This document shows, one piece after another, positions 1 through 64,000 of a DNA stretch of 64,000 nt. The notes under the pieces were generated by a model that saw nothing but the letters and a program-made list of their open reading frames with translations, was not told the DNA's origin and made no database searches. Made by a program: the position numbers and the translations under genes. The first letter of the stretch is position 1. Each line of letters starts with the position of its first letter. Source of the DNA: Eledone cirrhosa (taxonomy: Eukaryota); the NCBI GenBank assembly GCA_964016885.1, contig OZ024744.1, positions 67,890,001 to 67,954,000 on the forward strand. The letters are read 5' to 3'.

Positions 1-586
1 TAATTCAGTTTAAAAAAAAATATTCATTGTCTTATTTAAAATAACATATCAAAGACAACGTTATTTTGCTGTTAATAAACTGTTGACTTCTACAGTACGT
101 TTCATTTTCATTTAAATACTTCTATAACGATCATACAGTACCGTTTTATGAAATTGATTCTGCAGTAGAATTTTACGAAATTCCAAACCGAAAAAGGTCA
201 CTGTTTTCTAACAAAAGAAATAAAACCCTTACATTGCGAACCCCCTGTTCTAATACTGGGGTTAGTTATTTCCCCCTCTTCTAATAAACGTCTAATATAT
301 AGAGGCCCCTCTTGCTGACCAGGGCAATCAAAGTGTAAACTATCATACAAACCTTCATAATCTGCATTTTCAAACTTGCATATCATCGACATTGCTATTT
401 CGCTGTTAATAAACAACGCTTTTCATGTCGCTCCATTTCTTATTGTACGCCGTCCAGCCCAAAGTGCATATTTCTATTTTTTTTCCTGAAACTGCTTCTT
501 TATAATAAACTTTCAATAATATTTTTCAAAATATTAACTTAATAAAAAGTGGCCCCGCCCCGGGTGCAACCGGGCTCAGCTGCTAG
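1..586 (+). mobile_element. 3' part of a Helitron-like element
   Basis: A GC hairpin (cccgggtgcaaccggg) lies about 10 nt before CTAG|T (583-587). The 5' end is outside the window. Confidence 0.7.
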
Positions 587-588
587 TA

Positions 589-610
589 TCTATATATATA
601 AAACTGAGGA

Positions 611-708
<98 letters not shown>

Positions 709-1237
709 CGTGCGAGTTTGAATCCCTAAAACTCGAGAAGTACCCAACCGATTTTATTCAAACTTTACATGTGTATTACTTATGTTTCAGGAAGTGTTAT
801 GCACAAAATTCAACTTTTTGATCCCCTAGGGCCCGCATTAGGTGAAAAACTGCATTTTTTCCAGCATTTTAGGGGTTTTTTGAGGCGTTACGTCAGACCG
901 ATTTCCTTGAAATTGTAACTATGTATTAGTCAATCTCTTCTTCATACCGTGAACAAAGAGAATCCAACTTTTTTATGGCCTAGGGCCCGCATTAGGTGAA
1001 AAACTTCATTTTTTCAGCTTTTTAGGGCTTTTGGGGGCATGATGTTAAAATCGCATTCAGAGTTATTTCCCTTGGACTGCTTCATCGAGGAAAATCTTAA
1101 AGATTATCCAGCCATCAGAGTATTCGGTTTATTTTCTTTACATATTGTCCAGGCATGCAGTTTTTACATGATTAGGTCTGTTGGCGGCCCGCGTTCCAAA
1201 ATACCTTATCCCGTGCAACACCGGGTACCACTGCTAG
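589..1237 (+). mobile_element. Non-autonomous Helitron with internal (GT)n
   Basis: Starts A|TCTATATATATAAAA, carries (GT)n at 616-705 and an internal duplicated block (cctagggcccgcattaggtgaaaaac at about 825 and 979), and ends with hairpin cccgtgcaacaccggg and CTAG|T. Confidence 0.8.
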
Positions 1238-1641
1238 TATATATATAATAGGTAAACAGAAATAACAACATAATCGGTGCAGTATATGGAAGGGATATAT
1301 TAGTTTAACATTTGAAATAGCAATGCTCTAACCACTAAGCCATGTGCCTCCATAATATATATATATGATTCGGGGACTGTCTGCCATCGATATAACACAG
1401 AATTGGTAAACTGTCCCCAAATCGAATCAGCCCTCTATTTTCTATTTTCTACTTTCTATTCTTTGTTTGGGTTCAACGTAATCCTGTTATATAATTCTGC
1501 AAATAGCACCTGATGAAATCACCTAGTCTTGTATCGTAATCATGTGTGTGTGTGTGTGCACCTTATGTATGCTGCTTTCTCTCTCTGAGTTCAAATACTG
1601 CCGAGGTTGATAAATGAAATGTCAGTCAAGTACTGGCATCG

Positions 1642-1726
<85 letters not shown>

Positions 1727-3064
1727 CTCTCTCTCCTTCCCTCTCTCTCTCTCTCTCTCTTTCTCTCTATCTATCTTGGGCTCAGTTATCAAACTATGCA
1801 TAGTACTTTCACCCAGCCGTAGAAACCAAGCCAGAACCAGTTCTGTATTAGCAAGACATGCTCACCTGATCGGACGTGCCTCACAATGGGACAACTTATC
1901 TAACCCAAGCTAGTGTGGAAAAATGGATATTAAACAGTGATGATGATGATGATGATGATGATATATATATATATCATCATCATCATTTAATGTCTATCTT
2001 CCACACTAGCATAGGTTAGAGAAGTTTGTCCCATTTGAGACAAGTTGGGTCTAGTGACCATGTCTCACTCGTATAGGACTGTTCTGACTGGGTTTTCTAT
2101 GGCTAGATGCCCTTCCTAATGCCAACCACATTTATAGTGTGTACTAGGTGCTTTTTGCCGTGTCTCCTACACGACCACTTTACAGTGTGGGCTGGATGTT
2201 TTGTGGTATCAATATAACTTTACAAAGCAAGGGTGGTGTGAGCAGAAGTGGGAGGGAGGTGTAGGGCTGAGGGGTGTATATTGGATTAAGAGGTGCCTAC
2301 TATATTTGTTGGCCCAAATGATAAACTGTTTTATACTTCAGACAATTATACTTTATTACTATATTATCCTCCATAGATATTTATATTTCTCTCTATATAC
2401 ATGTGCGCATGTGTGTATGTGTGCTTGTGTGTTGTGTGTGTGTGTAGGTTATTTTATTGTAGATGGCACCAATGCTGCCACTCAATGATACTATTTAAAC
2501 AGAATGATTCCAATAGAACGTGTGTACTTCATACAGAATCAGTATATTGTATATTTGTAGTCAGAATGTTTACATTGATTATGAGAGAACAAAGTTTCAT
2601 TTTACAATATTTCTATTCATTATCGAACGTCACTCATGTTTCACAGATGACCGGCTCTAGATCTTAATCGATATGATAGACATAGATTTCAAATCCTGTA
2701 ATGGTCATCTTTGTTTGATAAATATGAAGTATTAGTCTATAGTGGTGGACTGGCATAATTATTAGAGTGTTGAATGAGCTATTTGAGGTATTTGTTCCAT
2801 CATTTTGTGTTCTGTTTTGTTGGATGGTAGTCTTAATCAGCTGCTCGGATTAACGCCACCATTTGGCCCTTGAGTGCATTTAGCAGACATTTGAGCCTGT
2901 GTTTGATTTGAGGATACCTTTCTCTCTTCTTCTTACCATTCTCAGAGTACCTGAAGAAATAAAAATGTCATAAGTGTTGCCCTTCCCTCTCTCATTTGCT
3001 GCCAACCAGTTAAAATTAGCTCTGGTTCTATGAAACAAAACCTCCCATTTTAAAGGGCTCTTAC

Positions 3065-3291
3065 TTAACCCTTTAGCATTTACATTACTCTATATTTACT
3101 ATTGTATTTTTGTGATAAAGGCTTTATCTCACATAATTATCCCACATAATATTCAATCTGAGATTTTGATATATTTATTTTGAGAACAATACTTTAACAT
3201 CAGAATGAGCAGCTGGTTACAACCACTTTGAACAGAAAAAAAGTGAGAGAATTCTGGCTGGATATGATTGGTTTAAATGTTAAAGGGTTAA
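3065..3291. mobile_element. piggyBac-like (TTAA) MITE, family 1
   Basis: TTAA-CCCTTTAGCATTT ... AAATGTTAAAGGG-TTAA; homologous copies occur elsewhere in the window. Confidence 0.8.
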
Positions 3292-4282
3292 ATTAATATC
3301 TTCCAACATAGTTTTATATAAGGGCCATATGTTAAATTACTATCTTAATAATTGTTTCTACTTTTGGCATAGGCCAGCAATTACCCAGTGCATTACTGGT
3401 ACTTTATTTTATCGACCCCGTAAGGATGAAAGGCAAAATCAACCTCGGCGGGATTTGAACTCAGATCATAAAGGGAGGTAACTCTATGCTTCAAAGCATG
3501 GCGTCCGACCCTCTACCGATACTGCCAATCCACGAAATGATTAATAATTTTTTTTTACTTTGGGCACAAGGTATTACTGGTGCATTACTGGTACTTTATA
3601 CGAAATGATTAATAATGTTAGTAAATCCCTCTAAATTCTTATAATGTAATTGAAATAGAGTGTATTTCATTAGCAATACAGTAAGAAAAGGGTTAAACAG
3701 TATAAAATATATATATAAATATATCAGGAAGGGCATCCAGCTGTAGAAATCAAGCCAAATCAGTTCCTGTATGAGCAAGGCATGGTCAGCCGACCAGACA
3801 CTGCCCACAACAGGACAACCCGTCTAACCCATGCTAGCGTGGAAGAACGGACGTAAAACGGTGATGATGATGATGATATCAGTTAGGTGATATTGAACCA
3901 CCATCGATATCATCAAAATCCTCCTCCTCCTCCTCGCCGACATCATCATATTCATTATCAAAATCCTTACCACCATCCTCACAGCCATCACCACCACTGA
4001 CACCATTATTATCTACATCTGTCTGTGGATTGGCAGTATCGGTAGAGGGTCGGACGCCATGCTTTCCAGCATAGTTACGTCCCTTTACGGTCTGTGTTCA
4101 AATCCCACCGAGATTAACTTTACCTTTCATCCTTACGGGGGGTGGGGGGGGGATCGATAAAATAAAGTACCAGTAATGTACTGGGTAATTGCTAGCCTTG
4201 TGCCAAAACGTAGAAACAATTATTATCTACATCTGTAGTCCATTGTACCAAACATGATGCCATTGACCATATTCAAGGTACC

Positions 4283-4513
4283 ACAAACCATGGACAAGGT
4301 AGAAACCATCAGCCATGACACAAACCATGGACAAGGTAGAAACCATCAGCCATGACACAAACCATGGACAAGGTAGAAACCATCAGCCATGACACAAACC
4401 ATGGACAAGGTAGAAACCATCAGCCATGACACAAACCATGGACAAGGTAGAAACCATCAGCCATGACACAAACCATGGACAAGGTAGAAACCATCAGCCA
4501 TGACACAAACCAT
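4283..4513. repeat. 37-bp minisatellite, about 6.2 perfect copies
   Basis: Unit ACAAACCATGGACAAGGTAGAAACCATCAGCCATGAC. Confidence 0.95.
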
Positions 4514-4619
4514 TCTCCGGGCTGCTCGGTACCATGTCATCTCAACAATCCTCAATTCTTCAGGAAAGAAGATGAAAAAAAAAATGGGAGTTCATAGCAG
4601 ATACATTGTAGTCAAAAAC

Positions 4620-4833
<214 letters not shown>

Positions 4834-5063
4834 GGAAGATGAAGAACAATGCAAATAAAGTTGTGTGAGTGAAATTGATACTGTTGGTTAATTATGAAAT
4901 GGCTCTTCCTTTGGAATTATTGATGGGTGGGTAGGTGAGTGGGTCAGTGGGTGGGCAGGTGAGTGAGTGGGTGGGTGAATGGGTAGGTGAGTGGGTCAGT
5001 GGGTGGGTAGGTGAGTGGGTGTGTGGGTGGGTGAATGGGTGGTAGCTAACTATTCAAAGGAAT

Positions 5064-5286
5064 ATGATTATAACGATGTTGATGATGATGTTGATCATGG
5101 TGGTGGTGGTGGTGGTGGTAATGATAATGATGATGATGATGATGATGATGATAAAGTTAGTGATGACGATGATGATGATGATGATAATGATGATGATTAT
5201 GATGATGATGGTGATGGTGATGGTGATGATTATGATGGTGGTAATGATTATGATGATGACGATGATTAGGATGATGATGATGATGG

Positions 5287-5353
<67 letters not shown>

Positions 5354-5418
5354 GATGACGAAACTGATAATGATAAAGTTAGTGATGATGATGGTGATGA
5401 TGATGATGATGATGATGA
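5064..5418. repeat. (GAT)n/(GGT)n microsatellite
   Basis: Direct reading. Confidence 0.9.
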
Positions 5419-5444
5419 TATCTACATTTAGATACAAGACCAGC

Positions 5445-6877
5445 AATTTATGTAAAGGAGGAGAAGACGATTAAATCAATGCCAGAATTTGATTGGAACT
5501 TTATTTTATCAAACCTGGAATGATGAAAAACAACGTTGACCTCGTCAGGTTTTGAACTCAGAACCTAGAGGGCTATATCGAAAAACAGCAAAACAATTTG
5601 TTTCCAAGTGCCAGTGATTCTACCAATCTACTGCTCTGAGTTGTTATAATAATTATTTCTACTTTTGGCACAAGGCCAGCAATTACCCCAGTGTATTACT
5701 GGTACTTTATTTTATCGACCCCGTAAGGATGAAAGGCAAAGTTAACCTCGGCGCGATTTGAACTCAGTCTGTAAAGGGACGTAACTATGCTGCAAAGCAT
5801 GGCGTCCGACTCTCTACCGATACTGCCAATTCACTGGTCTTTGATTTAGGCATAAGGCCAGCAATTTGAAGAGAAGAGGAACGTCGGATAAATTGACACC
5901 AGTGTGTTACTGGTACTTTATTTTATTGATCCCCCCGTAAGGATGAAAGGAAAAGATTACATTGGTGAGATTTGAACTCAGAGTGTAAAGGGACGTAACT
6001 ATATGCCACAAGATTGTTGTGCAACGCTCTACTAGTTCTGCCAATCCACCGCCCTATAATAACAGCTTCTTATATAGGCACAAGGCCATCAATTTTTAGA
6101 AGAGGAGAAAGTCGATTAGCTGGTACTTTATTTTATTGACCCCGTAAGGATGAAAGGCAAAGTTTACCTTGGCGGGATTTGAACTCAGATCATAAAGGGC
6201 CGTAACTGCAAAGCATGGCGCCCAACCCTCTACCAATACTGCCAATCCACTGCCCTATAATAATTGTTTTTACTTTTGACACAAGGCCAGCAATTATCCC
6301 AGTGTATTACTGGTACTTTATTTTATTGACCCCGTAAGGATGAAAGGCAAAGTTAACCTCGGCGGGATTTGAACTCAGTCTGTAAAGGGACGTAACTGTG
6401 CTGCAAAGCATGGCGTCCGACTCTCTATCGATACTGCCAATCCACCGCCCTATAAATAATGGCTTCTGATTTAGGCTCAAGGCCAACAATTTTGGGGCAA
6501 GGAAGAGTTGATTAAATTGACCCCAGTTCATTACAGGTACTTTATTTTATCAATCCCTGTAAGAATAAATGGCAAAGCTTAACCACAGCAGGATTTGAAC
6601 TCAGAACCTAAAGGCTTATATTGAAATATGATTAAGCATTTTGTTCGACATGCTTCTGATTCTACCAATCCACAGTTCTGAGTTGGTATTATAATTGTTT
6701 CTACTATTGGCACAAGGCCAGAAATTACCCAGTACATTACTGGTACTTTATTTTATCGACCCCGTAAGGATGAAAGGCAAAGTCAACCTCGGCGGGATTT
6801 GAACTCAGATCGTAAAGGGACGTAACTATGCTGGAAAGCATGGCGTCCGACCCTCTACCGATACTGCCAATCCACCG
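5445..6877 (-). mobile_element. Head-to-tail array of about 7 SINE A copies
   Basis: Repeated ggcacaaggcc..ctggtactttattttatcgacccc..ctgccaatccac units, all in the same orientation. Confidence 0.85.
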
Positions 6878-7057
6878 TATTATAATAACACCACTAAACC
6901 AACCACTCTGTCACAGACATTCATATGGTGGGAGGGGGGGATAGGGATAAGGTCTCTGGGTTTCTTTTTTAGGATACCTTCCGCATTTCTGCCCATCTAT
7001 CGTGGAGGCCTGGAAAAGGGTTATTAAAGGTATTGCTGTTTCTCATTTCGGTCATTA

Positions 7058-7187
7058 ACACACACACATACACGCACAAATACACGCACACACACACACA
7101 CACATACATACATGCACACACACACACACACATACTCACACACACACGCACATACACACATACATACACACACATACTCACACACAC

Positions 7188-7230
<43 letters not shown>

Positions 7231-7430
7231 TACACACACATACTCATACATACACACACACACACACTCATACATACACACACACACATACACACACACT
7301 CATACATACACACACACACTCATACATACACACACACACACACACATACTCATACATACACACATACACATACACACACACACATACATACACACACACA
7401 TACATATACACACACATACACATACATACA

Positions 7431-7468
<38 letters not shown>

Positions 7469-7716
7469 TACACACACACACAAAATGATGATGATAGTGA
7501 TGATGATGATGATGGTAGTGGTGGCAGTGATGATTTCTATTTATTCCTTTTGCTTTGTTTATTTTTGATGGTTTGGTTTGGTTTAGTTTGGTTTGGTTTG
7601 GGTTTGGTTTGGTTTGGTTTGGGTTTGGTTTGGTTTGGGTTTGGTTTGGTTTAGTTTGGGTTTGGTTTGGTTTGGTTTGGGTTTGGTTTGGTTTGGGTTT
7701 GGTTTGGTTTAGTTTG
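7058..7716. repeat. (CA)n followed by (GAT)n and (GGTTT)n
   Basis: Direct reading. Confidence 0.9.
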
Positions 7717-7826
7717 GAAAATGAAACTGTACAGTTGTACATTGCCTTTATATGTCATCTGGGACAAGTGAGATCTAGGAAGATAACATTCTTCCATTGC
7801 TGCAGGAAAATAAAATATGTGGGAAC

Positions 7827-9610
7827 GGTGGTAGTGATGGTGATGGTGGTAGTGATGGTGATGGTGGTAGTGGTGGTGATGGTGGTAGTGATGGTGATGG
7901 TGGTAGTGGTGGTGATGGTGGTAGTGATGGTGATGGTGGTAGTGATGGTGATGGTGGTAGTGATGGTGATGGTGGTAGTGGTGGTGATGGTGGTAGTGAT
8001 GGTGATGGTGGTAGTGATGGTGATGGTGGTAGTGGTGGTGATGGTGGTAGTGGTGGTGATGGTGGTAGTGGTGGTGATGGTGGTAGTGGTGGTGATGGTG
8101 GTAGTGGTGGTGATGGTGGTAGTGGTGGTGATGGTGGTAGTGATGGTGATGGTGGTAGTGGTGGTGATGGTGGTAGTGGTGGTGATGGTGGTAATGATGG
8201 TGATGGTGGTAGTGGTGGTGATGGTGGTAGTGGTGGTGATGGTGGTAGTGGTGGTGATGGTGGTAGTGGTGGTGATGGTGGTAGTGGTGGTGATGGTGGT
8301 AGTGGTGGTGATGGTGGTAGTGGTGGTGATGGTGGTAGTGGTGGTGATGGTGGTAGTGATGGTGATGTTGGTAGTGGTGGTGATGGTGGTAGTGGTGGTG
8401 ATGGTGGTAGTGGTGGTGGTAGTGGTAGTGGTGGTGGTGGTGGTGGTAGTGGTGATGGTGGTAGTGGTGGTGATGGTGGTAGTGGTGGTGATGGTGGTAG
8501 TGGTGGTGATGGTGGTAGTGGTGGTGATGGTGATAGTGGTGGTGATGGTGGTAGTGGTGGTGATGGTGGTAGTGGTGGTGATGGTGGTAGTGGTGGTGGT
8601 AGTGGTAGTGGTGGTGATGGTGATAGTGGTGGTGATGGTGATGGTGATGGTGGTAGTGGTGGTGATGGTGGTAGTGGTGGTGATGGTGGTAGTGGTGGTG
8701 ATGGTGGTAGTGGTGGTGATGGTGGTAGTGGTGGTGATGGTGGTAGTGGTGGTGATGGTGGTAGTGGTGGTGATGGTGGTAGTGGTGGTGATGGTGGTAG
8801 TGATGGTGATGGTGGTAGTGATGGTGATGGTGGTAGTGATGGTGATGTTGGTAGTGGTGGTGATGGTGGTAGTGGTGGTGATGGTGATAGTGGTGGTGAT
8901 GGTGGTAGTGGTGGTGATGGTGGTAGTGGTGGTGATGGTGGTAGTGGTGGTGATGGTGGTAGTGGTGGTGATGGTGGTAGTGGTGGTGATGGTGGTAGTG
9001 GTGGTGATGGTGGTAGTGGTGGTGATGGTGGTAGTGGTGGTGACGGTGGTAGTGATGGTGATGGTGGTAGTGATGGTGATGGTGGTAGTGGTGGTGATGG
9101 TGGTAGTGGTGGTGATGGTGGTAGTGGTGATGATGGTGGTAGTGGTGGTGATGGTGGTAGTGGTGGTGATGTTGGTGGTAGTGATGGTGATGTTGGTAGT
9201 GATGGTGGTGGTGGAGATAGTGATGGTGATGGTGGTAGTGGTGGTGATGTTGGTGATAGTGATGGTGGTAGTGATGGTGATGGTGGTAGTGATGGTGATG
9301 GTGGTAGTGATGGTGATGGTGGTAGTGATGGTGATGGTGGTAGTGATGGTGATGGTGGTGGTGGTGGTGATGGTGGTGGTAGTGTTGGTGATGATAGAAG
9401 TGGTGACACTGATGATGGTGGTGATAGTGGTGATGGTGGTGGTGCTGGTGCTGGGTGTGGTGGTTGTAATGATGATGATGGTAATGATGGTAGTTGTGGT
9501 AGTTGTGGTAGTTGTGGTGGTGGTGGTGGTGGTGGTATTAGTGGTGGCGGTACTGGTGGTGGTGGTGGTGGTGGTGGTATTAGTGGTGGCGGTACTGGTG
9601 GTGGTGGTGG
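7827..9610. repeat. 18-bp higher-order (GGT)n-derived satellite
   Basis: Unit GGTGGTAGTG(G/A)TGGTGAT, decaying at the 3' end. Confidence 0.92.
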
Positions 9611-10068
9611 CAATATTTACAGAATGAGAAAAATGATAAGGAAGACTATTAAATTGAATTACAATAATAATTGTATCTGATAAATGTTATTAATAATGAT
9701 AAGGAAGATAGCAATTTCTGTTTTATTTCCTGCAAGACCTAACCCAAACATCTTCATAACTACTATCAACAGCAGCAGCATCATTATCAACAACAGCATA
9801 ATGATTATAATAACAATAATAATCATTGTCATCATCATTATCATATATTGGTTGCCATGCTTTGAAGCATAGAGTTACCTCCCTTTATGATGTGAGTTCA
9901 AATCCCGCCGAGGTTAACTTTGCCTTTCATCCTTACAGGGTCGATAAAATAAAGTACCAGTAATACACTGGTACTTTATTTTGGCCATGTGCCAAAAGTA
10001 GAAACAATTAGCATATATATATATATATATAGTATTAAGGATACTGAACAGAACTTTGATTCATGTGA

Positions 10069-10115
<47 letters not shown>

Positions 10116-10194
10116 CCTAATATCTTCCTTCCATATACTGAACCGATTGTGTTGTTATTTGTTATTTCTGTTTACTTTTTACATATATATATAT

Positions 10195-11005
10195 CATCAT
10201 CATCATCATCTTCGTTTAACGTCCATTTTCCACGCTAGCCTGGGTTAGACGGGAGTTGTCCCACTTGAGGCAAGGCTGGTCGGGTGACCGTGTCTCGCTC
10301 ATATAGGACTATCTGGCAGGTTTTCTACGGCTGGATGCCCTTCCTAACACCAACCACATTTACAGTGTGGAACTGGGAACTTTTTACCGTGTTACCTACA
10401 TGGCCACATTACAGTGTGGACTGTGTTTTTTTCTCGTGACACCTACACGATCTCGATCTCATTTTCTCGTGCTGTTGGTGGGAGTGGGAGGATAGGGTAG
10501 GGGTAGTGGATTGGGGTGTATATTTGGTTAAGAGGTGCCTACTGACTGTAGGTTTCGCTTTGTACATAGGCAAGGCGGGTCTTCTGTATTACTGCGTAGC
10601 GCCAAAGACCTCGGTCCAGAGACATTGTCTTAGAGAGATGTAAGTGTGTGAGGTCGGAATTTATCAGATCATCCCAGGTTTTTCTGGGTCTACCTACTCC
10701 GTAACTACCATCAATTTTGATTGCCCTGCACTTTTTTATGCAGCTGTCATCTTTCATGCGCATCACGTGACCATACCAAAGTAGTCTTCTCTCGAGTAAA
10801 CAGCATCTGATCCCTCTTATTCCTAATTTCTCACTTAGTTCATTTATGCTTTGCCGTTCACGTATATTACTATTACACATCCAATGGAGCATGCATGAAG
10901 GGCAATAATAAATAAGAGGGGGCTAAGGACAGAGCCTTGATGAACGCCAACTTTTACACTAAATTCTTCACAATATTCATTGTTAATTCTAACCTTACTG
11001 ACTAA
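10195..11005 (-). mobile_element. RTE LINE 3' fragment, internally deleted
   Basis: VGVHQGSVLSPLLF is joined to RRLLWYGHVMRM..GRPRKTW, followed by the 3'UTR and (GAT)n. Confidence 0.88.
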
Positions 11006-12508
11006 TTCAATATACATGCATACACACATGCTCACACGCTTTCACACACACACACACATATATATATATGAGTCCCGGGTTCAATCGGCGGTAACCACAG
11101 TAAGTAAGGTACTCAACTTTATTAGTAGCGTGTATGCAATAAATTCAATATAGAAATGGCTTCTACAGGACTTGAACTGTTTAATTTAAAGGAATATATA
11201 TATATTATATATATATAATATATATATATATAAAAAACATGAGAAGAAAGAAGGATACTGCGTGGTTTACACATGGGTTACATATGATAAAAATAGTCCT
11301 TCGTCAGTGATTTTCCAGCCATCATTGGTATTTCATCGCATTAAAAATCAGATACCTCAGGTTGGTGCGAGCAATGACTAAAAAAAGTTATTGGGACCAG
11401 AATTCGCGTAAGGCGAGGGGGACAAGTAAACAACATAAAAGGATAAAAGCAAACCGAAGATAGGAAAATAAACAAGCAACATGGTTGTCCGGTCAGCATA
11501 AGCTGGGTGGATTTCATGAGCGAGAGAGGTACAGACCGTGTTGATGTGTGTGAGATGTAAGCAAGAAGAGACCCACACAAGCCAAACGGGAGGAAGTGAG
11601 AAGGGGAGAAACAGAGAGTGAGTGAGTGGAAGTGTGAGGAAGAGGTCAGTCGAGAGAAAGTGTAACTGACAGAGGGGGCGAAAGAAGGTGAGAGAAATAT
11701 ATAAATATATATGCCAGTCGATCGACTTTCGTCAAATTGGACCGAGCAAACAATGTTTCCGTTGGTTTTTTCAATTGCTAACAATATCTATCGGTCGCAA
11801 CTCCAGGTAGAAGGAGTAATGTGAAATAAAGTGTCTTGCTCAAGGACATAACGCATTACCTGGTCCAGGAATCAAACATATATATATATATATGTTGTTA
11901 TACTTTGGGAGGGTCACGCTGCCAATAAAAACACATGCATCTGTTGGTTTTCACTTCAATTTATTATAAGTTTCCAGTTGGTTGGTTGATTCGATAACCG
12001 GAAGGTTTTTTATATATTGTCCAAGCTCTTTCGTCACACATTCTGTGACCTCCTCAGTGTTTGAAGACACGTGGCTTAGTGGTTAAGTGGAGTGTTCAGC
12101 TCTAATCATAACATCATGAGTTCAATTGTCAGATCAGGTGGCACATTATCTCCTTGAGCAAGACACTTCATTTCACATTGCTTCAGTCCACTCAGCTAGC
12201 AAAAAAAAATTAGCTGTACTTGTAATTCTCTAGGGTCAGTCCAGTCAGCCTTGTCACATATTGTGCCATGCAGAATTGCTACAATAAGCATGCTTGTATC
12301 TCTGAAATGTTCAGCCACTTATATATTAATTTCATGGGCAGCTAGTTCTGTTGATTGAATCAACTGGAGAAATCACCATTAGAAATGATGGATGTTCAAC
12401 AATATATATATATGTGTGTGTGTGTGTTGGTGTAATGGTAACAGATTGGTCCGGCAAACCAAAGATGTGATGATGATGATATTTATATAAATATATATAT
12501 ATATATAT

Positions 12509-12653
12509 ATGGTGGCTGCCAACTCGTTTTCGAGTACGGCCACTACTTTATATCCATGTAGGAGAACCCCTACCGATGCGCTGAACGAGTGTGACTTTTT
12601 AGTCTAGCCAGCGACTTAAAAACTCTGGTACAAACACTACACTTGTGACAATT
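12509..12653 (-). mobile_element. 3' end (zinc finger + 3'UTR) of the same bipartite family
   Basis: Reverse complement of 38507-38653. Confidence 0.75.
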
Positions 12654-12750
12654 ATATATATACACACATACATATATATATATATATACACACATACATA
12701 TATACACATATATATACATACATACATATATCTATCTATCCCTCTCTCTC

Positions 12751-12787
<37 letters not shown>

Positions 12788-13370
12788 TGTGTTGGTGTGT
12801 GATGACTAGTTAGTGATTACTCAATAGTTTTAGTTTGTGCACTCAATACTATTATGTGGGCCCAGCTACCGATGTGGGATTCTACATTTGGTACTTCAAC
12901 ATTATATGTATTCTTAAGCAGCTGAGTGTTAGTAATAATAATAATTGTTTCTACCTTTGGCACAAGGCCAACAATTATCCCAGTACATTACTGGTACTTT
13001 ATTTTATCAACCCTGTAAGGATGAAAGGCAAAGTTAACCTCGGCGGGATTTGAACTCAGACCATAAAGGGCCGTAACTCTAGGCACAAGGCTGGCAATTT
13101 GGGGAGATAGGGTAAAGTCGGTCAAATCGATTTTCCCCTTCACTAAAAAATTGTTGGTCTTGTGGCTAAATCAGAAACAATTATTATTATATATATCCAA
13201 ACCATTTTTTGTTGAATCATCAGTCTAATGTGTAGATCTATAATGGAGTCAGATCCATAATTTCTTTAGGTGACCTTGTGCCAATCCTCTGCAAAAGGTG
13301 CATAACAGGTCAATACACAATAAACAAACTAAATACATGTAAACAAAATTTCATTGTTTTCCTTAATATA

Positions 13371-13474
13371 TACAGGATGTCCGAAAAAAATGTATACACA
13401 CTTCAATAGCATTCTAATAAATATCGCATTTATAGGTAATCAAAGTGTGTATACACTGTTTTGGGATATCCTGT
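13371..13474. mobile_element. Tc1/mariner-type MITE
   Basis: TA-CAGGATGTCCGAAAAAAATGTATACACACTT ... AAGTGTGTATACACTGTTTTGGGATATCCTG-TA (TIRs of about 31 bp). Confidence 0.8.
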
Positions 13475-14975
13475 ATATGACTAGGATATGGTTTATCCCA
13501 CATATGACTAGGATATGGTTTATCTCTCACTATATGCAACTGAACATCTCCAGTCAATGTTTCACATACAAAAAAGCATATAAGCTTTTAGCTTATTCTT
13601 GTTTCAGTAAATGTCATTGATGACGGATAAAAATCCACTAAGCTATGCACCTTCGCTATCTTTTATGTAATCTCGTGTGTTTAAACAGAAATAATTGTTT
13701 CTACTTTTGGCACAAGGCCAGCAATTACCCAGTACATTACTGGTACTTTATGTTATCGACCCCGTAAGGATGAAAGGCAAAGTTAACCTCGGCAGGATTT
13801 GAACTCACATCGTAAAGAGACGTAACTATGCTGGAAAGCATGGCGTCCGACCCTCTACCGATACTGCCAATCCACAGAAATAATCATATCGAAACATCCT
13901 CGATAACTCATGTAATCCCTATTATATTGATAGTAGAGAGTTTGGTGAGGAGAGATTTGGTTGATACATAGTGTATATAAAGTAAGGTATGACAGCTTCC
14001 CTAGTGTTTGGTTATCTACACAATAAACATACCCAGAATATACTGTAAAGCTTGTCAAACAAAGGGTTGGGAGAATCTTCAGTTGTGTCAAAGACATGAC
14101 AGCCTCACTAGTGTTGGTTATCTACATGTAAACACACCCAGTACATGCTGTAAGGGTACCCAGTCATAAAAAAACTTGCCAAACAAAGGGTTGGAAGGAT
14201 AGAACATAAGACCATATATGAGAGAGACGACAAATCCCTGGCTTGTGTGGGAGATCAGTAGCCATCACTTCAGTACTGACTTGGTCTATATAGACCCGTC
14301 AAATCCTTGTTAGCAGGGAAAGTGGATGTTAAAATGATGATGATGATAAGGAGGTGTAGGAGGATATATAAAAGCTACATCACTGCCTCGTGTACCCCCC
14401 CCCCCCCTGTTCACCCCCATACATTTACACATCGTAACAACCTGTTGAGGAAGATTTAGCTTCTAAATTTTGTATCTTTAACTCTTAAAACCCTGTACCA
14501 TATGAAACTGTATTAGCAAGGAATTCTTAAATTGTATAATAATATAACTGCATGAAATTCAAAATTAAAGTCTATAGTTTACTGAAAAGTTCTACAACAA
14601 TCTGTCTGGTAGTAAAGTTAGTATAAACATTTGAATTAAGAAACCTGTTTTTTTTTTTATCATCATCATCATCAGTCCTTTGACTTTTATTGTCATGGGG
14701 GAGGGGATCCGAATGCAGAAACAACATACATTCAAAATAGTCTATCAACGGCAGCCATCAGCAAATCTGATGTAATCATGTGCATCTATTGTTTGATATT
14801 GTCCAACCTCTTTTTTTTATACTTACTGCTAAATCATAACAAGATGCTAAGAATTAATACATACATTGAAAATGCTCTTTCTCTCTCATGTGGTAACCTT
14901 TTTTCAAACATTTCCAGCCTATTGAGAGGAGCTAAATTCTGTAAACTTACTAAACACATCTCTTACAGTCTAAAG

Positions 14976-15169
14976 CAGAGTTTCCCAAACTTTTTCAAAT
15001 GCAGAACCCTTTTTGGTTCAGAAACTTTTGGGGAAACCCCAAAGTCTAATACTATTGTAATATAAATATACACCTCTACCTTTTTTCACAGAACGCCCAG
15101 ACACTCCTTTGTGGAACACTTTGTGGAACACTTTGTGGAACACTTTCTGGAACACTTTGGGGACCACTG
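14976..15169. mobile_element. hAT (Charlie-like) MITE
   Basis: 8-bp TSD GTCTAAAG on both sides; TIRs CAGAGTTTCCCAAA / TTTGGGGACCACTG; internal 12-bp tandem ctttgtggaaca. Confidence 0.85.
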
Positions 15170-15429
15170 GTCTAAAGTGATCTTTCCAATTCAAATATGA
15201 TAAGGAAGTTTATCAGTAGAGTATCAGTGGAATTTGTGCAGCCCTGGATAGCCCTTGAGTTTGACTCCCTATCCACATCCAGTCCCCTACATACACAAAT
15301 ATATAGAAGAGGCACATAGATGGAGATCCCCACATCCATGCCCCCATTTTAGCTATGCTGCAGGAGTTTATTGAGAATGATTTGGTTATTAAACAGAATA
15401 TGTTGTATGACTATAGAGAAGTTTGCTTG

Positions 15430-18400
15430 TAGATGTTAGTGTTAGTGTTGATGTTGGTGTTAGTGTTAGTGTTGGTGGTGGTGGTGGTGGTGGTGGTAGT
15501 GTTGGTGTTGGTGTTGGTGATGTTGGTGATGGTGGTGGTAGTTTTGGTGATGTTGGTGATGTTGGTGTTAGTGTTGATGTTGGTGTTAGTGTTGGTGTTG
15601 GTGTTGGTGTTGATGTTGGTGATGGTGGTGGTGGTAGTGTTGGTGGTGTTGGTGTTGGTGATGGTGGTGGTGGTAGTGTTGGTGATGTTGGTGGTGGTGG
15701 TGGTGGTGGTAGTGTTGGTGGTGTTGGTGTTGGTGATAGTGTTGGTGTTAGTGTTAGTGTTAGTGTTGGTGTTGGTGTTGATGTCGGTGATGGTGGTGGT
15801 GGTGGTGGTGGTAGTGTTGGTGGTGTTGGTGTTGGTGATGTTGGTGGTAGTGGTGGTAGTGTTGGTGGTAGTGGTGGTAGTGTTGGTGGTGTTGGTGTTG
15901 GTGATAATGTTGGTGTTAGTGTTAGTGTTGGTGTTGGTGTTGGTGTTGGTGTTGGTGTTGGTGTTGGTGATGGTGTTGGTGGTGTTGGTGTTGGTGATGT
16001 TGGTGGTAGTGGTGGTAGTGTTGGTGGTGTTGGTGTTGGTGATAGTGTTGGTGTTAGTGTTGGTGTTATTGTTGGTGTTGGTGGTGGTGTTGATGGTGGT
16101 GGTAGTGTTGGTGGTGTTGGTGTTGGTGGTGTTGGTGGTAGTGTTGCTGTTGGTGGCGTTGGTGTTATTGTTGGTGTTGGAGTTGTTGGTGTTGGTGTTG
16201 GTGGTGTTGTTGGTGTTGGTGGTGGTGTTGGTGTTGTCGGTGGTGTTGGTGTGGTGTTGGTGTTGGTGTTGGTGTGGTGTTGGTGTTGGTGGTGTTGGTG
16301 GTGGTGTTGGTGGTGTTGTTGGTGTGGTGTTGGTGTTGGTGGTGTTGTTGGTGTTGGTGGTGTTGGTGCTGGTGGTGTTGGTGTTGGTGTTGGTGGTGTT
16401 GTTGGTGTTGGTGGTGTTGGTGGTGGTGGTGTTGGTGTGGTGTTGGTGGTGGTGGTGTTGTTGGTGTTGGTGTTGGTGTTGTTAGTGTGGTGTTGGTGTG
16501 GTGGTGTTGTTGGTATTGATGTTGTTGGTGTTGGTGGTGCTGTTGGTGTTGATGTATGTGTTGTTGGTGGTGTTGGTGTTGGTGTTGTTGGTTTTGGTGT
16601 TGTTGTTGGTGGTGTTGGTGTCGGTGTTGGTGTTGGTGGTGTTGGTGTTGTTGGTGTGGTGTTGGTGTTGGTGTTGGTGTTGGTGTTGTTGGTGGTGGTG
16701 TTGGTGTTGGTGTTGGTGTTGGTGTTGGTGTTGGTATGGTGTTGGTGTTGGTGTTGCTGTTGGTATGGTGTTGGTGTTGGTGTTGGTGGTGTTGTTGGTG
16801 TTGGTGTTGGTGGTGTTGTTGGTGTTGTTGGTGTTGGTGGTGTTGGTGGTGTTGTTGGTGTTGGTGGTGTTGGTGGTGTTGTTGGTGTTGGTGGTGTTGT
16901 TGGTGTTGGTGGTGTTGTTGGTGTTGGTGGTGTTGTTGGTGTTGGTGGTGTTGTTGGTGTTGGTGGTGTTGTTGGTGTGGTGTTGGTGTTGGTGGTGTTG
17001 TTGGTGTTGGTGTTGGTGTTGGTGTTGGTGATGTTGTTGGTGTTGGTGTTGGTGCTGGTATTAGTGTTGGTGTGGTGTTGGTGTTGGAGTTAGTGTTGGT
17101 GTTGGTGTTGGTGTTGGTGTTGGTGTTGGTATGGTGTTGGTGTTGGTGTTGGTGGTGTTGTTGGTGTTGGTGTGGTGTTGGTGTTAGTGTTGGTGTGGTG
17201 TTGGTGTTGGTGTTGGTGTTGGTGTTGGTGGTGTTGTTGATGTTGGTGGTGTTGGTGGTGTTGTTGGTGGTGTTGTTGGTGTTGGTGGTGTTGTTGGTGT
17301 TGGTGGTGTTGTTGGTGTTGGTGGTGTTGTTGGTGTTGGTGGTGTTGTTGGTGTGGTGTTGGTGTTGGTGGTGTTGTTGGTATGGTGTTGGTGTTGGTGT
17401 TGGTGTTGGTCTTGATGTTGGTGTGGTGTTGGTGTTGTTGGTGTTGGTGGTGTTGGTGGTGTTGTTGGTGTTGGTGGTGTTGTTGGTGTTGGTGGTGGTG
17501 TTGTTGGTGTTAGTGGTGTTGTTGGTGTTGGTGGTGTTGTTGGTGTTGGTGGTGTTGTTGGTGTGGTGTTGGTGTTGGTGGTGTTGTTGGTGTTGGTGTT
17601 GGTGTTGGTGTTGGTGGTGTTGTTGGTGTTGGTGTTGGTGCTGGTATTAGTGTTGGTGTGGTGTTGGTGTTGGAGTTGGTGTTGGTGTTGGTGTTGGTGT
17701 TGGTATGGTGTTGGTGTTGGTGTTGGTGTTGGTGTTGGTGTTGGTGTTGGTGGTGTTGTTGGTGTTGGTGTGGTGTTGGTGTTAGTGTTGGTGTGGTGTT
17801 GGTGTTGGTGTTGGTGTTGGTGGTGTTGTTGGTGTTGGTGGTGTTGTTGGTATGGTGTTGGTGTTGGTGTTGGTGTTGGTGTTGATGTTGGTGTGGTGTT
17901 GGTGTTGGTGTGGTGTTGGTGTTGGTGGTGTTGTTGGTATGGTGTTGGTGTTGGTGTTGGTGTTGTTGGTGTTGTTGGTGTTGGTGTGGTGTTGGTGGTG
18001 TTGGTGTTGGTGTTGGTGTTGGTGGTGTTGTTGGTGTTGGTGGTGTTGTTGGTATGGTGTTGGTGTTGGTGTTGGTGTTGGTGTGGTGTTGGTGGTGTTG
18101 TTTGGTGTTGGTGTTGGTGTTGGTGTTGGTGTGGTGTTGGTGGTGGTGGTGTTGTTGGTATGGTGTTGGTGTTGGTGTTGGTGTTGGTGTTGTGTTGGTG
18201 TTGGTGTTGTTGGTGTTGTTGGTATGGTGTTGGTGGTGTTGTTGGTATGGTGTTGGTGTTGGTGTTGGTGTTGGTGGTGTTGTTGGTGTGGTGTTAGTGT
18301 TGGTGGTGTTGTTGGTATGGTGTTGGTGTTGGTGGTGTTGTTGGTGTTGGTGTGGTGTTGGTGGTGGTGGTGTTGTTGGTATGGTGTTGGTGTTGGTGTT

Positions 18401-19088
18401 GGTGTTGGTGTGGTGTTGGTGTTGGTGGTGTTGTTGGTATGGTGTTGGTGTTGGTGTTGGTGTTGGTGGTGTTGTTGGTGTGGTGTTGGTGTTGGTGGTG
18501 TTGTTGGTGTTGGTGGTGTTGGTGCTGGTGGTGTTGGTGTTGGTGTTGGTGGTGTTGTTGGTGTGGTGTTAGTGTTGGTGGTGTTGTTGGTATGGTGTTG
18601 GTGTTGGTGGTGTTGTTGGTGTTGGTGTTGGTGGTGTTGGTGGTGGTGGTGTTGTTGGTATGGTGTTGGTGTTGGTGTTGGTGTGGTGTTGGTGTTGGTG
18701 GTGTTGTTGGTATGGTGTTGGTGTTGGTGTTGGTGTTGGTGTTGGTGTTGGTGGTGTTGTTGGTGTGGTGTTGGTGTTGGTGGTGTTGTTGGTGTTGGTG
18801 GTGTTGGTGCTGGTGGTGTTGGTGTTGGTGTTGGTGGTGTTGTTGGTGTTGGTGGTGTTGGTGGTGGTGGTGTTGGTGTGGTGTTGGTGGTGGTGGTGTT
18901 GTTGGTGTTGGTGGTGTTGTTGGTGTGGTGTTGGTGTTGGTGGTGTTGTTGGTATGGTGTTGGTGGTGTTGTTGGTATGGTGTTCGTGTTGGTGTTGGTG
19001 TTGGTGGTGTTGTTGGTGTGGTGTTGGTGTTGGTGGTGTTGGTGGTATGGTGTTGGTGTTGGTGGTGTTGTTGGTGTTGGTATGGTGT
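15430..19088. repeat. 3.6-kb GGT/GTT (GGTGTT) low-complexity array
   Basis: Direct reading. Confidence 0.95.
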
Positions 19089-19566
19089 TCTTACTAAGGC
19101 AGGAATTTTATTGATTACCTGCTGTTTCTATGCACTCTTGCGCTAGTATTGACCTGTTGCACGTTGTCAGATGCCTGCAGGAAGAATTTAGGCAACACGT
19201 TCCCTGTACCCTTCCCATTACCATATTGCTATTTCTCACTACATCCATTCAGCCATGACTACATCAATAATGACGTCATCATTTGTAAAAATGGGCGTGG
19301 CTTCATTAACGAGTGTTAGTTCATTATTTATGTATTTCTAGTCTTTCAATTTTGTCAAACAAACAAATAAATTCTCTTTATTTCAATTCTTCCTTTAAAA
19401 AAATGTATGTCTAAATTTTTGTTGTTGTTGCAGTTGTCATTGCTGCAGCTCTTGACTGTTGTTGTTGTTGTTGCCGTTGTTGTCGTTGTTGTTTGTGTTG
19501 TTGTTGTTTGTGTTGTTGCAGCTCTTGTTTTTGTTGTTGTTGTTGTCATTGTTGCAGCTCTTGCTT

Positions 19567-19615
<49 letters not shown>

Positions 19616-20659
19616 ACTCCAGATCAACCTTTATTATCTAGCAAAATACATTCCAATCGTGACTGCCCTGCCTTTATTTAAAGTGTCTTCCTCTTCCATT
19701 TAAGTTATTAGGGGATTATTTGAAAGAGCTAAGAAGGCCCCATAGCTACCATGCAACATCCATTATGAGAAAAATCTTTGCCTGCTTCGAGCCCCAAAGG
19801 GTTCTTGTACCGCCTTGCATAATTTCTCTTGGAGGGCCTGTATGTATCTATGAATGGATGGATGGATGAATGAATGAATGCATATATGTATGCATGTATG
19901 TATGGATATATATATGTATATATGAGTTTGTATGTATATATGTATATATGTATATATATATATATGTGTGTATGTATGTATACATATATGTGTGTTTGTA
20001 TGTATATTTATGTATGTATAAATGTATGTATGTGTATGTGTGTATGTATGTTTTTATATATGTATGTATGTGCATTTTTGAATATATATATATATGTATA
20101 TATATATGTGTGTATGTATGTATGTATGTATGTATACATGTATGTATACATTATATGTGTGTTTGTATGTATATTTATGTATGTATGTATGTATGAATGT
20201 ATGTATGTGTATGTTTTTATATATGTATGTGTGCATTTTTGAATATATATATATATATATATGTATTTATTAAAATAACAGATTAAAGTTTAAGCAAAGA
20301 ATCGCTGCTTTCACCCTTAACGGGATCTTCTGAAACTACCAAAGTCAATCTGCGAACGCAGAAGTGAATATTTCAAAAAACGTTGCTCTAGGGTTCTTAT
20401 ATATTTGATATATATTTATCCTTATCGAGCCCTCTTTCGATTTTAGTCTTCAAATTTATTATTAGGCAGTATCGGTAGAGAGTCGGACGCCATGCTTTGA
20501 AGCATAGAGTTAGGTCCCTTTATGATCTGAATTCAAATCCCGCCGAGGTTAACTTTGCCTTTCATCCTTCTGGGGTCGATAAAATAAAGTACCAGTAATG
20601 CACTGGGTAATTGCTGGCCTTGTGCCAAAAGTAGAAACAATTATTACTATATATATATA

Positions 20660-20715
<56 letters not shown>

Positions 20716-22417
20716 AACATTGATGTATACAGGTATGACATACATAAACGTTTCTGCTGCTACACACATGTTAGCAAGAGTTCTATCAAATTCTACTAAG
20801 CACGTGTGAGACCTTTATCAGGAATCAGTCTAAAAACATATTTCAAATTAGACAGTAAATTGTTAAATAACATGAAACATCTGCTTTTCATACAACCAAC
20901 CATATGAAGCTTCAAAAACTCTTTTACAAAGAGAATTCATATTTCAAATTTAGTAAGTTTTTCATTTGTAAGTATGTATGTGTATATGTGAGTGTATTTG
21001 TGTATGAGCTTGTATATGTGTGTGTATATATGTGTGAGTGTGAAGGCATGTGGCTGATTAGTAAGAGAACTGGATTCGCACTCATGAGGTTGTGAGTTTG
21101 ATTCCTGGACCGGGTGATGCGTTATGTCCTTGAGCAAGACACTTTATTTCACGTTGCTCCTTCTACCTGGAGTTGTGACCGATAGATAGTACTAGCAATT
21201 GGAATGACCTACGGAAACATGTTTCCTCGGTCCAATTTGACGAAAGTCGATTGACAAAAAAAATATTTGTATGTGTGTGTTATATGTGTGTATATATGTG
21301 TGTATCATCATCATTATCATCATCATCATCATCATCTTCGTTTAACGTCTATCTTCCACGCTACCATGGGTTAGACGGGAATTGTCCCACTTGAGGCAGG
21401 ATTTATCGGGTGACTGTGTCTCACTCATATAGGACTGTATCTGTGTATAGGACTATATGTGTGTATATGTGTATATGTGTGTGTATGTGTGTGTATATGT
21501 GTGTGTGTGTGTGTATGTGTGTGTGTATATGTGTGTGTATATGTGTGTATGTGCAAATAATGATTTCTGATTTAGGCACAAGGCTAACAATTTTGGTGGG
21601 AGGAGAAACTCAATTAAATCAACCCCAATGTGTGACTGGTACTTTATTTTATTGACCCCATAAGGATGAATGGCAAAGTTAACCTCGGCAGGATTCGAAC
21701 TCAGAACATAAACAATTTTCAGAAATCTTGGTTAATATTTATAATGAAGTACTTGAAATTGTTATACAGTGGTAACAATAAAAAAAATGGAAATGTTTAT
21801 TCTTAGAGAAGAATGGACACCCAATTTTAAGTCCCTCACCCCGATCGGCCATTACTGACCATGGTTTTGAACCTAGAAAGTTTCCCTCCAAGGTACAAGT
21901 CAGGGCAAGGTTGTTTGTGGAAGACCACCAGTCGCCCATGCATACCACTCGCCTCTCTCCATGCCTCTGATGATGTCTAAGGGAATGGCAAAGGCTGACA
22001 CATTTCTACAGCTGAGTGAACTCGAACAATGTGAAATAAAGTGTCTTGTTTAAGGACAGAACACATCACCCGGTCCAAGAATCTAACTCACAACCTCTTA
22101 ATTGCAAGCCCAATGCTCGAACCACTACGACATGCACCTTCATGGACACCCAATATTGTGTGTATATTATGTGTATAACAAAGTATTTGAAGCTGTTATA
22201 TAGTGAGCAGAGGTGTAACAAGGGAAAATAACACCTATGGCAAACACTGAAATTGTACCCCTGCCTATGTAGCAAGCTAGTAGTTGTTAGACAATGGGAT
22301 TGGCAGTACAGTTTAAATAAATGGGGGTTTAGGGTATTAAACTGCATTTTCATTTGTTCTACAGGTATCCTTTATGCTGAAGTATATGTAAAGTATTGTC
22401 AAAAGTGTTAGTGTATT

Positions 22418-24333
22418 TAAAGGGAGGGATCTGTGTATACTGATCTGTGACAAATATTAAAGGGAGGGATCTGTGTAATACTGAACTTTGACAAATATTA
22501 AAGGGAGGGATCTGTGTATACTGAACTTTGACAAATATTAAAGGGAGGGATCTGTGTAATACTGAACTTTGACAAATATTAAAGGGAGGGATCTGTGTAA
22601 TACTGATCTGTGACAAATATTAAAGGGAGGGATCTATATATACTGATCTGTGACAAATATTAAAGGGAGGGATCTGTGTAATACTGATCTGTGACAAATA
22701 TTAAAGGGAGGGATCTGTGTAATACTGATCTGTGACAAATATTAAAGGGAGGGATCTATATATACTGATCTGTGACAAATATTAAAGGGAGGGATCTGTG
22801 TAATACTGATCTGTGACAAATATTAAAGGGAGGGATCTGTGTATACTGATCTGTGACAAATATTAAAGGGGGGGATCTGTGTAATACTGATCTGTGACAA
22901 ATATTAAAGGAAGGGATCTGTGTAATACTGATCTGTGACAAATATTAAAGGGAGGGATCTGTGTAATACTGAACTTTGACAAATATTAAAGGGAGGGATC
23001 TGTGTAATACTGATCTGTGACAAATATTAAAGGGAGGGATCTGTGTAATACTGAACTTTGACAAATATTAAAGAGGAGGGATCTGTGTATACTGAACTTT
23101 GACAAATATTAAAGGGAGGGATCTGTGTAATACTGAATTTTGACAAATATTAAAGGGAGGGATCTGTGTAATACTGAACTTTGACAAATATTAAAGGGAG
23201 GGATCTGTGTAATACTGAACTTTGACAAATATTAAAGGGAGGGATCTGTGTAATACTGAACTTTTACAAATATTAAAGGGAGGGATCTGTGTAATACTGA
23301 ACTTTTACAAATATTAAAGGGAGGGATCTGTGTAATACTGAACTTTTACAAATATTAAAGGGAGGGATCTGTGTAATACTGAACTTTTACAAATATTAAA
23401 GGGAGGGATCTATATATACTGATCTGTGACAAATATTAAAGGGAGGGATCTGTGTAATACTGAACTTTTACAAATGTTAAAGGGAGGGATCTATATATAC
23501 TGATCTGTGACAAATATTAAAGGGAGCGATCTGTGTAATACTGAACTTTTACAAATATTAAAGGGAGGGATCTATATATACTGATCTGTGACAAATATTA
23601 AAGGAAGGGATCTGTGTAATACTGAACTTTTACAAATATTAAAGGGAGGGATCTATATATACTGAACTTTGACAAATATTAAAGGGAGGGATCTGTGTAA
23701 TACTGATCTGTGACAAATATTAAAGGGAGGGATCTGTGTAATACTGATCTGTGACAAATATTAAAGGGAGGGATCTGTGTATACTGAACTTTGACAAATA
23801 TTAAAGGGAGGGATCTGTGTAATACTGATCTGTGACAAATATTAAAGGGAGGGATCTGTGTAATACTGATCTGTGACAAATATTAAAGGGAGGGATCTGT
23901 GTATACTGAACTTTGACAAATATTAAAGGGAGGGATCTGTGTATACTGATCTGTGACAAATATTAAAGGGAGGGATCTGTGTAATACTGATCTGTGACAA
24001 ATATTAAAGGGAGGGATCTGTGTAATACTGATCTGTGACAAATATTAAAGGAAGGGATCTGTGTAATACTGATCTGTGACAAATATTAAAGGGAGGGATC
24101 TGTGTAATACTGAACTTTGACAAATATTAAAGGGAGGGATCTGTGTAATACTGATCTGTGACAAATATTAAAGGGAGGGATCTATGTATACTGATCTGTG
24201 ACAAATATTAAAGGGAGGGATCTGTGTAATACTGATCTGTGACAAATATTAAAGGGAGGCATCTATGTATACTGATCTGTGACAAATATTAAAGGGAGGA
24301 TCTATGTAATACTGAACTTTGACAAATATTAAA
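22418..24333. repeat. 40/41-bp minisatellite, about 47 copies
   Basis: Unit AAAGGGAGGGATCTGTGTA(A)TACTGA(TCTG/ACTT)TGACAAATATT. Confidence 0.95.
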
Positions 24334-24814
24334 ACCCTATTAATATATTTGGCAAGTCATACTATGAGGTATGCCTCTGTGACCATGTAGTTCCCAGCAC
24401 TGTAGTTTTACCTATGGCCCTAATAATTTATATAAATGGTTTAATGATCCACCATAGTGTTTCTCAATCATGATAATCAAAAACATATCATACACACCCA
24501 TGGCATGTGCCATGCTTGCCATACCCCGTCACAGAACTGCCTATTAGTGAAAATCCTACTGGTTTTTATAGCTTACTAATAATTGTTTCTACTATTGGCA
24601 CAAGGCAAGCAATTACCCAGTACATTACTGGTACTTTATTTTATCGACCCGACCCCGTAAGGATGAAAGGCAAAGTTAACCTCGGCGGGATTTGAACTCA
24701 GAATGGCAAGGGCCGTAACTCTACGCGTCAAAGCATGGCGTCCGACCCTCTACCGATACTGCCAATTCACCATGATAATGCAAGGTAGAAGAAACATGCA
24801 TGTATGTCATATCT

Positions 24815-24889
<75 letters not shown>

Positions 24890-25878
24890 GTGGTTGTTGT
24901 TGTTGGTGGTGGTGATGTGGTGGTGGTGATGTTGTTGGCAGTGATAATGATGTTGATGATTGTTGTTGCTGATGCGGTTGTTGCTGTGGTTGTAGTGGTG
25001 GTGGTGGTGGTGGTCAGCGCCGTCATCGTCATCGTCGTCATCGTCATCGTCGTCATCGTCGTCATCGTCATCGTCGTCATCGTCATCGTCGTTGTTGTCA
25101 TGGTGGTGGTGATGGTTGTTGTTGTGGTGGTGGTGGTGGTGGTGATGACGATGATGATGATTAGAGTGTTACCCGTAATATGTCAAAGAAAAGGTGGAAA
25201 TATACGTTTACAACTGTGGGTAGCAGTAGGTAAATAAATAAGTAATGTATAAATGTATTAATAGAATAAATAAATGAATTCACTTCGTCTGTAACGTTAC
25301 AAACATACGATAAATAAATATATGTACATTATACACATTATTGTGTTTATAAACTTATCAACATGTGAAATGTACAGATTTCTTCGTAGATTGTAAAAAA
25401 AGAAATATGAAGTTATTATGTACTGAAAATATATTATGAAAAGAAAGTAGCTATTTGAGAAAGAAAATAGGAAAAGACTGTAAAATGGAATATGTTCCAT
25501 TCATAAAAAAGAAACAAGTATGAAGAAAAAACAACTTCGTAGAAATGCAGACGACATTTATTTTTGTGTGTGTATGTGTAAGTACATGTGATTGGGCGTG
25601 TGTGTGCGTATGTATATACAAATTTGTGTATATATATATATGTGTGTACGTGTGTATGTGCGTACGTGTGTCTGTGTGTCTCTGTGTGTGTACGTGTGTC
25701 TGTTGTGTGTATGCGTACGTGTGTTTGTTTGTGTGTGCGTACGTGTGTATATGTGTGTGTTTATGTGTTGGTGTGTGTGTGTGTGTGTATGTATGTGTGT
25801 GTGTACATGTTTTTGCATGACGCCCAGGAGTTTTTTCGACACGCACACACACTCTCTCTTTCACTGTTTACCTCCCAC

Positions 25879-25949
25879 CCGGTACGTCTTAACAGCATTA
25901 TAGGCCCCCGGGCAACTGCCCAGCGTGCCCATACGTTAAGACGGCCCTG
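25879..25949. mobile_element. Minimal hAT-type MITE
   Basis: 8-bp TSD CCTCCCAC on both sides; TIR core CGTCTTAAC / GTTAAGACG. Confidence 0.75.
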
Positions 25950-26306
25950 CCTCCCACTTCGGTCAGAATGTACACTCCTACATCAACTCACATGTAAATT
26001 CCTTCTCTATCTCTTTTACCAACTCCACATATATTTTACCTACTGTAGACATCGCAAGATGGACCAACCAACACAGTGGCTACTCTAATTTATATACATA
26101 TATATGTGTGTGTGACTTATATGCCATTCATTTCTTCTTCTTCTTTTTCGTCGTCCATTTATTCCTGGGAGTGTCATGGCCTAGTGGTAAGAGTGTCGAA
26201 CGTACGATCATAATGACATTGGACTGGGTTGTGTGTTGTGTTCTTGAGCAAAACACGTTGTTCCAGTATACTCAGATGAAAATGCATACCAGCAATAGCT
26301 GGAGTT

Positions 26307-26524
26307 TTGACCCTTTAGTATTCACATTACTCTATATATACTATTATATTTTCATGGTAAAGGCTTTACCTCACATAATTATCTCACATAATATCGAATC
26401 TATGAGATTTTGAAAGTATTTATTTTGAGAACAATACCTTAACATCAGTTTGAGCGATCGGTTACGGCCAGTTTCAACTGAAAGAGGTAGAGAATTCTGG
26501 CCGGTTTGAACATTAAATGGTTAA
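26307..26524. mobile_element. piggyBac-like MITE, family 1
   Basis: Same internal sequence as 3065-3291, with decayed TIRs. Confidence 0.7.
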
Positions 26525-26649
26525 CCCTGCAGTGGACTGGCATCCTGTCCCGTAGGGAGGCTTGTACTCTCAGTTGCCTCACGCCATAAAATAATTATAC
26601 ATAATTATTATTTTTTTAAATATTTATGTTAATGATAAAAAGTAAATAA

Positions 26650-27286
26650 TCTATATATAATATAAAAGAAAGGTGTTTATTGGTTGGTTGAATCACACGA
26701 AAACTACACATACATACATCTAAAGAGAGAGAGAGAGAGAGGGAGAGGCAGAAAGAGAGAGACAGACCTTTATACAGAAAGTGTTCGATATTCAGAGAGA
26801 GAGAGAGTGTGGCGTCTCACTAAAGTATCAGTTGAAAGTTTAACAATATTGTGTTAGCTTTTATAAAGTCGTTTTACAGTCTTTGATTTTAAAGAACAAA
26901 GAAAAATTGATACTATTTGAAATTAATCTACCCTCTAGCTTTTATCCATATACTACAGTCCGTACTAACGAGGCTAAACACTTCAGAAGCAATGTTATGC
27001 GGTATATTACAGTGTTTCAGATGACGTTCTTTGGAACTGAAAAAGATCATACTGACTTTGGTTATTTCATAACATTTAAAATCCAAGGTCAATGCTACCA
27101 TTTAATCGGTATTTTACTCCCTCAGCCTAATAAGGAAGTGTTATGATTGTTTTGTTTATGTCTCTCTCATACACACACACATTACTGTCTCACCTCATAC
27201 CAGACAACACACCCAATACAGTCGTTTTCTCTTTTATCCGTCTTCTCTTAACTGTTCTCCCAGGCGAAGCCGGGTACCTTAGCTAG
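26650..27286 (+). mobile_element. Non-autonomous Helitron
   Basis: Starts A|TCTATATATAA and ends with hairpin cccaggcgaagccggg then CTAG|T. No TSD. Confidence 0.75.
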
Positions 27287-27318
27287 TATTTATATATAGA
27301 ATTTTTGATGATTTACTG

Positions 27319-27529
27319 TTAACCCTTTAGCATTCACATTACTCAATATATACTATTGTATTTTAACTGTAAAAGCTTTATTTCACATAATTATCTCACA
27401 TAATATCGAACGTACAAGATTTTGATATTATTTATTTTGAGAATAATACCTTAACATCAGTATAACTGGCCAGTTTCAACCGGTTTGAACAGAAAAAGGT
27501 GATGGCCGATTTAAATGCTAAAGGGTTAA
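27319..27529. mobile_element. piggyBac-like MITE, family 1
   Basis: TTAACCCTTTAGCATT ... AATGCTAAAGGGTTAA. Confidence 0.8.
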
Positions 27530-27837
27530 AGAATAAAAACTAATGATAAAATAAAAATATTTTTTAAAAAAACGAGGCCCCCACGGGTGTGTGACCCTAT
27601 GCTATAGCTTATTTAGCTAATAGGTAAGTCCAGGACTGGACTTACCTATTAGCTAACAACGTTGAGTGAGAATGATGGGTTTAAAAAAAACAAAAACGAA
27701 CATTAAGGCAGCTATGGTTATCAGTCTGACCACTACCATTTTAACTGCCATTTTACTATCGATGCAGGATGTTGATGGGGGGTTTTTTCCTAGTCCAACA
27801 TGTCAGTTGTTGCAGTTCTTTGTCATCTCTGTGTATG

Positions 27838-28006
27838 CAGTGCTAGATTTACCATAGTGTGCTTAAGCACAGGAACCCATTGCCCAGGGTAGGACCATCT
27901 TACTGCCAAAATGTTTTTTTACAATGAATTTTTCAAATGTTTTTTTAAGTAAGGGTCCTCATAACTTAACTAGCACAGGGCCTCATTTGTCCTAAATTCA
28001 ACACTG
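27838..28006. mobile_element. hAT-like MITE
   Basis: Imperfect TIRs CAGTGCTAGATTTA / TAAATTCAACACTG; TSD unclear. Confidence 0.5.
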
Positions 28007-28184
28007 TATGTATATGTATGGTTCAAGATTAAAGACAAAGAACAAAAAAATATCCCACTGAGTACAATAACACAAATTGTTATTAGTTTCATGCTTGTGG
28101 GGAAAGCAAAAAGAATGTCTCAATGTATCAGGAAAGAGTAAAGTTAGGAAAAATAGGAAGTTAGAAGGTTGTCAATAATAATAA

Positions 28185-28860
28185 TTACTGATTTAGGCAC
28201 AAAGCCACCAATTTGGGGGGCAGGGGAAAGTTGATTAAATCAACCCCAGTGCATTACTGGTACCCTATTTTATTGTTCCCGTAAGGATGAAAGGCAAAGT
28301 TAACTTCGACAAGAATATAAACGTGTAAGTCTATGACAGAAAGCATGGTATCTGACACTCTACCAACTCTGCCAATCCCCCACCCTTGAGATTGCCAATA
28401 ATAATGATTTCTGATTTAGGCACAAGGCCAGCAATTTTGGGAGAGGGGAAAGTTGATTAAAACCACCTGAGCGTGTGACTGGTACTTTATTTTATCGACC
28501 CCGGAAGGATGAAAGGTAAAGCTAATCTCGGCAGATTTGAAATCAGAATGTAAAGGGCCGCAACTCTAGGCCACAAAGCATGGTGTTTGACATTTTACAG
28601 ATACTGCCAATCCACTGCCCTTGAGGTTGCCAATAACAACTGTTTCTACTTTAGGCACAAGGCCAGCAATTTGAAGGGGGAGGAGAAAGTCGATTAAATT
28701 GACCCCAGTACATTACTGATACTTTATTAATCGACCCTCTAAGGATAAAAGGCAGAGTTAACCTCGGCAAGATTTGAACTCAGAACATAAAGGGCCGTAA
28801 CTCTATACTGCAGAGTATGGCATCCAACATTTTACTAATACTGCCATTCCACCACTTTTA
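28185..28860 (-). mobile_element. Head-to-tail array of 3 long-form SINE A copies
   Basis: Units start at about 28190, 28410 and 28645. Confidence 0.8.
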
Positions 28861-30059
28861 TGGTTGCCAATAAAGATAATAGTGATTTATTCATTTAATA
28901 ATCAAATCAATAAGGAAAAACTAATATCACTTGCTATGTGGTGATTTATCCTTAAGATGTTAGTATATATATATATATGTATGACTGTAAGTATATATCT
29001 GTGTGTGTATATGTGTGCCTACATGTATGTGTGTGTCTACATGTATGAATGTGTCTACATGTACCTGTGTGTGTGTGTATGTGTTTTTTATACTTAAGTA
29101 TTCTAATATGTTAGTGTATGTAAGCAACTGTGTGCTTATGTGTTACTAATGTGTGTGCATATATTTTGTTGTTGTTTAGTCAAGATGTATGGGTTGCATC
29201 CATGGCGTTTGCAAATCTTCACAGATTTTCACAGACATTCATAGACACACACTGCCACTGCTGCTTCCCACTCCCATATCGGTTAGATTGATGCAGTTGA
29301 TGTTCTGTTGAAGGTAGGTGAGGTGAGGTATAAGGGAAGAAAATATTGAGAAAAAGGATTCTAGAGAGTTGTTACTCTACTTACTATTTCTACTGGAAAA
29401 GAAGTTGTCGGAAGAAAGAATTCAGTTAAGTATTTGATAGAAGATATTTCATAAATGTAGAGATGGGTAGTTCGTTTGATAATACATGTCAAATGTGTTG
29501 TGTCACTTGAACAACTAATGAGTCTTCAGTAGGCTACACTATACTGATGAGGGGTCTAATAGAACTGAAACATGCCCATGACTGACCCCTTGCCAGTTAA
29601 CAAAGATGCACCAGCAGCAACATTAGCTGTAGTAGTACATGACAGGTGCAATGTGTCCGAACACGGAAGAGCCGAACTCCCACTGTCATCACCTCCATCT
29701 CTCTCGCCCTCCCCATCTCTCTGTATTGTGAGCAAATGTGATCCCACGTACTGGCCACCCCACAGCCCCGGCGGACAGAATGGAGAAGGCGCTTCCCCAG
29801 AGAATTGGTGTGGGTTGAGCTAGCTCTATTGGAGGAATTCACGGTGTAAGTTCATTTCAATGGAGTTTCTTCAGGTGGTTGGTTTCACAAGCAGTGCCCA
29901 GCTGCAAGTATATGCACTTTAGGATCGTGCAATCTAAGCATTGCATTGGTTATAGTGCTGAGTTCTCACTTTCACAATAAACCCAATTTGGTGAAGTCAA
30001 TGCCATAATGAGGACATATGGGGGGGGGATTTGGCTGGCAGAGATGATAAACGCAAACT

Positions 30060-30330
30060 ATTTGAGCCATTTTGTAGGCCAGAAGGAGGTCATTACACTG
30101 CCAAGCTCAAGCATACTGACCCTCAGTACCAAGTGATAAACAGAACCTATTTGAGCCATTTTGTAGGCCAGAAGGAGTTCATCACACTGCCCAGTTCAGG
30201 CCTACTGACCCATGGCACCATATATGGGAGAGAGTTAGGCTGGCAAAGATTTTAAAGACGACCTACTTAAGCCATTTGTAAGCCAGCAGGAGCTCACCAC
30301 ACTGCCAAGCTCAGGTACACTGACCCTCAT
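30060..30330. repeat. Degenerate 3-copy repeat, 90-120 bp spacing
   Basis: tttgagccattttgtaggccagaaggag..cacactgcc..actgaccc at about 30060, 30149 and 30266. Confidence 0.75.
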
Positions 30331-30441
30331 CACCTAGTTGTTACTCTGAAGAGAAAAGATTGATTTGGTGATTAGTGTGAGAATTTGGTGGGGAAGCACA
30401 ATACAGGTGTGTTGAGTGGGTTTGGATAGAGGCTGGTAAGG

Positions 30442-30637
30442 CAGCGTTTCTCAACCATTTTTACCCATGTGGAACCCTTGAAATGGTGTTTATGTCTTAG
30501 GGAACACCTGCATAAAAAATAATATAAACCATTATTATTATGTAAATGCATTATCTTATTTATCACTTTTCAAGTGGAACCCTAGCGACCTCTTGAAGAA
30601 CTTTAGGGTTCCGGGGAACACTAGTTGAGAAATGTTG
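30442..30637. mobile_element. hAT (Charlie-like) MITE
   Basis: TIRs CAGCGTTTCTCAAC / GTTGAGAAATGTTG with GGAACCC subterminal motifs. Confidence 0.65.
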
Positions 30638-30899
30638 CAATGAGGGGCAGAGGCATTTGTAGTAGCAATTGAAGAGGTAGTGTGAGGAGATAGATGCTGA
30701 AGTGTGTTGGTGAGTGACTCTTTTCCTATAAGTAGAATGTGCGTTTGTATGTGTCTGTGCCCGTGTGTGTCTCTGTCTCTGTGTGTGTCTGTCTGTTTCT
30801 CTGTGTGTTTCTGTGTGTGTCTCTGTGTGTGTGTGTATGTGTCTGTGTCTGTGTGTCTGTGTGTCTGTCTGTGTGTGTGTCTGTATCTGTGTAAATATA

Positions 30900-31560
30900 G
30901 AAACATAGTAGCTAGAATAAGAACAGGCTGGAAAAAAATTTAGGGAACTAATAATATTGTGTTGATAACAAAAGGTTTCTCTCTCTAAATGCAATAATAG
31001 AAATATGCTGTATATTTCTGAAATGTAATACCACATGGTAGTGAAACATGGGCTGTGGATACAAAGGATATGTAATGGCTGGAGAGAAATGAAGCAAGCA
31101 TGTTTGTGTGTTGTTAACATGAATGGGTGACAAAGCATAGGTGAGATGAGAGAAAAAAACTATTTTGTAAGAGGAATCAAATGTAGTGTGCAGGAGAGAG
31201 GACTGCACTGGTATGGACATGTGATAAATATCAGTTCCACACTGTAAATGTGGTTGATGTTAGGAAGGGCATCCAGTAGCCGTAGAAAACCTGCCAGATA
31301 CAGTCCTATATGAGCGAGACACGGTCACCCGACCAACCTTGCCTCAAGTGGGACAACTCCCGTCTAACCCATGCTAGTGTGGAAGATAGACGTTAGACGA
31401 AGATGATGATGATGATGATGATGATGGATGATGAATGCTGGGTGAAGAAATGCCAGAAGCTCTCAGTAGAATGAAGCAGCAGTAAAGGAAGACAAAGGAA
31501 GAAGTGACCTGAAGTGGTGAGAGTGGATCTCAAAACACTGAACCTCATATAGAAGAAATG
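30900..31560 (+). mobile_element. Decayed RTE 3' fragments with nested 3'UTR
   Basis: ARIRTGWKK.. remnant, ttaggaagggcatccag 3'UTR and (GAT)n. Confidence 0.7.
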
Positions 31561-32192
31561 ACAAAGGACTGTAACAAATGAGGGCAATACTGGAAGAAGA
31601 CCTATTCAACTCATCCAAATATGAAAAAGCAGATGTAAAAGGATGATAATTATTTTTACTTTTTGGCACAAGGCCAGCAATTACCCAGATAATTACTGGT
31701 ATTTATTTTATCGACCCCCCATAAGGATGAAAGGCAAAGTTAACCTCGGCGGGATTTGAACTCAGATCGTAAAGGGACGTAACTATGCTGGAAAGCATGT
31801 CCGACCCTCTACCAATTCTTCCAATCCACCGCCCGATGTAAAAGGATGATAATGATAGTGATGATGATGTGTTCATTTGTGTGTATATATGTATTTATGT
31901 GTAAGTGTATGAGTGTGTTTGTATGTGTGTATATTTATTTGCATGTATATGTATATGTATTTGTGTGGATGTTGTTTTTGTGTGTAAATGTATGTATGTG
32001 TGTATGTGTATGTGTGTGTGTGTGTATATATGCATGCTGATTTCTATCTTTGTAACTCTTTCTTTCTCAGTTCGTTTTAATCTTTATTTTATACTCAAAG
32101 AAATGACACCATTGAAGTTAAAAGTAGCCAAGAAGCCAAGCCATTTCTGAAGATAGTGCCTCAATTTTCTTTCTTTCTTTCATTATCTTCAG

Positions 32193-32289
32193 GTAAACAC
32201 ATTGGCTGACTTTTTCTTAGATGATACAGTCTTTATTGCATATGGCTCTGAAAAGTATTCTAAAGATGACTTTGATTTGGATGAAGGAG
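32193..32289 (+). CDS. DCLK: Internal exon of a doublecortin-like kinase (end of second DCX domain)
   Basis: A polypyrimidine tract and ttcag precede the exon and gtaagt follows it. The 97 nt (phase 0 to 1) translate as VNTLADFFLDDTVFIAYGSEKYSKDDFDLDEG(E), matching the DCX/DCLK motif [32 protein letters not shown] as I recall it. Confidence 0.88.
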
Positions 32290-32359
32290 GTAAGTGTTTA
32301 ATCTTTTCTGAAAATTACCAAATTAAAATCACTACCATAACAGAATTGGCATAGTCTTT

Positions 32360-32561
32360 TTAAACCCTTTATCATTTACATTACTCTATATATACTATTA
32401 TAATTTTATGGTAAAGGTTTTCCTCATATAATTATCTCACATAATATCGAATCTATGAGATTTTGATATTATTTATTTTGAGAACAATACCTTAATATCA
32501 GTAGGAGTGGCTAATTACAGCCGGTTTGAACAGAAAGAAGTGATACAGCTGATTTAAATGC
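32360..32561. mobile_element. piggyBac-like MITE, family 1 (right end lost)
   Basis: Homologous to 3065-3291 and 27319-27529. Confidence 0.7.
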
Positions 32562-32891
32562 TTTTATTAACCAGATTTCTATTGAAAGACACAAGCTATG
32601 ATTTTTTAAATAAATTTGAAAACAATCAGGAATTTGAAAGGATTATTGAGCTGGTAGATTAGCAGTAATGGTGGATCACTGGACAATATGCTTTGCAGCA
32701 TATAGTTATGTCCCTTTACATTCTGAACTCAAATCCTACTGAGGTTAGATTGCCTTTCATCCTTACAGGGTCAATAAAATAAAGTACCAGTAATGCACTG
32801 GGGTTGATTTAATCAACTTTCTCCTTCCCCAAAGTTGTTGGCCTTGTGTCTGATTCAGAAACTTTTATTAAACTGATATTTAGAGAATAAT

Positions 32892-33133
32892 TTAACCTTT
32901 TTATTAACCATATTTATAATGAAAGACACAAGCTATGATTTTTTAAAATAATATAAATATTGAAAGGATTTAGTAATACAAACTTTTCATTTTTAAGCTG
33001 GTGTTTGGGAAATAGCTTAATAAAAGTTCTTATATAAAATTATGCAGGAAGGCTTTTAGATAAATATTTTTAAATAAAAAGCTAAGCATTGTAGAGACTA
33101 GGGTTTCTTAAGGTTTGGTATCAAAAGGGTTAA
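32892..33133. mobile_element. TTAA-bounded MITE, family 2
   Basis: TTAACCTTTTT ... AAAAGGGTTAA; a partial duplicate lies at about 32562-32650. Confidence 0.55.
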
Positions 33134-33209
33134 ACACATACATATGTATGTACTCATATACACAAATACATAGATGCATACATATATACATACATATATA
33201 CATACATAC

Positions 33210-33825
33210 ATATACATAATATGAAAGAGTACTGGTGGAATGTTCCAGTAAAAAACCCATAAAATGCAGGCATAACGGACCAGATATTATGATATGGTAC
33301 AGGGAAAAGAAGGTATGCACAGTAGTGGAAGTTAGCTGGCCAGCAGATGCCAATATAATATCAAAGATTAGCAAAAAGGAGAATATTTATCCAGAACTAA
33401 TGAGAAATCTGCAGATACTCCACCCTGATTACACCTTCAGATTTATGCCTAAGATTATTGGGGCACTGGAATATGTTAGTAACTGCCTCAATACAAATCT
33501 TGAGAAGCTGGGCTTCACAGGAACAGAAAGAACACAACTAGTTAGGAAATTACAAGTAAAATCCATTAATGGAACAGTAAAAATATGTAAAACATTCCAA
33601 ACATTTTGCATCTAATAACTGCATATACACATGTAGAGATGCAAAGCATATACACATGCACACATACAACTCAAAACATACACATCCACACATACAATAA
33701 CATCCATATCTCACATGCAGACATACATATCTACCTAGTTGATGTTGTGTAAATTCCAATGAGAGAGTCTTGTGTCTATGCTAGTAATTTGTGAAATTAT
33801 AAAACCAGAAGAACATACATACATA
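33210..33825 (+). mobile_element. R4/Dong-like 3' fragment
   Basis: ORF 33235-33615 is highly similar to 39841-40374; same 3'UTR; (CATA)n on both sides. Confidence 0.85.
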
Positions 33826-35059
33826 CACACAGTAATGGCTGCATCTTGGTTTTGAGAATTACCATCCCTTGACCTTTTACAGACATGACTATTTAGAATC
33901 TGCCAAGGACTTAGATACCTTTCTGTATATGCTACAGTGAATGAAAAAAGAAAAGGTCATGCTCAATCAACGCACATGAAAGTTGTTTATCTCAAGTGAT
34001 TCCTATACTTGAAGCTTTTCTAAGTGAAGAAAGGCCTTGTTCTGGACCAATCTTCTTCTCTAAACAACAGAGACAGGTATCCAAAAAGAAGAACAGGTCA
34101 CCATCTTTGGCTGCTATCAAGTCACTGGTTTTACATCATCACTGGTTTTACATTCTTCTTTTAAAAGGTTGTCCTAATAAAAACTAGGGATTTCTCATAC
34201 CCGGTGAGCGAACTGTGCACTCAGACACCAAACTTAGCATTTTCATGTCCCAGCACATATATAATACTGAGAACAAACATATAGAAAGTTATAGTAATTT
34301 GGAGAACACATGCACACACGATATGAAAGTGTTCTGGTAGAATGTTTCAGTCAGAATCCTATTAAAATACAAACATAACAGACTAGACATATGGGACAGA
34401 AAAAAGAAGGCACACTCATTAGTGGGAATAAGCTGTCCAGCTTAGTGGTTAGAGAATTAGAATCACTATTGTGAGGATGTGAGTTTGATTCCTTGGTCAG
34501 GCGATGTGGAACTTCCTTGAAGAAGACACTTTATTTCATGTTGCTCCTTTTTCCAGGAGTTATGACCAGTAGATAGTATCAGCAATGGAGTGACTAATGG
34601 AAACATGGTAGTAGTAGTGAGAGGAGGGTGATGATAATGATAATGATAGTGATAATGATAATGATGATGATGATGATGATGACAAAGAAGAGGGGCATTT
34701 GGAATCTGTTTTGTTGTGTTTTGGGGTTTTTAATTATTTAAAAAGTGGTGGATGAAGGCTTACATGCACCCAAATACACAGAGACAAATACACACATGGT
34801 CACATGTACACATAGATGCATGTACACAAAAACCCCCACACACATGCACACATTCATGAATGTGTACAACTATATATGTATACACACACATACACATATG
34901 TGCATGCATATGTATGCATATATATATGTACACACATAGGCATGAGCACCGAAACATGCACACACATACATGATACAAGTATATATACCTATGTGTATAC
35001 ACTCTTAAAAACACATAAATACACAGGTATAAACACACATACATCCACACATAGAGGAG

Positions 35060-35275
35060 ACGATCGACTTTCGTCAAATCGGACCGTGGGAACAATGTTT
35101 CCGTTGGTCTTTCCAATTGCTAATACTATCTATCGGTCGCAACTCCAGGTAGAAGGAGCAACGTGAAATAAAGTGTCTTGCTCAAGGACATAATGCATCG
35201 CCCGGTTCAGGAATCGAACTCACAACCTTACGATTGGGAATCCAATTCTCTAACCACTCAACCACACGCCTTCAC
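35060..35275 (-). mobile_element. tRNA-derived CORE-like SINE family B (representative)
   Basis: A box TGGTTGAGTGG; B box GAGTTCGATTCC; CORE-like tgtccttgagcaagacactt. Copies at about 11715(-), 12062(+), 21040(+), 21835-22140(-), 26165(+), 34435(+), 41460(-), 54320(-) and 58045(+). Confidence 0.8.
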
Positions 35276-35338
35276 AATACATCCACACATAGACATGTAT
35301 ATATATACACTCAATCTGGCAACACATACATATATAGC

Positions 35339-35375
<37 letters not shown>

Positions 35376-35458
35376 TGATTCAAATTTGAAATAAATGATT
35401 TGTAAAGTTTCTTTAAATTAAGCTAGATTCTCTATAAATTCAATTATATTTCTTACAG

Positions 35459-35530
35459 AGAAGAAAATGGTCAGCCAGAAGACATTTGATTCCTTAATGT
35501 TGAAGAAGTTATCAGTAAAATGCAATTCTG
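35459..35530 (+). CDS. DCLK: Probable next DCLK exon (start of linker after DCX2)
   Basis: Flanked by tttcttacag and gtaagt; 72 nt, phase 1-1. It splices in frame with the previous exon to give ...DLDEG-EKKMVSQKTFDSLMLKKLSVKCNS. Confidence 0.65.
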
Positions 35531-35576
35531 GTAAGTTAAATTGTAATGAAATTTCATCTCTCTCTTTCTCCATATA

Positions 35577-35885
35577 TATCATCATCACCGTTTTACGTCC
35601 GTTCTTCCATGCTAGCATGGGTTAGACGGGTTGTCCTGTTGTGGGCAGTGCCTGGTCGGCTGACCTTGTCTTGCTCATACAGGAACTGATTTTGGCTTGA
35701 TTTCTACAGCTGGATGCCCTTCCTAACACCAACCTCATTTTCAGTGAGTGCTGGGTGCTTTTTCCGTAGTGCCTACACGTCCACTTTACAGTGTGGGCTG
35801 GGTGCTATTTTGCCGTGGCACCTCCACGACCACCTTGCAGTGGGAGGGTGTGGTGGCATATTGTCTATATGCTTCAGCTTGTACA
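35577..35885 (-). mobile_element. RTE 3'UTR fragment
   Basis: Near-identical to the 54620-54830 and 53990-54295 3'UTR sequences. Confidence 0.85.
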
Positions 35886-36354
35886 TATATATATATAATT
35901 CAAAGATATATGCATATATATCTTGCTTACTTAGTATAATTAAAATTTTTAACACTTAACATACATGCACGCCCTTAGGTTTCAGGGTCCAGTTATGGCC
36001 CCCACTGTATAGTGGTGGAGCCATTTCAATAATCATTTCTACTATAGGCACAAGGCCAGCAATTTGAAGGGAAAGAGGAAGTCGATTAAATCAGCCTCAG
36101 TGTGTGACTGGTACTTTATTTTATTGACCCCGTAAGGATGAAAAGCAAAGCTACCCTCATCGGGATTTGAATTCAGAACGTAAAGGTCCATAACTCTATG
36201 CTACAAATCCACCACCCTGTTTTGTCCTGTGAGAGGCTATTTCAATATTGGCCGATAATGGAACAAAAACTTTGTCCTGGCGATTCATGAGGGGTCAGTT
36301 TTGAAATAGCTCCTCCATTATACAATGCTGGCCATAACAGGACCCCAAACCTTG

Positions 36355-37270
36355 TGTATGTGTGTGTGTGTGCATGTGTGTGATCTTGATGCGTATGTGT
36401 GTGCATGTGTGTTTATGTGTGTGAGTGCATATAAATGTGAGTTTGTGTATGTGCATGTGTGTTTATATGTATGGATATTTTTGTGTGTATATGTATGTGT
36501 TTTTTGTGTGTTAGTGTGTGCATGCATGTGTATTTGTTGATATATGTGTGTTTGTGTGTGGGGGGGGTGGGGGGTATGTGTATTTTTGTGCGTGTATGTG
36601 TGTGAGTGCATATATGTGTGAGTTTGTGTATGTGCATGTGTGTTTTATATGTATGGATATTATTGTGTGTGTGCATGCATGTGTGTTTGTTGATATGTGT
36701 GTTTGTGTGTGGGTGTGAGTGTCTATTTTTGTGTATATGTGCGTTTGTGTGTGCATGTGTGTGAGCACGTGTGTTTGTGTGTGTACATGTGTTTGTGCTT
36801 GTGTGTGTGCATGTACGCATTTGTGTGTATGCGTGTGTGTATGTGTGTGTGCATGTGTGTGTGTGTATGTGTGAGAGTGTGTGCGTTTGTGTGAGTGCAT
36901 ATATATGTGAGTTTGTGTATGTGCAAGTATGTGCTTATATGAATGGATATTTGTGTGTGTATATGTATGTTTGTGTATTTGTGTATACATATTTGTTGAT
37001 GTGTATGTGTGTGTATGTAAGCTTTTGTGTTTGTATTTATATATGTGTGAGGGCATGTGTTTTTGTATATGTACATATGTGTGTATATGTGCATGTGTAT
37101 GTGTGTACGTGTGTGTGTGTATGTGCATGTGTGTGTATGTGTGTACGTGTGTGTGTGTATGTGCATGTGTGTGTATGTGTGTGTGTGTGTACGTGTTTGT
37201 GTGTTTATGTCTGTGTGTGTGCGTGTGTGTACGTGTTTGTGTGTTTGTGTGTTTATGTGTGTGTGTACAT
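36355..37270. repeat. Degenerate (GT)n/(GTAT)n tract
   Basis: Direct reading. Confidence 0.9.
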
Positions 37271-38051
37271 GCAGAACCAAGAGCTAACAAGACAGCAAAC
37301 TTTCTCAAACCAAATCAATACAAGCTGGGAATTGATTACCAAGAGGAGGTTCTTTTTTGAGACAAAGACAAACCAATAAATTGAAAAATAGACATGATAA
37401 ATATTGGAAGAACCTTAAATTTAAAACTACCCCAACATCTGCCGTGTTGAAGGAAACGATGCACTATGAAAAATGTCAACATTTTACATAGTTTATAAAG
37501 TAAACAAAAGTCTTGGCCTGCTGCTTATCTGTCTGTCTGTCTATTTGTGTGTATGTGTGTATGTATGTATATATGTGTGTGTGTGTGTGTATGTGTGTAT
37601 GTATATGTGTATATGTATGCATCTGTAGGTATATATATTTGTATGTATGTATGTATATATATATATATATATGTGAGTGTTGAAATATTGAAATGTTATT
37701 GGAGGTCTGGGATGGGGGGGGGGGGTCTGAGGTGTGGGGGGGGGGGGGGGGGGGGTGAACTGGAATTTAAACAGTTTGCACCTTTTTGTCTGTGTATGTA
37801 TGTATGTGTGTAGGTAGGTATGTATATATGTAGGTGTGTATGTAGGTATGTATGTATATATGTAGTTATGTGTATGTATGTATGTAGGTATGTGTAGGTA
37901 TGTATGTATATATGTAGGTATGTGTGTATGTATGTATATATGTAGGTATGTGTGTATGTATGTATATATGTAGGTATGTATGTGTGTATGTAGGTATGTA
38001 GGTATGTGTGTATGTATGTATGTATGTATGTATGTATGTATGTATATGCCA

Positions 38052-38653
38052 GGTCACCAGTTGGTGCTACTGGTAACATGTATCCCAGTACAACCTGTCT
38101 CATGGTCAGGTTGTTGGCGACTAAACTAGCAACCCCACCAAGGTTTCTTGGTGAGGAGGGTGACTTTGGACATCCTGCAGGACTAAAAACAAAACCTGTC
38201 AAAGGGCAAAGGAACTCTTAAGAGTCAATGGCCATCCAAAATCACCGGGAGAGATGACCCCTTAGCCTTTGTCAAGGCAGAATTCTAGGAGAAGGAAAAC
38301 TCTGATATAACACCTGCAACCCTGATGGTATCCAATGATGTTGACGTGTTCTTGTTGTTGGTAAATATCATCTTGGTTAAGAGAGTGGGACTGGCTTTGT
38401 GCAGTGCCTTTGCTCACTATAAAAGCTTCATGGCACAGGCATTGCTTTATATCTGGAGATCTCTCTGCACTTGTCGTCACATGGTACCATGGGCCCAGCA
38501 CTGTCAATAATTGTCACAAGTGTAGTGTTTGTACCAGAGTTTTCAAGTCGCTGGCTGGACTAAACAGTCACACTCGTTCAGCGCATCGGTAGGGGTTCTC
38601 CTACATGGATATAAAGTAGTGGCCGTACTCGAAAACGAGTTGGCAGCCACCAT
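38052..38653 (+). mobile_element. Non-autonomous bipartite RTE-type element
   Basis: An RTE-type 5'UTR motif (ctaggagaaggaaaactctga) is fused to a C-terminal C2H2 finger (CSVCTRVFKSLAGLNSHTRSAH*) and a short 3'UTR. Confidence 0.7.
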
Positions 38654-39086
38654 ATGTCAGTGTATGTGTGTATGGATGTATGTATGTATGTGTGTGTGTA
38701 TGTGTATGTATGTATGTATGTATGTATCTGTGGGTATGTATGTTTGTATGTATGTATGTATGTATGTTTGTATGTGTGTGTGTATGTGTATGTATGTATG
38801 TATGTATCTGTGGGTATGTATGTTTGTATGTATGTATATATGTGAGTGTATGTGTGTGTATGTATGCGTGTATGTATGTATGTGTGTGTATGCATGTATG
38901 TGTATGTGTGTATGTATGTATGTGTGTGTATGTATGTATGTATGTGTGTATGTATGTGCACGTATGTGCATGTATGTATGTCTGTCTGTTTGTCTGTATA
39001 TATGTATGTCTGTCTGTGTGTCTGTATGTATGTACGTATCTGTGGGTATGTATGTGTGTGTATGTATGTATGTATGTAAGTATGTA

Positions 39087-39615
39087 AGGGTGCATTTGGA
39101 CATCCTGCAGGACTAAAAACAAAACCTGTCAAAGGGCAAAGGAGCTCTTAAGAGTCAATGGCCATCCAAAATCACCGGGAGAGATGACCCCTTAGCCTTT
39201 GTCAAGGCAGAATTCTAGGAGAAGGAAAACTCTGATATAACACCTGCAACCCTGATGGTATCCAATGATGTTGACTTGTTCTTCTTTTTGGTAAATATCA
39301 TCTTGGTTAAGAGAGTGGGACTGGCTTTGTGCAGTGCCTTTGCTCACTATAAAAGCTTCACGGCACAGGCATTGCTTTATATCTGGAGATCTCTCTGCAC
39401 TTGTCCTCACATGCGCCCAGCACTATGTGTCAATAATTGTCCTACCATGGGCCCAGCACTATGTGTCAATAATTGTCACAGGTGTAGTGTTTGTACCAGA
39501 GGTTTCAAGTCGCTGGCTGGACTAAAAAGTCACACTCGTTCAGCGCTTCGGTAGGGGTTATCCTACATGGATGTAAAGTAGTGGCCGTACTCGAAAACGA
39601 GTTGGCAGCCACCAT
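39087..39615 (+). mobile_element. Second, 5'-truncated copy of the bipartite element
   Basis: Near-identical to 38157-38653, with a short internal duplication. Confidence 0.75.
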
Positions 39616-39666
39616 GTAAGTATGTATGTATGTATGTATGTATGTATGTCTGTATGTATGTATGTA

Positions 39667-40952
39667 CTTCTAGTTTTATAATTTCTCAAATTTTTACCAA
39701 TAGTGAGAGTCGGTTTCTAACATAGACACAAGACTCTCTCATTCGAATTTAAACAATATTGTATGTGTGGATGTGTATGTTTTGAGTTGTATGTGTGCAT
39801 GTGTATATTCTTAGTATCTCTACATGTGTATATGCAGTTATTAGATGCAACATTTTTGGAATGTTTTACATATTTTTACTGTTCCATTAATGGATTGTAC
39901 TTGTAATTTCCTAACTAGTTGTGTTCTTTCTGTTCCTGTGAAGCCTAGCTTCTCAAGATTTGTATTGAGGCAGTTACTAACATACCTCAGTGCCCCAATA
40001 ATCACAGGCATAAATCTGAAGGTATAATCAGGGTGGAGTATCTGCAGATTTCTCATCAATTCTGCATAAATATTCTCCTTTTCACTAATCTTTGATATTA
40101 TATTGGCATCTGCTGTGCAGCTAACCTCCACTACTGTGCATGCTTTCTTTTGCCTGTCACATATCATAATATCTGGTCTGTTATGCCTGCATTTTATTGG
40201 GGTTTTTACTGGAACATTCCACCAGTACTCTTTCATATTATGTATATGGATGTCTTCCACATTGCTGTAGCTTTTAATGTGTTTATTATCGGGGCTATCT
40301 TTTCTACGGATTGCATTGTACAGTGTTTTGGCCACTACATCATGCCTCATAGGTAGATAGTACTGCGATGACATCTTTGGACAGCTGCTGATGACATGGG
40401 TGATATCCTTGATGTTAATTCTACAGAGTCTGCACTTGTTATCACATCTAGGTGTTTTGCCTGCATCTCTATCTCTTTTGTGAATCAGGTATTTTGTGTT
40501 AATTTCCTGTTCTTGGATTGCAAAAGCGTATCCTTCAAAGTGGGAGCCAATATAGCGGTTGTTGGTCCAAGATAGACTACTTTCCTTATCTATATTACTC
40601 TCACTCTGGAACTTCCTGGCAACATATCTATGCAGGATTTTTTGCTGTGATCTTGGAGGAATAGTTTCAGGCAGGCTGATACATCTTATACATCAGGTTC
40701 TGGCATGCAATGGGTCGGTTGTTTTTTGCTAAGTGGGTGTCTTTGTTCTTGGGGACCAGTAATGTTTGTTCTAATGTCAACCATTCTGGTATAAGTGTAT
40801 CTCCCTTAAGAACTTGTTGGTAGAGGTCAGTAAGATACCTCCGATAGAATATCAGTTTTTTGTACCAGTAGCCGACAATCATGTCTCTTCCTGGTATTTT
40901 CTTATCTTGGAGTTTTCCTATCACAGTCTCAAGGATACCCTCACTTATTTCG
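39667..40952 (-). mobile_element. R4/Dong-like RLE non-LTR retrotransposon, internally deleted
   Basis: RT N-terminal motifs (IPGRD..YWYK, PEWLT..LVPK, NRPIAC) are joined to CRLC..HVISSC, RHD and HNRPDI..VEV restriction-like endonuclease motifs. The 3' end runs into (CATA)n. Confidence 0.85.
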
Positions 40953-41629
40953 TATATATGTGTGTATGTATGTATGTGTGTGTGTGTATGTGTATTTTTA
41001 TGTATGTGTGTATGTATGTGTGTGTATGTATGTGTATGTATGTATGTATGTATGTATGTGCGTGTGTATGTATGTAAGTATGTGTGTTTGTGTGTGTGTG
41101 TATGCATGTATATATGTATATATGTATGTATGTATATATGTATGTATATATATATATATGTGTGTGTGTGTATATGTATGTGTGTATGTGTGTATGTATG
41201 TATATGTATGTGTGTATATATGTATGTATATATATATGTATATATATGTATGTATGTGTGTGTATGTATGTATCATCATCATCATCATTTCATTTAACGT
41301 CCACTTTTTCCCTGCTTGCAAGGATGGGACGGGAACTGATTCTGGCTTGATTTCTACAGCTGGATGCCCTTCCTAACACCAACCTCATTTACAGTGAGTG
41401 CTGGGTGCTTTTTTGCCGTGGCACCTCCACGACCACTTTGCAGTGGAATGATATGGACCCCAGTCCCTATCATCTCATTTCTACAGCTGAGTAAACTGGA
41501 GCAATGTGAAATAAAGTGTCTTGCTCAAGGAAACAACACATCACCCGGTCTATATATATACATACACACACATACATACATATATGCATATATATATATA
41601 CATACATATATACATATATATATACGTTG

Positions 41630-42085
41630 GATCACTCTTGAATGCTACTGGTAACATGTAACCCAGTACAACCTGTCGCATGATCGGGTCGTCGGCGACT
41701 AAACTGGCTCCCCACCAAGTTTACTTGGTAAGGAGGGTGATTTTGGACACCCTGCAGGACAAAAAACAAAACCTGACAAAGGGTGGAAGAACTCATAAGA
41801 GTCAATGGCCATACAAAAGTGTGTAAATATATATACACATGTACCGCGTGGTTAAACCACTGGGAGTGAAGGACCCCTAGCCTTTGTCAGGACATCCTTC
41901 TAGGAGAAGGCAACTCAGGAAACTGGGTTAACTCCGACATAAAACCTGCGGCTCAGTAGTTACCAATGATGTTGATCTTTTCTTCTTTTCGGGTTCTAGC
42001 TACTGTCGATCAGAGAGTGGGATTGGCTCAGTGCACAGTCTTTCCTCACTTTAAAAAATATCTTCTCGCACAGGCATTGCACGAT
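41630..42085 (+). mobile_element. Related RTE-type 5'UTR element
   Basis: Diverged homolog of 38052-38445. Confidence 0.65.
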
Positions 42086-42314
42086 AGAATTAATTAATAA
42101 TTATTAATAATGGTATATCATGCAATGATCATACTCGATAATGAGGGGGCAGCATCATGTATGTATGTATATATGCATGTATGTATATATGTATGTATGT
42201 ATATATGTATGTATGTATATATGAATGTGTATATATATATATATGTCTATATGTATGTATATATATATATGTATATATTTATGTATGTATATATCTATGT
42301 ATGTATATATGTAT

Positions 42315-43150
42315 GAATGTTCTTCTGGTTTTATTATTTTATAAATTTTCACCAATAGAGAGTCAGTTTCTAACATAGCAACAGAACTCTTTCATTGGAA
42401 TTTAGACACTAGCTAAATATATATGTATGTATGTGTGTATGTATGTATGTAGTATATATGTGTGTATGTGTGTGTGTATGTATGTATGTGTGTATGTATG
42501 TATGTATGTGTGTATGTATGTATGCATGTATGTATCTATGTATGTACTGATGGATGGATGGATGTGTATGTATGTATGTATGTGTGTATGCATGTAATTA
42601 TGTATATGTTTGTGTGTGTGCAATTATATGTATTCGTGCATGTGTGGATCTCTATGTTTTGAGTTATTTGTGTACACATGCATATGTTTCTGTATCAATA
42701 CATGTGTACATATATACAGTTATTTAATGCTGAATTTCTGAAATGTTTTACATATTTTTACATTTCCATTAACTTGTTGAGTGCTTGAGTATATTTTATA
42801 CAGTTACAGTTGCTGTGTCGTTTTTTTTTTTGTTTTTTGTTTTTTTTCAGTAAAATTCCTATTTTGATTGACAAATGTCACATCAATAAATTAGTAACCC
42901 CATCTAGCTTTGAAGTTATGAACTGTTGGAAAAGAGTTCAAACATGTTAGGACGAGTTATCTCGCCCGTGGCACTAGAATGCATACATATTAGGAAGAGT
43001 TATCTTGTCTATGGCACTGAAGAGGTTAATGGAGTGTAGTTTCAGTTCTTTGAAGCCCAGCTTCTCAAAATTTGACTGAGGCAGTTAGTAACATATCCCA
43101 GAGTCCCAATTAGCACAGGGACAAATCTAAAAGTATAGTCAGGATGGTGT
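42315..43150 (-). mobile_element. R4/Dong-like 3' fragment (interrupted)
   Basis: HPDYTFRFVPVLIGTLGYVTNCL and the same 3'UTR; (CATA)n at both ends. Confidence 0.75.
42773..43025. mobile_element. piggyBac-like MITE inserted in an R4-like copy
   Basis: TTAA is duplicated relative to the uninterrupted copy (ttccaTTAAtgga at about 39882). Imperfect TIRs: cttgttgagtgc / gcactgaagagg. Confidence 0.75.
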
Positions 43151-43559
43151 ATGTATGTATGTACTGAAGCATGGCTACTGACTTCCCAGACAGACTGGTT
43201 GGCTGGCTTACATATGGTCACATGTTCTATAGAGTTCTTTGAGACAACTGAAGAATACTTTTTTATGGCTGGATGCTTTCTACGGTTGGATACCCTTCCA
43301 CTATCATCAACCACTATCCAGCATGTACTAGGTGCATTCATCATGTAGATAACCAACACTAGAAGGAGGTTCTCAGGATTTGTTACCTGCAGAGGGTTCC
43401 CTCAGCTTCCATGTCTTCCTTCTCCAGACTGGCTTTTGTCTCTTGGTCCACCTAGCCTTTAATCTAAGGTCACTGACACCTGATCTATGTTTGGAGGTAC
43501 ATTCTTCTATATAGAGAGATTGGGAGATACCATAGTAGGACCATATTCAGCTAACTACT

Positions 43560-45480
43560 CAATACTTGGAAAAGTAGAGTGTATCTAGTGAGAACGCAGT
43601 AGCTGCCCTGAGATCCTTGTCAAGGAGCAGCAGTGGCAGAGTGGACAACCTGTGCCCCAGCCACTTCAGAGACCTCATGTTGCTGAGGCAGGAGCACTAG
43701 TGCCCCAGTCAATGACAGCTCTCACCAACTGCCTTTTCTGCACCAACTTGCCCTGCCATGCCTGCAATCTTTTCTTCCACGCCAGTCTGACTGCCCTGAG
43801 GAAGAATGGTGGAGGCATCCAATTCATATCAGTGGACAATGTATTCCGAAGACTTGCAGCCAAGATAGCTTGCAAGTCAGTCAAAGATGATTTGAGCAAG
43901 GCAGTAAGCCCTTTCCAGCTCGGAGTGAGAATCAAGTGCAGTTGTGGGGCTGCAGCTCATGTGGCTAGACACTATATAGAGCACACGCCTCCTTTATCAT
44001 CCCACCCTCCTTGTGAAGCTGGACATAAGAAATGCCTTCAACAGCATTTGGTGGGATCACATCTTAGAGACATATCACAGACGAGCCCGCTAAATTTACT
44101 CTCATGATCGCGTCTTGTGTGGAAGACCCAGCATACTTATCACCACTGACAAGGTTACTTCCTCCGCTGTGGGTGTCCAGCAAGGAGACCCACTTGGCCC
44201 GCTCATCTTTACACTGACAGTTGATGATGCTGCTCCCTCTGTCCAGTTGCCCTTCAATGTTTGATACCTAGCTGACGAGGCTCTGAGTGGCTCAGATGAG
44301 ATGGTAGTTGAGGACTTTCGGCTGATCATACCAGCTCTAAAACTCCTTGGACTCAAGATCAACCCATTCAAGTCCAAGGTGACAAAAGTTAGCTACAGAA
44401 AGGCTGAATTTCATAATGCTATACTCAGCAACTCATTTGCAATGTTAGTTTCGACAGTGCCAGCTGACAACAGGCAAAGCTCCCAGTGAGGTTTGGTGGC
44501 CTTGGCCTCCAATCTGCTTTGAATCTGGTGCTGCTGGCCTACCTCACTTTAATCTCCTCCAATCTCACTCTCATCAACAAGGTCCTCGGCAAGATAGCCA
44601 AACCTGATGTGGCCCCAGAACTCGAGCCGACACTGGCTGACTAGTCAGACAAAGGCCTCTCTGTCCCCCAGTATACAGATGCCCAATGTAAAAGGGACGA
44701 CGTCAACAAGCAGTTCTTCCTACAGGAGGATCGAGACTAGCTTGGACTAGCACTGCCTCATCTACCTCCAATCCACTTCACAGCCAAACAGCAGAGCATG
44801 CCTCAATTCGGTGCCCTCTTCATCAACAAATACCCTTCTTTATGATGAGTGCACTCGCATCGGAGTGGCTCAACACTTCGGCCTCAGTGTATGTGAACCA
44901 CACAAATGCCATTGTGAGGCTGTCATTGACAAGTTTAGTCTGCACCCATTGTCATGCCACCAGTGTGTTGGCCAGTTCCCCCACCCCCCACCTCCCGACA
45001 TGCTGCTCTGAGAAGGAGCCTGCCTGGATACAGCTGGCTTCTCGTCACAACTGGAAACAGCAGGTCTCAACCCCATCTGACAGCAAGTGCCCCGACGGAA
45101 TAACCCTCTTTCCATTCAAAGGAGGTAAATCCCTCATCTGGGATGCCACATGTTGTGACACATTCTCTGCCTCCAATTTAGTCACTTCAGCCACAAACCC
45201 CCGTGTTGCGGCCCTCAGAGGAAAGGAAGAGAAGCAAACACTGGGGCTTGTCTGGGTACTTCCTCTTCACACTGCTCACCGCCGAGACCTCAGGCATCGT
45301 GGGACCCTGTACTTCCAAGCTCCTGCACAAAATTGAAATGAGCCCCATGAAATGGGATAGCTGTAGCAGCAGGTGTCGCTGGCCTTTGTCCATGGGGCAC
45401 AGTTGAAACACCGTCCTGCTTCTACCATTTAAAAAAATCATATTTATTCCCTCACACAAGTATTGTTTATTCTACCTTTA
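43560..45480 (+). mobile_element. Decayed CRE-clade RLE non-LTR retrotransposon
   Basis: KNGGGIQFISVDNVFRRLAAK, PFQLGV, KLDIRNAFNS, GVQQGDPLGPL, YLAD, CxC..H..SC, PDGITLFPFKGGKSLIWDATCCDT; contains stops and frameshifts. Confidence 0.8.
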
Positions 45481-47564
45481 CTATATATATATGTGTGTGT
45501 ATAGGTATGTGTGCATTTGTGTGTGTATGTGTGAATATGTGTATATATGTGTGTGTGTGCTGTATACATGCATGTTGTACACAAAGTCCATGATCTTTGT
45601 AGCCCCCTCCTACATAACACTGAGTTGTTGCTGAACCAAGTCAGTTTTTTATCCAACAAGCTCATGACAAAAAGCATTCCAGTCGTGACCATCCCATTTT
45701 TTTATCCTTCAATAAAATTATCCTGTATGTTCTTCTCCTTTTAGAACAGTAGGGTGCGATTTGAGGTTAATTTTCTTACCTATTTCTAGCGGTTAAAATG
45801 ACTGTATAGAGGCTTCTTTGCATAACCAGGTGAAGGGTGCATTGATTATGGTGAGGCTGAGCAGGCTCATCGCCAGGGGGAAAGACGGGTGGTGTGGGTG
45901 GCTGGATAACACTTCCCCACCACCATCACCACCACCACAACCACCACTGACACCTCCCTTCATATTTTTCAATGCTACACCTTCAGATTTAGAAAAATAC
46001 ATAGTGATATGTTTACTAGGATACTCCAGCTTAGTATTATTGTCAGTTAGAGTCTCCTTCTAGAATGTTCTGAAGAAAGAGAAGGCTTAACATTTGTACA
46101 TGGAAATTTATAGGAAAACAAAAACGTGGGCAGTGTGAACATTGAAGTGGGATGAATTTAGGAAAGGAATAAAGGACTGAGAATAGCGTTTCGAACTGGA
46201 TCTGAGTATTGAAACCATCATTATCATTTTCTGGTGGATTGGCAGTATCGGTAGAGGGTCGGATGCCATGCTCTGCAACATAGAGTTACGTCCCTTTACA
46301 ATCTGAGTTTAAATCCCGCCGAGGTTAACTTTGCCTTTCACTCTTACGGGGTCGATAAAATAAAATACCAGTAATTACTGGGGTAATTGCTGGCCTTGTG
46401 CCAAAAGTAGAGACAATTATCATTTTCTTTACATCCTTTTCTCTATTCTAGCTAGGGCTGAACTGGACTAGACATATTGTTGCAGTGTTTTACAGCCAGA
46501 TCAGCTGACATCAACCTTTTTATTCACCTCTTACAATATGCTGGGATATAGTGTACATTATCATCATCATAATTTAATGTCTGTTTTCTATACTTATATG
46601 GATTAGATGGGTTGTCAAATTATGAAACTTGACAAGTCAGGTAACTAAGTCTTTCACATGAAGATGGGAGGGGGGGGGCTTGGTTTTCTGCAACTCAATG
46701 CCCTTTCTAGGGCCAACAACATTTCAAAGTGGAATGGATGTTTTGTCATGGCACCAGTACTACCATCTTACAGGATGGTCTAAGAGCTTTACATTTTTGT
46801 GACACCAGCACTATTAACTTCCAGGGTTGTCTGGGTGATTTGGTCATGGCACCAGCCTAACCATAGTACAGGGTGAAATGGGTGATTTGTTGTCATTGCA
46901 CAAGTACTACCACCTTACAGTGTTGACTTAGTGTTTTCTTTTTTTATGGCATCAGCATAACCAATTTATAGGAGACTGGGCGCTTTTTCCATGGCACCAG
47001 TTCTACCACCTTACTGAATGGTCGGGGTGCTTTTTTTCATGGCACCAGCATAACCACCTTACAAGATCGACTGTGTTTTTGTTTGTGGCTCCAGCACTGC
47101 CACATTACCATGTATCTATTCTTAAGAAAAAATTAGAGCAAAAGAGAAAATACTTGGTACAAGTAAAACAATGAATGGCTTTTATTGAGGAGTGGAAGGT
47201 AAACAATGAAATATTAAGGAAGAGCAGAAACCATTGTAGTAGAAGTAGAAAAAACAAAGAGATGAGGGACAGCATGTCTGTGATCCAGTGGCCTGTTGGT
47301 GAGTGAGTGCGTGATGGACAATTAGTTAATCTATCTTTTATAGATCTGCTCATATTACCAGGTAATAATATCTCTTCCACTGAAAATGTAACAATTAGCT
47401 GAGGCTAAATTTACCTGATTATGCTGATATTAACTGATGTACCCAGCTTTGCCTGGGTTAACAGATGATAAGAGAAGACAGGTAGAAGAGAAAATGACTG
47501 TATTGGATGTTTGTCTGGTTTACAGTATGAGGCAAGACCGTGGTGTGTGTGTTACAAACAAAAA

Positions 47565-47850
47565 AAAAATCTTCCAGATACACCAGATTCTTTGTTTACC
47601 ATTCATGCATAGTATATGAAGATTTCTAGGTGTTTCCACTTGTGAACAACCTACATATAACTGTCCATGGGTAAAAATCGATTGTTTTGTATTCAATTCT
47701 ACAATTTGAAACTCTGAGCCTGAGCTTTATGTATGGTCATAGCAAAACTGAGAATTTGAATGGCAGCTCGGTAGAGGAAGGGATAAGAGGAAATTTGGGG
47801 GAATAAATGCATTTTCTCCTTGACGATTTCCTCCAAGAATAGTGACCTTT
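47565..47850 (-). pseudogene. Helitron PIF1-like helicase C-terminal relic, copy 1
   Basis: Homologous to 49425-50092; encodes THGQLYVGCSQV and ELPFKF-like motifs. Confidence 0.7.
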
Positions 47851-47974
47851 AGGAGATGCTTCATCTTCCACCTGACTGTTAAGCATGTGTCATTGTATAG
47901 ATATGGTCGGTCTACGTTTCTTAAAAGGATGATGAAAGTTCCAATCTTTTATATCATATACAGATATATATATA

Positions 47975-48519
47975 TTTAACGAAGGGTATTGGTAGAAATT
48001 GTTAGATGGATTAACACGGTTATTAGATGAAATAACAAGAATGGCCGATTTAGTTTATATATAAAGGTTTACTTCACTTCAGTCAAAAAGAACAATAAAC
48101 ATATTACCATTAGTTGCGAAGGTTGACAATGTTATTTTGCTGTTGGTTCATGAGGCTGTTGTAGTCTGTGACAAGGAGAGAGAGATAATGGTCTGTAATT
48201 GACTGTAGACCACTGGGGCCTGTAGATAGCGGTGAATCTTTCACATAGCTTATAATAGCGTACTGCTCCGATCTCTCTGTATTTCTGTAGACCTCTGGGG
48301 CCTGAAGGTAGCAGTGAATCTTTCACATGGCTGGTCTGTATCGTGGTGCTCCGATCTCTGTGTCTAAGGTGGGAAAATATAGGCTTTATATACCTGTGGC
48401 TTTCTGTCTCCCACCTTGAGAGGATAGCCCACGCATGAACCTGTTCACACCAAAAGGGTGGTGACCTAGAGTTTGATCTTTAGGTGTCACCCAAGGTTCA
48501 AGGCGTGGACAGATCTTGC

Positions 48520-48523
<4 letters not shown>
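47975..48523. mobile_element. Probable solo LTR in (TA)n
   Basis: Ends TTTAACGAAG ... CTTGCTACA (TG..CA-like short inverted termini); has an internal duplicated block and (TA)n on both sides. Confidence 0.45.
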
Positions 48524-48582
<59 letters not shown>

Positions 48583-48675
48583 TATATATATAAGTGTGTG
48601 TTTGATGGTAGCTAAGATGCTTCCATAGGTGGTATGCCGGTTGAACACTCTATGCCCTTACAGAATAGAGTATGA

Positions 48676-48910
48676 TAGAATAGGAAACAAAAAATCAGTG
48701 ATGCCTCTGAACTCAATTTATTGTGTGTTACAATTGTTTCCCAGTGAGAGAATATGCTCCGAAATCATTAGACATGTCCATCGAACCTGCCGGTCCAGAA
48801 TCAGACAGATCCACACAATGATCACGTCTCGAGCTGTCCGCCGGCGAAACAATTGTAACACACAATAAATTGAGTTCAGATACATCACTGATTTTTCGTT
48901 TTCTATACTA
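48676..48910. mobile_element. Long-TIR foldback MITE
   Basis: Inverted arms of about 65 bp (aaaaatcagtgatg..tctgaactcaatttattgtgtgttacaattgtttc) around a spacer of about 105 bp. Confidence 0.75.
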
Positions 48911-48924
48911 TATATATAGAGAGA

Positions 48925-49370
48925 GAGAAGACCTGGGATGAAGTGATAAAAGCCGACCTTACCCAATTGCACCTCTCAAGGATGATGACACACAACCGTG
49001 ACCTCTGGCGTTACGCAGTAATACAGAAGACCCAACTTCCCAGGGGTACAAGCCAAAACTGAAGCATATAGACAATATGCCCCCACCCCCTCCCACTGCA
49101 AAGTGGTTATGGAGGTGCCACGGCAAAAAAGCACCCAGCCCACACTGTAAAGTAGATGTGTAAGCGCCACGGCAAAAAAGTACCCACCACTCACGATAAA
49201 TGAGGTTGGTGTTAGGAAGGGCATCCAGCTGTAAAAATCAAGCCAGAATCAGTTCCCGTATGAGCAAGACAAGGCCAGCCGACTGGACACTGCCCACAAT
49301 AGGACAACCCGCCTAACCCATGCTGGCATGGAAGAAAAGACGTAAAACGGTGATGATGGTGATGATGATG
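48925..49370 (+). mobile_element. RTE 3' fragment
   Basis: KTWDEVIKADLT remnant, 3'UTR and (GAT)n. Confidence 0.85.
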
Positions 49371-49424
49371 TATATATGCATATAAATGTGTGCATGTGTG
49401 TATGTGGCAAAAGGAAAAATACAG

Positions 49425-50092
49425 TCAAAAGTCTTCCAGATACATCAGATACTTCGTTTTACCATTTGTGCATAGTATATGAAGATTTTTAGGTGTTTCC
49501 ACTCATTAACAACCTACATATAACTGTCTATGGGTAAAAAATGATTCTTTTGTATTCAATTCTACAACTTTAAAACTCTGAGCCTGAGCTTTATGTATTG
49601 TCATAGCAAAACTGGCTCTAACAGGGAACTGAAGTCTTGAGAATTTGAATGGCAGCTCAGTAGAGAAAGGAGTGAGAGAGAATCTTGGGAACACAGTATG
49701 GCCCCGGCATTCTTGGTCCTGGTTACTCGCGGAATTTTCCTTAGAACCTACCTAATAATTGTTCGTGAAAACCACCGCATATTCACGGAATCGTAAATAT
49801 CTTCTGTTTTTTTTAATGACTTTTTTTGTGGCAATATATATTTTTTAATGCTAAATTATTAACAACAATATACCGTATTTGCTAGCCTATTGGACGCCCC
49901 TCGTATAAGATCTTTTTTTATTATATTTTACATTATATTTTGTTGTTTATAGGCATTTTTGTGAACCACGTCCAATATTCGCATTTTTTCACTGATCATT
50001 GGTGCTCTAGGAACATAACCTCTGCGAATATCGGAGGACAATTGTAAATGCATTTTCTCATTGATGATTGCCTCCAAGAATAGTGACCTTTT
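49425..50092 (-). pseudogene. Helitron PIF1-like helicase C-terminal relic, copy 2
   Basis: ORF 49506-49694 reads ELPFKFSRLQFPVRASFAMTIHKAQAQS...FTHRQLYVGC, which matches the C-terminal helicase motifs of Helitron RepHel. Confidence 0.8.
49694..50044. mobile_element. Tigger/pogo-like MITE splitting a Helitron helicase relic
   Basis: Interrupts gggaaTAaatgc relative to the 47800 copy; decayed TIRs CAGT..GCGG / GCGAATA..ATTG. Confidence 0.55.
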
Positions 50093-50281
50093 ATAGATCT
50101 GCTTATATGATCAGGTAATAATATCTCTTCCACTGAAAATGTAACAATTAGCAGTGGCTAAATTTACCTGTTTATACTGATATTAACTTTCCTAATCAAT
50201 ATCCCAGCTTAGTTTCAAATATAACTTTAGTATATCATATTTCAGGAAAAGTTCTGAAAATAATCAAATTCACTTGTGTCA

Positions 50282-50567
50282 ATGGTGGTGGTGGTGGTGG
50301 TGGTGGTGGTAGTGGTAGTGGTGGTGGTGGTGGTGGTGATTGTGGTTACAGTGGTGATGCCGGTGTTGGTGTTGGTGCATATTGATAATGGTGATGATAA
50401 TGATGATGATGATGATGATAATGATGATGATGATGATGATGATGATAATGATAATTGTGGCGGTGGTGGTGGTGAGGGTGGTGATGGTGTTTGTGGTGGT
50501 GGTGGTGGTGGTATTGGTGTTGGTGATGATGATGATTTTGATGTTTGCGGTGGTAATGGTAGTACTG

Positions 50568-50599
<32 letters not shown>

Positions 50600-50790
50600 G
50601 GTCATAATCATGAGAAGAATGTTGATGAAGACAATAATAATGATGATAATGAGGATGCTGGGCATGATGGTGATGGTGGTGGTCTTGGTTGGTAGTGGTG
50701 ACGATGAAAATTGCGATAGTAGTGGTGGTGGTGGTGGTGGTGGCGGTGGTGATGATGATGAAAATGTTGATGATGACCACAATGATGATG
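50282..50790. repeat. (GGT)n/(GAT)n tract
   Basis: Direct reading. Confidence 0.9.
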
Positions 50791-51061
50791 CCACTTGTGG
50801 TCATTATGTTAAATTTGCTATGATTAGAAAAATGAATGTGATGATATCAGATAACTAGTAACTAAAGTTGTGTACATTAATCAACTAATATGGCCGAAGA
50901 AATCTCTTTTACATGTAGCTCATACACAGAGACATATACACAGAAACACACACACACGCATACATGCACACATGCATCATGACTGCCTCCTCGTTATCGA
51001 TTATGGCCATTGGATGATAAAAAAAAAATACATATATATGTATACACACACATACATATTC

Positions 51062-51098
<37 letters not shown>

Positions 51099-52149
51099 CA
51101 TCATCATCATCATCATCATTTTACGTCTGCTTTTCCTTGCTTGGAAGGGTGAGATGGGTCCTTTTCAGCACAGCATCTCTCCATTCGTTACGGTCCTTTG
51201 TCATCTCCTCTGTGAGCTTCAGCAATCTGAAGTCAGCTCTCACCACCTACACCCATGATTTTCGTGGTCTATATTAATAAATAACGGTGCTGCGATCGAA
51301 TGTGGCTTTTTAGCCAAACCAATGATCTAAAATGTCTAACACAGAGTTGGCAACCATGATAAAAACATTCATTGGCAATATGTTAAAAACTGACTCTCTC
51401 TCTATTGGTAAATATTTATAAAATTATAAAACCAGAACATACATACTGTACATACATTTTTTTCTCTTATTGCTTTATCTTCTTAGATGATAGCCATCTG
51501 AAGAGCATCTCAATTGTTTTTGCAAGTCTGCACCCCAATTTGTGTGTGAAGGTGATTTTTCTCTACTGTTATTAAAAACAAGTCCAAGACCCACCCACCC
51601 AGGTACTTATAACACTCCAATATAGGAGACATCAGCACAGATGACTGGGGAACTGTGATTGCTTCTGCCTATACTACATTTCCTGAAGTGATGAGACTAC
51701 GGAAATGGTGGTATTTCATTGGCACAAATTGTTGTAGCTGCAGCTACTGTATGGTGCCAATAATTCAGAGTCAAGGTCTGCATTGGCTGGAAAGATAGCT
51801 TGATAGATTGTAAAAGCGACATCTGTAAATCATGGATTATTGTGACAAACACTTGTAAAACACAAGTGCCACTCTCTAAGTCTCAGTAATTATTATCTTG
51901 GCAGAATCAGTAGAGTGTTGGACAACATGCTTAGTGACATAGAGTCACGGCCCTTTACGTTCTGAGTTCAACTCACGCTGAGGTTAACTTTGCCTTTCAT
52001 CATTTATCAGTAATGCACTGGGGTCGATTTAATCGACTTTCCCTTTCCCAAAAGATTGTTGACCTTGTGCCTGAATCAGAAACTATTATCTGATGACATG
52101 TCTAAGCAAGATATCTAGTAATCATGTAAACCACAGGTTTCATTTCAGT

Positions 52150-52472
52150 GTTTCCTTCTCCAAGACTATAGGCATGTGGTTAGATGCTATAGGCATGTGG
52201 GTAAATTCTATAGGCATGCCGATATTATAGGCATGTTGTTAGAATGTCTCAGGAAAGAATCTCTGGACAGATTTTACGGGTTAAACTAACCAGTAAGAGA
52301 CCCAGGAGTAGACCCCGAGCAAGATGGTTGGATAACATCCATGAGCTTGGCTGGTCTCACTTAAGGATCCAGCTGGATCCAGTTAGAGATGGTTGCTTCT
52401 GACAGGAGCCACTGAAAGTGAGAGCTTTACACCCACGACCCCTCTCAGTATTAAGTGGATGAAGAAGAAGAT
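52150..52472 (+). mobile_element. 3' end of a second RTE-type (Expander-like) family
   Basis: Translates as HVVRMSQERISGQILRVKLTSKRPRSRPRARWLDNI; (GAA)n tail. Confidence 0.6.
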
Positions 52473-53847
52473 TAAATGGGAATTGGGAAAAATAATTATA
52501 AACTAGAGGTGTAATTATATAGAAGAGAAAGATTTTAGTACACTCTGTAGAGTGATTGGTGTTATGATGGGCATCCAGCCAGAGAAACTATGCCAAACAA
52601 AGTGTCACAAGGACTCTCCAGTTGTGTTCAGGACAGGACAACCTATATAATGCTGATACTATGATAAAATGCACCTAAGGACAGTTGCTTATGCCACTCT
52701 GTAATGGCTGGGTGTCTTTCTTAACACTAACTGCTTCACAGAACGTATTGTGGAAGCCATTTATCCATGACACAAGCACTAGAGAAGTTGTGCCCTTGAC
52801 ACAACTAAAAGGTATTCTCAATCCATTGTTTGGCATATTTTTATAGCTGGATGCCCTTCCTAACAGGAACAACTTTAAAGAGTGTACTGAATGCAACTTT
52901 TTATGGCACCAGCACTAAAGATGTTGTGTTTGTGTTTCTGACACAACTGAGGAGTCTTTAGTAGTGCTAGGTCCCAGAGTCACCTACTCCAGTAAGTACC
53001 ACCGGAACCCAACTACCAAATTTAAGAAAGAAAAAAGGATAGGAGATCTTCCTACAAATTCGTGTCTCGTGTGAGTCATCTCTCACTACAAAAGGTAATG
53101 ACTAAAGCGTAACAATTTCTCAACCGAATATCAAAAGTAACATGATTTATTTGTAGTCCATATTACAAAAGTGTAGTAAACAAATGTCTACGTAACATTA
53201 TGAGGTATAGTCCAGAACCATGAGGTGTGATTCGAAGAATATTATCAGCATTTTTATTACGTGTTGTCAGCTTCAGAAGAAACCACCAGAAAGAGAGTAT
53301 ACCTTTGGCGTAACCATGCCTGGCCTTACTAGGCCAGGCAGCCAAGAGGTGGAAAGAGAGAAAGATAGCTCTGAGCTCCCTCTCCTATAGTTCCCTGGAC
53401 GGAAGTTACAAGGAAGGTTCTGGAATTTCAACGGGAAGTAACTCCAGCTACTTCCCTTGTCCAGAGAGCGCTACAAGTCCATTCAACACTTCTAGCAGTT
53501 TAGCATGTGAAATAACATCCAGCATGTACCATACCTAAATATCTGGTATGGAGTGGCGTTAGGAAGAGTATCTAGCTGTAGAAAACTTTGCTAGAAAAGG
53601 TACTCATTCAATGAATGCAAAGAGAAACAGATGTAAAAAAAGAATCAATAGGGAAGAAGACAAGATAACGTAATCTTACATATCCCTAAAAAGTTGGGAT
53701 GATCAGGGCATTGATACTTCAGAGAGTTATTAAATGACAGAATGATATACCTTGTGGTATTTGTTCTGGATCTCTATGCTCAAAGTTAAAATCCCATTTA
53801 GCTCAAATATATATATAATAATACACACACATATATATATATATATG

Positions 53848-54298
53848 GAAAACCGCGGAGTGGGAAGACCCAAGAAGACCTGGGATGAGGTGATAAAAGC
53901 CGACCTTACCCAATTACACCTCTCAAAGGCGATGACACACAACCGTGACCTCTGGCGACAGAAGACCCGACTCCTCACGGGTACAAGCCGAAGCTGAAGC
54001 TTATAGACAATATGCCCCCACACCCTGCCACTGCATAGTGGTCGTGGAGGTGCCACGGCAAAAAAGCACCCAGCTAACACTGTAAAGTGGACATGTAGGT
54101 GCCATCGTAAAAAAGCACCCAGCACTCACTGTAAATGAGGTAGGTGTTAGGAAGGGCATCCAGCTGTAGAAATCAAGCCAGAATCAGTTCCCATATGAGC
54201 AAGACAAGGTCAGCTGACCAGACACTGCCCACAACAGGACAACCCGCCTAACCCATGCTAGCGTGGAAGAACAGACGTAAAACGGTGATGATGATGAT
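53848..54298 (+). mobile_element. RTE 3' fragment
   Basis: NRGVGRPKKTWDEVIKADLT, 3'UTR and (GAT)n. Confidence 0.88.
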
Positions 54299-54569
54299 AT
54301 ATATACATATATATATAATGGGTAAGGGTAAAGACCCCATTCAGTTACAACTGACCATGGGATTTGCACCTAGAAAGTTTCTCTCCGAGGCACAAGTCCA
54401 GGTAAGGTTGTTTGTGGAAGACCAGCAGTCACCCATGCATACCAGTCTCCCCTCTCCACACCACCAATGTTGTTCAAGGGAAAGGCAATGGCCGATACAG
54501 CTTGACACCAGTGAAGCAACATGAATTAAAGTGTCTTGTTCAAGAACACAGCACAATATATATCATCAT

Positions 54570-57500
54570 TCATTTCATCATTTCATTTTACGTCCACTTT
54601 TCCCTGCTTGCAAGGGGGGGGACGGGAACTGATTCTGGCTTGATTTCTACAGCTGGATGCCCTTCCTAACACCAACCTCATTTACAGTGAGTGCTGGGTG
54701 CTTTTTCCGTGGCGCCTACACGTCCACTTTACAGTGTGGGCTGGGTGCTTTTTTGCCGTGGCACCTCCACGACCACCTTGCAGTGGGAGGGTGTGGGGGC
54801 ATATTATCTATATGCTTCAGCTTGTATCCATGGGAGGTCGGGTACTCTGTATTACTGCGTGGCGCCAGAAGTCACGGTCGTGTGTCATTGTCTTTGAGAG
54901 GTGTAATTAGGTAAGGTCGGCTTTTATCACCTCATCCCAGGTCATCTTGGGTCTTCCCACTCCGCGGTTTCCATTGACTTCTAGTGCTCTGCACCTTTTT
55001 ATGCAGCTGTCATCCTTCATACGCATCACATGTCCATACCAACGCAACCGCCTCTCCTGCACACAGCATTTGATTCCTCTTATGCTCAGTCTCTCTCTCA
55101 ATTCATTTATGCTTTGTCGTTCACGTATATTACTATTACACATTCATCGGAGCATGCAGGCTTCATTTCTTTCTAATCTACATAAGTCTTCCACCTTCAG
55201 CGCCCAGGTCTCACTACCATGTAACATTGCTGTTCGGATACACGCATCATACAGTTTGCCTTTCATTTTGCAGTGGCAGTAGTTCCCTGAACTTCTTCCA
55301 TCCCGTTCTTACTCTAGTTATTGTACTTTCTGAACACCCACCTCCGCTGCTAATTCGGTCACCTAGGTAGCAGAAGCTGTCTACTGTTTCTACAGAGCCC
55401 TCCCAGAGATTGGTGGTACTTGTTTCCTGTGGCTGTTTGCTGTTTGCTGTCCCAGCACAGCTGCTGCAAGTGAAGCCTACATTCTTAATTAAGCTTCCTG
55501 AGATCCCGCTACATCTCTTGTATACCCATTGTTTGCATTTGGGGCAGAGAATGGAGTTCCTACCTACACCTTTCCTACATACTGAGCAAGGCCATTTCCC
55601 TGAGGGGATCTGGGTTGTGTTTTCTCTTCTACTTACAAGGACCTTAGTCTTTGTCATGTTGACTTTGAGACCCTTTCTTTCTAGTCCCTGCTTCCAAGTT
55701 TGGAATTTCTTCTCTAGTTCTACCATAGATTCAGCTATAAGTCATCAGCATACAAGAGTTCCCATGGGCATCCGGTCTTAAACTCCTCCGTTATTGCCTG
55801 CAGGACTATGATGAACAGGAGAGGGCTAAGAACAGAGCCCTGGTGGACACCAACCTGTACGCTAAATTCCTCACTATACTCATTGCTAATCCTAACTTTG
55901 CTGACTGCTCCCCTATACATGGCTTGTACAGCTTTCACAAGCCATTCATCTACTCCTAGTTTTCTAAGAGCCCACCAGATTATAGCACGTGGAACTCTGT
56001 CAAAGGCTTTCTTGAGATCGACGAATGCCAGGTAGAGTGGCTTACTTTTAGCTAGGTACTTTTCCTGTAACTGCCTCACAAGGAAGAGGGCATCAGGGGT
56101 GCCTCTTCCTGGTACAAACCCAAATTGCATCTCATCTAGTTTCACCCGGTCCCTAATCAACTGTGCTATAACTCTTTCTGTTACTTTCATGACCTGGTCC
56201 ATCAGCTTTATACCTCTATAGTTTCCTCTATCTAGTGCATCACCTTTACCTTTGTAGCAGTTGACAATGATGCTACTGCACCAATCTTTTGGTATGACAC
56301 CTTCTAGTATTACCTGGTTAACAATACGTGTGGTTATAGTGTGACCTACAGACCCAGATGCCTTCAGCATCTTGGCAGCTATACCCGATGGACTGGTTGC
56401 TTTCCCCATCTTCATATCTTTGATTGCCTTACTTACTATGCTGCTGCTGACTTGTACTGTTGGCCCCTCTATAGGGTCTACTTGGGGTAGGGTCTCTTCT
56501 TCCCATACATTCTCCTCATTTAGTAATCTATCATAATGGCTCTTCCATGCATCTTTCTTCTCAGCACTTGTGAGGGCAAGCTCACCTTTATCATTCCGGA
56601 TACACTTCTCTCCATGACATCACAATTCTCTCTGACACACTGCCTCGCAATCTTGAACACCTCCTGTTTCTGGTCCTCACGTTGCAAAACATGCTTGAAT
56701 ATTCTATCCTCTGCTTCCCTCCTAGCTAAGTATACTTGTCGCCTAGCTTCCCTCTTGGTCTCTATGTAATGTACCCTGATTCCCCCCCCCCCGTTCTTCC
56801 ATTCTTTCCATGCCTGTCTCTTGGCCTTAACTGCCTCATCTACCTTATTGTTCCACCACCAAGTCACTCTCCTCCTGCTTGTGGTCTTACTCCAGCCACA
56901 GACCTCATCCGTCGCCTCTAGTAAGTTATTTTTTAGGAACTCCCAGTGCTCTTCTACATTGAATGTCTCTATCTGTTCTTCTTTACTGTCGTAGGCGTTG
57001 AGTAAAATATCTTTAAATCTGTTAGTGGCTGAGGGGTCTTTCTTCTCCAGGTAGGCGTCTAGTTCTGACCGTGAGGTCGCTGACAACTAAGCTATGTTGG
57101 GAGGTACATTCCTCACTAGGGTAGGCTTTTGTGTTTACAACCGTCCATCTGTCACGTCCTCTGATGAGGATAAAATCTATCTGACTAGAGTACTCCCCTG
57201 ATCTATAGGTGATCAGGTGGTTGTCGTGTTTTTTGAAGTTTGTGTTACATATCGACATGTCATTGGCGTTGCAGAATTCTAGAAGTCTGAATCCTTCCTC
57301 ATTTCTTGTGCCAACCCCGTGGTCTCCATGGACTCTATTGAAGCCGTCACAGTGTTTACCTACGTGTCCGTTAAAATCTCCTGTGATGATTAGGAAGTCA
57401 TTGTTGTTTGTTAGAGCAGTAGTGTGCATTAGGGACTCATAAAATCTATCCTTAAGATCATCTGGCAACCCCCGATTGGGGTGCGTAAGCTGATATTATT

Positions 57501-57655
57501 GTGGTAATTGTTTTATTCAGGACTAGTCTGAGTTTAATGATTCTTGCATTTACCCTGTATACTGAGATTACTTTATCTACCCACTTGTCAGCTAGTAGTA
57601 TACCTACACCACCCATCCCATCGTCATTTCCCACCCAGAAAAATTTGTAGCACTG
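54570..57655 (-). mobile_element. RTE-clade LINE, 5'-truncated and frameshifted (APE endonuclease + RT)
   Basis: ORF pieces: APE (GDFNGHVG, SQIDFIL, SQHSLVV); RT (NYRGIKL, QFGFVPGR, FVDLKKAFDRV, GVHQGSVLSP, LYADDL); a Cys-rich insert; C-terminus RRLRWYGHV..GRPKMTW; then 3'UTR and (GAT)n tail. Confidence 0.93.
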
Positions 57656-57676
57656 ATTTTTTCCTATATATATATT

Positions 57677-57737
<61 letters not shown>

Positions 57738-58954
57738 AAACATATATATAGAGAGACATCATTCTAAAACCACTCCAATTCCTTGTCTAAAGCAAGTTGC
57801 ATAAACTATAGAAATAACTTTTCATCTGTCGAGCATTGTAGATTAACAGTTTTTATTTATAGGAAAGATCTATCGAAACTTATTTTTAGGAATATTTGCT
57901 GATTTGGAAATCAAAAATAACTTGTATTTATGGACTGCTTTTACTTTCACAAAATGTAGGCAGCTTCTCTGTCTAAAAATGTTTGTAATAAGAAAGATCA
58001 TAAGTTTTATATTTATCCTACTACTAACAAGTAACTGAAATAATATGAAAACACATGGTTTAGAGGTTAGGATGTTTGGCCCATGATTGTAAAGCCATGA
58101 GTTTGATTCCCAGGAGAACATTATGTCATTGAGCAAGACATTTTATCATACATTGCTCCTGACCACTCAGCTGGCAAAAATGAGTTGCACCTGTAGTTCA
58201 TCATCATCACCATTTAACATCTATTTTTCTACACTGGCATGGGTTAAACAAGTTGTCCTGTTGTGAGCAATGCCAGGTCAGGTGACCTTGTCCTGCTCAT
58301 ACAGAACCGACTGTTTCTACAGCTGGATGGCCTTCTTAACACCAACCACATTTACTGTGAGTACTGGGTGCTTTTTGTCGTGACACCTACATGACCACTT
58401 TACAGTGTGGACTGGATACTTTTTATTGTAACACCTACATGATCACTTTACACTGTCAACTGAGCACTTTTAGTTGTGACACCTATAAGACCACTTTACA
58501 GTGTGGACTGGATGCTTTTTGCCATGACACCAACACAACCACTTTACAGTGAGTACATGTGTTTCTGGAGTCCTGAGTCACTTGTATCTTCAATTATTCA
58601 AAACAAATGGAATAATTATTGTCATAATTGGTAAAGGTCCAGCAGCAACAACAAATACAATGGTGAGCAATCTGTTGTGAAACAATTGAATTCTCACTAG
58701 TGAAACTGACAAGTAATTAACTGAGTATTCCTCAGACATGTATATTTGTATATTTAGAATAATGTAATTATTCTCAGACAGAATCAATCAGACATAATGT
58801 GATAATACTGGATATTTGAATTACCTGTATAACCCAGTGAGGGGGGGGGGGGGAGAATCGACGCCAGTACTTAACTGGCACTTTAATATCAACCTGAGCA
58901 GTATTTGAACTCCGAGAGAAAGAGAGAGAGTTAGAGATTGAGACATAGAGAGTG

Positions 58955-58997
<43 letters not shown>

Positions 58998-61209
58998 CAC
59001 ACACAAAGAGTGACTGAGACAGAGGGAGAGAAACAGACAGACAGGCAGACAGAGAACAATCGACTCCCATTTTATTTATTGATTTTGAAATAATGAAAAC
59101 CAAAGTTGGCATTACTTCAGTGTGATTTGAACTCAGTGTTGAGTTCAAACAGATGAATACCATATGTCTGCAGTTTAAACAATTCAGCCAATGCATTGCA
59201 TATGTCTTGTTCGATTAGTTATTCTTATATATCCAGTTTCATCAATTTCTAATTAACTCCATGAAATAATTGTTTCTACTTTAGGCACAAGGCCAGCAAT
59301 TACCCAGTGCATTACTGGTACTTTATGTTATCGCCCCCGTATGATATAATGATTTCTGATTTAAGCAGAAGGCCAATAATTTTGTAGGGAGTGGAAAGTC
59401 GATTAAATCGACCCCAGTATATTACTAGTGCTTTATTTATTGACCCTATAAGAATGAAAGGCAAAACCAATCTCGGAGGGGTTTTGAACTCAGAACGTAA
59501 AGGACCATAACTCTATGCCGCAAAACATGTTGTCCAACGCCCAACTGATACTGCCAACCCACTGCCCTCAATCCATGAAATTAATCAAAGGCAAAATAAT
59601 TAGATTAGATAAATAAATAAATATATAAAGAAAGAATAATGGTTTTAATTTAAGTACAAGGTCAGCAATTTAAAGAGAAAGGAGTAAATGACTGGTACTT
59701 TATTTTATCGACCACCCCGTCGAAATGATTAAAAATAAAGTGGACATCGGCTGGATTTGAACTCGAAACGTAAATAGTTAGAACAAATACCTTATAAGAA
59801 TTTTATCCAAACCTCTACCAATTCTGGTGAAGGAAAGAATAATGATAATATTTGGCAAAAATATAAGCAGGCATTTGATTTAACATAGATTTAATACTGT
59901 ATTACTGGTGCTTATTTGATCAAATTCAGTCAGATGAATCTTTTTTTTTTAATTTTAATTAACTAATATATTTATTTATAGTCGATCTGGTGAGAGTTGA
60001 AATAAAAACTTAGAAAGATTTAGTTAGAACTGCATCGGATGAGAAAGATGTTATTGAAAACATGTGAAGGGAAATAACTAGAATGTAAAGAGTTGTCTTC
60101 CTTGAATCTACTATTATGAAGTATGGATTCTTTTTTTTTATATTATCAATTATTTATGTGTATTTTTTGTATACAAAACAACGAAATTAATTGTATTGTA
60201 CGTGTTACACGTATTTACTCACGCACACAAACACATACACACGTGTATGTGCGTCCACTTACTCATTTGCACATCTTTGTCCGTGATATTAAAAATCCTT
60301 GTCCGTGCATGTTTTTTGTCTATAGGTTGCTTATCTCTACTTTAAAACTTAATTTCACTGTCTAATAAACAGAAAGTTTTTTTCGAGTTACTAAAATGAC
60401 AATCTCTTCTACAGTGTGATTACATCAGTTTCATCAGGCGCTTTCAAATCCAAATCATTTTGAAAAACAAGTACAATTATATTTATAATAGCATTCTGAA
60501 GGAATTGCAAGCAATTTGTAATGTTATTTATGTATATATAAATAATTTCTTGTAATTTCTTGTTTACAAATTTCGTACACTTGAACATCCTAATAAAGTA
60601 ATTCCGAAGCAAAAAAAAAAAAAAGAAAAATTTTTTTTTACTATGGTAGATGGCCACATGCAGAAGCGAGCCCCACGAGCTGGAATAGCTATCCAATGCG
60701 CCGCCAGTACGACGTTTTCTTCATTCTATCCACTGGGATAATGATGCAGCCTACACATGAGCTCTCATACACCAGAGTATGCTCCCTCCTACCACCTAGG
60801 ACCACAACATTGTGGTAGCAATTTAGAAAACACCTTGTAATTTAGAAGATAAAACTGATTACAACTATATATAAAATGTATGACAGAATTGTAGAGACAT
60901 CGAGTGTGTTTTATTCTCAGTCGCTTAACGCCATGGAAAACAGGATAAGCATCAGCTTGATGTACCTCCAGGCTTCAGACAGACTTTAGACTTGTATATA
61001 CACACAAACACACACACACACATACATACACACACACGCATATGTTCCTAATGTTCCTCCTCCATACACATACACACATGTATGTCATGACTCGTACACT
61101 ATTCACTTCCCTGACATTTGTATATTATTCTATGTACTATACACACACCTTTAACGAGTTGTAGTGCACCTGAACACTTTACACAATAATTTCATTATTA
61201 TTATATATA

Positions 61210-61398
61210 GGGCGGTGGATTGGCAGTATCGGTAGAGGGTTGGACGCCATGCTTTCCAGCATAGTTACGTCCCTTTACGGTCTGAGTTAAAATCCCGCCG
61301 AGGTTGACTTTGCCTTTCATCCTTACGGGATCGATAGAATAAAGTACCAGTGATGCACTGGGTGATTGCTGGCCCTGTGCCAAAAGTAGAAACAATTA
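61210..61398 (+). mobile_element. tRNA-derived SINE family A (representative; more than 20 copies in the window)
   Basis: A box TGGCAGTATCGG; B box GAGTT(C/A)AAATCC; central GCCTTTCATCCTTACGGGGTCGATAAAATAAAGTACCAG (reminiscent of the Meta/LF-SINE core); ATT tail. Other copies at about 3349, 4025, 9850, 12942, 13692, 20465, 24580, 31650, 32655, 36030, 46234, 51900, 59268 and 63700. Confidence 0.85.
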
Positions 61399-61424
61399 TA
61401 TATATATATATATCATCATCCATA

Positions 61425-62420
61425 TCATCATCATCATCGTTTAACGTCCATCTTCCACGCTTAGCATGGGTTAGATGGTTTTGTACCATTTGATGCGGGA
61501 ATAGTCGGGAGACCGTGTCTCACTCAAGCGGAAGTATCTCCGGCAGGTTTTCTACGGCTGGATGCCCTTCCTAACACCACCCATGTTTACAGTGTGGACT
61601 GGGAGCCTTTTTACCATGTCTCCTACATGACCATTTTGACAGTGTGGACTGGGTGCTTTTTGTTGTGTCACCGACATATATCATCATCATCATCATCGTT
61701 TAACGTCCGTGTTCCATGCTTGCATGGGTTTGGACGGGAGTTTTCCCACTTGAGGCAAGAGTGGTTGTCTTGCTCGCATAGGACTTCTGGCGGGTTTCCT
61801 ACAGTTGGATGCCCTTCCTAACACCAACCACATTTACAGTGTGGGGCTGGGAGGTTTTTACCGTGTTGCCTACATGCCCACATTACAGCGTGGACTGTCT
61901 GGCAGGTTTTCTACAGCTGGATGCCCTTCCTAACACCAACCACATTTACAGTGTGGGACTGGGACGTTTTTACCGTGTTGCCTACACGGTCACATTACAG
62001 CGTGGACTGTGTGTTTTTTTTTCGTGACACTTACACGATCTCATTTGTTTCGCCCTGGATTTTGTGGCACCAACATAACTTTACATTGAAAGGGGCGGTG
62101 TGGATGGGGTGGGAGTGGTGGGACGGGGTGTATTTTGTTAGTGATGCCTACTGACTGTAGTAGGTTTTACTTTGTATTTAGGTAACGCGGGTCTTCTCTG
62201 TTACTGAGTACCGCCAAAGGTCTCGGTCCAGTGACATTGTCTTGGAGAAGTGTAAGTGTGTGAGGTCGGAATTTATCAGCTCGTCCCAGGTTTTTCTGGG
62301 TCTGCCTACTCCGTGGCTACCATCTATCTTTATTGCCCTGCACTTTGTTATACAGCTGTCGTCTTTCATGCGCATCACGTGACCATACCAACGTAGCCTT
62401 CTCTCGAGTAAACAACATTT
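61425..62420 (-). mobile_element. Stacked RTE 3' fragments
   Basis: ORF 62178-62537 RRLRWYGHV..GRPRKTW; three repeats of the ggatgcccttcctaacacc 3'UTR module. Confidence 0.85.
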
Positions 62421-62954
62421 ATATGTATCCATGCTAGCATAGAAAATGGACGTTAAACGATGATGATGATATGATGATATATATATATTTATAACGAAGG
62501 AATTGTGGTGAGGAACCAGATGGACCATAACGCACAAGAGTACTCAATACTTAGGGTAGTAGAGTGGGTAATAGGAAAAAGTATGACATACTTTTTCCTA
62601 TATATATATATATATATATATCAATAAATACCATTGTGTTTTCTAATTTCCTAGTGGTGGTAGTGTTAGTAGTGGCTTCAGTTGTAGTGGAGGTGGTGAC
62701 AGTGCTGGTTGTGCTGGTAGAGACAAGCAGTTGGCAGGAATTGCTGTGATAGGGATGTAGGTGAACATGATGAACTCAGGAAACAGTAATCTTTTATATT
62801 TGTCAATCTTAAAGTAATATCATATTTAAGAAATGATATTCTAAAATAAGAATAGCTTTTAGTTTATGTGGTCTTATAGATTTCATAATGTCTATCTTAT
62901 TGGCATTTTACCATTCCTTATTTTGGTGCTGTAATAATGTAATAACAGTAATAA

Positions 62955-63505
62955 TCTTCTTCTTCTTCTTCTTCTTCTTCTTCTTCTTCTTCTTCTTCTT
63001 CTCCTCCTCCTCCTCCTTCTCCTCCTCCTTCTCCTCCTCCCCTCCTCCTCCTTCTTCTTCTTCTTCTTCTTCTTCTTCTTCTCCTCCTCCTCCTCCTCCT
63101 CCTCCTCCTCCCCCCTCCTTCTTCTTCTCCCCCCCCCCCCCCCTCCTCCCCCTCCTTCTTCTTCTTCTTCTTCTTCTTCTTCTTCTCCTTCTTCTTCTTC
63201 TTCTTCTTCTTCTTCTTCTTCTTCTTCTTCTTCTTCTTCTCCTCTTCCTCCTCCTCCTCCTCCTCCTCCTTCGTCTTCTTCTTCTTCTTCTTCTTCTTCT
63301 TCTTCTTCTTCTTCTCCTCCTCCTCCTCCTCCTCCTCCTCCTTCGTCTTCTTCTTCTTCTTCTTCTTCTTCTTCTTCTTCTTCTTCTTCTTCTTCTTCTT
63401 CTTCTCTCCTCCTCCTCCTCCTCCTTCTTCTTCTTCTTCTCCTCCTCCTCCTCATCCTCCTTCTTCTTCTCCTTCTTCTCCTTCTCCTTCTTCTTCTTCT
63501 TCTTC
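62955..63505. repeat. (CTT)n/(CCT)n polypyrimidine tract
   Basis: Direct reading; about 550 bp, almost purely C/T. Confidence 0.95.
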
Positions 63506-63849
63506 TATATGTTTATATATATGGTGTGGTATAGTCCTGTAACTCCTGGTATTGTTGTAGGGGCACCGAATTGATATACAGCATTCATTGAGTACATTTT
63601 AAGCCTGGCGGTGCCTCTCCCTCACCAGGCCTGAGTACAGCTAATTTCTTCAAGAGAGAAAGAGGAAATGAGAAACAGATATAGATGAAGAATCCATCCC
63701 AGTACTCGACTGGTACTTTTTTATTGACCTCGAAAGGATGAAAGGCAAAGTTGACCTCAGCAGAATTTGAACTCTGAGAGCAGAGATCTGGAATGAATAC
63801 CATAAAGCATTCTATCTGACGTTCTGACCAATCTGCCAATTTGCTGCCT

Positions 63850-63923
<74 letters not shown>

Positions 63924-64000
63924 GAATAATCGAGTATCGGAAAATCAGCTCACGAGTTTACGATAAACAAATCCGACATGAGTGGCAGAGGGCTCAATAA

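Follow-up and report, generated by a model that had tools for sequence, protein, structure and literature searches.

What fixes the 5' end of a retrotransposon, and what part does the conserved head found there play? The question is raised by positions 41624-41699 of the window (the whole stretch of 64,000 nucleotides analysed here), where a sequence-only reading had placed an HDV-like self-cleaving ribozyme. Several non-autonomous families begin exactly with this head, as does F3, an autonomous LINE of RTE type (Table 1). We take the clade to be RTE from characteristic motifs and from the single APE-RT ORF. F3 is a second autonomous family and carries the same head ahead of its 5' UTR and endonuclease; F4 is an intact LINE of 1181 aa with an APE-RT-zinc-finger layout, in which RT and endonuclease score above the Pfam cut-off and the C2H2 finger below it. 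Subfamily A, whose copy at 41624 lacks about 100 nt of its middle, matches the F4 5' UTR at 91% in its body and the F4 3' end at 96% in its tail. In family E, an exact-motif count shows at least 13 of 30 copies with the head in front of another RTE 5' UTR and tail, and in L007 and L014 the head is fused to a third kind of body. This make-up of head, 5' UTR and LINE tail bears out the earlier view of a non-autonomous RTE-type family; the alignments support a bipartite element derived from an RTE-type LINE (5' UTR and 3' tail, without ORF). The sister copy was also confirmed to begin at the equivalent point. A first look at the 3.0-Gb genome gave 2706 candidates for the window head and 1434 for the sister head, 40 of each being scored, and these are not copy numbers. 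Throughout, G41626 is head position +1, so that the G taken as first nucleotide by the sequence-only reading (41630) is +5; the junction C is +20, and P3 pairs +21 to +26 with +38 to +43 and is followed by a C-N linker.

Bipartite non-autonomous RTE LINEs, Bov-A and RTESINE, have been described (PMC5786205; published work is cited here for its accessible parts). Like them, the window family unites a 5' UTR with the 3' tail of an RTE-type LINE, a tRNA head being absent; it differs from them in its head, predicted to fold like the exoribonuclease-resistant RNAs (xrRNAs) of flaviviruses, and in that A, B and E mix bodies and tails of different RTE families. Copies of A, of B and of the LINEs lie head-to-tail in each other's ATGT tails (L006, L010, L013, L024, L027, L005, L023, L086-L091). 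Both window copies had been described as sense to a DCLK pre-mRNA: two DCX-domain matches on the + strand, 35 kb upstream of the window, fit this, but a motif search gave no DCLK exon.

Table 1. Features of the window (window coordinates; pairings and contacts are predicted)
Feature	Coordinates	Strand	Remarks
Subfamily A copy	41624..42160	+	bipartite non-autonomous: head, RTE 5' UTR, RTE 3' tail with terminal ATGT repeats
Sister copy, subfamily B	38046..38653	+	head 38046-38104, related 5' UTR, RTE ORF end, tail
Zinc-finger remnant (C2H2, C-terminal, RTE-type ORF)	38515..38592	+	read from sequence; F4 finger 85-89% DNA identity over 28 nt
Second subfamily B copy	39087..39632	+	5'-truncated, headless
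xrRNA-like core (predicted): three-way junction, two pseudoknots	41624..41682	+	covariation, descriptor
G41626, predicted PK1 pair with C41669 (ZIKV G3:C44); U41627, predicted triple with A41647-U41667 (ZIKV U4.A24:U42)	41626..41627	+	
P1 5' strand, partner 41671-41675	41628..41632	+	head +3 to +7 with +46 to +50
P2 hairpin	41633..41644	+	U-A to C-G in B, wobble changes in F3, different 5-bp stem in L187
Single unpaired C, P2/P3 junction (subclass 1a discriminator)	41645	+	83 of 84 heads, L187, L192
P3 stem (41646-51 with 41663-68) and loop L3	41646..41668	+	3 of 6 pairs changed on both sides, in L187 or L192
PK2: loop CATG 41655-58 with CATG 41679-82, 3 nt after P1	41655..41682	+	
P4 hairpin straight after PK2, then CTAAA motif	41683..41699	+	first P4 pair broken in window copy

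An HDV-like ribozyme cleaving before G41630 can be drawn in one copy with a P1, a P1.1, a P2 and a C-U-A-A junction, and HDV-like ribozymes have been reported at RTE 5' ends (PMC5786205). All the letter strings behind that drawing are where they had been placed: GATCA (41630-34) and TGATC (41681-85) for P1, CCAGT (41663-67) and ACTGG (41703-07) for P2, CC (41672-73) and GG (41686-87) for P1.1, CTAA (41699-702), and TACTGG (41646-51). However, the five Watson-Crick pairs of P1 in the window copy are due to two changes, 41631 G>A and 41683 G>A, that are absent from most copies. In the majority letters of the 84 indel-free heads (91 were collected, and 7 left out for indels or re-sorting), two of the five pairs are G-U wobbles in subfamilies A and B and four in F3, whereas the P1 of HDV-like ribozymes typically has 6-7 bp and comes immediately after P3/L3 (PMC3774820). 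The letters of P2 are present and intact in B (32-36 of 36), but an A-C mismatch interrupts them in 15 of 26 A and 20 of 22 F3 heads, a kind of mismatch that R2 ribozymes tolerate (PMC3774820). P3 had been called imperfect through decay, yet at most one of its three pairs forms in three registers in A, B and F3 alike; because it is unpairable in the majority letters of every subfamily, the defect does not come from decay of the window copies.

Rfam ribozyme models gave no match to the head, and a scan of the window head stretch at E 10 matched no Rfam family at all. A permissive descriptor of the whole nested double pseudoknot with a C-N-A junction fitted none of the 91 heads and neither of the 2 window copies, although it recovers textbook HDV-like ribozymes in the RTE 5' UTRs of L185 (582-760), L212, L214, L216 and L219, the fold of family E once an insert in L3 is allowed, and 5 weaker fits among the metagenome loci. 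At the loci scanned, Rfam at E 0.5 misses these RTE ribozymes. Moreover, TACTGG, thought merely to compete for a strand of P2, is one strand of a real stem, with CCAGTA as its partner and covariation in two distant relatives. The CC and GG of P1.1 are present, but their pairing, like HDV P1 and P2, is incompatible with the fold favoured by covariation; of the TCG/CGA P4, a hairpin near 41684-98 is real, in a different register. We rejected this HDV register and also an alternative one (P1 from 41624, L3 at 41661-66), because both require the opening of the TACTGG/CCAGTA stem that covariation has kept, and the descriptor fits 0 of 91 heads. Twister, twister-sister, hammerhead, hatchet and pistol ribozymes were likewise discarded (no Rfam match; layouts compared from general knowledge), as was a tRNA or 5S head, of which there was none by eye or in Rfam. 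Nor does the element start at G41630: the family's 5' junction is 41624 or slightly upstream, and 3 of 60 copies start at that G. With P3 missing, P1 wobbly, the junctions elsewhere and the descriptor silent while its positive controls worked, the HDV-like reading of the head is not supported, and we give it hardly any credence.

The fold favoured by covariation is a three-way junction with two pseudoknots, in which P1 has 5 bp, P2 4-5 bp, P3 6 bp and PK2 4 bp. Metagenome contigs searched with the endonuclease yielded 80 loci, and the head is found in the 5' UTR of two of them: L187 (50% protein identity), which has it whole, and L192 (41%), in which its 5' part is missing. Both were built into the head model, so that their model scores are by construction; besides them, none of the 80 loci scored at E 5. 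Across seven sequences, 98.4% of cells pair, compared with 29-42% for slid partners, and 0 of 500 shuffles reach the score; within this set, both-sided changes affect half of the six P3 pairs. In L187, PK2 reads GCTG with CAGC, that is, two compensatory changes at 2 of 4 pairs, which lie outside the covariation score owing to a shift of that loop by the aligner. Hairpins are also seen by eye at the place of P4 in L187 and L192. The covariation comes from two distant single contigs and the structure was drawn from the same sequences; we read it as support for the junction and pseudoknots, not as proof.

The letters expected for tertiary contacts are strongly conserved. Those of the PK1 G-C are found in 80 of 84 heads, and those of the triple's A-U pair in all 84, including an A at head position 22 in every one, and also in L187 and L192. 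The triple U is present in 75 of 84 heads, 8 of the 9 exceptions coming from the B sample, which was itself fetched with a C-bearing query, and L187 has the U, the A-U and the PK1 G-C together. Since these letters never covary, the U.A-U triple and the PK1 contacts are ones that we can only infer. The predicted pairing probability of P1 is 0.92-0.99 in intact cores, against 0.0 in the window copy and 0.05 in the sister copy; with the downstream 18 nt included it goes down to 0.24-0.25 in A and B, and likewise down in several viral loci. Subfamily A has a G-U pair in this P1. The folding energy of intact heads is no better than that of shuffles (z from -1.2 to +0.9), and viral loci are equally unremarkable. 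The window core carries three mutations (41628 C>T, 41631 G>A and 41642 G>A) and fails the xrRNA descriptor, and the sister copy has 38049 T>C, the change known in ZIKV as U4C, at the triple. Pairs of P1, P2 and P4 are broken in the one copy and the triple U is changed to C in the other; both are probably dead.

A tree of the endonuclease, with 40 distinct rows out of 50 matched, places F3, F4, L187 and L192 in one 14-row clade (100/99), which also holds the HDV-bearing L185. We consider it very probable that a conserved xrRNA-like knot, as a fold, lies at the 5' end of RTE-type elements. One contig of sequencing run X8 holds a diverged head with a different putative P2 stem.

The xrRNAs of subclass 1a have a three-way junction with a P1 of 5 bp, a P2 of 1-9 bp and a P3 of 4-8 bp (PMC7527734), a conserved C between P2 and P3 (PMC7527734, PMC8374639), and a U.A-U triple, a PK1 of 1-2 bp and a PK2 of 2-7 bp (PMC7527734, PMC8571300, PMC8374639). 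The heads have this junction with stems in the same size ranges, the single C, the letters for the triple and PK1, and a PK2 of fitting size. In ZIKV, whose numbers equal head numbers plus 2 as far as the junction C, the contacts comprise G3:C44, U4.A24:U42 and A37:U51, and resistance is lost with either U4C or G3C (PMC11929477). At the equivalent of the ring-closing A37-U51, the nucleotide after P1 is U in A, B, F3 and L187 and C in L192; the loop position corresponding to A37 is A in A, F3 and L192 and U in B.

For a direct comparison, 20 viral loci were fetched by a letter motif, so that their letter likeness to the head is partly by selection; 15 of them lie near the 3' end of contigs of 10.6-11 kb. 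Rfam names 10 of these 15 flavivirus xrRNA or SL-IV, 7 of them over the cut-off, and the structure line of SL-IV has the same junction as the head model. With a single xrRNA structure descriptor we recover 64 of 91 heads, L187 and 12 of the 15 flavivirus-sized loci. None of the 5 non-flavivirus matches fits it, nor does any of 80 prokaryotic chance matches (kept from 120 matches to the letter pattern of the head), and 1.25 Mb of shuffles gave 1 match. Under a covariance model built from RTE heads alone, 15 of 16 flavivirus sites receive 14.0-34.1 bits and the 5 non-flavivirus matches stay within 8.8-11.8; the separation is incomplete, as 9 of the 80 chance matches reach at least 14 bits (best 25.5). 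The Rfam xrRNA models RF03547 and RF01415 gave no match to the head or to L187 at E 10, and RF03547 gave none across the genome; these models also miss 5 of the 15 flavivirus-sized loci. Our working assignment of the head is to an xrRNA-like structure, not to an Rfam family.

Put side by side with flavivirus 1a xrRNAs (ZIKV xrRNA1 and MVEV xrRNA2), the head shares the G-U-C-A-G-G start, the 5-bp P1, the P2 hairpin and single C, the P3 with A-U as its second pair, the C-N linker, and P4 coming next. PK2 lies 2-3 nt after P1 in viral loci and heads alike, and the DNA junctions of the heads, though blurred by microsatellite flanks, would fit a viral-type 5' end shortly before the ring. However, the viral structures belong to a 3' UTR and the head to the 5' end of a chromosomal retrotransposon; the closing pair of P1 is U-A in RTE heads and C-G in 13 of 13 parsed flavivirus loci; the letters of P4 differ; and the head, missed by the Rfam models, has a resistance that is only predicted. 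A true subclass 1a xrRNA of shared ancestry with those of mosquito-borne flaviviruses is a possibility that we hold only tentatively and rather doubt; a LINE of a marine invertebrate and an RNA virus would have exchanged it at some time, and RTE LINEs would use HDV ribozyme, twister and xrRNA interchangeably at their 5' ends. C-G-type variant patterns of P3 had 0 matches in the element's own genome. Within the viral contigs, the downstream head motif was confined to two contigs, nearly identical to each other, where it sits in coding sequence that is repeat-like and unrelated, and searches there returned neither an RTE relative nor an LP-type tail.

The silence of the Rfam xrRNA models could also mean that the fold is real but has another role (binding of LINE protein, translation or stalling of reverse transcription) and that its likeness to xrRNAs is convergence without nuclease resistance; the youngest intact family, F4, moves headless, as this would allow. 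Against it, the positions of the unpaired landmarks (junction C, triple U, PK1 G-C) are conserved, and copies hold the whole knot plus 2-4 nt upstream, so that reverse transcription passes through the knot. We regard this reading as very improbable.

The position of the 5' junctions bears on what the head does. Sixty copies were picked on sequence 280-590 nt downstream, with a reference starting at -2; 31 of them start at -2/-1, which is 5-6 nt before G41630, 1 at +1, 3 at +4, 3 at +5 and 22 further in. The letter at -2 depends on the family (G in 17 of 25 in F3, A in 37 of 38 B heads), and 85 of 91 heads have T at -3. Of 39 xTAT junctions in subfamily B, 16 have TTAT directly before the G, versus 4 of 371 in flanks (p 6e-15), an excess not significant elsewhere (A, p 0.09; F3, p 0.21). 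Given this excess and a fifth letter that varies, the element-borne letters of B reach -3 or -4, and they are microsatellite-like, as if bases of the donor flank had been kept. Overall, DNA junctions fall at -2 to -4 and are blurred by the microsatellite flanks. Class 1 xrRNAs halt Xrn1 four nt upstream of PK1 (PMC12081666); the letters of B reach 3-4 nt upstream of the ring, a comparison that on our side concerns DNA junctions only.

F4 offers a natural contrast, the head being absent in 30 of 30 copies. Instead, these share a flank upstream that is staggered in most of them and reaches about 1.2 kb in the longest, extents that may err by tens of bases; without a head, then, upstream RNA is copied as well. 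Four of the seven long copies share a start, with a GTAAGT donor-like site 45 nt later, and a precise start can therefore arise without the head. F4 (L123-L152, L345-L351) is the youngest intact RTE-type family, with many copies 100% identical over 356 nt, and its captured flank (about 45 nt, then the donor-like site) resembles a host first exon and intron.

Such a start without a head is relevant to the view that the head is an internal RNA polymerase II promoter, its 5' end being the start of transcription and the knot either protecting decapped RNA or being a by-product. F4 would then have swapped its head for a flank with its own common start; precise 5' ends are what an internal promoter gives; and the module has been swapped onto different bodies and tails (family E, L007/L014). 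Moreover, the LP ('LINE promoter') domain, proposed as a promoter from its position (PMC4758252), shares with the head its P1 letters and the GGCGACTAA tail (by eye). A DNA promoter, however, leaves unexplained both the two-sided pair changes in P3 and PK2 and the match to the tertiary landmarks of xrRNAs. No G excess was found at -4/-5 in subfamily B, as a copied cap might leave, which speaks weakly against a copied cap, and those who described the LP domain state that its role as a promoter is untested (PMC4758252). On balance we think a promoter unlikely, though by no means negligible as an explanation.

The LP domain itself, of about 70 nt, is found on Nimb and RTE LINEs and mollusc SINEs, its bearers being Nimb-17_LMi, I-3_DR, RTE-9_CPB and mollusc LP/MESC SINEs (PMC4758252). 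It resembles the head in lying at the extreme 5' end and in being swapped between elements. In the scallop copies of its report (Fig. S2), we see by eye a CAGGT/ACCTG stem, a possible loop-to-tail pseudoknot and the same tail; the middle is different from that of the head, with one loop inside P1 and with P2, the junction C and P3 absent. In its accessible part, that report proposes a promoter and no RNA fold (PMC4758252).

HDV-like and twister ribozymes occur at the 5' ends of RTE and R2 elements (PMC3774820, PMC8501958, PMC5786205); the word ribozyme is absent from the accessible part of PMC13282606. These ribozymes occupy the same position as the head and likely do the same job, which is to define a 5' end from a longer transcript. 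They cleave and leave a 5'-OH, whereas the head is predicted to block an exonuclease and leave a 5'-phosphate, and has no HDV core. A twister-like motif, seen by eye, opens an RTE 5' UTR at L241:135-180. In family E (L153-L182; for example, L155:1483-1665), an A-type head is followed by a microsatellite and by a second RTE 5' UTR with an HDV-like fold, in which a hairpin is inserted in L3; as 0 of 30 copies start at its P1, this fold seems not to cut there.

Because other RTE 5' UTRs in the sample hold ribozymes there (HDV-like in L185, L212/L214 and L216/L219, twister-like in L241), the head occupies a ribozyme position, and it could itself be a self-cleaving ribozyme of a non-HDV fold that cuts just before the first G. 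In keeping with this, both the L185 HDV-like ribozyme and the LP domain have the CTAAA that follows P4 in the head, but L187 and L192 have no CTAAA after the knot, an Rfam ribozyme match is absent, the conserved letters are those of the xrRNA core, and the junctions of B spread over -3/-4 with donor-like letters. We find such a ribozyme improbable. The GGCGACTAAAC tail after P4 (window 41693-41712) resembles the J4/2 region of the L185 ribozyme and the tail of the LP domain, and may be a vestige or a separate signal.

We favour the view, which we consider likely although well short of certain, that the head is an exonuclease stop that defines the 5' end of the element, trimming read-through RNA without self-cleavage. 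Copies in introns or microsatellite arrays would be transcribed from outside promoters, and the stacking of elements in one another's ATGT tails makes it likely that read-through is common. Once the cap is lost or the RNA is cut upstream, Xrn1 (or, in the nucleus, Xrn2) would digest the flank and stall at the ring, giving a stable element RNA with a fixed start. The LINE reverse transcriptase, arriving from the 3' side, would unfold and copy the knot, so that daughter copies would have their first base at the stall site and bring along 3-4 nt of donor flank. In other RTE families, HDV or twister ribozymes do by cleavage what the knot would do here by resistance. What the sequence-only reading had proposed, namely that the family sets its own 5' end out of read-through RNA, is plausible as a role, but as the work of a self-cleaving HDV-like ribozyme it finds no support.

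A 2021 review describes xrRNAs as characterized only in viruses and asks whether eukaryotic genomes have them (PMC8374639, accessible part), and a literature search over titles and abstract openings, with subscription papers mostly outside it, returned no report of a natural xrRNA in a retrotransposon. The head is a high-copy, directly testable candidate for an xrRNA of a cellular genome. If it resists Xrn1, it would add a third to the means by which non-LTR elements define their 5' end, would suggest a function for 5' domains hitherto called promoters, would bear on the origin of flavivirus xrRNAs, and would provide a natural 5' stabiliser for retrotransposon-based gene insertion. Were the shared ancestry also true, retrotransposons would be using a cellular-genome xrRNA in place of a ribozyme.

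Other elements were noted along the way. Older or partial headless relatives of the same 5' UTR and tails lie at 33830-34190, 50975-51380, 52140-52165 and 12484-12655 of the window, all on the minus strand, as does a decayed LINE of another RTE-like family, with APE and RT pieces, at 54910-57763. Also on the minus strand, at 39841-40692, is a 283-aa frame resembling by eye the C-terminal part of a restriction-endonuclease-type LINE, of which a 450-nt inverted copy lies 6 kb away at 33250-33699. The 5' UTRs of L189, L190 and L195-L208 carry another conserved 5' motif, of about 150 nt, common to several RTE families.
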